64,000 bases of DNA, taken from assembly GCA_950097015.1 (NCBI GenBank), contig CATNEN010000030.1, forward strand, positions 4,278,001 to 4,342,000, read 5' to 3'. Position 1 is the stretch's first letter, and every line of letters begins with the position of its first letter. This document shows, piece by piece, positions 1-64,000 of this stretch. A model generated the notes under the pieces. That model was not told where the DNA came from. It did no database searches and was given only the letters and a program-made list of their open reading frames with translations. The position numbers and the translations under genes were made by a program. Source of the DNA: Macrostomum hystrix (lineage: Eukaryota > Animalia > Platyhelminthes).

Positions 1-2435
1 TGCTGCTATATATTTTTTATACCCAACAATCTGAATTGCAATTCGTTTCTGGGTCGTTGCGTAATTTTATTCAACTCTCAAGGCCTTTTGCTCTTGCTAT
101 AGATAGGAAATAACTCATATTTAATGAGTAATCCATCGGTTCCTCAACTGAACTAACAAGGCATTCTAGTGTAGTCAATTCAATTTCGAAAAAAACTGTT
201 TTAACAATAAACAAGACCAGCATAGTCTTAGTTCTGTTTTGGCATTTTCCACATTCCCCCGTATTGCCGTGTTCCCGTTGCCAGTTAAGCGCCTGCTCAG
301 AAAAACTGTAATCAAACAAACTGTAGTGAACTCTGCATTTAGTTAATCATCACCTGGTCCTCACCTACCTAATCCAACTTTTCCTAGCCCGATTGCTTCT
401 GCACTGCAAAGCCAGAAGCTCATTAAAACAAATATAAATATACGAGTATATATATACATAATGTTTCACATTCAACGCTGGCATGCGCAAAAAGATACCT
501 GAATCTTCGATTGCACAAACAGCAATGATGGATGGCTTTCCTTGTTGGCTTCATCTTTTTTTAGAAGCATCCTTCATTAGATTTTTTAAGTTATAAATTA
601 TTAATTTTAGAGTCTTTTAGTACTCTAAATAATCCCGTTGGTTTCCACGACCTAGTCTCCAGTGATGATTAATGGCGCGTCTCTGAAAGAACAGTCTAGC
701 TTTTCTGATGAGTCAACCGGAAGAGACTAAAAATTCACTGTTGTGTGGATGCATTGAAGGTGCATTTACATTCGTCGCTAGTACTGAGCCGCTCACGCAA
801 CACTCGCGAGACAATATTTGAATCAGTATTGATCGTCCCATAATTTATTTTATTAAAATCATTCGATAGTAAATTACTCGTTACTAGTCTAAACTATTGA
901 TGAATTGGTTTTTTTAATACACAAATTAACAGTAGTACTACAAAGCCATTTTGCCGCCCGTTTTTATACGAATGGAGGATTTTTGGCAGCGCCTGAATGC
1001 TAACAGCGTTGGGTGGTGACTTATTGGTTGGCAGACTAGGCGATGGTGTCCTGTGGTTGAGCTGCGCCTGATACTTAGGCTTGCAGATCAGTGTGAAATT
1101 GGAGAAATTCGCGTCAGGTTGTCCATAGTGGCCTAGTTCCACCGGTGCTGCCCCTTGAAGGTCCAGCAGTCCGTCTAGATAAAGGTAGGTGACCACCGAA
1201 GACTGAGCTGATGCAGACACACTGGGGTGACATGTTGATCAATTCAATTTTGAAGGCCTGGCAAGGCCGCACTGAGGCGCAGTGCTAATTCATGTATACT
1301 TGCGCTTATGGAAATCAGATCTGGACCTTCGGCCAGAACCATTGAATATCTCGACGGTCTCAAGAGCTGGCGACTTAATTATTGTTAGAGCTGGCGACGC
1401 AACAAAAAGTTGGCCCGTGTTTTGAATTTCGTGTGCTTGCGTTGATCCGTTTGGGTGCAAAATGTCTAAGGGGATTTACCTCTCTAACAGTTCTACGGTT
1501 AAGTCAAAGATATCTCAATGGCTAGTACTCGTAATTACTCATAATAATTTCATCATCCTTGATTTACAAAACTGCAAGCAGGTTGAGACGCCCAGACATT
1601 CCCGTTTGAGTTGTGTGCTCAGATCAATACTCGGGGGGAGTCTCAGTACGCACTTGACGCTAAGGTCCAATTCAGTCTGCGAATTGGCCTGTCTGGGTTA
1701 GTCCCACAGTCCCACGTCACCAGACGCGTGTACCGAATGCGGCCTCAAAGAGCTATCGGGTTTTCCCGGCTGCTCTCCCTTATCTGCATATTCGCAGCCG
1801 GGCCAAATTGAATCCCTCTAGTGGCATCATATTATTTGGAATTCTAAATACAGTCCATTCGCCCTCTTGTTCATATTTAATTATGCCCCTGCCGCAGTAC
1901 GGAGTCGCAGAGTACTTTGGACTGCTGAGCAGCTACCATCTCCTGTCTCCCTCCTGTCTCTGCTGTGACCCTTGCTCCATCCAGTTATAGAGCTGCTTGT
2001 GGGTCCTATCCCCCCTCCCGCCTGTGTACTTGCGTTCAGTGTTCCCCTGCGCGCCGATATTTTCCTCATCCTCTTTCTTCTTCTGCGCTAAAGCCCGGCA
2101 GGTCATTGCCCCCCTCCCCCACAGTCTCACACTCCCTTTCCCAATCGATTTCCACCCCCACACAAGTCCAGCCTCTCGCCTCCTATCCTCGGCTCTCCAC
2201 CCGGAGCCGGCAGCATGAAGGCATGAAGGCAGTTGCCATATAGATACTGCAACTGACTGGCGCACACCGGGCAGGCGCGCACAGCACTGCGCTGTTGGAT
2301 ATCCGGGCACACCGAGGGTGACACGTGTGTCCGACTGCGTGCATGCGGTGTTTGTTAAAGTTCGTCTAACGCTGGCCAAAGTGCAGCAAAGCAACGCAAG
2401 TGGCCTAACCAGAACATCCAATTCTCAGAGCGACA

Positions 2436-5400
2436 ATGTCCTCGGTCAAGGTGGCGGTTCGGGTGCGCCCGTTCAACAGTCGCGAGTTGCACAACGACGC
2501 CAAGTGTGTAATCGAGATGCACAACAACACCACGTGTGAGTGGGACCAGCCGAGTACTGGAACTTAAGCATAGCTGAATGATCTATACGTCAATGTGACT
2601 GTACTCAAATCTGAGCTCTGCTGGAAATCCGATACCAATGGGCCCAAAAGCAAACTCTCCGGCCCTCGAGCAGTCGAGGTCCCTGTGCCTTTTCCCACTC
2701 TCATTTTGGAGAGGAATGAGCGGCTCCTCATCGCTCTAGAAAGACAGTTTTCTCGTTCTCAAAAGCATGCGATAAGAAAAAATCGAGTGGGATTTTTTTC
2801 TCAACGGTTTCTGACAGCTGGGATTCTTCTGTTAGAGAGGGGGGCAGGCTGCCTCTCAGCCTGTCCAGTCCTCAGTCCCAAGCGGATGCCAACTGGGCGC
2901 TGCAGTTCCGGAAGCTGCGATGCGGAGCTTGGGCCGAGGAGAGTGGGCTAGTCGATGATGGAGTGGAGTTTGGGATAACCGTTGCTAATATTTGTCCCTT
3001 ATAGGCTGAACTAGATGTGCGATTTATGGGAAATGATGGACCCTGAGCCTTGGAGCTCGGCGTTTTTTGGCTATGGAGATGGGATGAGGACGCCTTCTAG
3101 CTGGGGCTTATAAACAGCAGTTGTCTACACTTTTTCTCGGCCGAATTGCCAATCAGTTGAGCGAAGTTTTGTTCATGTTAGCCAGTCCATGGCTTTCGCA
3201 GTCTACGCATCATTCGACCTGGACAACTCTCATTAAAGTTCGACACGCCCTGGCAGCGGATGTTTTGTCTATGGCAAAAAGTGGTGCCAGACTAGAAGAT
3301 TTTCAGATTAGACAACTTACAATCCAATTAAACCAAAGCATTAGAACTGTATCGTACATGTAGTTTAATCGTTGAACAGTTTAACAATATAAGTCATTTT
3401 CTATACACTACTTTGCGGGCTGTGAGTTGCGTAGTTTTAAAGCGTCCGAAGCTCGAATCCGCGGAGAATTCAATAAGCAGCCGCGGGGAGAAGGCTATAG
3501 GGGACTCTTTGTGCAATTCAAGCCCATGATCGGGCCAACCTTTTAAGACACAAAAAGACTGTACAATGCATAATAAGAAAGTCATGATAGCTGTAGTACT
3601 CGTACACCTGTGTGAGTGTGCCTCAGAGTCCACATCATTATTCTCAAACATCGTCCCACCCACGTGCAGATATCACCAACCCGAAGGCTGGCCCAAAGGA
3701 GCAGGCGGTCAAGAGCTTCCAATTTGATCACAGCTACTGGTCACACGAGCCGGGCGACGCAAATTTCGCCAGCCAGCGTCGCGTCTACGAGGACATCGGC
3801 GTGGAGACGCTGGAGCACGCGTTCGAGGGCTACAATGTGTGCATCTTTGCCTACGGCCAGACTGGAGCTGGCAAGAGCTACACCATGATGGGCCGGCCGT
3901 CGGAGCCCGATCAGGCCGGGATAATTCCTCAGCTCTGCGAGAACTTATTTCGTCGGCTGGGCCAGCTGACAGAGGCCGGGGCGCACAGCATTGTGGAGGT
4001 GTCCTACATGGAGATCTACTGCGAGCGAGTCCGCGACCTACTAAATCCGAAGAACAAGGCCAACCTGCGAGTGCGTGAGCACCCCCTTCTGGGTCCCTAT
4101 GTTGAGGATTTGTCCAAGTGCGCCGTGACTAACTTTGGCGACATTAACGATCTGATCGACGCTGGGAACAAGTCTAGGTTCGTTGTCTTCTGATTGACAC
4201 GTAGCAGTGTATTTGGACAATTTCTTGACGGATTTACATGACACATGACAGTACATAGTTTGCAAGCTACACAGATTAAAAACATTAAGTATTATTTAAG
4301 CTTATGGTCTCTTATATACATGGTAAATAACACGCGCCATTCGCGTGGTTCAAGGTCAACCGTAATAGAATGACTCATCGCAAGAAGACTCGTCGGGAAG
4401 AACTGTTCTGTACGCAGTTCGTCTTAACCCCCCGCAGGACCGTGGCTGCCACAAACATGAACGAGACCAGCAGCCGGTCGCACGCCGTGTTCAATATTGT
4501 CCTCACCCAGAAGCGACACGACGCTACCACAGATCTCACCGGGGAGCGGGTGAGCGTGTGGATTTTTCTGATGCATTACTTTCTTTATCCAACGGAATCT
4601 TATTTGCAATTTTACTTTTAAGAAACACTTTTGTTCACGGTTTAATAGTCTTATAGTCTTGTTCCGCATATGCTGTACTGCGAAGTACTAATATATGGGG
4701 CAAGTATACAGGTTTTAATTCACACGCGTGAGGGAATAGAAGGGTTGGAGATGAGCAGAAGCTGGCTTGATTAGCTTTTCCCCATATCAACCTCTGCCAT
4801 TCCGTCACTGACCAAGAAATGAAAATGGAAAAGAACTGGCTTGAGCTAGACTTGGGATCGAGCTAGGCGCTCTGAGAGCTCAGCACCATGGTGGCAGACA
4901 GAGCCGCAGCAGCAGCAGCTGCAGCAGCGAAGATTGCCAATCCGGCTTCTCTACATTTATCTGTGGTTTAGAAAAGGCTTTCATTACTTTCTTATAGAAG
5001 TACTTGTAGTAAAATGTAACTATAATTCAGTTCGTTTGTGATACTTAATGAAACACACTGAAGACCCAGTAGACACACCGAATACCCAGTAGACACACCG
5101 AATACCCAGTAGACACACCGAATACCCAGTAGACACACCGAATACCCAGTAGACACACCGAATACCCAGTAGACACACCGAATACCCAGTAGACACACCG
5201 AATACCCAGTAGACACACCGAATACCCAGTAGACACACCGAATACCCAGTAGACACACCGAATACCCAGTAGACACACCGAATACCCAGTAGACACACCG
5301 AATACCCAGTAGACACACTGAATACCCAGTATACACACTGAATACCCAGTAGACACACCGAATACCCAGTAGACACACTGAAGATCCAGTGGACACACTG

Positions 5401-8400
5401 AATACCCAGTAGACACACCGAATACCCAGTAGACACACCGAATACCCAGTAGACACACCGAATACCCAGTAGACACACTGAATACCCAGTATACACACTG
5501 AATACCCAGTAGACACACCGAATACCCAGTAGACACACTGAAGATCCAGTGGACACACTTAAGATCCAGTAGACACACTGAAGATCCAGTGGACACACTT
5601 AAGATCCAGTAGACACACTGAATACCCAGTAGACACACCGAATACCCAGTAGACACACCGAATACCCAGTAGACACACCGAATACCCAGTAGACACACCG
5701 AATACCCAGTAGACACACCGAATACCCAGTAGACACACCGAATACCCAGTAGACACACCGAATACCCAGTAGACACACCGAATACCCAGTAGACACACTG
5801 AATACCCAGTATACACACTGAATACCCAGTAGACACACCGAATACCCAGTAGACACACTGAAGATCCAGTGGACACACTTAAGATCCAGTAGACACACTG
5901 AAGATCCAGTGGACACACTTAAGATCCAGTAGACACACTGAATACCCAGTAGACACACCGAATACCCAGTAGACACACCGAATACCCAGTAGACACACCG
6001 AATACCCAGTAGACACACCGAATACCCAGTAGACACACCGAATACCCAGTAGACACACCGAATACCCAGTAGACACACCGAATACCCAGTAGACACACTG
6101 AATACCCAGTAGACACACTGAAGACCCAGTAGACACACTGAAGTTCCAGTGGACACACTGAAGACCGAGTAGACACACTGAAGACCCAGTAGACACACTG
6201 AATACCCAGTATACACACTGAATACCCAGTAGACACACCGAATACCCAGTAGACACACTGAAGATCCAGTGGACACACTTAAGATCCAGTAGACACACTG
6301 AAGATCCAGTGGACACACTTAAGATCCAGTAGACACACTGAATACCCAGTAGACACACCGAATACCCAGTAGACACACCGAATACCCAGTAGACACACCG
6401 AATACCCAGTAGACACACCGAATACCCAGTAGACACACCGAATACCCAGTAGACACACCGAATACCCAGTAGACACACCGAATACCCAGTAGACACACCG
6501 AATACCCAGTAGACACACTGAATACCCAGTATACACACTGAATACCCAGTAGACACACCGAATACCCAGTAGACACACTGAAGATCCAGTGGACACACTT
6601 AAGATCCAGTAGACACACTGAAGATCCAGTGGACACACTTAAGATCCAGTAGACACACTGAATACCCAGTAGACACACCGAATACCCAGTAGACACACCG
6701 AATACCCAGTAGACACACCGAATACCCAGTAGACACACCGAATACCCAGTAGACACACCGAATACCCAGTAGACACACCGAATACCCAGTAGACACACCG
6801 AATACCCAGTAGACACACTGAATACCCAGTAGACACACTGAAGACCCAGTAGACACACTGAAGTTCCAGTGGACACACTGAAGACCGAGTAGACACACTG
6901 AAGACCCAGTAGACACACTGAATACCCAGTATACACACTGAATACCCAGTAGACACACCGAATACCCAGTAGACACACTGAAGATCCAGTGGACACACTT
7001 AAGATCCAGTAGACACACTGAAGATCCAGTGGACACACTTAAGATCCAGTAGACACACTGAATACCCAGTAGACACACCGAATACCCAGTAGACACACCG
7101 AATACCCAGTAGACACACCGAATACCCAGTAGACACACCGAATACCCAGTAGACACACCGAATACCCAGTAGACACACCGAATACCCAGTAGACACACCG
7201 AATACCCAGTAGACACACCGAATACCCAGTAGACACACTGAATACCCAGTATACACACTGAATACCCAGTAGACACACCGAATACCCAGTAGACACACTG
7301 AAGATCCAGTGGACACACTTAAGATCCAGTAGACACACTGAAGATCCAGTGGACACACTTAAGATCCAGTAGACACACTGAATACCCAGTAGACACACCG
7401 AATACCCAGTAGACACACCGAATACCCAGTAGACACACCGAATACCCAGTAGACACACCGAATACCCAGTAGACACACTGAATACCCAGTAGACACACTG
7501 AAGACCCAGTAGACACACTGAAGTTCCAGTGGACACACTGAAGACCGAGTAGACACACTGAAGACCCAGTAGACACACTGAATACCCAGTATACACACTG
7601 AATACCCAGTAGACACACCGAATACCCAGTAGACACACTGAATACCCAGTAGACACACCGAATACCCAGTAGACACACTGAAGATCCAGTGGACACACTG
7701 AATACCCAGTAGACACACCGAATACCCAGTAGGCACACCGAATACCCAGTAGACACACCGAATACCCAGTAGACACACTGAATACCCAGTATACACACTG
7801 AATACCCAGTAGACACACCGAATACCCAGTAGACACACTGAAGATCCAGTGGACACACTTAAGATCCAGTAGACACACTGAAGATCCAGTGGACACACTT
7901 AAGATCCAGTAGACACACTGAATACCCAGTAGACACACCGAATACCCAGTAGACACACCGAATACCCAGTAGACACACCGAATACCCAGTAGACACACCG
8001 AATACCCAGTAGACACACCGAATACCCAGTAGACACACCGAATACCCAGTAGACACACCGAATACCCAGTAGACACACCGAATACCCAGTAGACACACTG
8101 AATACCCAGTATACACACTGAATACCCAGTAGACACACCGAATACCCAGTAGACACACCGAATACCCAGTAGACACACCGAATACCCAGTAGACACACTG
8201 AATACCCAGTAGACACACTGAAGACCCAGTAGACACACTGAAGTTCCAGTGGACACACTGAAGACCGAGTAGACACACTGAAGACCCAGTAGACACACTG
8301 AAGACCCAGTAGACACACTGAAGACCCAGTAGACACACTGAAGACCGAGTAGACACACTGAAGACCCAGTAGACACACTGAAGACCCAGTAGACACACTG

Positions 8401-11400
8401 AAGACCGAGTAGACACACTGAAAGCTTCTTGCTCTAATCCCGAACCTTTTGAAATGATTCTGATCCCTAACCTGATCCCAAAATGCGCGCGACTCATGCT
8501 CTTTGCAGGCCCTCGTTGATACCCAATCCGATTTAGTAAGTTTACATAAGCTTCGTTAAACACCTTTGTCTAGACTTTTTTCTTTAACTAAACGATATAG
8601 CTGCTACGCTTATTGAGTTTGGCAACAGCTAGAATAACTTTTGTTATTTTGCATTGCAATTAATGGCATATGGTGAGAAGTGCTACGCAAAGTGGATTAT
8701 TATAGTAACTACTACTCGTATTAATTACTAGTAACTATTACTATTTGTCGTTACTAACGACCAACACGTCTTACTGGTGCATTGTAATTATCGCATTCAT
8801 ACAATGGTGTCAAGTTTCATTGCAAACAACCTGACTTATATAACTCCCTATTGATTCTCATAACGTAACAAAGATCTACTGAGTTTTTCTAATGTTTCTA
8901 ATGCTTGGGAGTTATAGGCCGAGGAAGGTCTCTCTGTGTGTGGGAGTTTCGTATGTACAATGAGCACATACTCATGTCGGACGGAATCGGTAATAGCCCG
9001 CGGGTCAGGGCTGGACTAGGGAATAGAAATGGAGACTGTTTAGGCTTGGGATCTGGAGAGGAAGTCCAGATTGGGATAAGAAAATGCGATTTCAACCCTA
9101 TTCCGGATGGATTTAGGGCCGGCCTTGGCGTCTGGGAGATTCACCCCCCCCCGAGCAGTCCGTGATGGAGAGAGAAGGGAGTGGCAGGGTCTGGTTAGGT
9201 ACATTTGCGAGCACCCTGTGCTCAAACCGTGACTTGCTCGGACTTCCTAAAGCGGACTGCGCCACGCAAAGTCAGTGGAGAGTTGCGGGCTCGCTCACAC
9301 ACAGACACACACTCACACACACACACGGCCCTAAGGCATAAGGCAATGGGATAGGGCAATCAGTAGAAAATAATTCCAGTATCAAAGCCCCCATAAAACA
9401 AGCATTTTGAGGCTTGCATGTCAAAATCCTCTGATTTATTCAGCAAGTTTATGCAGGCGTTGCGCTTAATTGAACACCAACAGAACTCGAGTTTGATGCC
9501 TGAAAGCATGAAATTCGCTGTACTCATTCAAACTCTTGCAGTTAAACCATTCTAATCCCGAATCCTCATCCCTACCATTCTAATCCCGAATCCTCATCCC
9601 AACCATTGTAATCCCGAATCTTCATCCCTACCATTGTAATCCCGAATCTTCATCACAACCATTGTAATCCCGAATCTTCATCCCTACCATTGTAATCCCG
9701 AATCTTCATCACAACCATTGTAATCCCGAATCCTCATCCCAACCATTGTAATCCCGAATCCTCATCCCAACCATTTTAATCCCGAATCCTCATCCCAACC
9801 ATTTTAATCCCGAATCCTCATCCCTACCATTGTAATCCCGAATCCTCATCCCAACCATTGTAATCCCGAATCCTCATCCCAACCATTGTAATCCCGAATC
9901 CTCATCCCTACCATTGTAATCCCGAATCCTCATCCCAACCATTGTAATCCCGAATCCTCATCCCAACCATTGTAATCCCGAATCCTCATCCCAACCATTT
10001 TAATCCCGAATCCTCATCCCAACCATTGTAATCCCGAATCCTCATCCCAACCATTTTAATCCCGAATCCTCATCCCAACCATTGTAATCCCGAATCCTCA
10101 TCCCAACCATTGTAATCCCGAATCCTCATCCCTACCATTCTAATCCCGAATCATCATCCTATCCATTGTAATCCCGAATCCTCATCACAAAGCTTTTAAT
10201 CCCGAATCCTCATCACAACCATTGTAATCCCGAATCCTCATCCCAACCATTGTAATCCCGAATCCTCATCCCAACCATTGTAATCCCGAATCTTCATCAC
10301 AACCATTGTACTCCGAATCTTCATCACAACCATTGTAATCCCGAATCCTCATCCCAACCATTCTAATCCCGAATCCCAATCCTAACCATTGTAATCCCAA
10401 ATCCCCAAATTTTAAACTCAAATCCCAAAGTTCTTCCAGATGAAAAAAATAGAAAGATTAATATTTTAATGTCATGATCGAAATGCTACTAGTACTAACC
10501 ATTGCGCTATTTTATTTTGCATGAAAATCAAATAATTTTGCGCTTAAACTAGATTGAAGTACTTTAATAGGAGTTTTATGTACTTTTATTGTTATTAAAC
10601 ACGTGGTTTTATAAATACCAAACAAGTAATTACGGATTAAACAACCGATTTCCAACACGAATCGATCAGGTCAGCAAGATCAGTCTGGTTGATCTGGCGG
10701 GCAGCGAGAGAGCCGACTCAACCGGTGCGCAGGGCAAGCGACTCAAGGAGGGCGCCAACATCAACAAGAGTTTGACAACTCTTGGAAAAGTGATCAGCGG
10801 CCTGGCCGATATGGTGAGCATCGTGAGGCCAGTGCAACGGGGTGATATAAAAGTACATAGGCGGAAAATGCGGCAATCGAACCTTACGATTATTCCCATC
10901 TCAAAATTTCAGAGTGCGGAGGTGCGGATTCAGGAAGCGAGTTTCGATTAAAAATCCTAGTCTTTTTTAATGTTTATTTTAACAAGCAATGTTTCTACAA
11001 AAAATCTTTTCAGGCCGACCGGAAGAAGAGTAAAAAAATTGCGCAATTCATTCCTTACCGGGACTCAGTCCTCACCTGGCTGCTGCGGGAGAACCTAGGT
11101 GATCCTCCAGCTTACCTCGCCTATCCTCAGATTGTCTACTATCCCAGTGCTCACACTGTCTACTATCCCAGTTCTCACACTGTCTACTATCCCAGTTCTC
11201 ACACTGTCTACTATCCCAGTTCTCACACTGTCTACTATCCCAGTTCTCACACTGTCTACTATCCCAGTTCTCACACTGTCTACTATCCCAGTTCTCACAC
11301 TGTCTACTATCCCAGTTCTCACACTGTCTACTATCCCAGTTCTCACACTGTCTACTGTCCCAGTCCTCACACTGTCTACTATCCCAGTTCTCACACTGTC

Positions 11401-14400
11401 TACTATCCCAGTCCTCACACTGTCTACTGTCCCAGTTCTCACACTGTCTACTATCCCAGTTCTCACACTGTCTACTGTCCCAGTGCTCACACTGTCTACT
11501 ATCCCAGTCCTCACACTGTCTACTATCCCAGTCCTCACACTGTCTACTGTCCCAGTTCTCACACTGTCTACTATCCCAGTTCTTACACTGTCTACTATCC
11601 CAGTTCTCACACTGTCTACTATCCCAGTCCTCACACTGTCTACTGTCCCAGTTCTCACACTGTCTACTATCCCAGTTCTCACACTGTCTACTGTCCCAGT
11701 GCTCACACTGTCTACTATCCCAGTCCTCACACTGTCTACTATCCCAGTCCTCACACTGTCTACTATCCCAGTCCTCACACTGTCTACTGTCACAGTTCTC
11801 ACACTGTCTACTATCCCAGTCCTCACACTGTCTACTATCCCAGTCCTCACACTGTCTACTATCCCAGTCCTCACACTGTCTACTATCCCAGTTCTCACAC
11901 TGTCTACTGTCCCAGTTCTCACACTGTCTACTGTCCCAGTCCTCACACTGTCTACTATCCCAGTCCTCACACTGTCTACTATCCCAGTTCTCACACTGTC
12001 TACTGTCCCAGTGCTCACACTGTCTACTATCCCAGTCCTCACACTGTCTACTATCCCAGTCCTCACACTGTCTACTATCCCAGTCCTCACACTGTCTACT
12101 ATCCCAGTTCTCACACTGTCTACTATCCCAGTTCTCACACTGTCTACTGTCCCAGTCCTCACACTGTCTACTATCCCAGTTCTCACACTGTCTACTATCC
12201 CAGTCCTCACACTGTCTACTATCCCAGTTCTCACACTGTCTACTATCCCAGTTCTCACACTGTCTACTATCCCAGTGCTCACACTGTCTACTGTCCCAGT
12301 CCTCACACTGTCTACTATCCCAGTCCTCACACTGTCTACTATCCCAGTCCTCACACTGTCTACTATCCTAGTTCTCACACTGTCTACTATCCCAGTTCTC
12401 ACACTGTCTACTATCCCAGTTCTCACACTGTCTACTATCCCAGTTCTCACACTGTCTACTGTCCCAGTTCTCACACTGTCTACTGTCCCAGTGCTCACAC
12501 TGTCTACTATCCCAGTCCTCACACTGTCTACTATCCCAGTCCTCACACTGTCTACTGTCCCAGTTCTCACACTGTCTACTGTCCCAGTTCTCACACTGTC
12601 TACTATCCCAGTCCTCACACTGTCTACTATCCCAGTTCTCACACTGTCTACTATCCCAGTCCTCACACTGTCTACTGTCCCAGTTCTCACACTGTCTACT
12701 ATCCCAGTCCTCACACTGTCTACTGTCCCAGTGCTCACACTGTCTACTATCCCAGTTCTCACACTGTCTACTGTCCCAGTCCTCACACTGTCTACTATCC
12801 CAGTCCTCACACTGTCTACTATCCCAGTCCTCACACTGTCTACTATCCCAGTTCTCACACTGTCTACTATCCCAGTTCTCACACTGTCTACTATCCCAGT
12901 CCTCACACTGTCTACTATCCCAGTCCTCACACTGTCTACTATCCCAGTTGTCACCTCTCCGCTAACCCGCCAGGTGGCAACTCACGCACGGCCATGATCG
13001 CCGCCCTGAGTCCGGCGGACATCAACTATGACGAGACCTTGAGCACGCTTCGCTACGCCGATCGGGCCAAGCAGATCGTCTGCAAGGCCGTCATCAACGA
13101 GGACCCAAACGCCAGGCTGATCCGCGAACTCAAAGAAGAAGTTCAAAAGCTCCGCGACATTCTCCGGTTGGAGGGCATCGAACTGGCCGACGATGCGGCA
13201 GTTGCGTTGAAAGTCAGCACCACTACACAGCAGCAGCAGCAGCCGCAGCAGCAGCCGCAGCCGCAGCGTCAGAAGCGGCAGCCGTCAGTTAGCGGCGAGG
13301 ACGCCATCGAGAAGCTAAGAACCTCGGAGAAACTCATAGCCGAACTCAACGAGACCTGGGAGGAGAAGCTGAAGAAGACGGAAGAAATCCGGCAGCAGAG
13401 GTGAGGTTCGAGGATAATTATCCTCTATGATTAATCTCACTTCGATTTATTGATCACTTAGCTTGCATGCTTCTTTAGCTTTGCCAATTATCATTATCGA
13501 TAAAAAATTATATAAACTACTCTCGTTTTATCCCGAATGTTTTTGTTAGTTAGGCTGTTTTAAATCACTTTTCAATGATCAATTACATTTATTATTGTTT
13601 TAGATATGAGTATTTTCGAAGTTCAAATCTTGTTTTAGTTCAAACGAAGTTCAAACGAAAACAAAATAGATTGGAAAGTTTTTTGTAGCTCATATATATG
13701 GCCATGCACTTTTATAGCATTGTTTTTGTTATCCGGATTTCTTTATTTATTCCTGCTGATCATCCTAACATAAATAAACAGTTACTAACTTTGTATTTAA
13801 CTGTACTCAAAAGTTCATTTCTCTTGAAAAGAACTTTTGTCTTCTATAGTCCAAATGTGTCTTTAAAAGTACATTCGTCTTCAATGTACATTTGTCTTCA
13901 AAGAACTTTTTTCTTCAAAAGTACATTTGCCTTCAAAAGTACATTTGTCCTCAAAAGTACATTTGTCTTCAAAAGTACATTTGTCTTCAAAAGTACATTT
14001 GTCTTCAAAAGTACATTTGTCCTCAAAGGTACATTTGTATTCAAAGGAAATTCGTCTTCAAATGTACATTTATCTTCTTAACTGTACGATATTGATTTGC
14101 AATTAATCGACGTGTGTTTGTAAATTTTTCCTTCGTCATAGTTCAGCAATAAACTTTTTTGTTTTTTTAGAGAGCTCGAACTCAAAACCATTGGTCTGGC
14201 TTTGAGGCCTTCGTGCAGTCACGGGTAGGGCTTGTCAGCCTGCAATTGTGTTGTGCGCACAAATTTTAACTAAGTTTTCAACCTCTGTACCCCTCTCTAA
14301 AGCGTCAGACTTTTAACCAAGAGGTCTGAGGCTCGAAACTTAGTGTCGTTTTGTGTCATTGAGAATTTTCTCAATGTTTTAGTTCCAATAGGTAAATGGG

Positions 14401-17400
14401 TATAAAATCAGCATTAGCATCAGGTGGGGTAAAAATTCAGGTCGGAGTGACGGCACCAGTCCATGGACTGAACATCTGTACTCAGCCTATCGATGTGCCA
14501 CGGAATAGCTGCGACTTGGCCACTGTCTGTACACCTGAACCAACTAGATTAGGTGCTTATTTAACATTTTTGAGCCACTAGACAGGGAAGGGCTCGCATG
14601 CTTCATATAAACTCTCCATTATAATGCCCAGGTATATATGTACAGTATTTTGCACAAACCAATCGATAAAAAATTGTTTAGTTAAAATTACAAGTAGATT
14701 TAGTTCTTTAGTTCTGTATATATATTGTAGCTTTTAGTTTTAGTTTTAGTTATCATTTTTTATGTCGGATAGTTGTTAACAGTTGCCACAATGATCTTTG
14801 AATGGATCAGTTCAGTTAGTTTTGTTGAGCTACGTACAATTTTTGCTGGCTGCACTCTTTTAGTTTCCGATGCCGTGCAGCATTCTATATGAAGTATCTG
14901 AGGGTTTTAGTGGTCTCAGAAGATGCCTTGTTAGATGTCATCTTCTATTTGGACCCTAATGTTTATGTTCTCTTTGTAGCAGCTGATACGAAAAATGTAA
15001 AGTCGCGCGAAAAAATGGTATCATTTAACAAAAAAACTTTTATTGTTAAAACTCACTAAATAAGGCACCGATTTGAATCGCAGGGAGCACCAGCTTGCCG
15101 AGATGGGCCTCGCGTTGAGAAACGACGGCGGCGCTCTGGGCGTGTTCTCGCCGAAGCGGACGCCGCATCTGGTCAACCTGAACGAAGATCCCCTGATGTC
15201 CGAGTGCCTTATCTACTACCTCAAGGAGGGCGAGACCAAGTGAGCCCTGGGACTCAGAATGCGCAGAGCTATTGGGTCACTATGGAATATGGATTGATGA
15301 ACACAAGGAGCCTGTAGTGACTGTGGTCGGTTTGGGATCCCCGGCCCACAGTAGTTATAATAAGAATATCACAGAAGCAGGCGTAAGGACGCTCTGCTTA
15401 AGCCTGGCACTGGTGTCGTTAGGATGCTCACACAGTACTTCTAAGTAGATACAGTACCCTGTACAGGCTTGGCACTCTGAAAGGAAAGACACGAATGCAG
15501 CGCTTACAGATCGAATCTTTAAGTTCGCAGGAGCGAGCGCGGTTGCCCGGGCAGTTATTGACAAACAAATAGGGCAGTAGGGGGCAGACAGGGGAGACAG
15601 TGCACAAACAAAGTCAAGCCACCAGCGCGCAGGGAGGGGTAGGGTTGTACGCGCTGGGTGGGCGGGCAAAGCTACGCAGAGCTGATTGGCGGGAGGGGCA
15701 AAGCCACGCAGGGCTGGAGTAAGGGTTGGCAGACAATGCCCGCGCCCAGCCAGATGGCGGCCAAGGACACCCTGAGCAGAGACGTGGGAGAAGGCCGTAG
15801 CAGCGTTATCGATGTGTCATCGATCTCTCATTCTTGTATACGGAAAGAAAGTGTTTTGTCTCGCAGGGTCGGGCGTCCCGAGTCGCTGGTGGCTCAAGAT
15901 GTGCACCTGTGCGGCGAGTACATTCTGGCTCAGCACTGCGTGTTTGAACTGCGAAACGGTAATGCTCGACTAATGCAACTATTCTTGTTTGGAATTGAGA
16001 CCTACGGATAATTTGATCTGCTAAAATATTCAGATTAAAAAACTTGAGATTTTAGCACCTGGCACTTCAGATAATTTGAACAAATTTAATTGTCCACAAT
16101 TCAGAACTTCAAAGAAAATTATTATAATGCAACGAAAAAGAGAAGAGAGAGGAACATTATTTTAAAGAAGTAATTATATTAGACAAAAAACGCAGTTTCT
16201 AAGATTTGTGGCTTCTTAGACTTTGGATTTCATGGAATCGGTATATTTAAATTCCAGATTTCCAAGAATCAAGATAATTCTTGGAGGCCGGAATTTAAAA
16301 AGTTTAAGATAATTCAGAATTTCGAATGTCCAAGAATTAGAGAAAATCTCCTGCGACTTCTAAACAGTGAGAGAAAATCCAAAAGTTAGGATTTTCAAGA
16401 CCTCTTATTATTGAAAAAGTACAAATTAAAAAAATCTGGAATCCTGTTTTAAAAGCTCCTCACTAAGTACGGTTGTACTTTGCTCTGATTTCAATTTTTT
16501 CTGCCCACTGCGCAGACACGGTCACACTCACCCCCGTTGGCAACGCCGAATGCTACGTCAACGGCAAGCGAATCTCGCAGTCGACGCCATTGAAGACCGG
16601 CTCGCGGGTCATTCTAGGCAAGAGCCACGTGTTCCGCTTCACCAACCCGCAGCAGGCGAGGGAGCAGAAGGCCGAGACCCCATCCGGTGAGTGAGGGATG
16701 TGGATGGATTGCTAGTCTAGCCTCATGGATAAAGAAATAGAATGGATTGCTAGCCTAGCCTCATGGATAAAGAAATGGAATAGATTGCTAGCCTAGCCTC
16801 ATGGATGACGGAATTGCTAGTTGAGTCCATGGATCGAGGAATAAGTTCCTAGTTGAGCACGCGGTCGAGTCAGTGGACAATGACCTGGCTGTCAGCATTA
16901 GTCTTAGGCCAGGCTCCCAGACAATTGCTCTGAGCATCTCTAAACTCTCCCTCGAAGCCGATCCAGTGGACTGGCAGTACGCCATGGCGGAGCTGCTGGA
17001 GAAGCAGGGCGTCGACCTGCGCATGGAGATGGAGGTGCGCCTCATGCGGCTGGAAGAGCAGTACAAGCGCGAGAAGGAGGAAGCTGACAGAGAGTTCGAG
17101 AAGCAGCGAAAGGTAAAATTTCACTGATAATCAATCAATATTGATTTGCAATTGCACTTAACAACCGATTTCATATTGCAGGGTTACGAGGCCACAATCC
17201 AGTCCCTGCAGGAGCAGGTGACCATGAGTCAGAGCATGATGAGCTCCATCATCAGTTCCAGCTGCCTCATTGACGACGCTGAGGCTGTTGAGGCCGAAGA
17301 GAAATGTATTAGAAATATAATATTTTTAATGAGAAAATTCTGATTTTTTACTGAATGAAATAATATTGTAGCGTTCGACATTTCAGCGAAATGGAGCCAG

Positions 17401-20400
17401 CGTGAGTTCAAACTGGCTGCAAGAGCATTTGCGAAGTGGAAGGAGCATCACTACACATCTCTGAGGGTGGGTGGACATTGAAACTTGAACTAGATGGCTC
17501 AAGAATTTTTATATATTGGCTGCTCAATGTAGTAAAAAGTCTTCTGTGTTTTTGTGTTATTGTCTATTTATTGTGCTGTCATTAAAGTATAGTTGTCAAT
17601 TGCAACCGGTTAAGATAACAAAAAATAAGGCTTTTTGTTCTAAAGAATTCTATTTTTATCCCTATCCAGGATGATCTATGGACCAATGCCGTTCTCCTGA
17701 AGGAAGCTAACGCCATCAGCGTTGAGCTCAACAAAAAGGTGAGCTCAATTTCATGATGCTGCTTCACGAATAGTAACCGGTAATTGCAGTGACTAACTGG
17801 GTGTTAAATCATGTAGAATTAACATGACATTGCGACCACATTAGATTATCACGTACAATTACGTTATAGGTTATTAACTAGCAAAAGAGAACTCGGTATT
17901 TCCGCTTGGCTAAACCTTCAACAGCCAAGCGATTCTACTTAGGCAAACTTGTTGTTCTTAGGCTCTACTTAGGCTCACTCGCATAAGTGTTGCCCAATCC
18001 ACTACCTAAACTGCAGGTGCAATTCCAGTTTGTATTGCTGACTGACACTGCTTACACTCCACTGGGCCCGGAACTGCTGCCAGTGACAGCAGCCGGACAG
18101 TCGAACTCCGCTGCTCGCCGATTTCCTCGCACCGTGCTGGCAGTCGAGGTGCAGGACTTAAAGAACGGTGCGGTGCACTATTGGAGCTTGGAGAAATTCA
18201 AGTGAGTCTAGATTCACTGCCGCACCGAATATCTTCTGGTGTGTTGTAACACAGCTAAGCTACTTCTAGTACATAGCCTAGTCTGTGATCACTTCAAGCG
18301 TGTACACTATCTTTTATTATTTGTAATCTTTCGCCCTGACTGTTTGTTTAATAAGTACTAAATGTACTTTTAATTCTATCAAACTCAGTCTCAGTTTGGC
18401 TTTTCTCAGTTACGAGAGTAAAGGGTAAAAGAGCGGGAGAAAATCTCGTTTGAATATTGTTAACAACTCAAGGAGCACAAGATATCCCATAACTGACTGC
18501 TTCACCAGGCTTACCATTTCACCTAGCAACTTTTTGCCTATGATTTAGATTTGAGGTACAGTGCTTCGACCTGTTAAAATCGCTAAAGTTTCCTACCCTT
18601 GACCCTAAAACACTGTCAATCCCTCCCCACCACCCCCTGTTTACTCCGCACCGACCAATCAGAGATCGACTGGACTCCATGAACAGCTTCCTTCAGCAGG
18701 CTGATGGCATCGGCAGTGGTGGCAGCTCCGGTGGTGGCGGCGGCGCCAAGGAGCCATATTTCGACTTTCAGCAGTCGGCAAGGTGGGGCTCGCTACCCGC
18801 ATTAAGAGCCCCTTTGGACCCCAACCCAATGTCCGAATGCAGCCCAGCTTTGTTTGTTTACTTTCTGATTGTTCAGTGTAGTCTGGTCTGTCTTGTAGCG
18901 CCCCTGTTTCTCTACTGCTACTACTAGTAGAGTATCGTGCACAAGTTAGCTTCTTGGATACCAAATACTCGAGAGAAATTTGAGCTTTTTGGTCTCGTAA
19001 TTAACAGACAACAGCTTACCCAAGAATTCGATCAAGCAGGTTTAGACTTAAATGTGTAAGAATTAATGGCTTTCATGCGTTTGGCTGCATGATAATGATC
19101 TGTCATGTGTTAGACAGTTATTAATAGTTAAAAAACTGATCAATACTGGAAGACCTTTTAATTCCGTTAGATATTGAAATTCTAGTGAAATTGTGTCGTA
19201 ACGAAAACAGCGTAACGTTAAGAATTCGCATTCCACTGTCATAGCATATCTTTCGTTTTGTCCTTTGCTGTTTGCCAGATTATAGTTTTTCAATCAGCCA
19301 TAAATTTTATTTATTTATTCTACTTTGGCTTTGGTCAATCAAATATTGTGTTGCCAGAAAGATGTCGTATTGAATTCAGTGTATTGTCACTGAAAGAAGT
19401 CACATTATTATAACTTATGCACCTCCTGTTATGGATCAGTTCGGATATTTCTACTGCTATCGTTGGTGATTGTGTGCATTTTCTTTTACAATGAGTTTTC
19501 GTAAAGACACAAGCAATATTAAATTTTTGTCTAAACGTATGTGTCATTAAGTATAGCATAGAGTTAGCACATGGATGAATAATATAACTCATATAACTCA
19601 TAATATAACTCATGGATGAATATTATATTATTCATCCATGAGTTAGCATATCATTAAGTTACAGCATATTCGTCAATGAATATACTACCTTGCACGAATG
19701 AGGGTTTATGAAAGTATTGATAGTATAGTATATTGTAAAACGATGTTCGATTCCTGAGTCTCGACCATAGACTATGCATTAAAAGTGTGCATTAAACGTC
19801 CCGCGGTTTCTAATTGGCTAAAAAACCATTTAATGCACAGTTTTTTCGTCTAATGCACGCTTTTTGACATTACAATCGTTTTACAAGTGACATGAAACAG
19901 CAGAATGTTTGTTATTAAACCTCGTAGTTGTTCTCACTGCGGTTGGTAAAATACCAACTACTTCAGTTAAAGCCAACTGTTTAAAAAAATCATTACAAAT
20001 ATATTTATTTAGCGTTTCCTCTGCTTTGCTTACGTATCCTTAAAAAGGCAGATTAATTGCAAAGAGCATTCCTTATCTAACCTATCGATTGAAAATGATT
20101 TTCCTTCGCAGGCAACGCCTCGAACTGATCCGAGAGATGTACAAGAATGAGGCCGAGCATTCGCCCACCTCGCCAGACGCGATGCACGATTCCACTGCCG
20201 GAGGGCACGACCCGTTTTACGACAGGTTCCCCTGGTTTCGCCTGATTGGACGGTGAGCTGATTGGCGGAAGGCTGTTCCGACAATATCTAGAACCGTATC
20301 AGGATCCGTAGCTAGAACCGTATCAGGATCCGTAGCTAGAACCGTATCAGGATCCGTAGCTAGAACCATATCAGGATCCGTAGCTAGAACCATATCAGGA

Positions 20401-23400
20401 TCCGTAGCTAGAACCATATCAGGATCCGTAGCTAGAACCGTATCATGATCCGTAGCTAGAACCGTATCATGATCCGTAGCTAGAACCGTATCATGATCCG
20501 TAGCTAGAACCGTATCATGATCCGTAGCTAGAACCGAATCACGCGCCTCATTTCGAATACGTAGGCGTAAAAATAAAGTGACATGTGGATAAGCGTACAA
20601 ATTCCAAAATAACTTTACATGTGCACATTATTCGAGAAATGACTAACATTATTTCATGAAGCATTTCCTTGTAAGAAATCTATATTGCCTGCCATACCTG
20701 TCCCTCAAACAAACAGCGCATTCGTGCACCTGACGAACCTGTACTACAATGTCCCACTGGTGCACCAAGCGGCTGTTGTCAACAAAAAAGGCGCCGTGAA
20801 AGGCTTCCTACGAGTCGAAGTCCAACTGCTGGGCGACGAGTCGGAAGACCCGCCCGCCGAGGGTGTCCGTCAGTCCGGCCGCGCTCGGCTACTGTTCGAT
20901 GATCGCGACTACTTTGGCAAGAAGGCGGCCACGGTACGGCGAAGTCCGACAGTTTCATCGCTGCCTGGCTGCGGCAGTGGCGGCGGTTGCGGTGGCAGTG
21001 GTGGCACCGGAAAAGCCGGAAGCGGCGTCTGCGTCTGCGGCCCAAGCGAGGAGGACAACCTCTGTAGGATTGTCGAAGGCTGTCGGGCTGACTCGGACAA
21101 AGAGCCAAACGCTCTGCCAACGCTGGTCTACCAGGAAATTGACAAGCGGCTGGGATTCATCCCGGCCAGCTTGCCAACCCACCTGGCCCTCGGTCGCACG
21201 GTCAACTTTCGCGTTACAGTCTTGCATGCTTCCGGCGTTAGCAACGAGTATGCCGACGTCTTCTGCCAGTACAACTTCCTGCACCGCGTTGAAGAGGCTT
21301 TCAGCACTGAGCCAGCAAAGAACGGCTGCGCCAAAGAATCTGGTCTTGTGAATTTTCATCATGAACAAAACTTCACAACGGTCGTCACGAGGGCGTTTGT
21401 CGACTACCTGCGGAACCACCCGCTCGTGTTCGAGCTTTACGGTCACAGAACTCCGGAGATCCGTCAGCTGAGTGCATCCGACTCCACAGCCGGCCTGGCT
21501 GCTGCCGTGGGTCGCTCGCCGAGTCGCCGAATCTTTCCACCGACTCAGCCGGCGTCCGCACCTGTGCCACCACCGCGTCAGGGTGGTCCGGCGGCTGCCA
21601 TGGTAACTTCGCTGGTTTCACTCGTTGGCGGGCCGATCCAGGCTCGGTTCGATCTGCTGGTGAGCTTTGAAATTCTCGAACTCGCGCCAACTGGCGAGTA
21701 CATCCCCGTGGTGGTCGATCATCCCGACGATTCACCATGCCAAGGCGTCTTCCTGCTCCATCATGGCCTTCAACGTCGCTTAGCCATCAGCATTGTGCAC
21801 GAGGCTGTCCCCGAGCGCCTGTTTAACGAGGTGCGCGAAGTCGTTGTCGGTCGCGTTCGCGACACACCCGAATTCCTTGATGCCGAGTCGTTCTCCAAGG
21901 TGCTGTCGCTGACGCTGCAGCCGGCGCATTATTCAGCACAGAACGGAGACGATCGAGTCTTCTTCCGATTTGAAGCAGCCTGGGACAGTTCGATGCACGA
22001 GAGCGCCCTGTTGAATACGGTAACGCCGTCCAATGAGAAGGTCTTCATGACCGTATCCTGCTACCTGGAGGTCGAGGGCTGCCTACAACCGATTTGCATT
22101 ACTAAGGACATCACCCTGATGATTTATCCCAGGGACACGAAGCTTTCGGTGCCCAGGTAAGTTTTTTTCGTTGTCTTAGCCTTGCTTTATTGTATTTTTT
22201 GTTGTTTCTCCGCTTTGTGATCGCCATGCTTTTCTTAACTAATAAAGTGATGTAGCTACAGCCACTAACGCTTTGATATATTCGTAGTATTTACGCTCGT
22301 ACGTAGCAGGCTACAACTGTTCGAAGCCTATCGAAAAGTTTTCAGACAAAAAATTTCATACTGAATAGCTAAAAATTTAGGCATGACTTGAATGTCAAGA
22401 AAGGGTATACCCGTAATAAAATTCCCTAAAACGGATAAATCAGTAGTCAGTATCAGTAGCTGCCTCGAATTCATCGAAAGTCAAGCCCGTCGAGGGTTAA
22501 TAATATAATAAAAATAATTGCAGGAGGGCTGCGGGCAATTTACATCATTTTCTGGCTGTAGACCCGAAGCCATCGAGGAGGCAATCCTGCTCATCTCGCT
22601 TACTCCTGAGCACACACGCACACAGATACCGTACGCAGGCACCCGCTCACACAGGTGTGTACATCTGCCCTGACTTTCCCATCGTCAGACAGTGTACAAT
22701 CTCAATGTGCCTTGAATAAATCTGGCATCGCCGCGGAATCGAGCTCAGGGACCTTGGCGCAAATCGAGCCTTGGGAGGCAAACGTCTTAACCGCTCTGCC
22801 ACTGATCCCGCTGCCGTCGAAGGTTAACTCCCTAGTGGTATAGAAGAAGAACGTCTGACATTGTTGCAGTTTTCTCCGTAGCTACGGTTTTTATTAGACA
22901 TATTGAAATGAAATTCCTCGAATCAGATGAGCTTAGATAAACTTAGATAAACGAGCTTGCATGCGTGTCTTGCTGTGCAAGCTTGCATTAGCACTAAAAT
23001 GTATAATGGCTTGAGAAAGTATCACTAATAGCAGTCTATCAATTTTAAATCGCTGGCTTCTTGCTTTGCAGCATCACTCAAAACGTGTCCCTGTAAGTAT
23101 GTCGGTTGCTGCTGTCGCTTATTCTATTGATAATGCGAGTTCTCCTTTGTAATGCATGGTACACCTTCAGCGTTTCGCAGCTTCATGGCGACGATTGTTT
23201 CTTATGCTACACAAACATTTTCACTACGCGTGCACAATGGTTTTTAAGAGGAATTCGCCTGCTCTTCACCTCGAGCACCAACGCAACAGTATGAGCTAGA
23301 ATATTAACTGGGACATATAGGACTCAACTTAGCACTGCTGTTCAACTCAAATGCTAGATAGAACAAAGCATTTTTAGCAAACCTACCTACTATGCAGGTA

Positions 23401-25604
23401 CATACCTCGGTACTTATCTTGGGGCACAAATGGCTTCAAGTGGTTCTCCTTCAGTAAATACACTTTCTTAGCTTTTAAACTAGCTGTTGATTCTTCTAGA
23501 GTTATAGTCTACAGTACGCTCGCAGCTAGATTTGTACCAGCTTGCTAAGAACAAACCTCTCCCTGAAGAGGCTTCATTCATATAAGAAGCGAAAAAACAT
23601 TCGTTCTGGGAGAATTTAACGTTATAAACGTTGGTACTTTTAGATATGAATTTTCTTTAGACAATATGGGCATTGTTGCTGACTAAAGCTCGCATGAAAA
23701 CATAACCCAAATGCCAAGCAATAGAATTGCCTATCCATTAACTCTTGGCGGAAGCAATCATTTACATAGTTTGACCTATCTTGTATCCCGGCAGCAATTT
23801 TTAAATAGTTTTTAGTTTTTTTCTTCTAGAAGTTAACCACTACTCCAGTACACTCACAGCAGACAAGGTGGGAGAAGCAGTCGGTCCCAACCTACCTGTC
23901 AAAGAGTGTCCTTCTCAAATCGATGTTGTCAAAATTTCTGTGTCCCATTCCGTTTCTGCGCCCCATTCAACTCATCAGGGGCTTTTTCAGGTCTCTGAAG
24001 CAGCTATTCGGCAGCTGGTACCGGCCGCAGGATGTCAACCGCGTCACCGGAGTCTACGACTTACAGATTGGCCAAGTGCCCGACAAAGGTGAGCTACCTG
24101 AGTTTCTTATTTAAATACGAGCTAGTATATGCCAGTTAAATTGTGGTGAATCTCTGACATCATTATCGCCTCCTAAACCTCCACCGAGCAGTGAACCGTC
24201 GCTGCAGACGCCTGCTAGACACCAGCACAACCTACGTGCGCGGCGAGGAGAACCTCAAGGGTTGGCGACCGCGCTCTGACTCGCTAATCGCCGAGCACCA
24301 GTGGGAGCTGGAGAAGCTGCTCAGGTTGGAACTGGTTGAGAAGTCGCGCCACACACTGCAACTGAGGGAGAAGCTGGCAGAGCTTGGCCGCAGCGATGCT
24401 CTTTGCGCTCTGAATGCCGAGGCGGCTAGGTGCCAGAGCGCAGCTGTTGCTGGCACTGCCATTGCGGCTGGCAATACGGACAATGAGGCTACGCATCGCT
24501 CAATTGAATCTGTGCTGGCCAGCCTGCCAGAAGAGGTAAGAGGGAATTGATTGCCAAAGTTTGATAATCTGTTGTAGTAGAGCTCTTATGGTACAGTTGT
24601 ATGAGAGGCCATGGTCCGATGGTTAGGCGCTTGAGTTCGTTACTGAGAGGTTCAGAGTTCGAATTTAAAAGTTTCTAAAATTTAATTATGACATCAAAAT
24701 GAAATTTGGAAATCCAGGTACTGAAATCCAACAGTCGAGAGCAGTTACTCCTGCGTCGATGTCTGGACCTTCTCTGCAACAGCAGACTGCAGCAGCAGCA
24801 AAAGTTAATAGCAGCTGCTGAGACTGCCACGAGCAGCACTGCTGTCGTCGGCGACAGATCAGAAGCCAGTGGCTCCGCGGCGGCATCGTCATCAGACGGC
24901 GGTTGTGGCGGCGGCGGCGCGAACGTGGACTCGGCCATCTGTCTGGGGCCGGTCCTGCCCTCTGCCATCTCGTACGGCAGCGGAGTGTCTGATCTGTGGC
25001 GCCCGCGCTTCTTCGCTGGCGGCCTGGACCCCAGTCTGCAGTCGCTGATGCCGCACAAATCGCCCACGATGGAGAGCGTCGTGAGCTCGGCCAGCGAAGA
25101 CAATCCCGATGCAGCCGCCGATCCGCTGATGAAGCCGGGCAGTCTGGTGGCTCAGTGCGACGAGATCCGGGTGTCGCCGCTGGTCTCGCGTAGGGGCTAT
25201 TTGAATTTTCGTGAGGAATGCGCCGACAAATGGGTGCGGCGATGGGTGGTGGTGAGGCGACCGTTTCTGTACGTGTACCATCACGAACGGGACCCGGTCG
25301 AGCGGGGCATGATTAACCTGGCAACGGCACAGATTGAGTACAGCGAAGATCAGCAGGCGATGCTTCGCTCAAGAAATGCCTTCACTGTTATCACTCCGCA
25401 CCGGGGCTACATTATTCAGACTCCTGACGAAAAGGAGGTCCACGATTGGCTGTACGCTTTTAATCCGCTGCTGGCAGGTCAGATCAGGTGAGTAAGCCAC
25501 CTGTTTATTAGCGTTATTTGCTCCAGGGTAAACTGCATAAACTAAAAGATTTGACAATGCGACCTTGCAGATCAAAACTCGGCAGACGAAGGAAGGACGC
25601 TTGA
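2436..25604 (+). CDS. unc-104: Kinesin-3 motor UNC-104/KIF1A orthologue, 20 coding exons, about 1749 aa
   Basis: Exons (GT-AG, phases consistent, total 5250 nt): 2436-2535, 3670-4177, 4438-4549, 10670-10813, 11014-11098, 12974-13400, 15084-15239, 15867-15958, 16516-16686, 16958(or 16967)-17112, 17182-17305, 17372(or 17387)-17466, 17670-17738, 18017-18201, 20112-20252, 20717-22156, 23991-24088, 24192-24535, 24718-25487, 25571-25604. Motifs: [12 protein letters not shown]-loop GQTGAGKS, switch I NETSSRSH, switch II DLAGSE, neck [11 protein letters not shown] ([15 protein letters not shown]...[11 protein letters not shown]), [27 protein letters not shown]-terminal PH domain ending [13 protein letters not shown]. 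Confidence 0.96.
5053..8422. repeat. 20-bp minisatellite (GAATACCCAGTAGACACACC/T), about 168 units, with a 720-bp higher-order period, in unc-104 intron 3
   Basis: Direct inspection: printed lines at 5581, 6301 and 7021 are identical, as are 5881, 6601 and 7321. Confidence 0.97.
9545..10405. repeat. 28-bp minisatellite (CCATTGTAATCCCGAATCCTCATCCCAA), about 30 units
   Basis: Direct inspection of the tandem unit. Confidence 0.95.
11133..12949. repeat. 24-bp minisatellite (TGTCTACTATCCCAGTTCTCACAC), about 75 units, filling unc-104 intron 5
   Basis: Direct inspection; no indels, since ORFs of 619 and 632 aa run through it on both strands. Confidence 0.97.
13862..14070. repeat. 18-bp tandem repeat (CAAAAGTACATTTGTCTT), about 10 units with degenerate edges
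   Basis: Direct inspection. Confidence 0.9.
14171..14224 (+). CDS. Candidate alternative unc-104 exon (54 nt, phase 2-2), (R)[17 protein letters not shown](G)
   Basis: Strong acceptor TTTTTTGTTTTTTTAG at 14170 and donor GG|GTAGGG at 14225; peptide resembles the start of the next constitutive exon ([13 protein letters not shown]). Confidence 0.5.
15600..15738 (+). promoter_or_regulatory. Candidate internal promoter and in-frame ATG within an unc-104 intron
   Basis: GGGCGG at about 15660, ATTGG (reverse CCAAT) at 15685, G-rich tracts, then GACAATG at 15732-15738, in frame with the exon starting at 15867. Confidence 0.45.
16704..16860. repeat. Short array (about 4 degenerate units) of the 38-bp ATGGATTGCTAGTCTAG family
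   Basis: Same unit as the large array at 48975-50760. Confidence 0.85.
18663..18782 (+). CDS. Candidate duplicated alternative unc-104 exon (120 nt, phase 2-2), or terminal exon running to TAG at 18927
   Basis: CAG acceptor at 18662 after a C/T-rich tract, AG|GTGGGG donor; (K)[14 protein letters not shown]...[10 protein letters not shown] parallels (K)[15 protein letters not shown]...[10 protein letters not shown] of exon 20112-20252. Confidence 0.6.
20288..20540. repeat. 24-bp minisatellite (GTAGCTAGAACCGTATCAGGATCC), about 10 units
   Basis: Direct inspection; begins about 35 nt after the donor at 20253. Confidence 0.93.
23072..23092 (+). CDS. Candidate 21-nt microexon of unc-104, (S)ITQNVS(L)
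   Basis: Acceptor GCTTCTTGCTTTGCAG, consensus donor GTAAGT at 23093, length divisible by 3, phase 2-2 matching the flanking exons, no stop. Confidence 0.5.
24603..24665 (+). mobile_element. tRNA-like SINE head fragment in an unc-104 intron
   Basis: A-box-like TGGTCCGATGG and B-box-like AGTTCGAAT at tRNA-like spacing; no closable acceptor stem. Confidence 0.5.
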
Positions 25605-26467
25605 TTGGCCCAACCAAGCCGCACTGCTTCCAAGCGCTGCATCACAAACATTTGTCTCCCAAGTTCATAGTGCATATGTTAGTACTACTTAGGCACCATA
25701 GATGCAGATTTATATTTGCTGTTTAGTATAATACTACTCATAGTAGAGATGTTGTGCGCTTCGTCTCTGTTATAATTGTGACAGCAACTCTTTCAAAAGT
25801 TCATAAGCATTCTTTTTAATTTGCCTAGACAAAAGTTCATTTTACCTCCGCATTCCTGCCTAGACTGTTCCTTCTATATGTTTTGTTAGACATTAATTAG
25901 TAATAAACCGCCAGTACGCTCGAATAGTTTTCGTTTTATGCTACTGAAAGTAACCATGTAAAGCCTATATTAAAAATACCTCATTATTAGTCATGCTGAA
26001 GCGTGTCTCTGTGATGTGTGAAAACTTACTACGGGTTATGTTAGCCAAGTACAACATATTGATTATAATCTGACAATATTTCTGACACGGGCGGGTAGAT
26101 TTCAGCAAAGATACCACAGAATACACATATACTTTTGTTAAATTGCTTGCTTTATTTTTATTGCTTCGTAAAATGTACGAGCTCGTATTTATTTTTAAAG
26201 ATAGCATCCCCAAAATCCTACATCTGTCAATGCATTATGGAGACTATTCTAAGCTTGCTGTTGTTCAGTTATTAAAGTTTTTGCCCAGTAAAGTCTTATG
26301 GACTCATGAGTAATTCGGATTTACGCTCTACATGTTACTTTGCCCTTCTTTGTTTTGTTTCAATTAACTTTTTGGCTCCACTTCAAAGAGCAGTACAACT
26401 ACAAGCTTGTGTTAGATAGATACATAGATAGATAGATAAATAGTTCGTAAAATGATAGATAGATAGT

Positions 26468-27439
26468 TCAACCGCTGGACTGCGCGCAGCCGGCGAAAGT
26501 CTCCTGCGAGTCGACTGTCATGGCCCGGTAGCCACCGTCAACCAGTAGATCCTCGCCGGTGACGAAGCCAGCGTCGCGACTGCACAGGAAGGCCACCACT
26601 CCGGCCACCTCACTGGTGTTGCCCTCGCGGCCCAGTGCGCTGTAGCGGCTTACCCGATCGGCCATGCCCGCCCTGGTGCCATCCGGAGACACCTTGGCTT
26701 GCTCCGGCGACCAGATGTAGCCTGGGCTCACCGAGTTGACGCGAATGCCTTCCGCGCCGAGGTCTAGGCACATACCGCGGCTCAGCGACACGATGGCACC
26801 CTTCGTAGCCACGTAGGTCCAGCGACCCCGGTAGGCGCTGTACGCGGCGGCGCTGCTCAGGTTAACCACAGCCCGGCTGCCCTGCGGAGCCAGGCGCATA
26901 TACGGCACGGCTGCCTGCACCGTGTTGAAGTAGCCGGTCACATTCACCTCCTAGGAGTCGGTCAGGGGTTTGTTTGGTTTGTCAGGTGACTGGCTAGACA
27001 GTTTTTTATTCCCAGTTTTTACCTGACAGAAGGCCCAATCCTGACTCGTAGCGTCCAGCCCCCTGCCTAGGAACGTACATGCGCAGTTCACCAGGCAGTT
27101 GATCCATCGGCCGTCGCCTTCTTGCGGACACCAGTCAGCCAGCTGGCCACAGGCCGACTGGCACGACTCCGGCTTTGTCACATCGCCATGACAGCCAAGC
27201 ACAGCGGAGAATCCCTGCTGTCTAAGATCCTCGACCGTGTCTTCAATGGCAGCCTGGTTGGCATCGAGAATCCCGACAGTAGCGCCGTCATTGGCGAATC
27301 TCTCCACAATGGCCCGACCGATTCCACTGGCTCCGCCAGTGACGAGAATTTTGTAGCCGGCAAACCGGCCCTTCGTGCTGCTCTGGTTCAGCGGCGGCTG
27401 CTCACGCGACAGAAAACTCTCAGAGTTGGCCGCTGACAT
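26468..27439 (-). CDS. Classical short-chain dehydrogenase/reductase (SDR), 2 exons (27439-27023, 26950-26468)
   Basis: TGGASGIG Rossmann motif, GDVT, LVNCA, catalytic YxxxK (YVATK), IRVNSVSPG, terminal TGEDLLVDGG; 72-nt phase-0 GT-AG intron joins WAFCQ to EVNVTGY. Confidence 0.92.
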
Positions 27440-28045
27440 CGCGAAAATTGTTACCTGAAGCAAAAATATTTAGCAAGGCCAAGACCGCGGGTGGAACGCA
27501 CAAAAATTTGGTTCACTGACAAATCTAGCCTCCACACTGGACTTTTATTGCGACAAACCAGTGAAGCAAGGCCAGGCTTGATAAGACACTCTCAGTGTGA
27601 AACAGAAGGTCTGGAATGGGCGATAGTCTTGGCCACTTGGCAAGTTAAAGCCACAACCGAAACTCTTAGCGGAGACATGGTGTCGTGTTGTGACAGTAAG
27701 AAGTGCATTGTAAAGCACACCGTACAGGCTTTATTTGATCGTACACAACTGCCGCAATGACCCCAGCGCCTTTAAAGCAGATTAAAATTGATGTATTTTG
27801 ACGGGTTTCTAGAATAGAAAACGGCGTATTGAAGCATAATGCACTCCTCATGGTACCATATGAAGCTTTAAAATATCTGTAGTTATCAAGTTCACTTGTG
27901 GAAAATAGCCGAGAATTTTCAATACAAATTTATAGTTAGTCGATAACTTTACAAAATGGATCAGGAAATCAGAAAGGAACTTTCTTAAACTAACGCGAAG
28001 TTCTTGCGAAAATTTCAAAGTCGAGTGTCACACATTTCCCAGGCT

Positions 28046-29341
28046 TTAGGGCATGCGGCAAAGCAAATCGTAGCAGACTGGCTCAGAGTGTAGGCAGGCC
28101 TCGATAGCGTGCATCACGGCTGGCAGAGGCGGCGGCTGCGCCACGAACCAGTACTTGGTGAGGCTGCACACGCGGGGCACTTCGGGCCACCGACCGTCCG
28201 TCACCAAGGCCTGCTGGCGATCGTTCTGACGTGGTTTTACAAGGGAGGGGCGCGGCAATAGATTACTAGACATCACGATGAAAACTTTACGGTGAAAAAT
28301 GGCTTCTATATCAACAACAAGAGACGCTAGCCCCAAAAGTCAGGGAGGCAAAGTCAGATGGCGCGCCGCAGAGCCAGCGCGCGAACATTGTTCGCACCGG
28401 TGGCAGTGTTGGGCGCCCCGGCGTCGCTCAGCAAGTACCCGACGTAGCGGCGGGTCCGAGCCTGGCCGTGCCTGAACGGGCCCTGCAGGGTGAGCAGCAG
28501 GACGTCCTGGGCGGACTGGCGGCAGTAGCTCTCGGCCCGAATAACGTGGCTTCTAAAGTTTCGTTTTAAACGACTTGTTTACGACATAAACAATTGTGAT
28601 AACAACTTCTGCGCTTCGTTTATGAGTCGTCCGAGACCCGTTGAAGTCGAAGGGGGTTTGCGGAGTAGCTAATTAGGAAGGCTTCAAAACTCTTTTACGC
28701 CTATAGCTATGCATCATGGCCTCCTTGTGCAATCATTTTTTCCGTTTCTTTCTTAACATTTTCAATTACTCTCGACGTGGCTCTGACGTAGCTCAAATGT
28801 TTATAAAACTGACTTCGGACGCCGAAATAGATTTTATTGATCATTTCGCGCATCTATGGCATCCTCACTCTTTATTAATGTGCCGACACTATATCGTTTT
28901 AATACAAGAGGAGCATACGGCGGAAATTTATGGAACTGATCATGGCATGACCATTGGTTTGTGTGCACAACAATTACCAATGCTCACAGTGGTAGAGAGG
29001 TTGACGCTGATGTCTAAAAAGGTGCAGCTCCGAGACCGGGTGTCCAGTCGCACTTTGTCGGGCCACGCCGCCTCAATTCGGACCTCCAGTTGCTTCAGAA
29101 AGGCCTCGTGCACTTTATTATTCCGGTTGTACTCTAGAAGCACTCGGGCTCGATTAACCATGCCGAATTTAGGGTCCGATGCTTTCACTAAGGTAATTTC
29201 AATAATTATCCTCTAAGTTATTAGTTAGTGTTTATGCGGGGCAACTCGCGTGCGTTTTTAACCTTATATTTAATGACATAGACTGCTTCTTTAAAGTACA
29301 TGTCCGATGAAAGGCTTTTCTCCGGATAACATAGACATCGG
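28046..29341 (-). CDS. Unidentified multi-exon gene (5' end not found); possible Penelope-type RT-derived fold lacking YxDD
   Basis: Candidate exons 29341-29300, 29187-28988, 28668-28592, 28552-28354 (or spliced onward to a GC-rich exon from about 28225 to 28046). GC-rich coding-like blocks are separated by AT-rich GT-AG gaps and the joined frame stays open. One intron is only about 40-50 nt, so boundaries are uncertain. Confidence 0.5.
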
Positions 29342-30969
29342 CTTAAGAAGATATTTTATATGCACCGCTGTTCGTAGCAGATAAATTTCAAATTGTTTAT
29401 GCAAATAAATTCAGGGCATAAACAGCATCAGCATGTAGCATTCCGCTGTTCATTTCGAATCGTCACAGGTTTTTTTTTCAATTGATGTGGACGTCAGCCG
29501 CCAACTTAGTGATCCTTTGTCTATCGAGTCAATAATATGCAGCATGTTGAAAATCGATATCGGCTAGACCACTTGTGGCGCTACCAGACTCGCAATATTT
29601 ATTCCCCGCAGATCCACCGCAGTCAGCGCTGCTAGGATAAGCTGCGCGTTGCACTTTATCAGAAAAAACCAGACCAACTGTCTCCGGGCTGGATAAAGGT
29701 GGCAGCATGAGCGCCATAAGTTATCTTGGGCCTGCATCCCGCCACCCCCAGGGCTCTCACAGAGCCCTATCGAAAAACCCACTCTGCTCTGCTGTTCTCA
29801 TCTTTCGCAGAATGAATGCTCCAAATGTTTTGGATATTAGAAATGCCGAAGAGCCGTGCGGAGGGTGGAGGTTCGGCTTCGGCTGGAATCCAGACGTGCC
29901 TGGACCAGCATACCCATCCGGGAGAACCTGTGTCCTGCCTCCCAAGCGATCAATAATGTTGCTCTCAGGCCCTTGCCTAGCTTCGTAGCCTTGAGTTTGT
30001 GCCCCTGTATCAGCTGAGCTTTTTTCATGCCTGGTCTGATATCGCTTCTGACACCAGCTGGGCTTGTACTCATGCCTCTTTTCGAATGGCTAAGGTGAAA
30101 TACTTGTACTCCGAGAGCAGTGAACCAAACGCACTTTCTTTAGTTCTCGGGCCTTGATAATGCTATATACTTTATTAGTTATCTGTGCACTTAAATTATC
30201 TAAAAACGCAAATTTCCAACTACCAAAATTGAATCAGCATTTATTTAATAGTACAAGTTCGATTTCAATTTACACGCGGCAAGAGTGACTGCAGGCAATG
30301 TCGTCCCGCTTGCAGTCAAGTGCCTTTACTATGCGCTTTTTGTCAAAAAACTAACCGAAAATTCCTCTCTTTCTCTACTTCAATTTAGTTTAACTGATTT
30401 CCAAATGATCCCAATACCGAATGGAACAACCGCTGACTTCAAGGACTCTCGCTTTGTCGTTGGGGCTTCCAAATTACATAGCGAAGTTATTTTTTCTTTT
30501 ACTAAAACCCCACCCTTTGATCCTTGAATATTCAAATAAAATTTCCAAAAAGATCTGCCACCTACAATGTTTTCGATTTTGGCTTGATTGCTGGAGAGAA
30601 TTTGACCGAGCCCGAAAATTGCTAATTGAAACCCCGCCATTCAGTCATTAATAATTAACCGTTTTTATCTTCGCACTAATTCCATGCCGTTGGCTTTGCT
30701 ACCGACTCGACCTGACTGCTCCCCAGCCGGTCCCAATATCTTGCCAGAGCCGCATATCGAATTTTCCTTCCCCCCTCATCGTCTGACAGGAGCAATTTGG
30801 CCAGCTAGACGCGATTCTCAGGACCACGGAAACTGGCTGTCTCCGTGGCGTTGCTACCCGCTGTCAGCTGTAGGGCTTCAAGCTGCTCATTCTGTCTGCT
30901 AGATGCAGGCAGTGGATTGTGGATACTGTGCCTACGGGACTTCTATGACTTCTGCACTTGATTCCCTAA

Positions 30970-31160
30970 TTGCTTCAGTTCACCCAGTTGCAAAATGGGT
31001 ACCAGCACTAGCTGCGGTAGAAAGTACCGTGGCCACCTCCCCGGTCCATGGACTGGGCTTCTAGCTGTACACAACCTTTGAAAGCGGCTGTGCCACTGGC
31101 TGTACAGTCAGTCCACGCATCTGGGCAGTTTGCTATGTCTGTATATATATATATCCATAT
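30970..31160 (+). mobile_element. 5'-truncated copy of the SINE at 62815
   Basis: Shares TTGCTTCAGTTCACCCAG..AAATGGGTACCAGCA and downstream GTCC(A/G)TGGACTG and CGGCTGTGC blocks; ends in a TA-rich tail. Confidence 0.8.
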
Positions 31161-32649
31161 ATATGATAATAGATACTAATTTTATGCCTATGGAATTCCA
31201 AGATACTAAAAAACCGTGGCTTGCCAATTGAAGCCATTTGTGTTCTGATAGAACGCAGATCGTAATGGACAATTTACGCGAGCTCGTGTATATCTAGGAA
31301 TGTAGTTTTCAAATTTATGGACAGTGAATCGCTGTATAAGGATAGCTTACATACACCCAGACAGCTAAAAGTCTAACAGCCTTGGATGAACGGCAAAAGT
31401 CCAAGTACTGAGAGCGACCAGCGTGAACCATTTGTTACTAACCAAAACGGAGGCTATTTACCACCGAGCAGCAAGTGCGACCTACAACAGGAAAACTCTC
31501 GTTTTGTTTATCCCGAACGCAAAAAAGGAAAAATGTCTAAAAGGCTGCTCCCCAGCTGGAATGAACGAGGCTTTCAAGTTAAACCAGACACAATAGCGCT
31601 TGATTCCTGCTTCACTGACTTGAAAAACTGTCCCCGAGTTCCTCAAATGCTAAGTAAACTGCATAGCAAACACTCGCTACATTTTAAGAACTGGCCTCTT
31701 TCACCGTACAGCTGCACTTGCAGTGACCCTACTAGAATTTTCGCTGGATCCGGGTAAGCCGCAATGTCACAGCTAGCTCATTATAGATTATTGAATTATT
31801 GGTAATAGTAGAGGCTCATTTGTTAATGCTTTGAAAAATGAATGACTCGTACCGTTACACAGTGAATAGTCCCCCCCTGAGCTCCGCCTAAGCTTAGGGT
31901 TCCCAAGTAGCGTATTTCAGTATTTCCACACTCAGCTGTTGTTGCTCGCCACCGTCCTATTTCAATGCTGACAACTAGCTGATAGAGTGCGTCTTCCTGT
32001 CTCAAATATTAAAAACGGTCTCTTCAATCTCCTTCCCTGCTAATTCATTTTCTCCAAGGCCAGAGAATAGGAAGCATTGTCTCCCAAATATACCAGCTCT
32101 GATTGGTCGAAAGGCCAAAGGAAGCTAGGAAATAGTGGATTCGGTGACTAACGCGCACAACGTTACACAGCCGTGCTCTTCTGCGATCCCGCATGCCCAC
32201 ATCTAAGCCAGTGGGAAACCAACTAAGTGGAAGGGTAGCGGAGTGAGAGGGCGAGAGGGCGAGAGGGCTGGAGGACGGGCCAAGCGTACAAGCGTGCGCC
32301 ACATGCAGCAGCAACACCCTGTGCCGAAATGGGGCAAGGACGGAGGCGGCGGGGCAGTGGGGACAGAGGCTGCTGTTCGCCGCTTAACATACACGTTCGC
32401 AACGTCCGCATGCGACCGCAGCGAAAAAAACATTTTTAATTCAAAGAAAACCAGCTCGTGATCAAAACCAACTGCAGAAAGCTTGCACTGATCAATTAAA
32501 CGGTGGCACTTCTCTACTCAATCTGATCAGCTCATGAGCACCGCTCATTTGCAACAATCTGGCCGTCGGGCTTTGCCTCGACTGAGTCTATTCAAGGTGA
32601 GCTGCGTGTAGGCTGGCGCCCTCTTGCAATCCTGTGTTTCACCTCTACA

Positions 32650-33080
32650 GGAGCTTCATTCAGGTAGCGGAGCTTCATTCAGGTAGCGGAGCTTCATTCA
32701 GGGAGTGGAGCTTCATTCAGGGAGTGGAGCTTCATTCAGGTAGCGGAGCTTCATTCAGGGAGTGGAGCTTCATTCAGGTAGCGGAGCTTCATTCAGGTAG
32801 CGGAGCTTCATTCAGGTAGCGGAGCTTTATTCAGGGAGTGAGGCAGAGATGGAACCTTCATTCAGAGATAGAACCTTCATTCAGAGATAGAACCTTCATT
32901 CAGAGATAGAACCTTCATTCAGAGATAGAACCTTCATTCAGAGATAGAACCTTCATTCAGAGATAGAACCTTCATTCAGAGATAGAACCTTCATTCAGAG
33001 ATAGAACCTTCATTCAGAGATAGAACCTTCATTCAGAGATAGAACCTTCATTCAGAGATAGAACCTTCATTCAGAGATAG
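32650..33080. repeat. Two abutting 19-bp arrays: GGAGCTTCATTCAGG(G/T)AG(T/C) then GAACCTTCATTCAGAGATA
   Basis: Direct inspection; shared CTTCATTCAG core, with the switch at about 32843. Confidence 0.93.
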
Positions 33081-33651
33081 CCAAGTAAATTTTCTTTTGC
33101 AACTAAATCTTCTGAGTAACATCATTGACCTAATTAGGGCTAAATATTTCCTTGGAGTTCAGGTGCAGGTTAACTCAAAATGAAGTGCATCAACACGCTA
33201 GACTTCACCGCATGTCCTGGGTAACACAATTTTTGGAATGAGATTGAAGTGGCTGACTGTAAAGTTATGACTATACTCAATGTATAAGCGCAATTTATTT
33301 CTTTAGCAGCTCACGTGATCTTCGGAGAGTGCACTTTTCATTAGGGCTGTGCCAAAACCGTTCTGTATCTGTGGGTTCTCTCAATGAGGGAGGCTTATCT
33401 CTTCACACTAACACGAAAAAGTTTTCTAAACGAGCATAAGCTGATTGGAAATACAATGCTAGGCCATTGAAAGGATTTGGAAAACCTTGAAAAGGTGAGT
33501 CAGGTATGTTAGGGGGTTGGGGGCTCAACTCTCTGCTGACTTTGACAGTAGGAATCCCACGAATTACTTTGCCTAGGCCTAAGCCTGGCTTAATTAATTG
33601 CGAAATAAACTGAGAATTAAATATTAACGATCTCCATCACAGCATATGCTT

Positions 33652-35810
33652 ATCCTAGGAGTGGGGGTTCATACAGTGAGTGAGGATTCATCCTATGAGT
33701 GGGGGTTCATACAGTGAATGAGGGTTCATCCTATGAGTGGGGGTTCATACAGTGAGTGAGGGTTCATCCTATGAGTGGGGGTTCATATAGTGAGTGAGGG
33801 TTCATCCTATGAGTGGGGGTTCATATAGTGAGTGAGGGTTCATACAGTGAGTGAGGGTTCATACAGTGAGTGAGGGTTCATACAGTGAGTGAGGGTTCAT
33901 CCTATGAGTGGGGGTTCATACAGTGAGTGAGGGTTCATACAGTGAGTGAGGGTTCATACAGTGAGTGAGGGTTCATCCTATGAGTGGGGGTTCATACAGT
34001 GAGTGAGGGTTCATCCTATGAGTGGGGGTTCATACAGTGAGTGAGGGTTCATCCTATGAGTGGGGGTTCATACAGTGAGTGAGGGTTCATACAGTGAGTG
34101 AGGGTTCATACAGTGAGTGAGGGTTCATCCTATGAGTTGGGGTTCATACAGTGAGTGAGGGTTCATACAGTGAGTGAGGGTTCATCCTATGAGTGGGGGT
34201 TCATACAGTGAGTGAGGGTTCATCCTATGAGTGGGGGTTCATGCAGTGAGTGAGGGTTCATCCTATGAGTGGGGGTTCATGCAGTGAGTGAGGGTTCATC
34301 CTATGAGTGGGGGTTCATACAGTGAGTGAGGGTTCATCCTATGAGTGGGGGTTCATACAGTGAGTGGGGGTTCATCCTATGAGTGGGGGTTCATACAGTG
34401 AGTGAGGGTTCATCCTATGAGTGGGGGTTCATACAGTGAGTGAGGGTTCATACAGTGAGTGAGGATTCATCCTATGAGTGGGGGTTCATACAGTGAGTGA
34501 GGGTTCATCCTATGAGTGGGGGTTCATACAGTGAGTGAGGGTTCATCCTATGAGTGGGGGTTCATATAGTGAGTGAGGGTTCATCCTATGATTGGGGGTT
34601 CATATAGTGAGTAAGGGTTCATACAGTGAGTGAGGGTTCATACAGTGAGTGAGGGTTCATACAGTGAGTGAGGGTTCATCCTATGAGTTGGGGTTCATAC
34701 AGTGAGTGAGGGTTCATACAGTGAGTGAGGGTTCATACAGTGAGTGAGGGTTCATCCTATGAGTTGGGGTTCATACAGTGAGTGAGGGTTCATCCTATGA
34801 GTGGGGGTTCATACAGTGAGTGAGGGTTCATCCTATGAGTGGGGGTTCATGCAGTGAGTGAGGGTTCATCCTATGAGTGGGGGTTCATGCAGTGAGTGAG
34901 GGTTCATCCTATGAGTGGGGGTTCATACAGTGAGTGAGGGTTCATCCTATGAGTGGGGGTTCATACAGTGAGTGGGGGTTCATCCTATGAGTGGGGGTTC
35001 ATACAGTGAGTGAGGGTTCATCCTATGAGTGGGGGTTCATACAGTGAGTGAGGGTTCATACAGTGAGTGAGGATTCATCCTATGAGTGGGGGTTCATACA
35101 GTGAGTGAGGGTTCATCCTATGAGTGGGGGTTCATACAGTGAGTGAGGGTTCATCCTATGAGTGGGGGTTCATATAGTGAGTGAGGGTTCATCCTATGAG
35201 TGGGGGTTCATACAGTGAGTGAGGGTTCATACAGTGAGTGAGGGTTCATACAGTGAGTGAGGGTTCATCCTATGAGTTGGGGTTCATACAGTGAGTGAGG
35301 GTTCATACAGTGAGTGAGGGTTCATACAGTGAGTGAGGGTTCATCCTATGAGTGGGGGTTCATACAGTGAGTGAGGGTTCATCCTATGAGTGGGGGTTCA
35401 TGCAGTGAGTGAGGGTTCATCCTATGAGTTGGGGTTCATACAGTGAGTGAGGGTTCATACAGTGAGTGAGGGTTCATACAGTGAGTGAGGGTTCATCCTA
35501 TGAGTGGGGGTTCATGCAGTGAGTGAGGGTTCATCCTATGAGTGGTGGTTCATGCAGTGAGTGAGGGTTCATCCTATGAGTGGGGGTTCATGCAGTGAGT
35601 GAGGGTTCATCCTATGAGTGGTGGTTCATGCAGTGAGTGAGGGTTCATCATATGAGTGGGGGTTCATCCTATGAGTGGGGGTTCATACAATGAGTGAGGA
35701 TTTATACAATGAGTGAGGGTTCACACAATGAGTGAGGGTTAATCACACAATGAGTGACGATTCATGCAATGAGTGAGGATTCATCCTCTGAGTGGGAGTT
35801 CATACTATGA
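33652..35810. repeat. 19-bp two-variant minisatellite (GGGTTCATACAGTGAGTGA / GGGTTCATCCTATGAGTGG), about 113 units
   Basis: Direct inspection; marker variant GGATTCATCC at 33684, 34463 and 35071 (spacings 41x19 and 32x19). Confidence 0.96.
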
Positions 35811-36474
35811 GTTTCCTTATCACACTTTCCTTTCACCCAGTTAATTGTGAATCGAACCCTCACCTTAAAAAAGTACAAACCCAAGAACTCTCAGACTGTA
35901 AGCAGGCATTGAAATATATTTATGAATTCCTTATCATACTACTAATGAGCAGTGGTGAAGGTATATCTAGGTGAAATTGAAAGCTTATCAACAAAAAGAG
36001 TGCATCAGAATGCATTGAGTCTGAGTATAAGCTGCAGTTTGCCTGGCTTTGATAAATGACCAGACAACTCCCCCGCAATCTGTAAAGCACTGGCTAGCTA
36101 TTTCCTGCTTCATAGTCCAGTCGCATGACTGATGGCCTGATGATAGTAGCTGCGCCTAGGCTTCTAGGCATAGCGCTTTTGTGGCAGCAATTTTCTGGTT
36201 CTGTGCCGTGTTTAACTGCAATAATTCTACTATGGACTGTGGCTTGTGTTCGCAATCGAAGCTAGTGAGGATGATAATAAATGCTCCTGCTATTTCATTG
36301 CTAATTCAATGCTGATAAAAAATGTTTTCAGTCTCGGCTATCATGGTAATTGCTGCCAGAAAGGCTTTGTTTTGTAGAATGGATGGCTGAAATACTGAAA
36401 TGTTGAAATGGCCGTGATTGAACAAAACTACAATAATCTAGTGCGGATGCTAGAAAAATTCAGGAAATTCTTGC

Positions 36475-36865
36475 ACAGATGGCAGAAATATTCTCGACAC
36501 TCTTGTACGGGTTGCAGAAGATACAAGATACTCTGGTACGGCTGGCACAAGAATCAAGATACTCTTGAACGAATGGCAGAAGAATCAAGATACTTTAGTA
36601 CGAATGACCAGAAGAATCAAGATACCCTTGAACGAATGGCAGAAGAATCAAGATTCTCTTGTACGAATGACCAGAAGAATCAAGATACCCTTGAACGAAT
36701 GACCAGAAGAATCAAGATTCTCTTGTACAAATGACTAGAAGAATCAAGATACCCTTGTACGAATGGCAGAAGAATCAAGATACTCTTGTACGAATGGCAG
36801 AAGATTCAAGATTCTCTTGTACGAATGGCAGAAGAGTCAAGATTCTCTGGAACGAATGACAGAAG
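36475..36865. repeat. Degenerate tandem repeat of about 31 bp (GAATCAAGATACTCTTGTACGAATGGCAGAA)
   Basis: Direct inspection. Confidence 0.88.
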
Positions 36866-38566
36866 AATTGCATATCTCATAGTCCAGCAGTTGGAGCTTG
36901 ATCAAACTACGTATTTCTTTGCAAAAATAATGTCGGATAGCATGTCCTATGTTTACTAGATTTACAAAAAATTGACCGAGGAAATGTACAGGCAGCAACT
37001 CATTGATCCAAACTAGGCTTCATGCCCCAGCTCAAGCAGGTATTATATAACAGAGTTACGTAATTAATCAAATCTCAACACGGGAGAGCAATTTCCTGTG
37101 TTTGGTCCTGCAGAAATCTCACATCCCATCGATTTGTACGTGAATTTTGCTTCACTCCGCCGTGATTGAAGAGGCATCACACAGCGCAAAAGTGGCTTCT
37201 CTGATTTCTGCACTCAGACTTAATTCGTTTAATCGCCCTGCCTCAAATGGCGAAAAAGCTTCGAAGCGGCGATGCCGGGAGCTGTTTGCAAGTTCCGATC
37301 GGCCAGTTTGCGAACATGGCAGGAAGGACTCTCACTGCTACCGGACTGACTTGGAAGCGACCGAATTAATTCGGTCTCCGAGCACAGAGCGACTGACAGG
37401 ATGACATAGGAGTCGGCTCCCACGCCAGCGAAGGACGAAAAGGAAAAAGTCAGGAGGGAAAAGGAAATAGGAGACGGGAGCAGTGGAGAGGGGATTTGTG
37501 CGCACCCTTGACGAGTCTTCCAATCCGTTGAATCTCTGCCCGCTGAAGATCTCGGGCATGAAGCTATAGACAGCGGCGGAACCACTGATGCAAGCGATCT
37601 TTCAGTTTATTGCCTCCATCCCCTCCTATACCTCTCTCTCTTTCTGCCTCGCTCTCTCGGAGCTGCCGGGCCGTTGCAAAATGTGAAAGAACATTGCAAA
37701 AGTCGGCTGCGAAGATATGAGTTCTGGGAAACTCAATTAAAATTCTGAAGCCTCAGCAGAGACGTCTCCCGTGCGCAGGATGTCGCATTGAGGGCCCAGT
37801 GCATGACAACGGAGGCTGCAGCACAGCCAAAGCAAGCAATGGCTGCTTCGATTGCGGTCGGCAAACGCAAGCCGATATTTTTTAAGCATATTTGCCCATC
37901 TCTACACGTTGTCCCGATGAGTTTAATCGCCCCTGTTTTGTCCTCTAAAGTCGATACATGGTGGCAAGAATTCATTATCGTGACCTGAAAGACGTCTAGA
38001 AGCCATTAACCTGCTGAGGTGGTGAATCCGCTGTTTTTTAATTAGGAATTGGGGTCGCCAAGCAACTCTCCGACTAACGCCTCACTCTTTTCTCAGTAAA
38101 CATCCTCATTGGCTGCTTTTTGGGAACGAGACCAGAGAGGAGAAGGGAAAGGAGGTCTGGGGATTCGAATCATTGCAACGTGACCCGAGAGCAAACTTGA
38201 CCCAGCAGGACCCGGTGCGCAGAATATTGAGCTCTGCTCACAGCCATCTCGGCCACCCCGCAAAGTCGACCAGCCTCTCCCGCCTTCACCCCTCCCCAAT
38301 CGCTGCCCCAATCCCCTCTGTCTGTCTTCCACTCATCTCCTCCTAACCCCCACGCCTCATTTTTCCCAGCTCCAGTGCTTTTCCGCTTAGGCGCCCCCTC
38401 CCCAACCCGACTGTCCCCCACTCACTTCATTTATCTCTCGCTTCTTATGCGGTTACCTGACTTTATCCATTCACTAGCCATTCACTGTCAGTCACTGCGA
38501 AGCGAAGGCCTCATAAAAGAGCCAAGCCCAGAGACTAAAAATTGAAAATAGGAATCGGGGGCAGTC

Positions 38567-38821
38567 ATGAGTTCGCCTTACAGCCCTCTGGGTTCGCCAG
38601 CTCGAGCCTTCAACAGTCAGCACCAGCAGCAGCACCAGCAGTTTCACCAGCACCTGCACAGCAGGCTCAGCTCAGTGTTCACCTGCAAGAAGCAGCGGGT
38701 GCGGCCACAGCCAGAGACTGACGGCAGCGACAGCGACGAATCGACAGAGGTTGACGTGCCAGACCAACCGTCCGCTGCTTCTAGGAGGATATTCCACCTG
38801 TTCAGAGCGCGCATCCGACAG
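38567..38821 (+). CDS. Candidate alternative first coding exon of the PDZ gene (MSSPYSPLGSP...RARIRQ)
   Basis: ATG, Q/H-rich and acidic coding-like composition, phase-0 donor CAG|GTGCGA compatible with the acceptor at 43122; lies after a pyrimidine-rich promoter-like tract (38270-38460). Confidence 0.55.
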
Positions 38822-38860
38822 GTGCGACTCAGCAACTTGGGGAGTGCGTTAGAGGAAGTA

Positions 38861-39232
38861 GAGTGGAGCTTCATTCAGGGAGTGGAGCTTCATTCAGGGA
38901 GTGGAACTTCATTCAGGGAGTGGAGCTTCATTCAGGGAAAGGGGCTTGATTCAGGGAGTGGAGCTTCATTCAGGGAGTGGAGCTTCATTCAGGGAGTGGA
39001 GCTTCATTCAGGGAGTGGAGCTTCATTCAGGGAGTGGAGCTTCATTCAGGGAGTGGAGCTTCATTCAGGGAGTGGAGCTTCATTCAGGGAGTGGAGCTTC
39101 ATTCAGGGAGTGGAGCTTCATTCAGGGAGTGGAGCTTCATTCAGGGAGTGGAGCTTCATTCAGGGAGTGGAGCTTCATTCAGGGAGTGGAGCTTCATTCA
39201 GGGAAAGGGGCTTGATTCAGGGAGTGGGGCTT
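38861..39232. repeat. 19-bp array (GGAGCTTCATTCAGGGAGT), about 19 units
   Basis: Same unit as at 32650-32840. Confidence 0.95.
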
Positions 39233-39739
39233 CAAGCGCTTCAGTCTCAACAGGTCTTGTTTTCCCAACAGTGCATCCATGTTTGTCTCCCAAAAAAGTT
39301 TGAGCCCCAGTTTGTCCCGCCTTGCCCATCAAAACCAAGCAGACACTTATGTAAATGACTTTAGCTTTGGATGTCAGTGCTAAATATGGTAAATTGTACT
39401 AATCCGAGCTCTCACGGGACCTAGGCACTTAATTTTAATGATGCTTGAACTAATGTTCCTATTGCGCTGGTACAGTGGGACTGGTATACGGACATTAACT
39501 TTAACTTCTCTAATTTGGCCTCATGAGTACAAGCGCTGACCAACACGGATAGATTAAGCGGCAGAACAGTTTCAATTGCGATTCAGTTTATATAAATCTC
39601 GTTGAAAGCTCTTGTAACATGTAAAGATCAAATACTTCAATAAATTAAAAAAAACGAAGGCAGTAAGAAACTTCGGGTGTAAACTTTTTCTCTGGCATCT
39701 CACGACCAGAAAATAAAAAACTGTAACAACCTGGAATCG

Positions 39740-40570
39740 GCTAAACCCCAAATCTTATCAACCCCAGAACTTCTCAGCCCCGAATCTTCCCAAACCCCGA
39801 ATCTTCCCAATCACGAGTCTTCCAAACTCCGAATCTTCCTAAAGCCTAATCTTCCAAAAACCCGAATCATCTCAGCCCTGAATCTACTAAACCCCGAATC
39901 TTCCCAATCACGAATCAAACCCGACTCTTCCCAAACTCGACTCTTCCCAACCCCGACTCTTCCCAAACCCTAATCTTCCAAAAACCCGAATCATCTCAGC
40001 CCTGAATCTACTAAACCCCGAATCTTCCCAACCCCGAATCTTCCCAAACCCGACTCTTCCCAATCCTGAATCATCCCAATCACGAATCTTCCCAAACCCG
40101 AATCTTCCTAAACCCGACTCTTCCCAAACCCGAATCTTCTCAATCCTGAATCTTCCCAACCCCGACTTTTCTCAATCCTGAATCTTCCCAACCCCGACTC
40201 TTCTCAATCCTGAATCTTCCCAACCCCGACTCTTCCCAACTCTGATTCTTCCCAATCACGAATCTTCCCAAACCCGAATCTTCTCAATCCTGAATCTTCC
40301 CAATCACGACTCTTCTCAATCCTGATTCTTCCCAATCACGACTCTTCTCAATCCTGATTCTTCCCAATCACGAATCTTCCCAAACCCGAATCTTCTCAAT
40401 CCTGAATCTTCCCAAACCCGAATCTTCTCAATCCTGAATCTTCCCAATCACGACTCTTCTCAATCCTGATTCTTCCCAATCACGAATCTTCTCAAACCCG
40501 AATCTTCTCAATCCTGAATCTTCCCAATCACGAATCGTCCCAACGCTGATTCTTCCCAAACCCAGAATCT
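39740..40570. repeat. Degenerate 16-18-bp repeat (CCCGAATCTTCCCAAA / CCTGAATCTTCCCAAT family)
   Basis: Direct inspection. Confidence 0.88.
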
Positions 40571-42981
40571 TCCAAAGCCCTGAAAAAGAAGTCTGTTCAG
40601 AGTTCTCGGGAACTGGTGCCAGAAGGATGCATAGTAGAATGATACGTAGCTCGTACAATAATGGCTAAGGCAAAAACTCATCAAGAAAATAATTCACCGC
40701 TCTACTCAGTTGGAACGCGGCAAAAAACGAACTGAGCCAGGCTTTCAAAGAAAAGGGAAGAAGAAAAGACTGTAGAATGCAGGTCAGAGTCTTCTTGAGT
40801 AGCTGAGAGCAGCTGGGGATCTGTCTTAATGCCATAATGACCCTCATTAATTATTCGCAGCAGTGACAAGCGCCCAGCAGCATCTCTGACTGCAGAGCTG
40901 CTTATGTTGCGTGTGTGCCGCAGGCTCTGAACTCAGAACCTGCATTTGGGACTAGAATGAGAAGAAGCAGGGGAGCTGCAGCCACATGCTCCACAAAATC
41001 TGCTTCTGTCAATTCTTTTCCTGTCCTTTGTCGGCAAAGACTCACATTGTTGAAGCCAATAAGGCCTTGATTTCTATAGCCAAGCAGAGTCCCTATAGCA
41101 ATCAAAATTAAATTGTGAAAAGTATTTTTTGAAATTGTTCTTGAATGACTCGAATTCAATATCGTGAGTGAATTTTCGGTCAAAAAGTAAGTTATTCCTA
41201 AGTTAATATTTCTACAAGCGCGCTGTGTTACTTTAAGCAGTATTATGAGGGACTATCAGAAAGTTTTTTAATGCAGGCTGAACAAATATACTTATTATTA
41301 AGGGATTTTGTACTAGGCATGAGCCGTGAACAGAGCATCTGATCTGACAGCCCTATCCGCCTGTTAGCCAAAATTATCTTTGGCTTCAATCCTCAGCGGG
41401 TGCGTGACGTCTCGCATGAATCTGGTCAAGACTGAGCGGAAAGTGCGGACCGGCCTGCGGCCCTCCAAAGCCACAAAACGGAGACAAAAAGGGGTATAGA
41501 GAGGATATAGTGGGATTGCCTCAATAGGAGAATGGGAGAGAACTGCTCCACGGCTCCCAGTCTCTCTGCGAAATCTCTTCCCTGGTCTCGCCTCAAGAAA
41601 TCCCGCTTCCCACCAACAAATGAGACTCAGCGTCATCAAGCCACATCCGCCAGGTAAACAATGCCTTGGCTTTGAGACTTTGTCGGCTCGCGCTGGCAGC
41701 TGGCCAAATCAACCACGGGTCGATTTCAACTTCGGCGTGTGTGTTATTCTTAACTGGCAAAGTGCTTTCTCGCCAGTTGCTGTTGTTAAATGCCAGTTTT
41801 AACTGCAGAAATACCACGTAATTGTCCGCTGGGTAAAGACCAACGAGGGGTATTTCAAATAGAATGACCGATTTTCGTGAAAGTCCACCAAATGGATCAA
41901 GATTATCTGCCCTTTACGGTGAAATAAATTTCAATGAAATTTTGCGAGCAGAAATTAGTGGTTATTGCCACCAGACACCCTGGCGAGAATCGTTGAATAT
42001 CTTGAAGATGTCGATGTTTTTTCATCAGATAGAGCGGAAAATTATAGCCCATTTTCATGGGGACGGGTTGGATATTTTAGGATAAACAGAAAACGAAAAA
42101 TGTGAGAATTTGAAATGCCCCGGGGTCTTTCTACTGTTAAACACCTGGAAGCTAATAGCTATATAGTGAGACTGCGGGCCCACAGACTACTAGCGGTCAG
42201 AAAGTTAAGAAAAAATGTCCCACAGCAATGGAGATGTAGTATGGGATGGCTGTTGGCGGCAACGCCAGAAATCGCCCCTACACACACTGGCAGTTCCTGC
42301 ATGTCAGCGTAGGCCACACTCCTCTGTTCCTCCGCCTGTCTGTCTGCCTTCTCCCCAATTCCTTCTCCTTGCACTAATAGTTCAGGCTCTCCAGCACTCC
42401 AGTGCTCACCAGAATAGCTCTCAGCAGCCAGACCGGCTACTCCAGCAGCTGTCTCTCCGCTTCGCCCCCTTCTGTCCGGGCGCTCCACTCCACTGCGTGA
42501 GCCGCTCTCCCCCTCCGCTGGCCCCCTTCTCCCTGCCGTACCCAGTCGAGGTGGGGCTGAGGCTCTCGCTAACATCGCCCCGCTCAGCTTGGCAGAAGGG
42601 AAGTAGATTGCGGGCAGACTGGGGCGGAAAGGCGAGGGAAGGGGGTGGCTGGCCAGTGAGGGGGCTGGGGAGCAGAAGGGAAACGGCCGGGGGAACTGAA
42701 ATGGCAGAGGGCAGAGAGCTTGGGGCCCGATCTGAGACGGGCAGACAGACAGCAAGAGGAGGAGGAGGAGGAGGAGACCAAAGTACTTAAGGACGCGTTC
42801 TGTCCAAAGCCACACACCCAACTGCCATAACCGATCTGAGCTGCTGCCAAGTATTTTGCTTCTTAAGACCTGACTCATCTCTTGAGGGCTCACTCAGTGG
42901 GTCATTGTGCAGCGGCTAAACGCATGGCAGCCAGCCAAGTGACGAGCTAAGCTGCGGCCCAGGTGGGACCTGCACACTGTG

Positions 42982-43292
42982 ATGTACTTCTGTGAAGATT
43001 ACGGCTCCGCCTCCGAGGACGATGACGACGGGAGGGGCACCGTGCTCCACTTTGCAGCGGCTGATATAGCCGGCCAAGACAAGACGACGAAGACAATCCT
43101 GAACCCGCTGTCTCTGTTTCAGGGAGCTGAAGCAACACGAAGCTATTCGGCGCCGAATTCTCCGAGACCATCACAGGCGGGTTCCTCAGCGGCTACAGCT
43201 GCTGCTGCTGCTAGTGGCGGCGCTGCTGAGGCATCGTCATTAGCTGCCACATCAGCAGCAAATCGACGGCAGAGAAATGCTTCTGTCTGTTC

Positions 43293-43340
<48 letters not shown>

Positions 43341-45771
43341 ACATCAACTGCAGCGCGCCCCAGAGCTTTCTCCTCAGCCTCTTCAGCGCAAGAATCAGTA
43401 CCAACAGGGTCGAACACCGTCCACCGCCTCCTCGGCTTCGCCTCCTCCCCCGCCCTACCCAGATCAGCAGCAGCAGCAGCAACAACATATCCAGTTGAAC
43501 TCACATGGAATGCAAGCGTCCGCATCAACCTCTGCTGGCGCGATCGGATCGCACTCAGCGACGCCCTTTGTGACTGTGAACGGAGGCGGACGCCACGACG
43601 GTTTCATTCTACAGCAGACGACTGCCGCCTTCCAGGAAGTGCGCGAGATCAACCTGGGCAGGAACAACGAGGAGCCCTACGGCATGAAGGTGGAGTGCAT
43701 CGGAGAGGTGAGCGGGCTCCATTTCCAGCAGGTGTTAATACCAAATCATTAAAAATGCGTTTGCTACTGTACCGGTCTTGTAGCTAGAAGTCAGTAAACT
43801 GAGAAATACTCATACTTTTCTATGGGTTTAATCAGGGAGCGAAATGCTTTACCGCAATGAGATTATGTTTTTTCTTGACGCAAGCGAAGATTGCAGTGTA
43901 GAAGGGTCGTCAGTAGAACTGTTTGAATTGTAGGAATATCGTTATCATTCTTTATCGTTCTCATATCTCCTTTCTCAGTTTCTAGAATCGCTGAAGTTGG
44001 TTGTCAAGGCAGACCGCACATTACATTTTTTCAACGATGCTTAATTTTATTAAAGCAGGCCTTCTATATCACCCACGTGGTACGCAACTCTGTTGCTGCC
44101 TGCGCTGGTCTCAAAGTCGGCGATGAGATTGTCCGAATTAACGATCGCCGACTAGACGGCTTAAAGACGCGCGAGGTCCTGCAGATCATTCGGCAGAGCG
44201 ATGTGTGCGTCAAACTGGCCTTCAGGCCCAGGTGAGAGTGCAGGAGCTGACGGTCTTATCAATAGCGCGTCTCCGTAACTATGAGAAACTCGGAGAGCAA
44301 AGGTACCGCTTGTGTCAGCTCACCCTTACCTATCATCGATTGCAGAGCCGTCGTGGCGAGAATTCGAGAAGTTCGCCTCACGAAGGACAACGGAGTGCTC
44401 GGTCTTAGGCTTCAGAAGAAGCCGGATGTGAGTAAACTAACTGGCGCCAGTTGAAATACCTGCCAAGGACAAACCTACAAAGAGCAAACGCCTTTTTTCT
44501 CTTCGTGGCGCAGGGTCTGTACATCGACTTTGTAAAAGTTGGCACAGTGGCTCATGGCGCAGGTCTCAAAGACGGCGATCAAGTACTGAAAATCAACAGC
44601 CACGTTGTGACGGACTGGTCCATGGAGGGTGCCATGGCATTGTTGAAGTCTCTGAGTGAAAGCGAGCCGCTGCAGCTGCTAATCCGCGAGACGCTTCCTC
44701 TGACTCACGTGGCCTCAGGCGCTGCTCAGCTCAAGCAGACGACACTGCCGGACTGCAACGGACCGCAGCAGCAGCAGCAGCAGCAACAGTTTCGTAGGCA
44801 ATGCTCTGCAACAGCAACAACAGCGGAGACGCATCAGAATGGTGTCATCGGGGAAGGCTGCGGCCCTTCTGAGCGAACTGCCAGCTGTTCCCGACTTGGC
44901 GATGTAGGCGCCAGCGTCAGCACTGACGGCGGAGCCGGCGTCGGCAGCAGTAGTGGCGCCGTGGTCCGTCGCGCCCTGGGTACGAACCCGTGCGCATCAA
45001 CAGACGACCTCGAGATCACCCGGCTGCCCATGGAGACGACGGACAACCAAAGAGGCCCCGGGACATCTTCGGCATCCTCGTTTCTCAAGTCCTCCAGGCT
45101 GACCTCCTTCCTGAAGTCGGCTCGGCTGTCTCGCCAGCAGTCGCCCAGGCAGACTTCAGCCCTATCTGGCGCTTCTGGGCGTGACCGGGGGTGAGTGATA
45201 TAATAAATATGATTGATTGATTGATTGACTATGATAAGAAATGCCATCGGATAGGATAGCTACATCTGTGACAGGGTACAGGTTTTCAATATTCACCATT
45301 GTTAAACGGTTGTCAGAAGTTTTCAGACACGTGTCAACCGCCAATAAAACATGATTTTCATGGCTGACTGCTACAAACTTGAATTTCTTAATTTATCTAC
45401 CAGGTCCTCCTAGCAACAACCCGGCAACCGAGCCGAACAGTGGCTGTCGCATTCGCATTTTCTCATCAGCCTGTACAAAGACGCGCCCCGACGACAAGCC
45501 CGCTGGCGCAGAGAGCTATGACAAGTTACCCTGCTTGCCTGCATCATCCTGTTTCAATTCGCTCGGCAGGACCATCGACCTGAACTTCGGGGGTTTCATG
45601 ACTAATTTATCTGTCCCACGAGGCGGAATCGGTTCAACTCGGAGACATAAAAATCCCAAATCGGGAAAAGATGCAAATCCAAACAGCCTGATAACAGGCC
45701 AGTCAATCTCACAGATTCGACCCGAGTGTAGCGTGTTCCGACTCAGATTTCTGAGACCGTTACATTTGTAG
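42982..45771 (+). CDS. Tandem two-PDZ scaffold protein, syntenin-like, with low-complexity polyQ N-terminus
   Basis: Exons 42982 (or acceptor 43123)-43707, 44059-44231, 44346-44427, 44514-45190, and a last exon from 45404 (stop at 45413) or 45414 (stop at 45771). PDZ1: PYGMKV...FYITHV...AGLKVGDEIVRIN. PDZ2: VLGLRL..GLYIDFV..AGLKDGDQVLKIN..DWSMEGA. (CAG)15 tract at about 43294. Confidence 0.82.
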
Positions 45772-46659
45772 GCGTTTTGAGTTTGTCTACAATATTTAGC
45801 ACCGAATAATAAAGCCGTAATAAGTGCGGACAGCTGCTCTCAGCACTTATTACGTGACAGGTCAATATTGAACAATTCAAACAAATCTAGATCGCACAAG
45901 CCGTGCAGCTACTTACAGTAGGCTTAAAGCACTGATACTCAGCATCGCTGCAATTTGTTAAATGAGACGCTTCCATTGCTCCTTCTGCTGCTTACGAATA
46001 TGTCTATTCATGAGGATTTCCGACATCTGTAAGAGTATATTCGTTAGGATCATTTGCGCAATTTTTTTTGCTCTTAATTATGCTTTGAGAATTCTGCAAT
46101 TTCTATTTATAGATCTTTTAGAGCGCCATTGTTCAAAGCATACCTCAGTTTTGCGTGTTGTGTTGGACAGGCCATGTGGCCTTGTAAAATCTATTTTGCG
46201 CTCCATTCACAGTCAGTTATATCGGGACAACAAGCTTGCGATCCCCATTTTCAATGCCGAGAGAAGGAATACTGAATGCCTGACATCTAATACCTGTAAA
46301 TGTTCACCCAGCGTGTACTCTCTTTATCTGGGCTTCATCCTACTCCCTGGTCTTCCATCGCCTGCAGCAAAATTTGCCCATAATTTAGGGATATATTCCT
46401 TATGTAGAGTGGAGCAGTCATTCCAAGGTGAGATTGAGCAAATCTTCTTAATTAATACTCGATGGATCATTCCCCCTTGTTACTCTAATTTATACTGCAC
46501 GTGAGTTAGAGTAGATGTGCTTTTCTATTTTCAAATCTTGTCATTTGCCAGTAAAACTTACTGCATTATGCGCGGAAAAGCGCCATGATTGGCCAGAATA
46601 ATTCTGAATTGAGACCGTCTCTACTGTTATTTTCTCTAATACCTGGCTAACACCCGAGT

Positions 46660-48115
46660 AAGGAGAAGGGGGAAGAAGGAAGGAATGGTGGAAGGAAGGA
46701 AGGCATGGTGGAAGGAAGGGATTGTGGAAGGAAGGGATGGTGGAAGGAAGGAAGGGATGGTGGAAGGAAGAAAGGGATGGTGGAAGGAAGGAAGGAATGG
46801 TGGAAGGAAGGAAGGAATGGTGGAAGGAAGGGAGGGATGGTGGAAGGAAGGAAGGGATGGTGGAAGGAAGGGAGGGATGGTGGAAGGAAGGAAGGGATGG
46901 TGGAAGGAAGAAAGGGATGGTGGAAGGAAGGGAGGGATGGTGGAAGGAAGGAAGGGATGGTGGAAGGAAGGAAGGGATGGTGGAAGGAAGGAAGGAATGG
47001 TGGAAGGAAGGAAGGAATGGTGGAAGGAAGGGAGGGATGGTGGAAGGAAGGAAGGGATGGTGGAAGGAAGGGAGGGATGGTGGAAGGAAGGAAGGGATGG
47101 TGGAAGGAAGGAAGGAATGGTGGAAGGAAGGAAGGGATGGTGGAAGGAAGGAAGGGATGGTGGAAAGAAGGAAGGGATGGTGGAAGGAAGGAAGGGATGG
47201 TGGAAGGAAGGAAGGGATGGTGGAAGGAAGGGATGGTGGAAGGAAGGAAGGGATGGTGGAAGGAAGGAAGGGATGGTGGAAGGAAGGAAGGGATGATGGA
47301 AGGAAGGGATGGTGGAAGGAAGGGATGGTGGAAGGAAGGGATGGCGGAAGGAAGGGATGGCGGAAGGAAGGGATGGTGGAAGGAAGGGATGGCGGAAGGA
47401 AGGGATGGCGGAAGGAAGGGATGGTGGAAGGAAGGGATGATGGAAGGAAGGGATGGTGGAAGGAAGGGATGGTGGAAGGAAGGGATTGTGGAAGGAAGGG
47501 ATGGTGGAAGGAAGGGATTGTGGAAGAAAGGAAGGGATGGTGTAAGGAAGGGATTGTGGAAGGAAGGGATTGTGGAAGAAAGGAAGGGATGGTGGAAGGA
47601 AGGGATGGTGGAAGGAAGGGATTGCGGAAGAAAGGGAGGGATGGTGGAAGGAAGGGATTGCGGAAGAAAGGGAGGGATGGTGGAAGGAAGGGATGGTGGA
47701 AGGAAGGGATTGTGGAAGGAAGGGATGGTGGAAGGAAGGGATGGTGGAAGGAAGGGATGGTGGAAGGAAGGGATGGTGGAAGGAAGGGATTGTGGAAGAA
47801 AGGAAGGGATGGTGGAAGGAAGGGATGGTGGAAGGAAGGGATTGTGGAAGAAAGGAAGGGATGGTGGAAGGAAGGGATGGTGGAAGGAAGGGATGGTGGA
47901 AGGAAGGGATGGTGGAAGGAAGGGATGATGGAAGGAAGGGATGGTGGAAGGAAGGGATGGTGGAAGGAAGGGATGGTGGAAGGAAGGGATTGTGGAAGGA
48001 AGGGATTGTGGAAGGAAGGGATTGTGGAAGAAAGGGATTGTGGAAGGAAGGGATTGTGGAAGGAAGGGATTGTGGAAGAAAGGGATTGTGGAAGAAGGGA
48101 TTGTGGAAGGACGTG
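46660..48115. repeat. Purine-rich GGAA-based minisatellite (20-bp GGAAGGAAGGAAGGGATGGT, then 16-bp GGAAGGAAGGGATGGT units)
   Basis: Direct inspection; almost no C on the + strand over about 1.45 kb. Confidence 0.96.
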
Positions 48116-48974
48116 AAGAAGGAAATAGCGAATGAGTTAAAAATGAATATTTGAAGATTTGGAGAAATAGGCGAAAACGAATAATTGTCAGATAAAAGAG
48201 AAAAGCGAATGTGCAATTAAAATAATTATGAGCTAAGAGAACATGGAGACAGAAAAAATTACGATGTGTGGCGTTTAGAAACACCAGACTGACGAACCAC
48301 ATATGCTGAGAAAGTTTTATCATAAAAATAAAGTATTTTAGGACCGCAGACGAAATGAAAACTACTCACAGTAGTATCAGTGCCCAACGAAAAAGCCGAT
48401 TGCGAGTAGACTTTTATATTTAGGCTTTCCAAGCGTTAGTTTTTTTCTTTGAAAAAATCATTCATTCTTACATTTTTGGTTTTTAATGCATCGTAAAAAC
48501 TATATTTCAAGCTATACTTTCCGTCCTGGCCGAAGCTTTGATGCTAGTTGGTGCTGTACGAGTAAAAATATAGCTGAGTAATTAATTGCGTTTCTCACTA
48601 AAATATGCTATTCACAATTTAACCCGCAAGACCAGCAGTGGCAACCGCTTATAAGATATATTATACATCCATGACCAGCTGATAAAAAATGACACTTTAA
48701 AACTTGCTGCGGGACTCACTCACTGCGAGAGAAGGGAAACACGAGGAGAAATAGGGGATAGGGGATCACTGTAGGTGCTCAGGGGCTCCGGCTGCCCCCA
48801 GTCCAGCTATGCGCGCAGCTATAACTGATGCGGGTTTCTCCACAGCTTTTCAATTGCTTGTAGAATACTCAGGGTTCTCTGGTGAATTGCGGCTGAGCAA
48901 CACCTGTTCTCAAATTTCACCAGGTAAACTGTCTAATGACATGAATAAAGGAAATGGGCTAGCATGGCCTCATA

Positions 48975-50760
48975 CAAAAAGGAGCAGAATGGATTGCTAG
49001 TCTAGCCTCATAAATAAAGGAGCAGAATGGATTGCTAGTCTAGCCTCGTTCATAGATAAAGAAGTAGAATGGATTGCTAGTCTAGTCTCATAGATAAAGG
49101 AGTAGAATGGATTGCTAGTCTAGCCTCATAAATAAAGGAGTATAATGGATTGCTCGTCTAGTCACATAAATAAAGAGTATAATGGATTGCTAGTCTAGTC
49201 ACATAAATAAAGAGTATAATGGATTGCTAGTCTAGTCTCATAGATAAAGAAGTAGAATGGATTGCTAGTCTAGTCTCAGAAATAAGGAGTAGAATGGATT
49301 GCTAGTCAGACTCAAAGTTGAGTAGAATGGATTGCTAGTCTAGTCTCAAAGATAAAGGAGTAGAATGGATTGCTAGTCTAGTCTCAGAAATAAGGAGTAG
49401 AATGGATTGCTAGTCTAGTCTCATAGATAAAGGAGTAGAATGGATTGCTAGTCTAGTCTCATAGATAAAGGAGTAGAATGGATTGCTAGTCTACTCTCGT
49501 TCATAGATAAAGGAGTAGAATGGATTGCTAGTCTACTCTCGTTCATAGATAAAGGAGTAGAATGGATTGCTAGTCTAGTCTCATAGATAAAGGAGTGGAA
49601 TGGATTGCTAGTCTAGTCTCATAGATAAAGGAGTGGAATGGATTGCTAGTCTAATCTCGTTCATAGATAAAGAAGTATAATGGATTGCTAGTCTAGTCAC
49701 ATAAATAAAGAAGTAGAATGGATTGCTAGTCTAGTCTCGTTCATAGATAAAGAATTAGAATGGATTGCTAGTCTAGCCTTGTTCATAGATAAAGAATTAG
49801 AATGGATTGCTAGTCTAGCCTCGTTCATAGATAAAGAAGTAGAATGGATTGCTAGTCTAGTCTCATAGATAAAGGAGTAGAATGGATTGCTAGTCTAGCC
49901 TCATAAATAAAGGAGTATAATGGATTGCTCGTCTAGTCACATAAATAAAGAGTATAATGGATTGCTAGTCTAGTCACATAAATAAAGAGTATAATGGATT
50001 GCTAGTCTAGTCTCATAGATAAAGAAGTAGAATGGATTGCTAGTCTAATCTCGTTCAGAGATAAAGAAGTAGAATGGATTGCTAGTCTAGTCTCATAGAT
50101 CAAGGAGTAGAATGGATTGCTAGTCTAGTCTCATAGATCAAGGAGTAGAATGGATTGCTAGTCTAGTCTCGTTCATAGATAAAGGATTAGAATGGATTGC
50201 TAGTCAGACTCAAAGATGAGTAGAATGGATTGCTAGTCTAGTCTCATAGATAAAGGAGTGGAATGGATTGCTAGTCTAGTCTCAGAAATAAGGAGTAGAA
50301 TGGATTGCTAGTCTAGTCTCATAGATAAAGGAGTAGAATGGATTGCTAGTCTAGTCTCATAGATAAAGGAGTAGAATGGATTGCTAGTCTACTCTCGTTC
50401 ATAGATAAAGGAGTAGAATGGATTGCTAGTCTACTCTCGTTCATAGATAAAGGAGTAGAATGGATTGCTAGTCTAGTCTCATAGATAAAGGAGTGGAATG
50501 GATTGCTAGTCTAGTCTCATAGATAAAGGAGTGGAATGGATTGCTAGTCTAATCTCGTTCATAGATAAAGAAGTATAATGGATTGCTAGTCTAGTCACAT
50601 AAATAAAGAAGTAGAATGGATTGCTAGTCTAGTCTCGTTCATAGATAAAGAATTAGAATGGATTGCTAGTCTAGCCTTGTTCATAGATAAAGGAGTAGAA
50701 TGGATTGCTAGTCTCAGCCTCGTGGTTGAAGGAATCAAAATGGGTTGCTTGTCTAGCCCC
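48975..50760. repeat. 38/42-bp minisatellite (AGAATGGATTGCTAGTCTAGTCTCATAGATAAAGGAGT), about 45 units, with an internal block duplication
   Basis: Direct inspection; rare variants recur at an 898-bp offset (49307/50205, 49491/50389). Confidence 0.95.
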
Positions 50761-51299
50761 AGAAATACTTTTAAAGTAGCCTCGTATTCTCGATCTCATT
50801 AGGTTCTAGATTCAAATAGTTTTTCTTAAAAAAAAACAATTTTCCTGTAGATCTCGGGTCACGTGTTTTTGTCATCAAACACAGCAGCTCTATAGAATTC
50901 TCATGTAGCCCATCAAAGCTACGAGCGAATCCAAATTGGCAATTGACCACTGATCAGTTAGCATTTCCTGGCCCATTTCGATTGGAATTAAAATTATTTC
51001 GCGAGTTTTTTGCCGAATTCAATCGAATTTCGTTACAATTTTTTGCAACAAAAATTAAACTCAAGTCCAATTGAGAAATCAAAAATTGAAACGAATTTCA
51101 AGCAAAGCACTCAGACCTAGACATTGCCGATGGCTACAGGTGGCAATTAGGGCAGTCTCAAATTGTTTACCGGAATTTTCGCTACATTAAAAAAAGCTGA
51201 ACCAAGCACGTTAATTTACAAGATATTGCAAGAGACTTGTGTTGCAGAAAATACAGGGCGTCGAAATGTCCTGCTGCACCATACGTGTAAGCTGAGCTG

Positions 51300-51730
51300 G
51301 AATCGAAGCAGGAGCTGTAGCTAGCACAGTAGCTAGAATCGTAGCAGGAGCAGTAGCTGCTAGAATCGTAGCAGGAGCTGTAGCTGCTAGAATCGTAGCA
51401 GGAGCTGTAGCTGCTAGAATCGTAGCAGGAGCTGTAGCTTGAATCGTAGCAGGAGCTGTAGCTGCTAGAATAGTAGCAGGAGCTGTAGCTGCTAGAATAG
51501 TAGCAGGAGCTGTAGCTGCTAGAATAGTAGCAGGAGCTGTAGCTGCTAGAATAGTAGCAGGAGCTGTAGCTGCTAGAATAGTAGCAGGAGCTGTAGCTGC
51601 TAGAATCGTAGCAGGAGCAGTAGCTGCTAGAATCGTAGCAGGAGCTGTAGCTGCTAGAATAGTAGCAGGAGTTGTAGCTGCTAGAATAGTAGCAGGAGCT
51701 GTAGCATGAACCGTAGCAGGAACTGTAGCT
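51300..51730. repeat. 27-bp minisatellite (GTAGCTGCTAGAAT(C/A)GTAGCAGGAGCT), about 15 units
   Basis: Direct inspection. Confidence 0.94.
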
Positions 51731-52214
51731 TGACACACAATTACTCCATTGTGTCCTGAGACCATTGGATCAAATTTAGAGTTGTTCACTTATTGCAAAT
51801 CACACTGTCTTTATTGGTGGCAGTACATCTGCAAACTCCAGAGTTACATGTGTATTACATACGAGGACTTCAAATAAAAACTATTAGATTTACGACTCGT
51901 AGGTCCAACTGGCGAAAAATGCTGTCAATATTGAATACTGACGCACGATCAGTTCTCACTCAGCGCTAGCTTGCAAAAATTGTTCTGTTCTGCATTAAAG
52001 TAAAAGACTAACTTCTGCGAGGCACAGCCAGCAGTGGCCAGCTGAATATGAAGGCTGAAGTCGAAAAGCACGCAAGAATGGCTGCCAGGCGACAGTTTCA
52101 CTTCCGTTTGACATGAATTGATCGATTAAATTCGCGCAGGGGACACAGAGAGAAATGGATAATGACGGGGAGGCAGGGAGATGAAGAGGCTGAAGACATG
52201 AAGCAGGAAGATTA

Positions 52215-52345
52215 CTGAGAGACAGAGAGACAGAGACAGAGAGACAGAGATACAGGGAGACAGAGAGACAGAGAGACAGAGAGGTAGAGAGACACAGAGA
52301 CAGGGAGACAGAGAGACAGAGAGACAGAGAGACAGAGAGACAGAG
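52215..52345. repeat. (GAGACAGA)n simple repeat within a GA-rich tract
   Basis: Direct inspection. Confidence 0.85.
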
Positions 52346-53532
52346 AGGTAGAGGAATGCAGATATATTAGGGGGAGATACCAAAAGAGAAATTTGCAAAT
52401 TGAGGAGAAAAGCAGGGAGAGACACTAGGAGAGAGAGGGGGGAGAGAGAAGATGGAGAGATAAGGAGCGACAGAGGGAGATAGGCATGGAGATTGAACGG
52501 CCCTTACACACACGCACACGCAGTGCAGAGAGTGCTCACGCCAAGAAAGGCAAGTTTCTCGGGGCCCATCCTGCTCGCTCATTGGTTAGGATACGCAGTG
52601 AATTCCTATAACAGTACAAACTGCTACAATCTGCAGCCATCCAGGCGCCCCACTATTCCAAGCTACCGCAAAGCTACCCAAGACAAACAGCGAAATGGAT
52701 TTCGGTAATGTAGTTGGTAAGCGTTTTTAGCAGTTTTCTCTACCTGGCTCGTATTGTGTCATCATATTTAGCGAAGGTTATTCAATTGCACTTTGAGAAC
52801 TAAAGTACTAGTAATGATAACATTAAGATAAGAGGACTCGAGAAGTTTTCAGACGAGAAGTCTGATCTTTCTTGACTTCCCTCAAGAATTCTGACTGTCC
52901 ACTATAGTTCAATCAGTAGCTAGCTCGAGTTCAGAGTCATTTAGGCTAAGAATGTCTCCCCGAGTACTATCTAGATGGCAGATTGATCTGAAGAGGCTGC
53001 TGTTCAACTTTTCCACAAGTAGCTCGTATGAATGCTTGATGCTGGTTGCAGATAATGGTGGCATGCTCGTATTTTGTTCAGTGTTCCACTTCTGTACCGA
53101 CTGACAGCCGGCGGAATATGAATGGGCGGACACAAGCTCTGGAACCGCATTATTTAGGAGTCTCGGGTCGACTGTGTCTGCTCAGCCAGTTTTGTACTAG
53201 TTTGAGTAGGGCGCCTGTCTCCCCTGATTTGCGTACTGAATACAATTTAGTTTTGAAGTAGGCCCGAGCAGTCGCAGGCTAGGCAAGAGTTATTGTAACA
53301 CGATTAGGATTAAACTATATGGCAGGTCAGCTTGTGCATTTCTATTCAGCACTCAATTTTTATTGCCTAATAAGACTGCTAAATGAACGCGAGAACTTAA
53401 TTACAGCTTAGCGTTGAAGCCTATTTTAATGTTTGTGCATGGTGCACCCAGTTCGGGATATAAAGTTATCCAGAAATCAATAGCATGTGACCAACAGCTT
53501 GTGTCAGTTACTGCGTAACACAAAGCATAACA

Positions 53533-53680
53533 TTGCTTCAGTTCACCCAGCTGTTAAATAGATAGGTGTCAGCATTTAATGGTATGGACTGGACTGAATG
53601 GACTAAAAAACAATGCGCAGCCTTCAGAACTTCGGCTGTGCTGTCGGCTGCAAATCTGGCACAATCGGGCAGTGTTATAG
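53533..53680 (+). mobile_element. Truncated, internally deleted copy of the SINE at 62815
   Basis: CATTGCTTCAGTTCACCCAGCTGTTAAAT and CGCAGCCTTCAGA...CGGCTGTGCTGTCGGCTGCA shared with 62925-63085. Confidence 0.8.
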
Positions 53681-53803
53681 ATGTTTTAATTGATTAAATC
53701 ATTGTCATTAATTTTAATCGTAATAGTGAATTCCAAAGAAACTGTATGATCGTGAAGAGCATGAGAGTCCAAATCTTCCTATTAAAGCGCGAGCCCAAAC
53801 ACA

Positions 53804-55015
53804 ATGCCACCGACTAATATAAAAACAAATGCCATTGTAGAGCAGAACTCCACGAACAAATCCAATGGCTCTGACAGTTGGAGCGAGCACCTACTGAACG
53901 CTTTCCAAATCCTTCTGTATTCCAACAACATTGTCGCTGCAATCGGCATCGTTATAAACCTTATCAATTACTGCGTCTTCTGCCACAGTCCGGTCCGAAA
54001 GCACTACCTTTCTCGAGTACTTCGTCTGCTTTCGCTAAACGACATGCTACTGCAGCTAATCTACCTAGTTTCTGCCACCAGCACCTTGCACGACAGCAAC
54101 CTGTTCAGCTGCTATGTGATCAACTACTCGTACAGCCTGCTGACTTTCCTTAGCGCCTGGCTGCTGGTGGGCATCAGCCTGGACCGCTTCATGTGCATTG
54201 TGCTGCCGGCCACGTACACTCCTAGCATCGGCTCCGAGAAGGCTCACCGTTTGGTTCTCATCGTCGTGGCGCTAGGCCTGGCCTGGAGTATCCACGTCTT
54301 TATTCTTGTCGATTACCGCGTGGTTCCCGAACTCGAGCCGGATCGAAAGTACTGCCGCATCCAAACGTCCATGATGACGTGGCACGCGTTGGACTCCGTG
54401 GTGAGCGCCATCGCACCCGGCCTTCTGCTCACGGTGATGAACTGCTACATCTGCTTCGCTGTGCGCTCCTTCTTTCGACGGGTCCGGCTGAACAACCTGC
54501 GCGAGTCTGTGCTGTGCGACCGCGCCCAGCTGGCCAAGCTCCGGCAGGGCACTGCGAGTAAGTGCGCCCACCGCGCCTGCTTCGTGTTCCAGCAGCAGCA
54601 GGAGATGCTACTGAGACAGCAGAAGCAGCAGCACCAGCAGCACCAGGAACAGCAACAGGAGCAACAGAATTCGCCTTCTGTAGAGCAGCAATCTACAAGT
54701 CAAACGGTTTGCGACATTTTCATCGATACATTTTTACAAGAATGGTGTATCCAATCGCAGTGTTTGAACTCAAAAAGTGTATGACTTTGATTCTGTATTA
54801 GGCTTCAGTGTAATCATTCATTTGCTTATATAACTAGCATTCCTTTTCTTTGCTAGTTGTGAGCTCATGTTGTGGTAGTATACATGCTTTCAGCAGAACG
54901 CAGAACTCACGCTAATAGAATTTGTGATCTCATTACTGGGTGACATCCGCTGGTAACAACCCACAGGACTGCGGAGACGAAGCCAGTGGCTCCGATCAGA
55001 GCCAACGGCACTCCA

Positions 55016-55049
<34 letters not shown>

Positions 55050-55389
55050 ATGCTTGGAGGAGTCGCCTAGCAACACGGAAGAGAACAACAGCGCCAAGGA
55101 GCTGCTCCGTCAGCAATACCAGATCACGAGGATGCTGCTAATCTTCTGCCTGGCTTACCTGCTGCTGAACCTGCCCCACTATCTGGCCCTGATGGTTGCT
55201 CTGGTCAGGTACCCGGTGCACCCAGCTCGAGTGCTGCAGTTTAACATCATGCGGTCCGTAGCCCAGCTGCTGTACTTTGTGCACTTCTCCACGAATTCGC
55301 TGATCTACGCCTACGCCAATAAGCAGTTTCGCATAGCGTTCGTCCGCCTGGGCCACAGGTGCTTCCGCATCTGCTGCTGGTGTCAGTGA
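53804..55389 (+). CDS. Class A (rhodopsin-like) GPCR, probable neuropeptide receptor, 2 exons (53804-54706, 54967-55389)
   Basis: Seven hydrophobic helices; TM3 [15 protein letters not shown]6 YLLLNLP, TM7 [14 protein letters not shown]; phase-0 intron inside a polyQ-rich third intracellular loop. Confidence 0.88.
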
Positions 55390-56242
55390 ATTGAGCAGAA
55401 TTATCGAGCGTGGTAAGCACAGTGAGCCTATTGTGTCTGCAGTACCGAAATCCTAATTAACAGAGTCAAGCGTGAAGGTGTCAGGTTCAGTCAGATTAAA
55501 AATTGAGACCTGCTTTTTATTAATTCCATCAAGGACCACCACTAAGGACTGTTTAGTAAATCTGTTTTTAGTTTGTTAAATTTGCTACATTCAATCGACA
55601 GCAAAAATATTTTTTCTACTTAGGGCTGTGATGAGGTTTTTTAATCGACAATAGCAGTTCCATGAAAGAAATTTAAAAAGTTTTACTAACCCGATTTTAA
55701 TGCTTGTACGAGTTTGTTCGTATGTTCTGGTTTGTAAACCATTTTGTTCTGTTACTGTTACTTGTGGTGTTGTTAAACAAATATTTACCTTCTTTACATG
55801 TTTTTAAGTATTTTATTATTACATGATTTTTAATATAAAAATGTAGCTTTGGTTTGACCATACTAACATTGCATGCAGTCTTTGTATCTTGCGCTAGACA
55901 AACTATTTTACCTTGCTTTTTTAACCATCTTTTTAACTAACCAAGTGAAAGATATCATTTAAAATCTTGCCAATTATTGCGCTTTGATGATTTCTAAGTT
56001 CATTTTCATTGAATTTGGTGAATCTGTTTCTGAGATTCCCATTTCCCATAGCTGCTACGTAACTGCATTAGTCTATTGATTCTACGATTGCTTAACAAGC
56101 TAGTTGTGTTTTTTACTGTTTTCCCACAAGCACTATCGACTGTTATCAAAAATAAATAATCGTTGCCTCGATGACCACCTGATGACTAAACAAGAACTGT
56201 ACTTCTTACCAGATTTCTGACAATCAATTCTCCCTACCTTTG

Positions 56243-56425
56243 AATAAGCTGGAGCTGAATGAGCTGGGGCTGGATGAGCTGGAGCTGGATGAGCTGGAGC
56301 TGGATGAGCTGGAGCTGGATGAGCTGGAGCTGGATGAGCTGGAGCTGGATGAGCTGGAGCTGGATGAGCTGGAGTTGGATGAGCTGCAGCTGGATGAGCT
56401 GCAGCTGAATGAGCTGCAGCTGGAC
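56243..56425. repeat. 15-bp tandem repeat (CTGGATGAGCTGGAG), about 12 units
   Basis: Direct inspection. Confidence 0.92.
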
Positions 56426-59400
56426 GAGCCGGAGTTTGGAGGGCTAAAGTTAGGTGAACAGATAATTGACTGATCTATTCGACTGGGCTCGATACTGTAT
56501 TCAATAATTAGATCCCAGAGCTCAAGTCTGAGCTGCCTGAGAGTAAGCCCAAGAAGTTGTGCACTTTTATGCCTCACTAGGCAATAAAAAAACTATTTAC
56601 ACATGATGCAACCCGTACAAAGATCTTTTGCACCGGGTTGGCACGCTGATGCCCTGTATCATTGTCATTAAGCTAGAGACAAGATATATATATATATATA
56701 TTGGAAGCAACTTGTTGGGAGCAAAAATCGCAAAATTAGACTGGTCGATAGCCAATTATAAATGATCAAATGTTTCCGTGTCGGATGTAAAATTTACCAA
56801 AAACGATTCTACAGCACTGATCTTGATTGACCAATTAAACTGCAGACGCATCGGACACGCACTGCAGCTAAAGTACAAAATAAGAACATCGGCCATAAAT
56901 CCACTTTCACAGATCACACAAAAGCGAACAATTTGAAATGAAGACCATAAATAAAGCACTAAAAAAGCAAATGACGCGCTTAATCTGTCTGTAACTGTTT
57001 CTACAAGCTCACAGATCAATTTAGAAAATTCCGATCGTATCCGTTATCAGCGTGGGAGGCCACAGCCAGTTTAGTATGTTATTTCACTCAAAACACATCG
57101 AAATTTTTGAAGGCATGCAAGAAGAATTTACTAGGCATGGAAGTGTCCGCTCCCAGTTCTATTATCTGTTTTCAGGTCTTGCTTCTGCACTTGGATCCGC
57201 GCCGGGGGCACTCACTCACCCTGCGTGGCGGGGAGGGCCTTTTTGTATGCCTGCGTGTGTGATATCTTTGTCTGCCTGTTAATTTTTAGGGATGCCCGCC
57301 TTACGGAATTCTTAAAGGATACTTTGTTCATTTGTACTTATAACGAATGTCTATTTGTTGTAACAAGTCTCTTAGGACTTTCCGTCCGACGTTTTTTCCT
57401 ATGTATGAGTGACCTCAGTGCTATTTTTAGTAACAGACCCCGTCGGTCATGGGTCTGTTTACCGATTTATATGACGTCAGTTTCTATTTATAGAAAGCAC
57501 GTAATATGGCGCTATCCCATTTTTCTGCACTATATTAACAGTGCCCCTACAAAGGCCAAGATCAGAAGTCTTCTATCTTTTGCTCTAAACGTCCCGCCGT
57601 TGCTATTATTTGCGTGTATCCCAACCACATTATATTATTCTCCGTTAATATAATGTTATATTATTCTCCCTTAGTATAATGGGCACAAAGGCATTAGTGA
57701 GCCTGTGTGCATCATCTTCGGATGCATCGAATTCAAAGCAGCCACGTCAGAGGCTGATGAAAAGTCACTAAATTGATATTTGAAGACAAATTTCAGTTCA
57801 GGAGTCAGTAACTCGGTCTGTCAGCGCGCAGCCAAGCAGCAAAAGCCGAAGGCTGGTCGCTGGTCATCTGATATCCCTTCTGAAATTTACTCATACCTTG
57901 GCCCAGTGCTCATATGAAATCCGAATCTAGCCAGCCTTATCTAGTGTGCCTTAATCTTGCCTAACCAAAAAGGGATTTCTGCTTTGCTAGGGATTTTGGC
58001 TTCTGCTACCCCGCCACCGATTAGGGTTAAAGAGTTAAATTTGTGTTTTTTTCCGCACAAATTATTTTAGTAATTTCATTAGTTACGCTGTTTTAGTGTA
58101 AACTCTTGTACTTTCCATGAAAGTACATGCGAGAAGGTCATGAGCCTTGACCTTGATCCCTTTATCCTACAATTTCACATATGGATAGCTTTGCAATAGA
58201 CGAGTTTAAAAAACCATTCCGACTATCTACATGATCTACGAGTACATAAAATTATCTACCCTAAACCCTAGTGAACTTCATCTAATGCTGCGTTTTTAGT
58301 GTGCCTAGTTGATAATATCGCAGCACACCTTTAAATGCATCCATAATAAAAAACCTTTCAAAGGATTTAGTGATAACACGGTGTGAATTTAGCTATTCCA
58401 TTTAATAATTCCTTGTTAATTTGACGCTCAGCACAGAAGGTATGGATTCTCATGCGCAAAACTAGTAGGTATGGATTGTATATACTGCTTGTATTATATC
58501 AGTTATCTAAGCCTGCTAAGCTTCATCGCGTATCAGTATCTTAATTAAGTTCTGCATGTCGAGACTGACGCGTTTAATTAGCGGAATTCGTTTAACCGCA
58601 AGCATCTTCAAAGCGAAACTCAGTACTTTGGAGAACACACAGGCACGCAAGATAATAATTTTCACCTTTTCTGGCAGGCAAAACCATTTTTCCTGTAGCG
58701 TAAAAAGTAATGAATGTATGCATAAAATATAAAATAAATCAAGTCATATTTTGTCATCTTGCACATGAGCGTTCTTTACATTAGCCACCTCCAAGCTTTG
58801 GGAAACTGATTATTGCTACTTCAGCATTTTATACCAAGAAAGCTTTACTAATTGAAGTACATATTGACTTTTGATGTTGTCTGAGAGATAGGTGAAATAT
58901 ATACTTTTAAATATATTGTTATTTATCTGGTTACAGTGTCATTCGAAAAAAACACTATCTTTAAAGCCTAAATAAGCGCCAAAATCAGAAGCGAAATCGC
59001 TTTATAAAAGTCCTCTTATTTCTGATCCTACTGTCAAAAAAGTTGATTAATATTTTCCTTAGTCACAATGAACTACTAAAAGTAATGTATCGGATAAACG
59101 ATTTCCGCAGCAGCACATCTCGCACCAAGGCCACGGACTGTGAAGCGCCGAGGCAGAGCCATGTTGCGAACTGACAAACCCAGATAAAATATGAAGTAAC
59201 GCAGAAAAAGGGTCCCGCTGTGCGAGGCTGTGCCGCTAAAGTTCGCATCTATCCGCTCGGGAATAGATGGAATTGTCAACTCGGCGCGATTCGCTACACT
59301 TTGGCATCGATAAGCATGCAGTCAGCAGCGTCAGTAACTGGACGTCCTGGCTATTCTGGGGGGAGAAGCTGTCTGCCTGGATCCCGTTTGCCGCTACTTG

Positions 59401-59829
59401 TTAGCAAAATCCAGTGAGAAAATTCAGGCTGTAAGTACTGTACCCCAGCCACATCAGGGTTCTTCATCCTGCTTGCATAAGCAAATTGGGCACAATCACT
59501 GAAATATGGCCCTATAAAGCAGCTCTGCTTTATCGGTCATTTTGCCAAATTGATGCGTCTTTTCTTTGCAAAAGGAACCACCGCCCGGAATTGATTGCTA
59601 CCTATTTATTGCTTAGCCACCGCCGTAGATAAGGCATGAGCAACAAAAGCTGGCTGCGGCAGCATGGGCCGTTGTGGACTCGTTGGGTATCTAGAACTCG
59701 ACTCAACTCGAAATGATCGGCGGCACGCATGGACCCTTAGGTTGGTCTTATCAAGGCTTAGTGCGGAGTGAAGAGTAGGAAGAAGTATAACTTACCCAGG
59801 CTGCTCTAATCTGAGTTTTACCATCTTGT

Positions 59830-59941
59830 GCTGTTTGACGAGTTCTTGACGATCAAAAATTTGAGTGGAGGGTACAAACCTCAGCTGTCTGACGAGTTCT
59901 TGACGATCAAAAATTTGAGTGTAGGGTACAAACCTCAGCTG
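59830..59941. repeat. 54-bp tandem duplication (2 copies)
   Basis: GCTGT(T/C)TGACGAGTTCTTGACGATCAAAAATTTGAGTG(G/T)AGGGTACAAACCTCA at 59830 and 59884. Confidence 0.9.
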
Positions 59942-61808
59942 CTACGAATAGTCTATCGTTCGGATTAGTTTATGGACTGTTCCATCATCCATCTGGGTCA
60001 CATTAGTTGCAGCTGAGACACACCTGAGACGCTGAGCAGATACAGAAGGTCGACAAAGTGCTTGCTTTCATCCGGCTAGCTCATCAGGACTCAGTTGGCG
60101 AGAGAACTGGCAGCTGGAGGACAGGAAATGGACAGAAATTCAAGCAGAAATACTGTACTCAAAATAGCATTCCTAATTAATCACACGCTACATAGCGATC
60201 TAAGTTAGGAAATGTTGTTCGAGCTGAGTCAGGATTCACCTACCTGAGTCTCCTCAATAGTACGGCCTAAATTAGCTGAATCCCATCGTTCCCTGCGGCT
60301 ACTAACCCCGCAATCACCCCAAGTTGTCTCACGCTCCGCCAATATCCTTATCTTATTTGCATTGTGTGAACAATTGCAAACCGTTGCAGAAATACAAGCT
60401 GATCTCCAATGCGCTCTAACAGCGACCAATGGCTCTGATGCGCACGAATAAAAATTACATAAATATTCATCCAAATTTTTGTTTATTTTTGCTAATTCAA
60501 ACCCGGCAAAAAGCATTATGCTCTTCGAAGCTTGTTTGAAACAAGATTTGCAACAAGAGTAGCAGGACCGTTATAGACTTTCTATCGTAGTACCTGATCA
60601 CGTGATCACGTTACGGGTGGCTGTGTCGATAATTGAGGTCCATGTCGGAAATCAATCGTCATTGGGTTATTAGAAGTGCCACCAATTATAGATAGTAGCA
60701 TAATTATCCAGTACGGTGAATGCTCAAGCCAAAAACCTTGTAAATTTGCTTACGGCCTATCATGCAGGCTATAGCAATGACATGTACGACTTTGTACTTT
60801 TGATCTTTTGTACCTTTGATCAACCCTTTGTTTGACATATGATTAGAAAACTCGTGGCTATGCTGTCGGTTGCAACTACAAAGCATGTTTCCGCTTTAGG
60901 ACTCAAGAACACGCGAACTCTGTTAAAATTAATTAAAACTGTACCGCCACTGACAGAAACATGGCTAATGGTTCGCATCAGTCGGGACAATTGAGTTGCA
61001 GAATAAATTCTGCGCATAAATTGAAATTCGCTGAGGAAAATGACGCTTTTAGAGGAGTGGAGATCCTGAGGTAAATGGTAGTACTGATGCTAATGACAAA
61101 GTAAAATACAAATAAAATACAAGGGCCAACTGAAATTTGCACCCAACAACTTTAAGACTCATTTGCTTTCTGTTCTTCAATGAAAAAAATTAATTCCATA
61201 ACAGGCCTTTTTTAACTAGGCCTTAGTTCTCAAATAACCGATCTAAACATAGCTCTTCTCGCATATTTATTTCAAAAGCTTATCATACTGAATCACCAAG
61301 TTGACCATCAGAAAATACCATTGTAGCTCGTAGTTTAAAAAAAGCGTGCGTGCTGCATAGAAATCTCGAATGAAAAAACTTCTGAAACTAGTGACGAAAC
61401 TCAGAAATGAATAAACACTTTATTCATGGTTGTACTATTTTAAATCGTCAAATAAATTCAACCAACGGAGCCTAACCCTAACCCTGGTCCGCGTAGGCAA
61501 AAAGCTGTACAAAAACAGATTCTACTCGCAGAATTTGGTAATAATTGTTTCGCTCAATCATTTTTGCATACTCAAAATGAATTTTCTGATAATAGCCTCA
61601 CAATTTGCAACAGTTTTTATTTTGCTAGCAATGCCTTCTTCTATTTAGAGTATGTAAAACTGGAGGCCTTTTACATTTATTTTATCTTTTACTGAGCTGA
61701 GCGCTGGAGTAGCCTGAAGCAGTAGTTTATGTGTACAGATAATTACCGCAAACTGTTATTGAGTCACCGAAGGGCATAGCTGTGCTCATTCGGCATTCGG
61801 TCATGCTT

Positions 61809-63786
61809 TCAGTCAATAGCCGTTTCGATCTCCTCCGTTCGGGATACCCTAAGTCCGTCGGTCAGCCCGACCGAATCGATGGCAGCTGCCGCATCGCCAG
61901 CATTCGCCTGACGAAGCAGTCTTCCAGCAACTCGACTTTTTGTTGCGGCAGCTGCTGCCGCAGAGGCAGCAGTTGAGCCTGGGCGACCAACTGGAGCAGA
62001 GCAGCAGCGAAGAAAGCTACGAAATTCTGTGCGGAAGCTGCGACAGGCCAGGTTGTAGATGACTGGATTCAAACAGTAGTTTAGGTAGAACAGCAGGCGC
62101 AGCAAGTCCAACGAGAGGTGGGTCAGGTAGCCCGCAGCCATCCTGAAGCAGGTGTCATTAGCTAGGCACAGAGCCAGGCTGCGAAGCGGCATAGTTGTGA
62201 AGAAGTACACGGCGGCCACGATCACGCTGAAGTACACGACCCTACGACGGTGCTTCAATGCACCGCTATTGGTTGCGCAACAAGTTTGCTGGCTGCGTCG
62301 AATCTGCTGCTGCTGCTGCTGCTCCTGGTGCTGGGATCCCATGCTGAAGTGGCTGCCAAGCCGAGAGGGCAGTGACAGTCTGAAGTCAGGGCATTCGAGC
62401 ATTGGATTGAAGTAAACAATACATAACAGAAATTCTTCAAGCCATGAAACATACTGTTGAAATTATCTAAATACGATTTCAAACCCATGCGGACAGAAGT
62501 CAGTTTTAAGTGAGTTAAAAACATCCAAGGACTTTGTTCGAAAAGTTGGGTGAATGGCAGAGCCGTTAACGCGCACCAAGGCCCCTGAGCTCGATTCCGC
62601 GGCGAGGCCACATTCGTGAGGGGCGCAGCCGCTTAGAGAATGTTTGGGGGCTTGTGCAATTTACGCCCTTATAGGCCAACCTCCAAGGCACAGTGAAAGT
62701 GTACACTGCCTGATGAGGAGAAAGTTAGGGCAGATGTACAGACCTATGGGAGCTTGTGCGTGCGTACGGTATCTGTGCGCGTGCGTGCTCAGCGAAATGG
62801 GAAGAATTGTCCTCTCGCTGGCCGCCGGTCTACTTTCACCAACTACTCACGACTTGAAGGTCGGGGGTTCGATTCCCGACTCCACTGGAACAATTTGTGT
62901 CCTTTAGCAAGACACTTAACTCAGCATTGCTTCAGTTCACCCAGCTGTTAAATGGGTACCAGCATCAGCTGGGATAATTGAAGGTGGGTGTGGCGTCCCC
63001 CCCAGTCCGTGGACTGAACAGCTGTACGCAGCCTTCAGATGCGCCGCGCGTCGAATCTGCTAGCTGCGGCTGTGCTGTCGGCTGCACAACTGACCCAAGT
63101 GGGGCAGGTGTAATCAATTATTATTATTATTATTAATTACTTTCACCAAGTGATTATCGTTACCCGCAGCTCTCCTGCAATTATTATTATTGGTAAAAAT
63201 AAGCCGGGTTCACATAGAAACAGATGAGCTAACCTGAGTGAAGAATTCCGCTGCTGCTGTGGCAGCGGCTGCAGTAGCTGCTGTTGCTGCTGTTGCTGCT
63301 GTTGCTGCTGTTGCTGCTGTTGCTGCTGTTGCTGCTGTTGCTGCCGTCCATCTCCTTGACTGTGCTTTCCGCGCAGATGCCGAAACGAGCGGACCAGTCG
63401 GCAGAAAATCAGGGCGTAGAGCACCGCTGTGACACCCAATGGCAGGAACAGCTCCGTTACGGTGTTCAGGACATAAAATGTACCTTGGCGCATCACATGC
63501 GGCACAAGGCTTTGATTGGACGCTGGGAGGTAACACATGTACAGAGTGATCTCTGTTTCTGGGACCACGCTGACGTCCAAGAAGGCAGTGCAAAAGAACG
63601 GCAGTGGAACTAATAGCGACAGGCACCACAGCAGGACCAGGGCGCCTGTGCGGAGTCCCTTTCTGGTCAATAGGACGGGCGCCTTCAGCGGATACCAAAC
63701 CACTATGAAGCGCTCTACAGCTACTAGAACAATACTGAGGCTGGACGCCATGGTGAACACGTGCTCCAGCCAGAAGCTCAGCTTGC
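61809..63786 (-). CDS. Class A peptide GPCR, partial (TM3-TM7; TM1-2 not found in the window), TRH/ETH/ghrelin-receptor-like signature
   Basis: Exons 63786-63234 and 62379-61809; (C)KLSFWLEH..ASSLSIVLVAVERF..WYPLKA, TM5 FLPLGV..LYALI, TM6 FFTTMP, TM7 NYCLNPVIYN..SFR; phase-2 intron in the third intracellular loop; Q20 tract. Confidence 0.88.
62815..63137 (+). mobile_element. Near full-length tRNA-derived SINE, antisense within the GPCR intron
   Basis: Degenerate A box (TGGCCGCCGG), B box GGTTCGATTCC, body GTGTCCTTTAGCAAGACACTTAAC...CACCCAGCTGTTAAATGGGTACC, (ATT)n tail; two other partial copies in the window. Confidence 0.85.
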
Positions 63787-64000
63787 CTTCAGGTCCATGC
63801 GGGTGTGGAGTATATGTTCGAATAGCTCAATTTGTGCACTAAGCCTTCATGCCCAATGTATATTTCGTTCAGATCAAGTGTCTCCGCCGTTCACAAGAAG
63901 TTGTTCCTGCACTTTGATTAACTTTTAGTTGGCCTATCAGTTCTCAAATATAATTGAGGGTCAACTGGAATCCGTCGGTTGATCGGCCTGGCTTGCACTT

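Follow-up and report, generated by a model that had tools for sequence, protein, structure and literature searches.

Does a 120-nt segment at 18663-18782 serve as an alternative exon of a flatworm kinesin-3 gene, and, if it does, is it inserted beside the next exon, used in its place, or read through into a new C-terminus? The gene concerned, of the unc-104/KIF1A type, occupies ~2.4 to 25.5 kb of the plus strand of the window, i.e., the whole 64,000-nucleotide stretch of Macrostomum hystrix DNA that was analysed; all positions refer to this window, and the features described below lie on the plus strand unless stated. A full-length insect unc-104 protein aligns collinearly with the window over 2436-25488 at ~54% identity (tblastn), and the kinesin motor, FHA, KIF1B, DUF3694 and PH regions follow one another as in an unc-104/KIF1A orthologue, an order with which the Pfam domains of homologues are consistent; homologues of the largest exon bear the DUF3694, KIF1B and PH domains. 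The gene is about equidistant from insect, mollusc, tick and vertebrate KIF1 proteins (45-57% identity), and its big exon is ~45% identical to those of insects, molluscs and vertebrates alike, which marks an unusually divergent gene. Queried with the 480-aa downstream exon, a word-index protein search returned no close relatives within its length range.

The segment lies in a 1910-nt intron between two RNA-confirmed exons, 18015-18201 and 20112-20252. The RNA data come from the four public runs that contain the locus, all from one study and available as assembled contigs of unrecorded library type; these contigs are spliced and are therefore effectively RNA. They give the exon chain 16546-16685, 16957-17110, 17180-17305, 17387-17465, ~17669-17736, 18015-18201, 20112-20252 and 20717-22158. 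The constitutive exon at 18015-18201, found in spliced contigs of all four runs, matches residues 768-830 of insect unc-104 (tblastn); it encodes the end of the FHA-to-stalk linker followed by the AA of a split Lys codon, and its donor is CAA/gtgagt. The constitutive 141-nt exon at 20112-20252, which contigs join to 18201 and to 20717 in 4/4 runs, carries a motif that is near-invariant in KIF1 proteins and, small variations aside, is kept in the 62 relatives that were inspected. The next constitutive exon, 20717-22158, likewise present in the contigs, covers the DUF3694 region, where homologues carry PF12473.

In each of the four runs, one contig joins 18201>20112 (GT..AG, 140 nt on the shorter side), and the dominant mRNA therefore leaves out the candidate exon. 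Contig depth in these runs is zero over 18273-19651, an interval that includes both the candidate and the open frame beyond it. Of the junctions by which the first-pass annotation had expected the exon to be recognised (18201>18663, 18782>20112 and 18782>20717), the contigs of the four runs contain none and give 18201>20112 only. No contig in the four assemblies of this one study includes the candidate together with the constitutive exon, although a minor isoform could escape such data: depth is only ~4-9, and zero contig cover is weak evidence against an exon because contig assemblies lose rare isoforms.

The candidate has the anatomy of an in-frame cassette exon, as judged from its AG/GT bounds, phase, GC content and codon score. 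A C-rich pyrimidine tract with a CAG acceptor precedes it at 18600-18662, where a GC-rich island also begins; the acceptor reads ...ccgaccaatcag/A at 18662/18663 and the donor AAG/gtgggg at 18782/18783. The exon opens on the last base of a split codon and closes two bases into the next, the phase of exon 20112-20252, and encodes (K), 39 residues and (R). From this phase and length it follows that the reading frame would be preserved whether the candidate is included as a cassette or joined directly to 20717. Its splice sites are ordinary for the host gene and fall inside the range of validated sites: the pyrimidine fraction of the acceptor is 0.65, the validated acceptors of the gene spanning 0.55-0.85, and a validated donor at 17467 (AGG/gtgggt) is similar to that of the candidate. 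The coordinates, splice dinucleotides, phases and translations that the first-pass annotation had given for 18663-18927 all agree with the sequence. An alternative in-phase donor at 18831 (AAT/gtccga), which would lengthen the exon to 168 nt, was judged weaker, being a poor donor with a codon score of 0.12. An extension to this donor would loosely align GSLPALRAP with the FSLANLLPS of a cassette exon known from insects and a snail, described below.

Composition and codon usage set the segment apart from the intron around it. Its GC content is 0.60, against 0.56-0.60 in the flanking coding exons and 0.354 in the rest of the intron, and the GC-rich island to which it belongs is single-copy in the window. 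A codon log-odds score, trained on 1484 codons of the host gene versus its introns, is 0.54 per codon when the segment is read in the proposed frame, and the two alternative frames yield 0.19 and 0.00. For genuine coding windows of equal length it is 0.50±0.14, with a 5th percentile of 0.26; stop-free intron windows (n=54) average -0.44 and do not exceed 0.38, so that the candidate stands above all of them. The score drops at the AG and GT bounds, to 0.06 in the open frame before the acceptor and -0.01 past the donor, and no other part of the intron scores higher in any of the six frames.

The same slot of the gene holds an additional exon in other animals. An extra 45-72 residues lie between ...HYWTLEKL(R) and QRLELMREMY... 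in unc-104 of Timema, Papilio and Brenthis and in a gene model of the snail Candidula; unc-104 of the beetle Callosobruchus also bears this cassette exon, and a region-restricted search added at least 120 further annotated proteins with a 45-46 aa exon from Orthoptera, Isoptera, Phasmatodea and many Hymenoptera. The taxa that have it include Schistocerca, Neodiprion, Bombus, ants, Zootermopsis, Timema, a beetle, Lepidoptera and the snail Candidula. Over the 77 residues searched, the proteins of different insect orders share 78-88% identity, and the exon has the consensus xRLELMRHIYNED.SP.TPEAKED.FQCL....N.KFSLANLLPS, the first half of which is paralogous to the constitutive exon (z 6.8 versus the constitutive exon of the window itself). 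The genome of Bombus pyrosoma has it as a separate exon of 138 nt, bounded by AG and GT and of 2/1 phase, placed ~480 nt into the intron and ~1.1 kb before the constitutive exon; the corresponding distances in the window are 461 nt and 1329 nt. RefSeq isoforms of Schistocerca gregaria occur with it (X6, XP_049853671.1) and without it (X15, XP_049853681.1), and both kinds likewise coexist in Neodiprion species. A full-text paper search found no description of this insect/snail unc-104 exon, though it is annotated in databases.

As a predicted exon, the candidate shares position and phase with this annotated invertebrate cassette exon, a common origin of the two not being visible in the sequence. 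A search of 1778 six-frame segments with a profile built from 16 insect and snail sequences (hmmsearch, E<=10) did not detect the candidate, and the profile matched the window only at 20113-20250, i.e., in the constitutive exon (E 1.4e-4). In pairwise global alignments of the 39-aa candidate with members of the cassette family, z does not exceed 2.4, or 2.8 when the candidate is extended to 55 aa, and the shared residues are limited to RL..M and AKE. Comparison of the candidate with the Bombus locus (tblastn) returned noise only, as did PDB sequence searches with three exon peptides, in which the noise was linker-like. Metagenome scans, by protein and by degenerate DNA pattern, gave no match. 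The candidate peptide is absent from 1.84 billion protein cluster representatives (phmmer with the 87 aa of exon plus tail), a negative that is weak because alternative isoforms are often hidden behind representatives; two matches of this query were to repeat proteins and proved spurious in pairwise checks. Since the host gene is highly divergent, a 45-residue exon could have drifted past detection.

The explanation that we favour, with a probability of about one half, is that 18663-18782 is an alternative cassette exon of this unc-104/KIF1A orthologue, of minor use or limited to certain tissues, a plausible reading though an unproven one. The candidate would fill the alternative-exon slot that separates the FHA-linker exon from the stalk-opening exon QRLEL(I/M)REMY.... 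Included together with the constitutive exon, it would add an insert of 40 residues: first a brief RL..M stretch reminiscent of the constitutive exon, then a middle part that is rich in glycine and probably flexible, and a 10-residue end. Such an insert would lie between the FHA domain and the next coiled-coil region. The coiled-coil region that follows the FHA domain of kinesin-3 motors has a role in autoinhibition and dimerisation. We infer that the exon is used and behaves as a cassette, possibly with some effect on motor regulation.

It is also possible, at lower odds, that the segment is a pseudo-exon or relic: a GC-rich intronic island, perhaps a decayed ancestral cassette exon combined with a GGN microsatellite, that is either unspliced or spliced only as noise. 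The zero RNA cover in four runs fits this reading, subject to the loss of rare isoforms in assembly, and so does the undetectable homology to a cassette exon that is otherwise strongly conserved. An open frame between an in-frame AG and GT is not in itself unusual here, as 73 of 45 nt or longer occur in the intron, many lying within a single open frame of 126 codons; this long frame, however, lies in the only phase-compatible frame, which argues against the pseudo-exon reading. The (GGN)n run raises both the GC content and the codon score, and the antisense frame, at 0.58, scores about as well as the sense frame. Against this, the score of the proposed frame remains 0.34 when the run is removed, still above the 5th percentile of coding windows, and it is frame-specific, with limits that fall on the AG and GT sites.

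Less probable still, and in our view unlikely, is that the island is some other element, either an intronic regulatory sequence or part of an antisense or nested transcript. Besides the antisense score, a 101-codon open frame on the minus strand (18659-18964) and the extension of the GC island ~60 nt past each proposed splice site would suit it. Yet an antisense score of 0.58 is what GGC/GCC symmetry predicts, RNA cover in the four runs is zero on both strands, and Rfam gives no match in the island even at a permissive E-value threshold, its weak matches lying at 19562-19671. The GC-rich flanks, moreover, would fit splicing-regulatory sequence around an alternative exon equally.

The relation of the candidate to exon 20112-20252 also has to be considered, since the two had been proposed to be tandem duplicates and possibly a mutually exclusive pair, in which a 18782>20717 join would replace the constitutive exon and yield a stalk variant without the near-invariant motif. 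The two have the same phase and comparable lengths (120 versus 141 nt), the 18782>20717 join would be in frame, and global alignment, run without the shared terminal K and R, gives a collinear and weak similarity (z 3.5; equalled in 3/2000 shuffles and by 0/162 intronic 39-mers), local and semi-global alignments of the same pair being non-significant. The shared phase is confirmed, and the proposal of a duplicated alternative exon in this slot is right in kind. Exclusive use is improbable: in the relatives inspected the upstream paralogous exon always accompanies the constitutive exon and never occurs alone, no Schistocerca gregaria or Neodiprion isoform (0) has the cassette exon instead of the constitutive one, and this co-occurrence of paralogous exons argues for a cassette rather than an exclusive pair. 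The motif DPFY(D/E)R...(V/I)GR, right before (A/S)F(V/I)YLSNL, is retained in the intact relatives inspected, and this conservation speaks against an isoform lacking the constitutive exon. Where vertebrate isoforms have an insertion in this linker, it ends in a second copy of the motif, whereas the candidate has only a 10-residue stretch in its place. The 18782>20717 join is absent from the RNA contigs, which contain the constitutive exon only.

The remaining proposal concerned the sequence beyond the donor, where the first-pass annotation had noted that translation past GTGGGG runs into a hydrophobic end and then a stop, and had suggested a membrane-anchored isoform. The read-through itself is indeed in the sequence: the frame stays open over 18783-18927, giving a tail of 48 aa with its stop at 18925-18927, and hydrophobicity is strong in the final ~25 residues, where the Kyte-Doolittle mean over 19 residues peaks at 2.39, five residues before the stop. 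This value is equalled by 14 of the 1951 stop-free segments in the window and by 0 of 81 in the introns of the gene. The single hydrophobic segment lies at the extreme C-terminus, as in tail-anchored proteins, and base composition predicts the same. After a first ~60 nt that are GC-rich, the tail passes into a T-rich tract, its DNA being 44% T and 11% A, and its residues, F, L, V, C, Y and S, are the ones encoded by T-rich DNA. When the tail DNA was shuffled (n=20,000), 49% of the shuffles were stop-free, and 40% of the stop-free ones reached the transmembrane threshold (a 19-residue mean of at least 1.6), 3.6% reaching the observed value. The caution already attached to the proposal, that T-rich DNA yields hydrophobic peptides by chance, was thus well placed, with ~40% of stop-free shuffles transmembrane-like.

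No independent sign of a coding tail emerged. Its codon log-odds are -0.01 overall and -0.09 in the hydrophobic part, both non-coding values. No AATAAA occurs within 590 nt after the tail, the nearest hexamer being an ATTAAA at 19518, and the contigs of the four runs show neither a transcript entering or terminating in the tail nor a 3' end signal. The tail has no relatives among the 1.84 billion cluster representatives. A tail-anchored kinesin-3, in which the donor is skipped, perhaps in a rare cell type, and the mRNA ends soon after 18927 to leave a shortened motor ending in a membrane anchor, is therefore very improbable, for although the frame is open for 48 codons and such a hydrophobic end is rare among window segments, its hydrophobicity is largely predicted by base composition, its codon usage is non-coding, RNA cover, AATAAA and related proteins are all wanting in the material just described, and it would need an upstream exon that is itself unproven. 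The open frame past the GTGGGG donor, hydrophobic tail included, is best read as intron sequence and as no coding C-terminus.

Under the favoured reading, that of a cassette exon included beside the constitutive one, 18663-18782 is a candidate exon to check in the genome annotation. Should it prove to be used, the alternative slot between FHA and stalk would have survived in a fast-evolving lineage with nearly all of its sequence exchanged, which would suggest that selection maintains the length or flexibility of the linker, not a specific motif. The insect/snail cassette exon belongs to the kinesin-3 region responsible for autoinhibition, which makes it a reasonable functional target.

Several known systems provide a frame for these alternatives. 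The alpha and beta forms of KIF1B switch cargo through alternative C-termini that are long, conserved and expressed domains, the beta tail carrying a PH domain. Like the isoform that had been proposed here, they arise by splicing that alters the non-motor part of a kinesin-3; unlike them, the 48-aa read-through has neither expression nor coding signal and no relatives were found for it in the searches above. In vertebrate KIF1A and KIF1B, an optional insertion with the sequence ...PWF(R/K)LVG-SSPIF... occurs in the same linker and repeats the constitutive-exon motif, so that the junction sequence is kept. It lies downstream of the constitutive exon, in contrast to the candidate, which lies upstream; it is ~75-100 aa long and acidic, and ends in a second DPFYDRSPWF...VGR, i.e., in the C-terminal and not the N-terminal motif. 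In C. elegans, unc-104 has a 7-aa neuron-specific microexon (AVM/PVM) in the motor domain (PMC12084633). It offers a precedent for unannotated, cell-type-restricted unc-104 exons that bulk RNA misses, albeit in the motor domain and not in the stalk.

The nearest counterpart is the insect/snail cassette exon. It lies in the same intron as the candidate and in its 5' part, between ...HYWxLEK(L/F)(R/K) and QRLEL(M/I)REMY, has the same 2/1 phase and likewise a length divisible by 3, and both start with an RL..M motif recalling the constitutive exon. The insect/snail exon is optional, with isoforms that have it and isoforms that do not, and the candidate is skipped in the available contigs. The candidate differs in being 18 nt shorter, in its glycine-rich middle, and in lacking FQCL and FSLANLLPS, so that it agrees with the insect/snail exon in position and phase and departs from it in sequence signature. 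If real, it would be a new, divergent member of a kind of exon that is already annotated in databases.

The unc-104/KIF1A gene of the window (2436-25488) is unusually divergent, with an overall identity of about 54% to its insect orthologues, and contains insertions rich in Gly, Ala and Pro. Its DUF3694 exon shows about 45% identity, equally to insects, molluscs and vertebrates. The introns of the motor-domain part carry two large satellite-like tandem arrays (4992-8563 and 11095-12997), and on either strand these arrays give rise to spurious open frames of great length. Further downstream, a short repeated unit (GGATTGCTAGCCTAGCCTCATGGATAAAGAAAT...) is found within an intron at 16697-16893; many assembled RNA contigs align to it with 90-95% identity and a summed depth above 100, and the unit appears to belong to a repeat family that is dispersed and transcribed. 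Much of the intron that follows the constitutive exon 20112-20252 consists of a 24-bp tandem repeat (20288-20541; 10.6 copies, 98% matches). In some runs, RNA contigs map to this repeat at higher depth, which suggests that further copies exist elsewhere in the genome.

The intron that holds the candidate cassette exon (18663-18782) also contains a near-perfect hairpin, or inverted repeat, at 19562-19646, with a minimum free energy of -30 kcal/mol and a z-score of -5.45 relative to shuffled sequences. Comparison with miRNA families returned only sub-threshold matches to this hairpin, the best reaching 25 bits where the gathering score is 61. The hairpin may represent an inverted-repeat element of small size.

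In other invertebrates, unc-104 possesses an alternative cassette exon of 138 nt, which is conserved across insect orders and is also present in a snail model (related KIF1/unc-104 proteins P0039, P0044, P0120 and P0140-P0256; locus L001:11580-11717). The first half of this exon is a duplicate of the constitutive exon next downstream. RefSeq isoforms already annotate it, and full-text literature searches found no description of it. In vertebrates, KIF1B/KIF1A isoforms (proteins P0060, P0070, P0087 and P0069) carry an optional acidic insertion placed after the constitutive exon. Because this insertion ends with a second copy of the DPFYDRSPWF..VGR motif, the junction to FVYLSNLLYPVPL stays intact. 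The vertebrate arrangement mirrors that of invertebrate unc-104.
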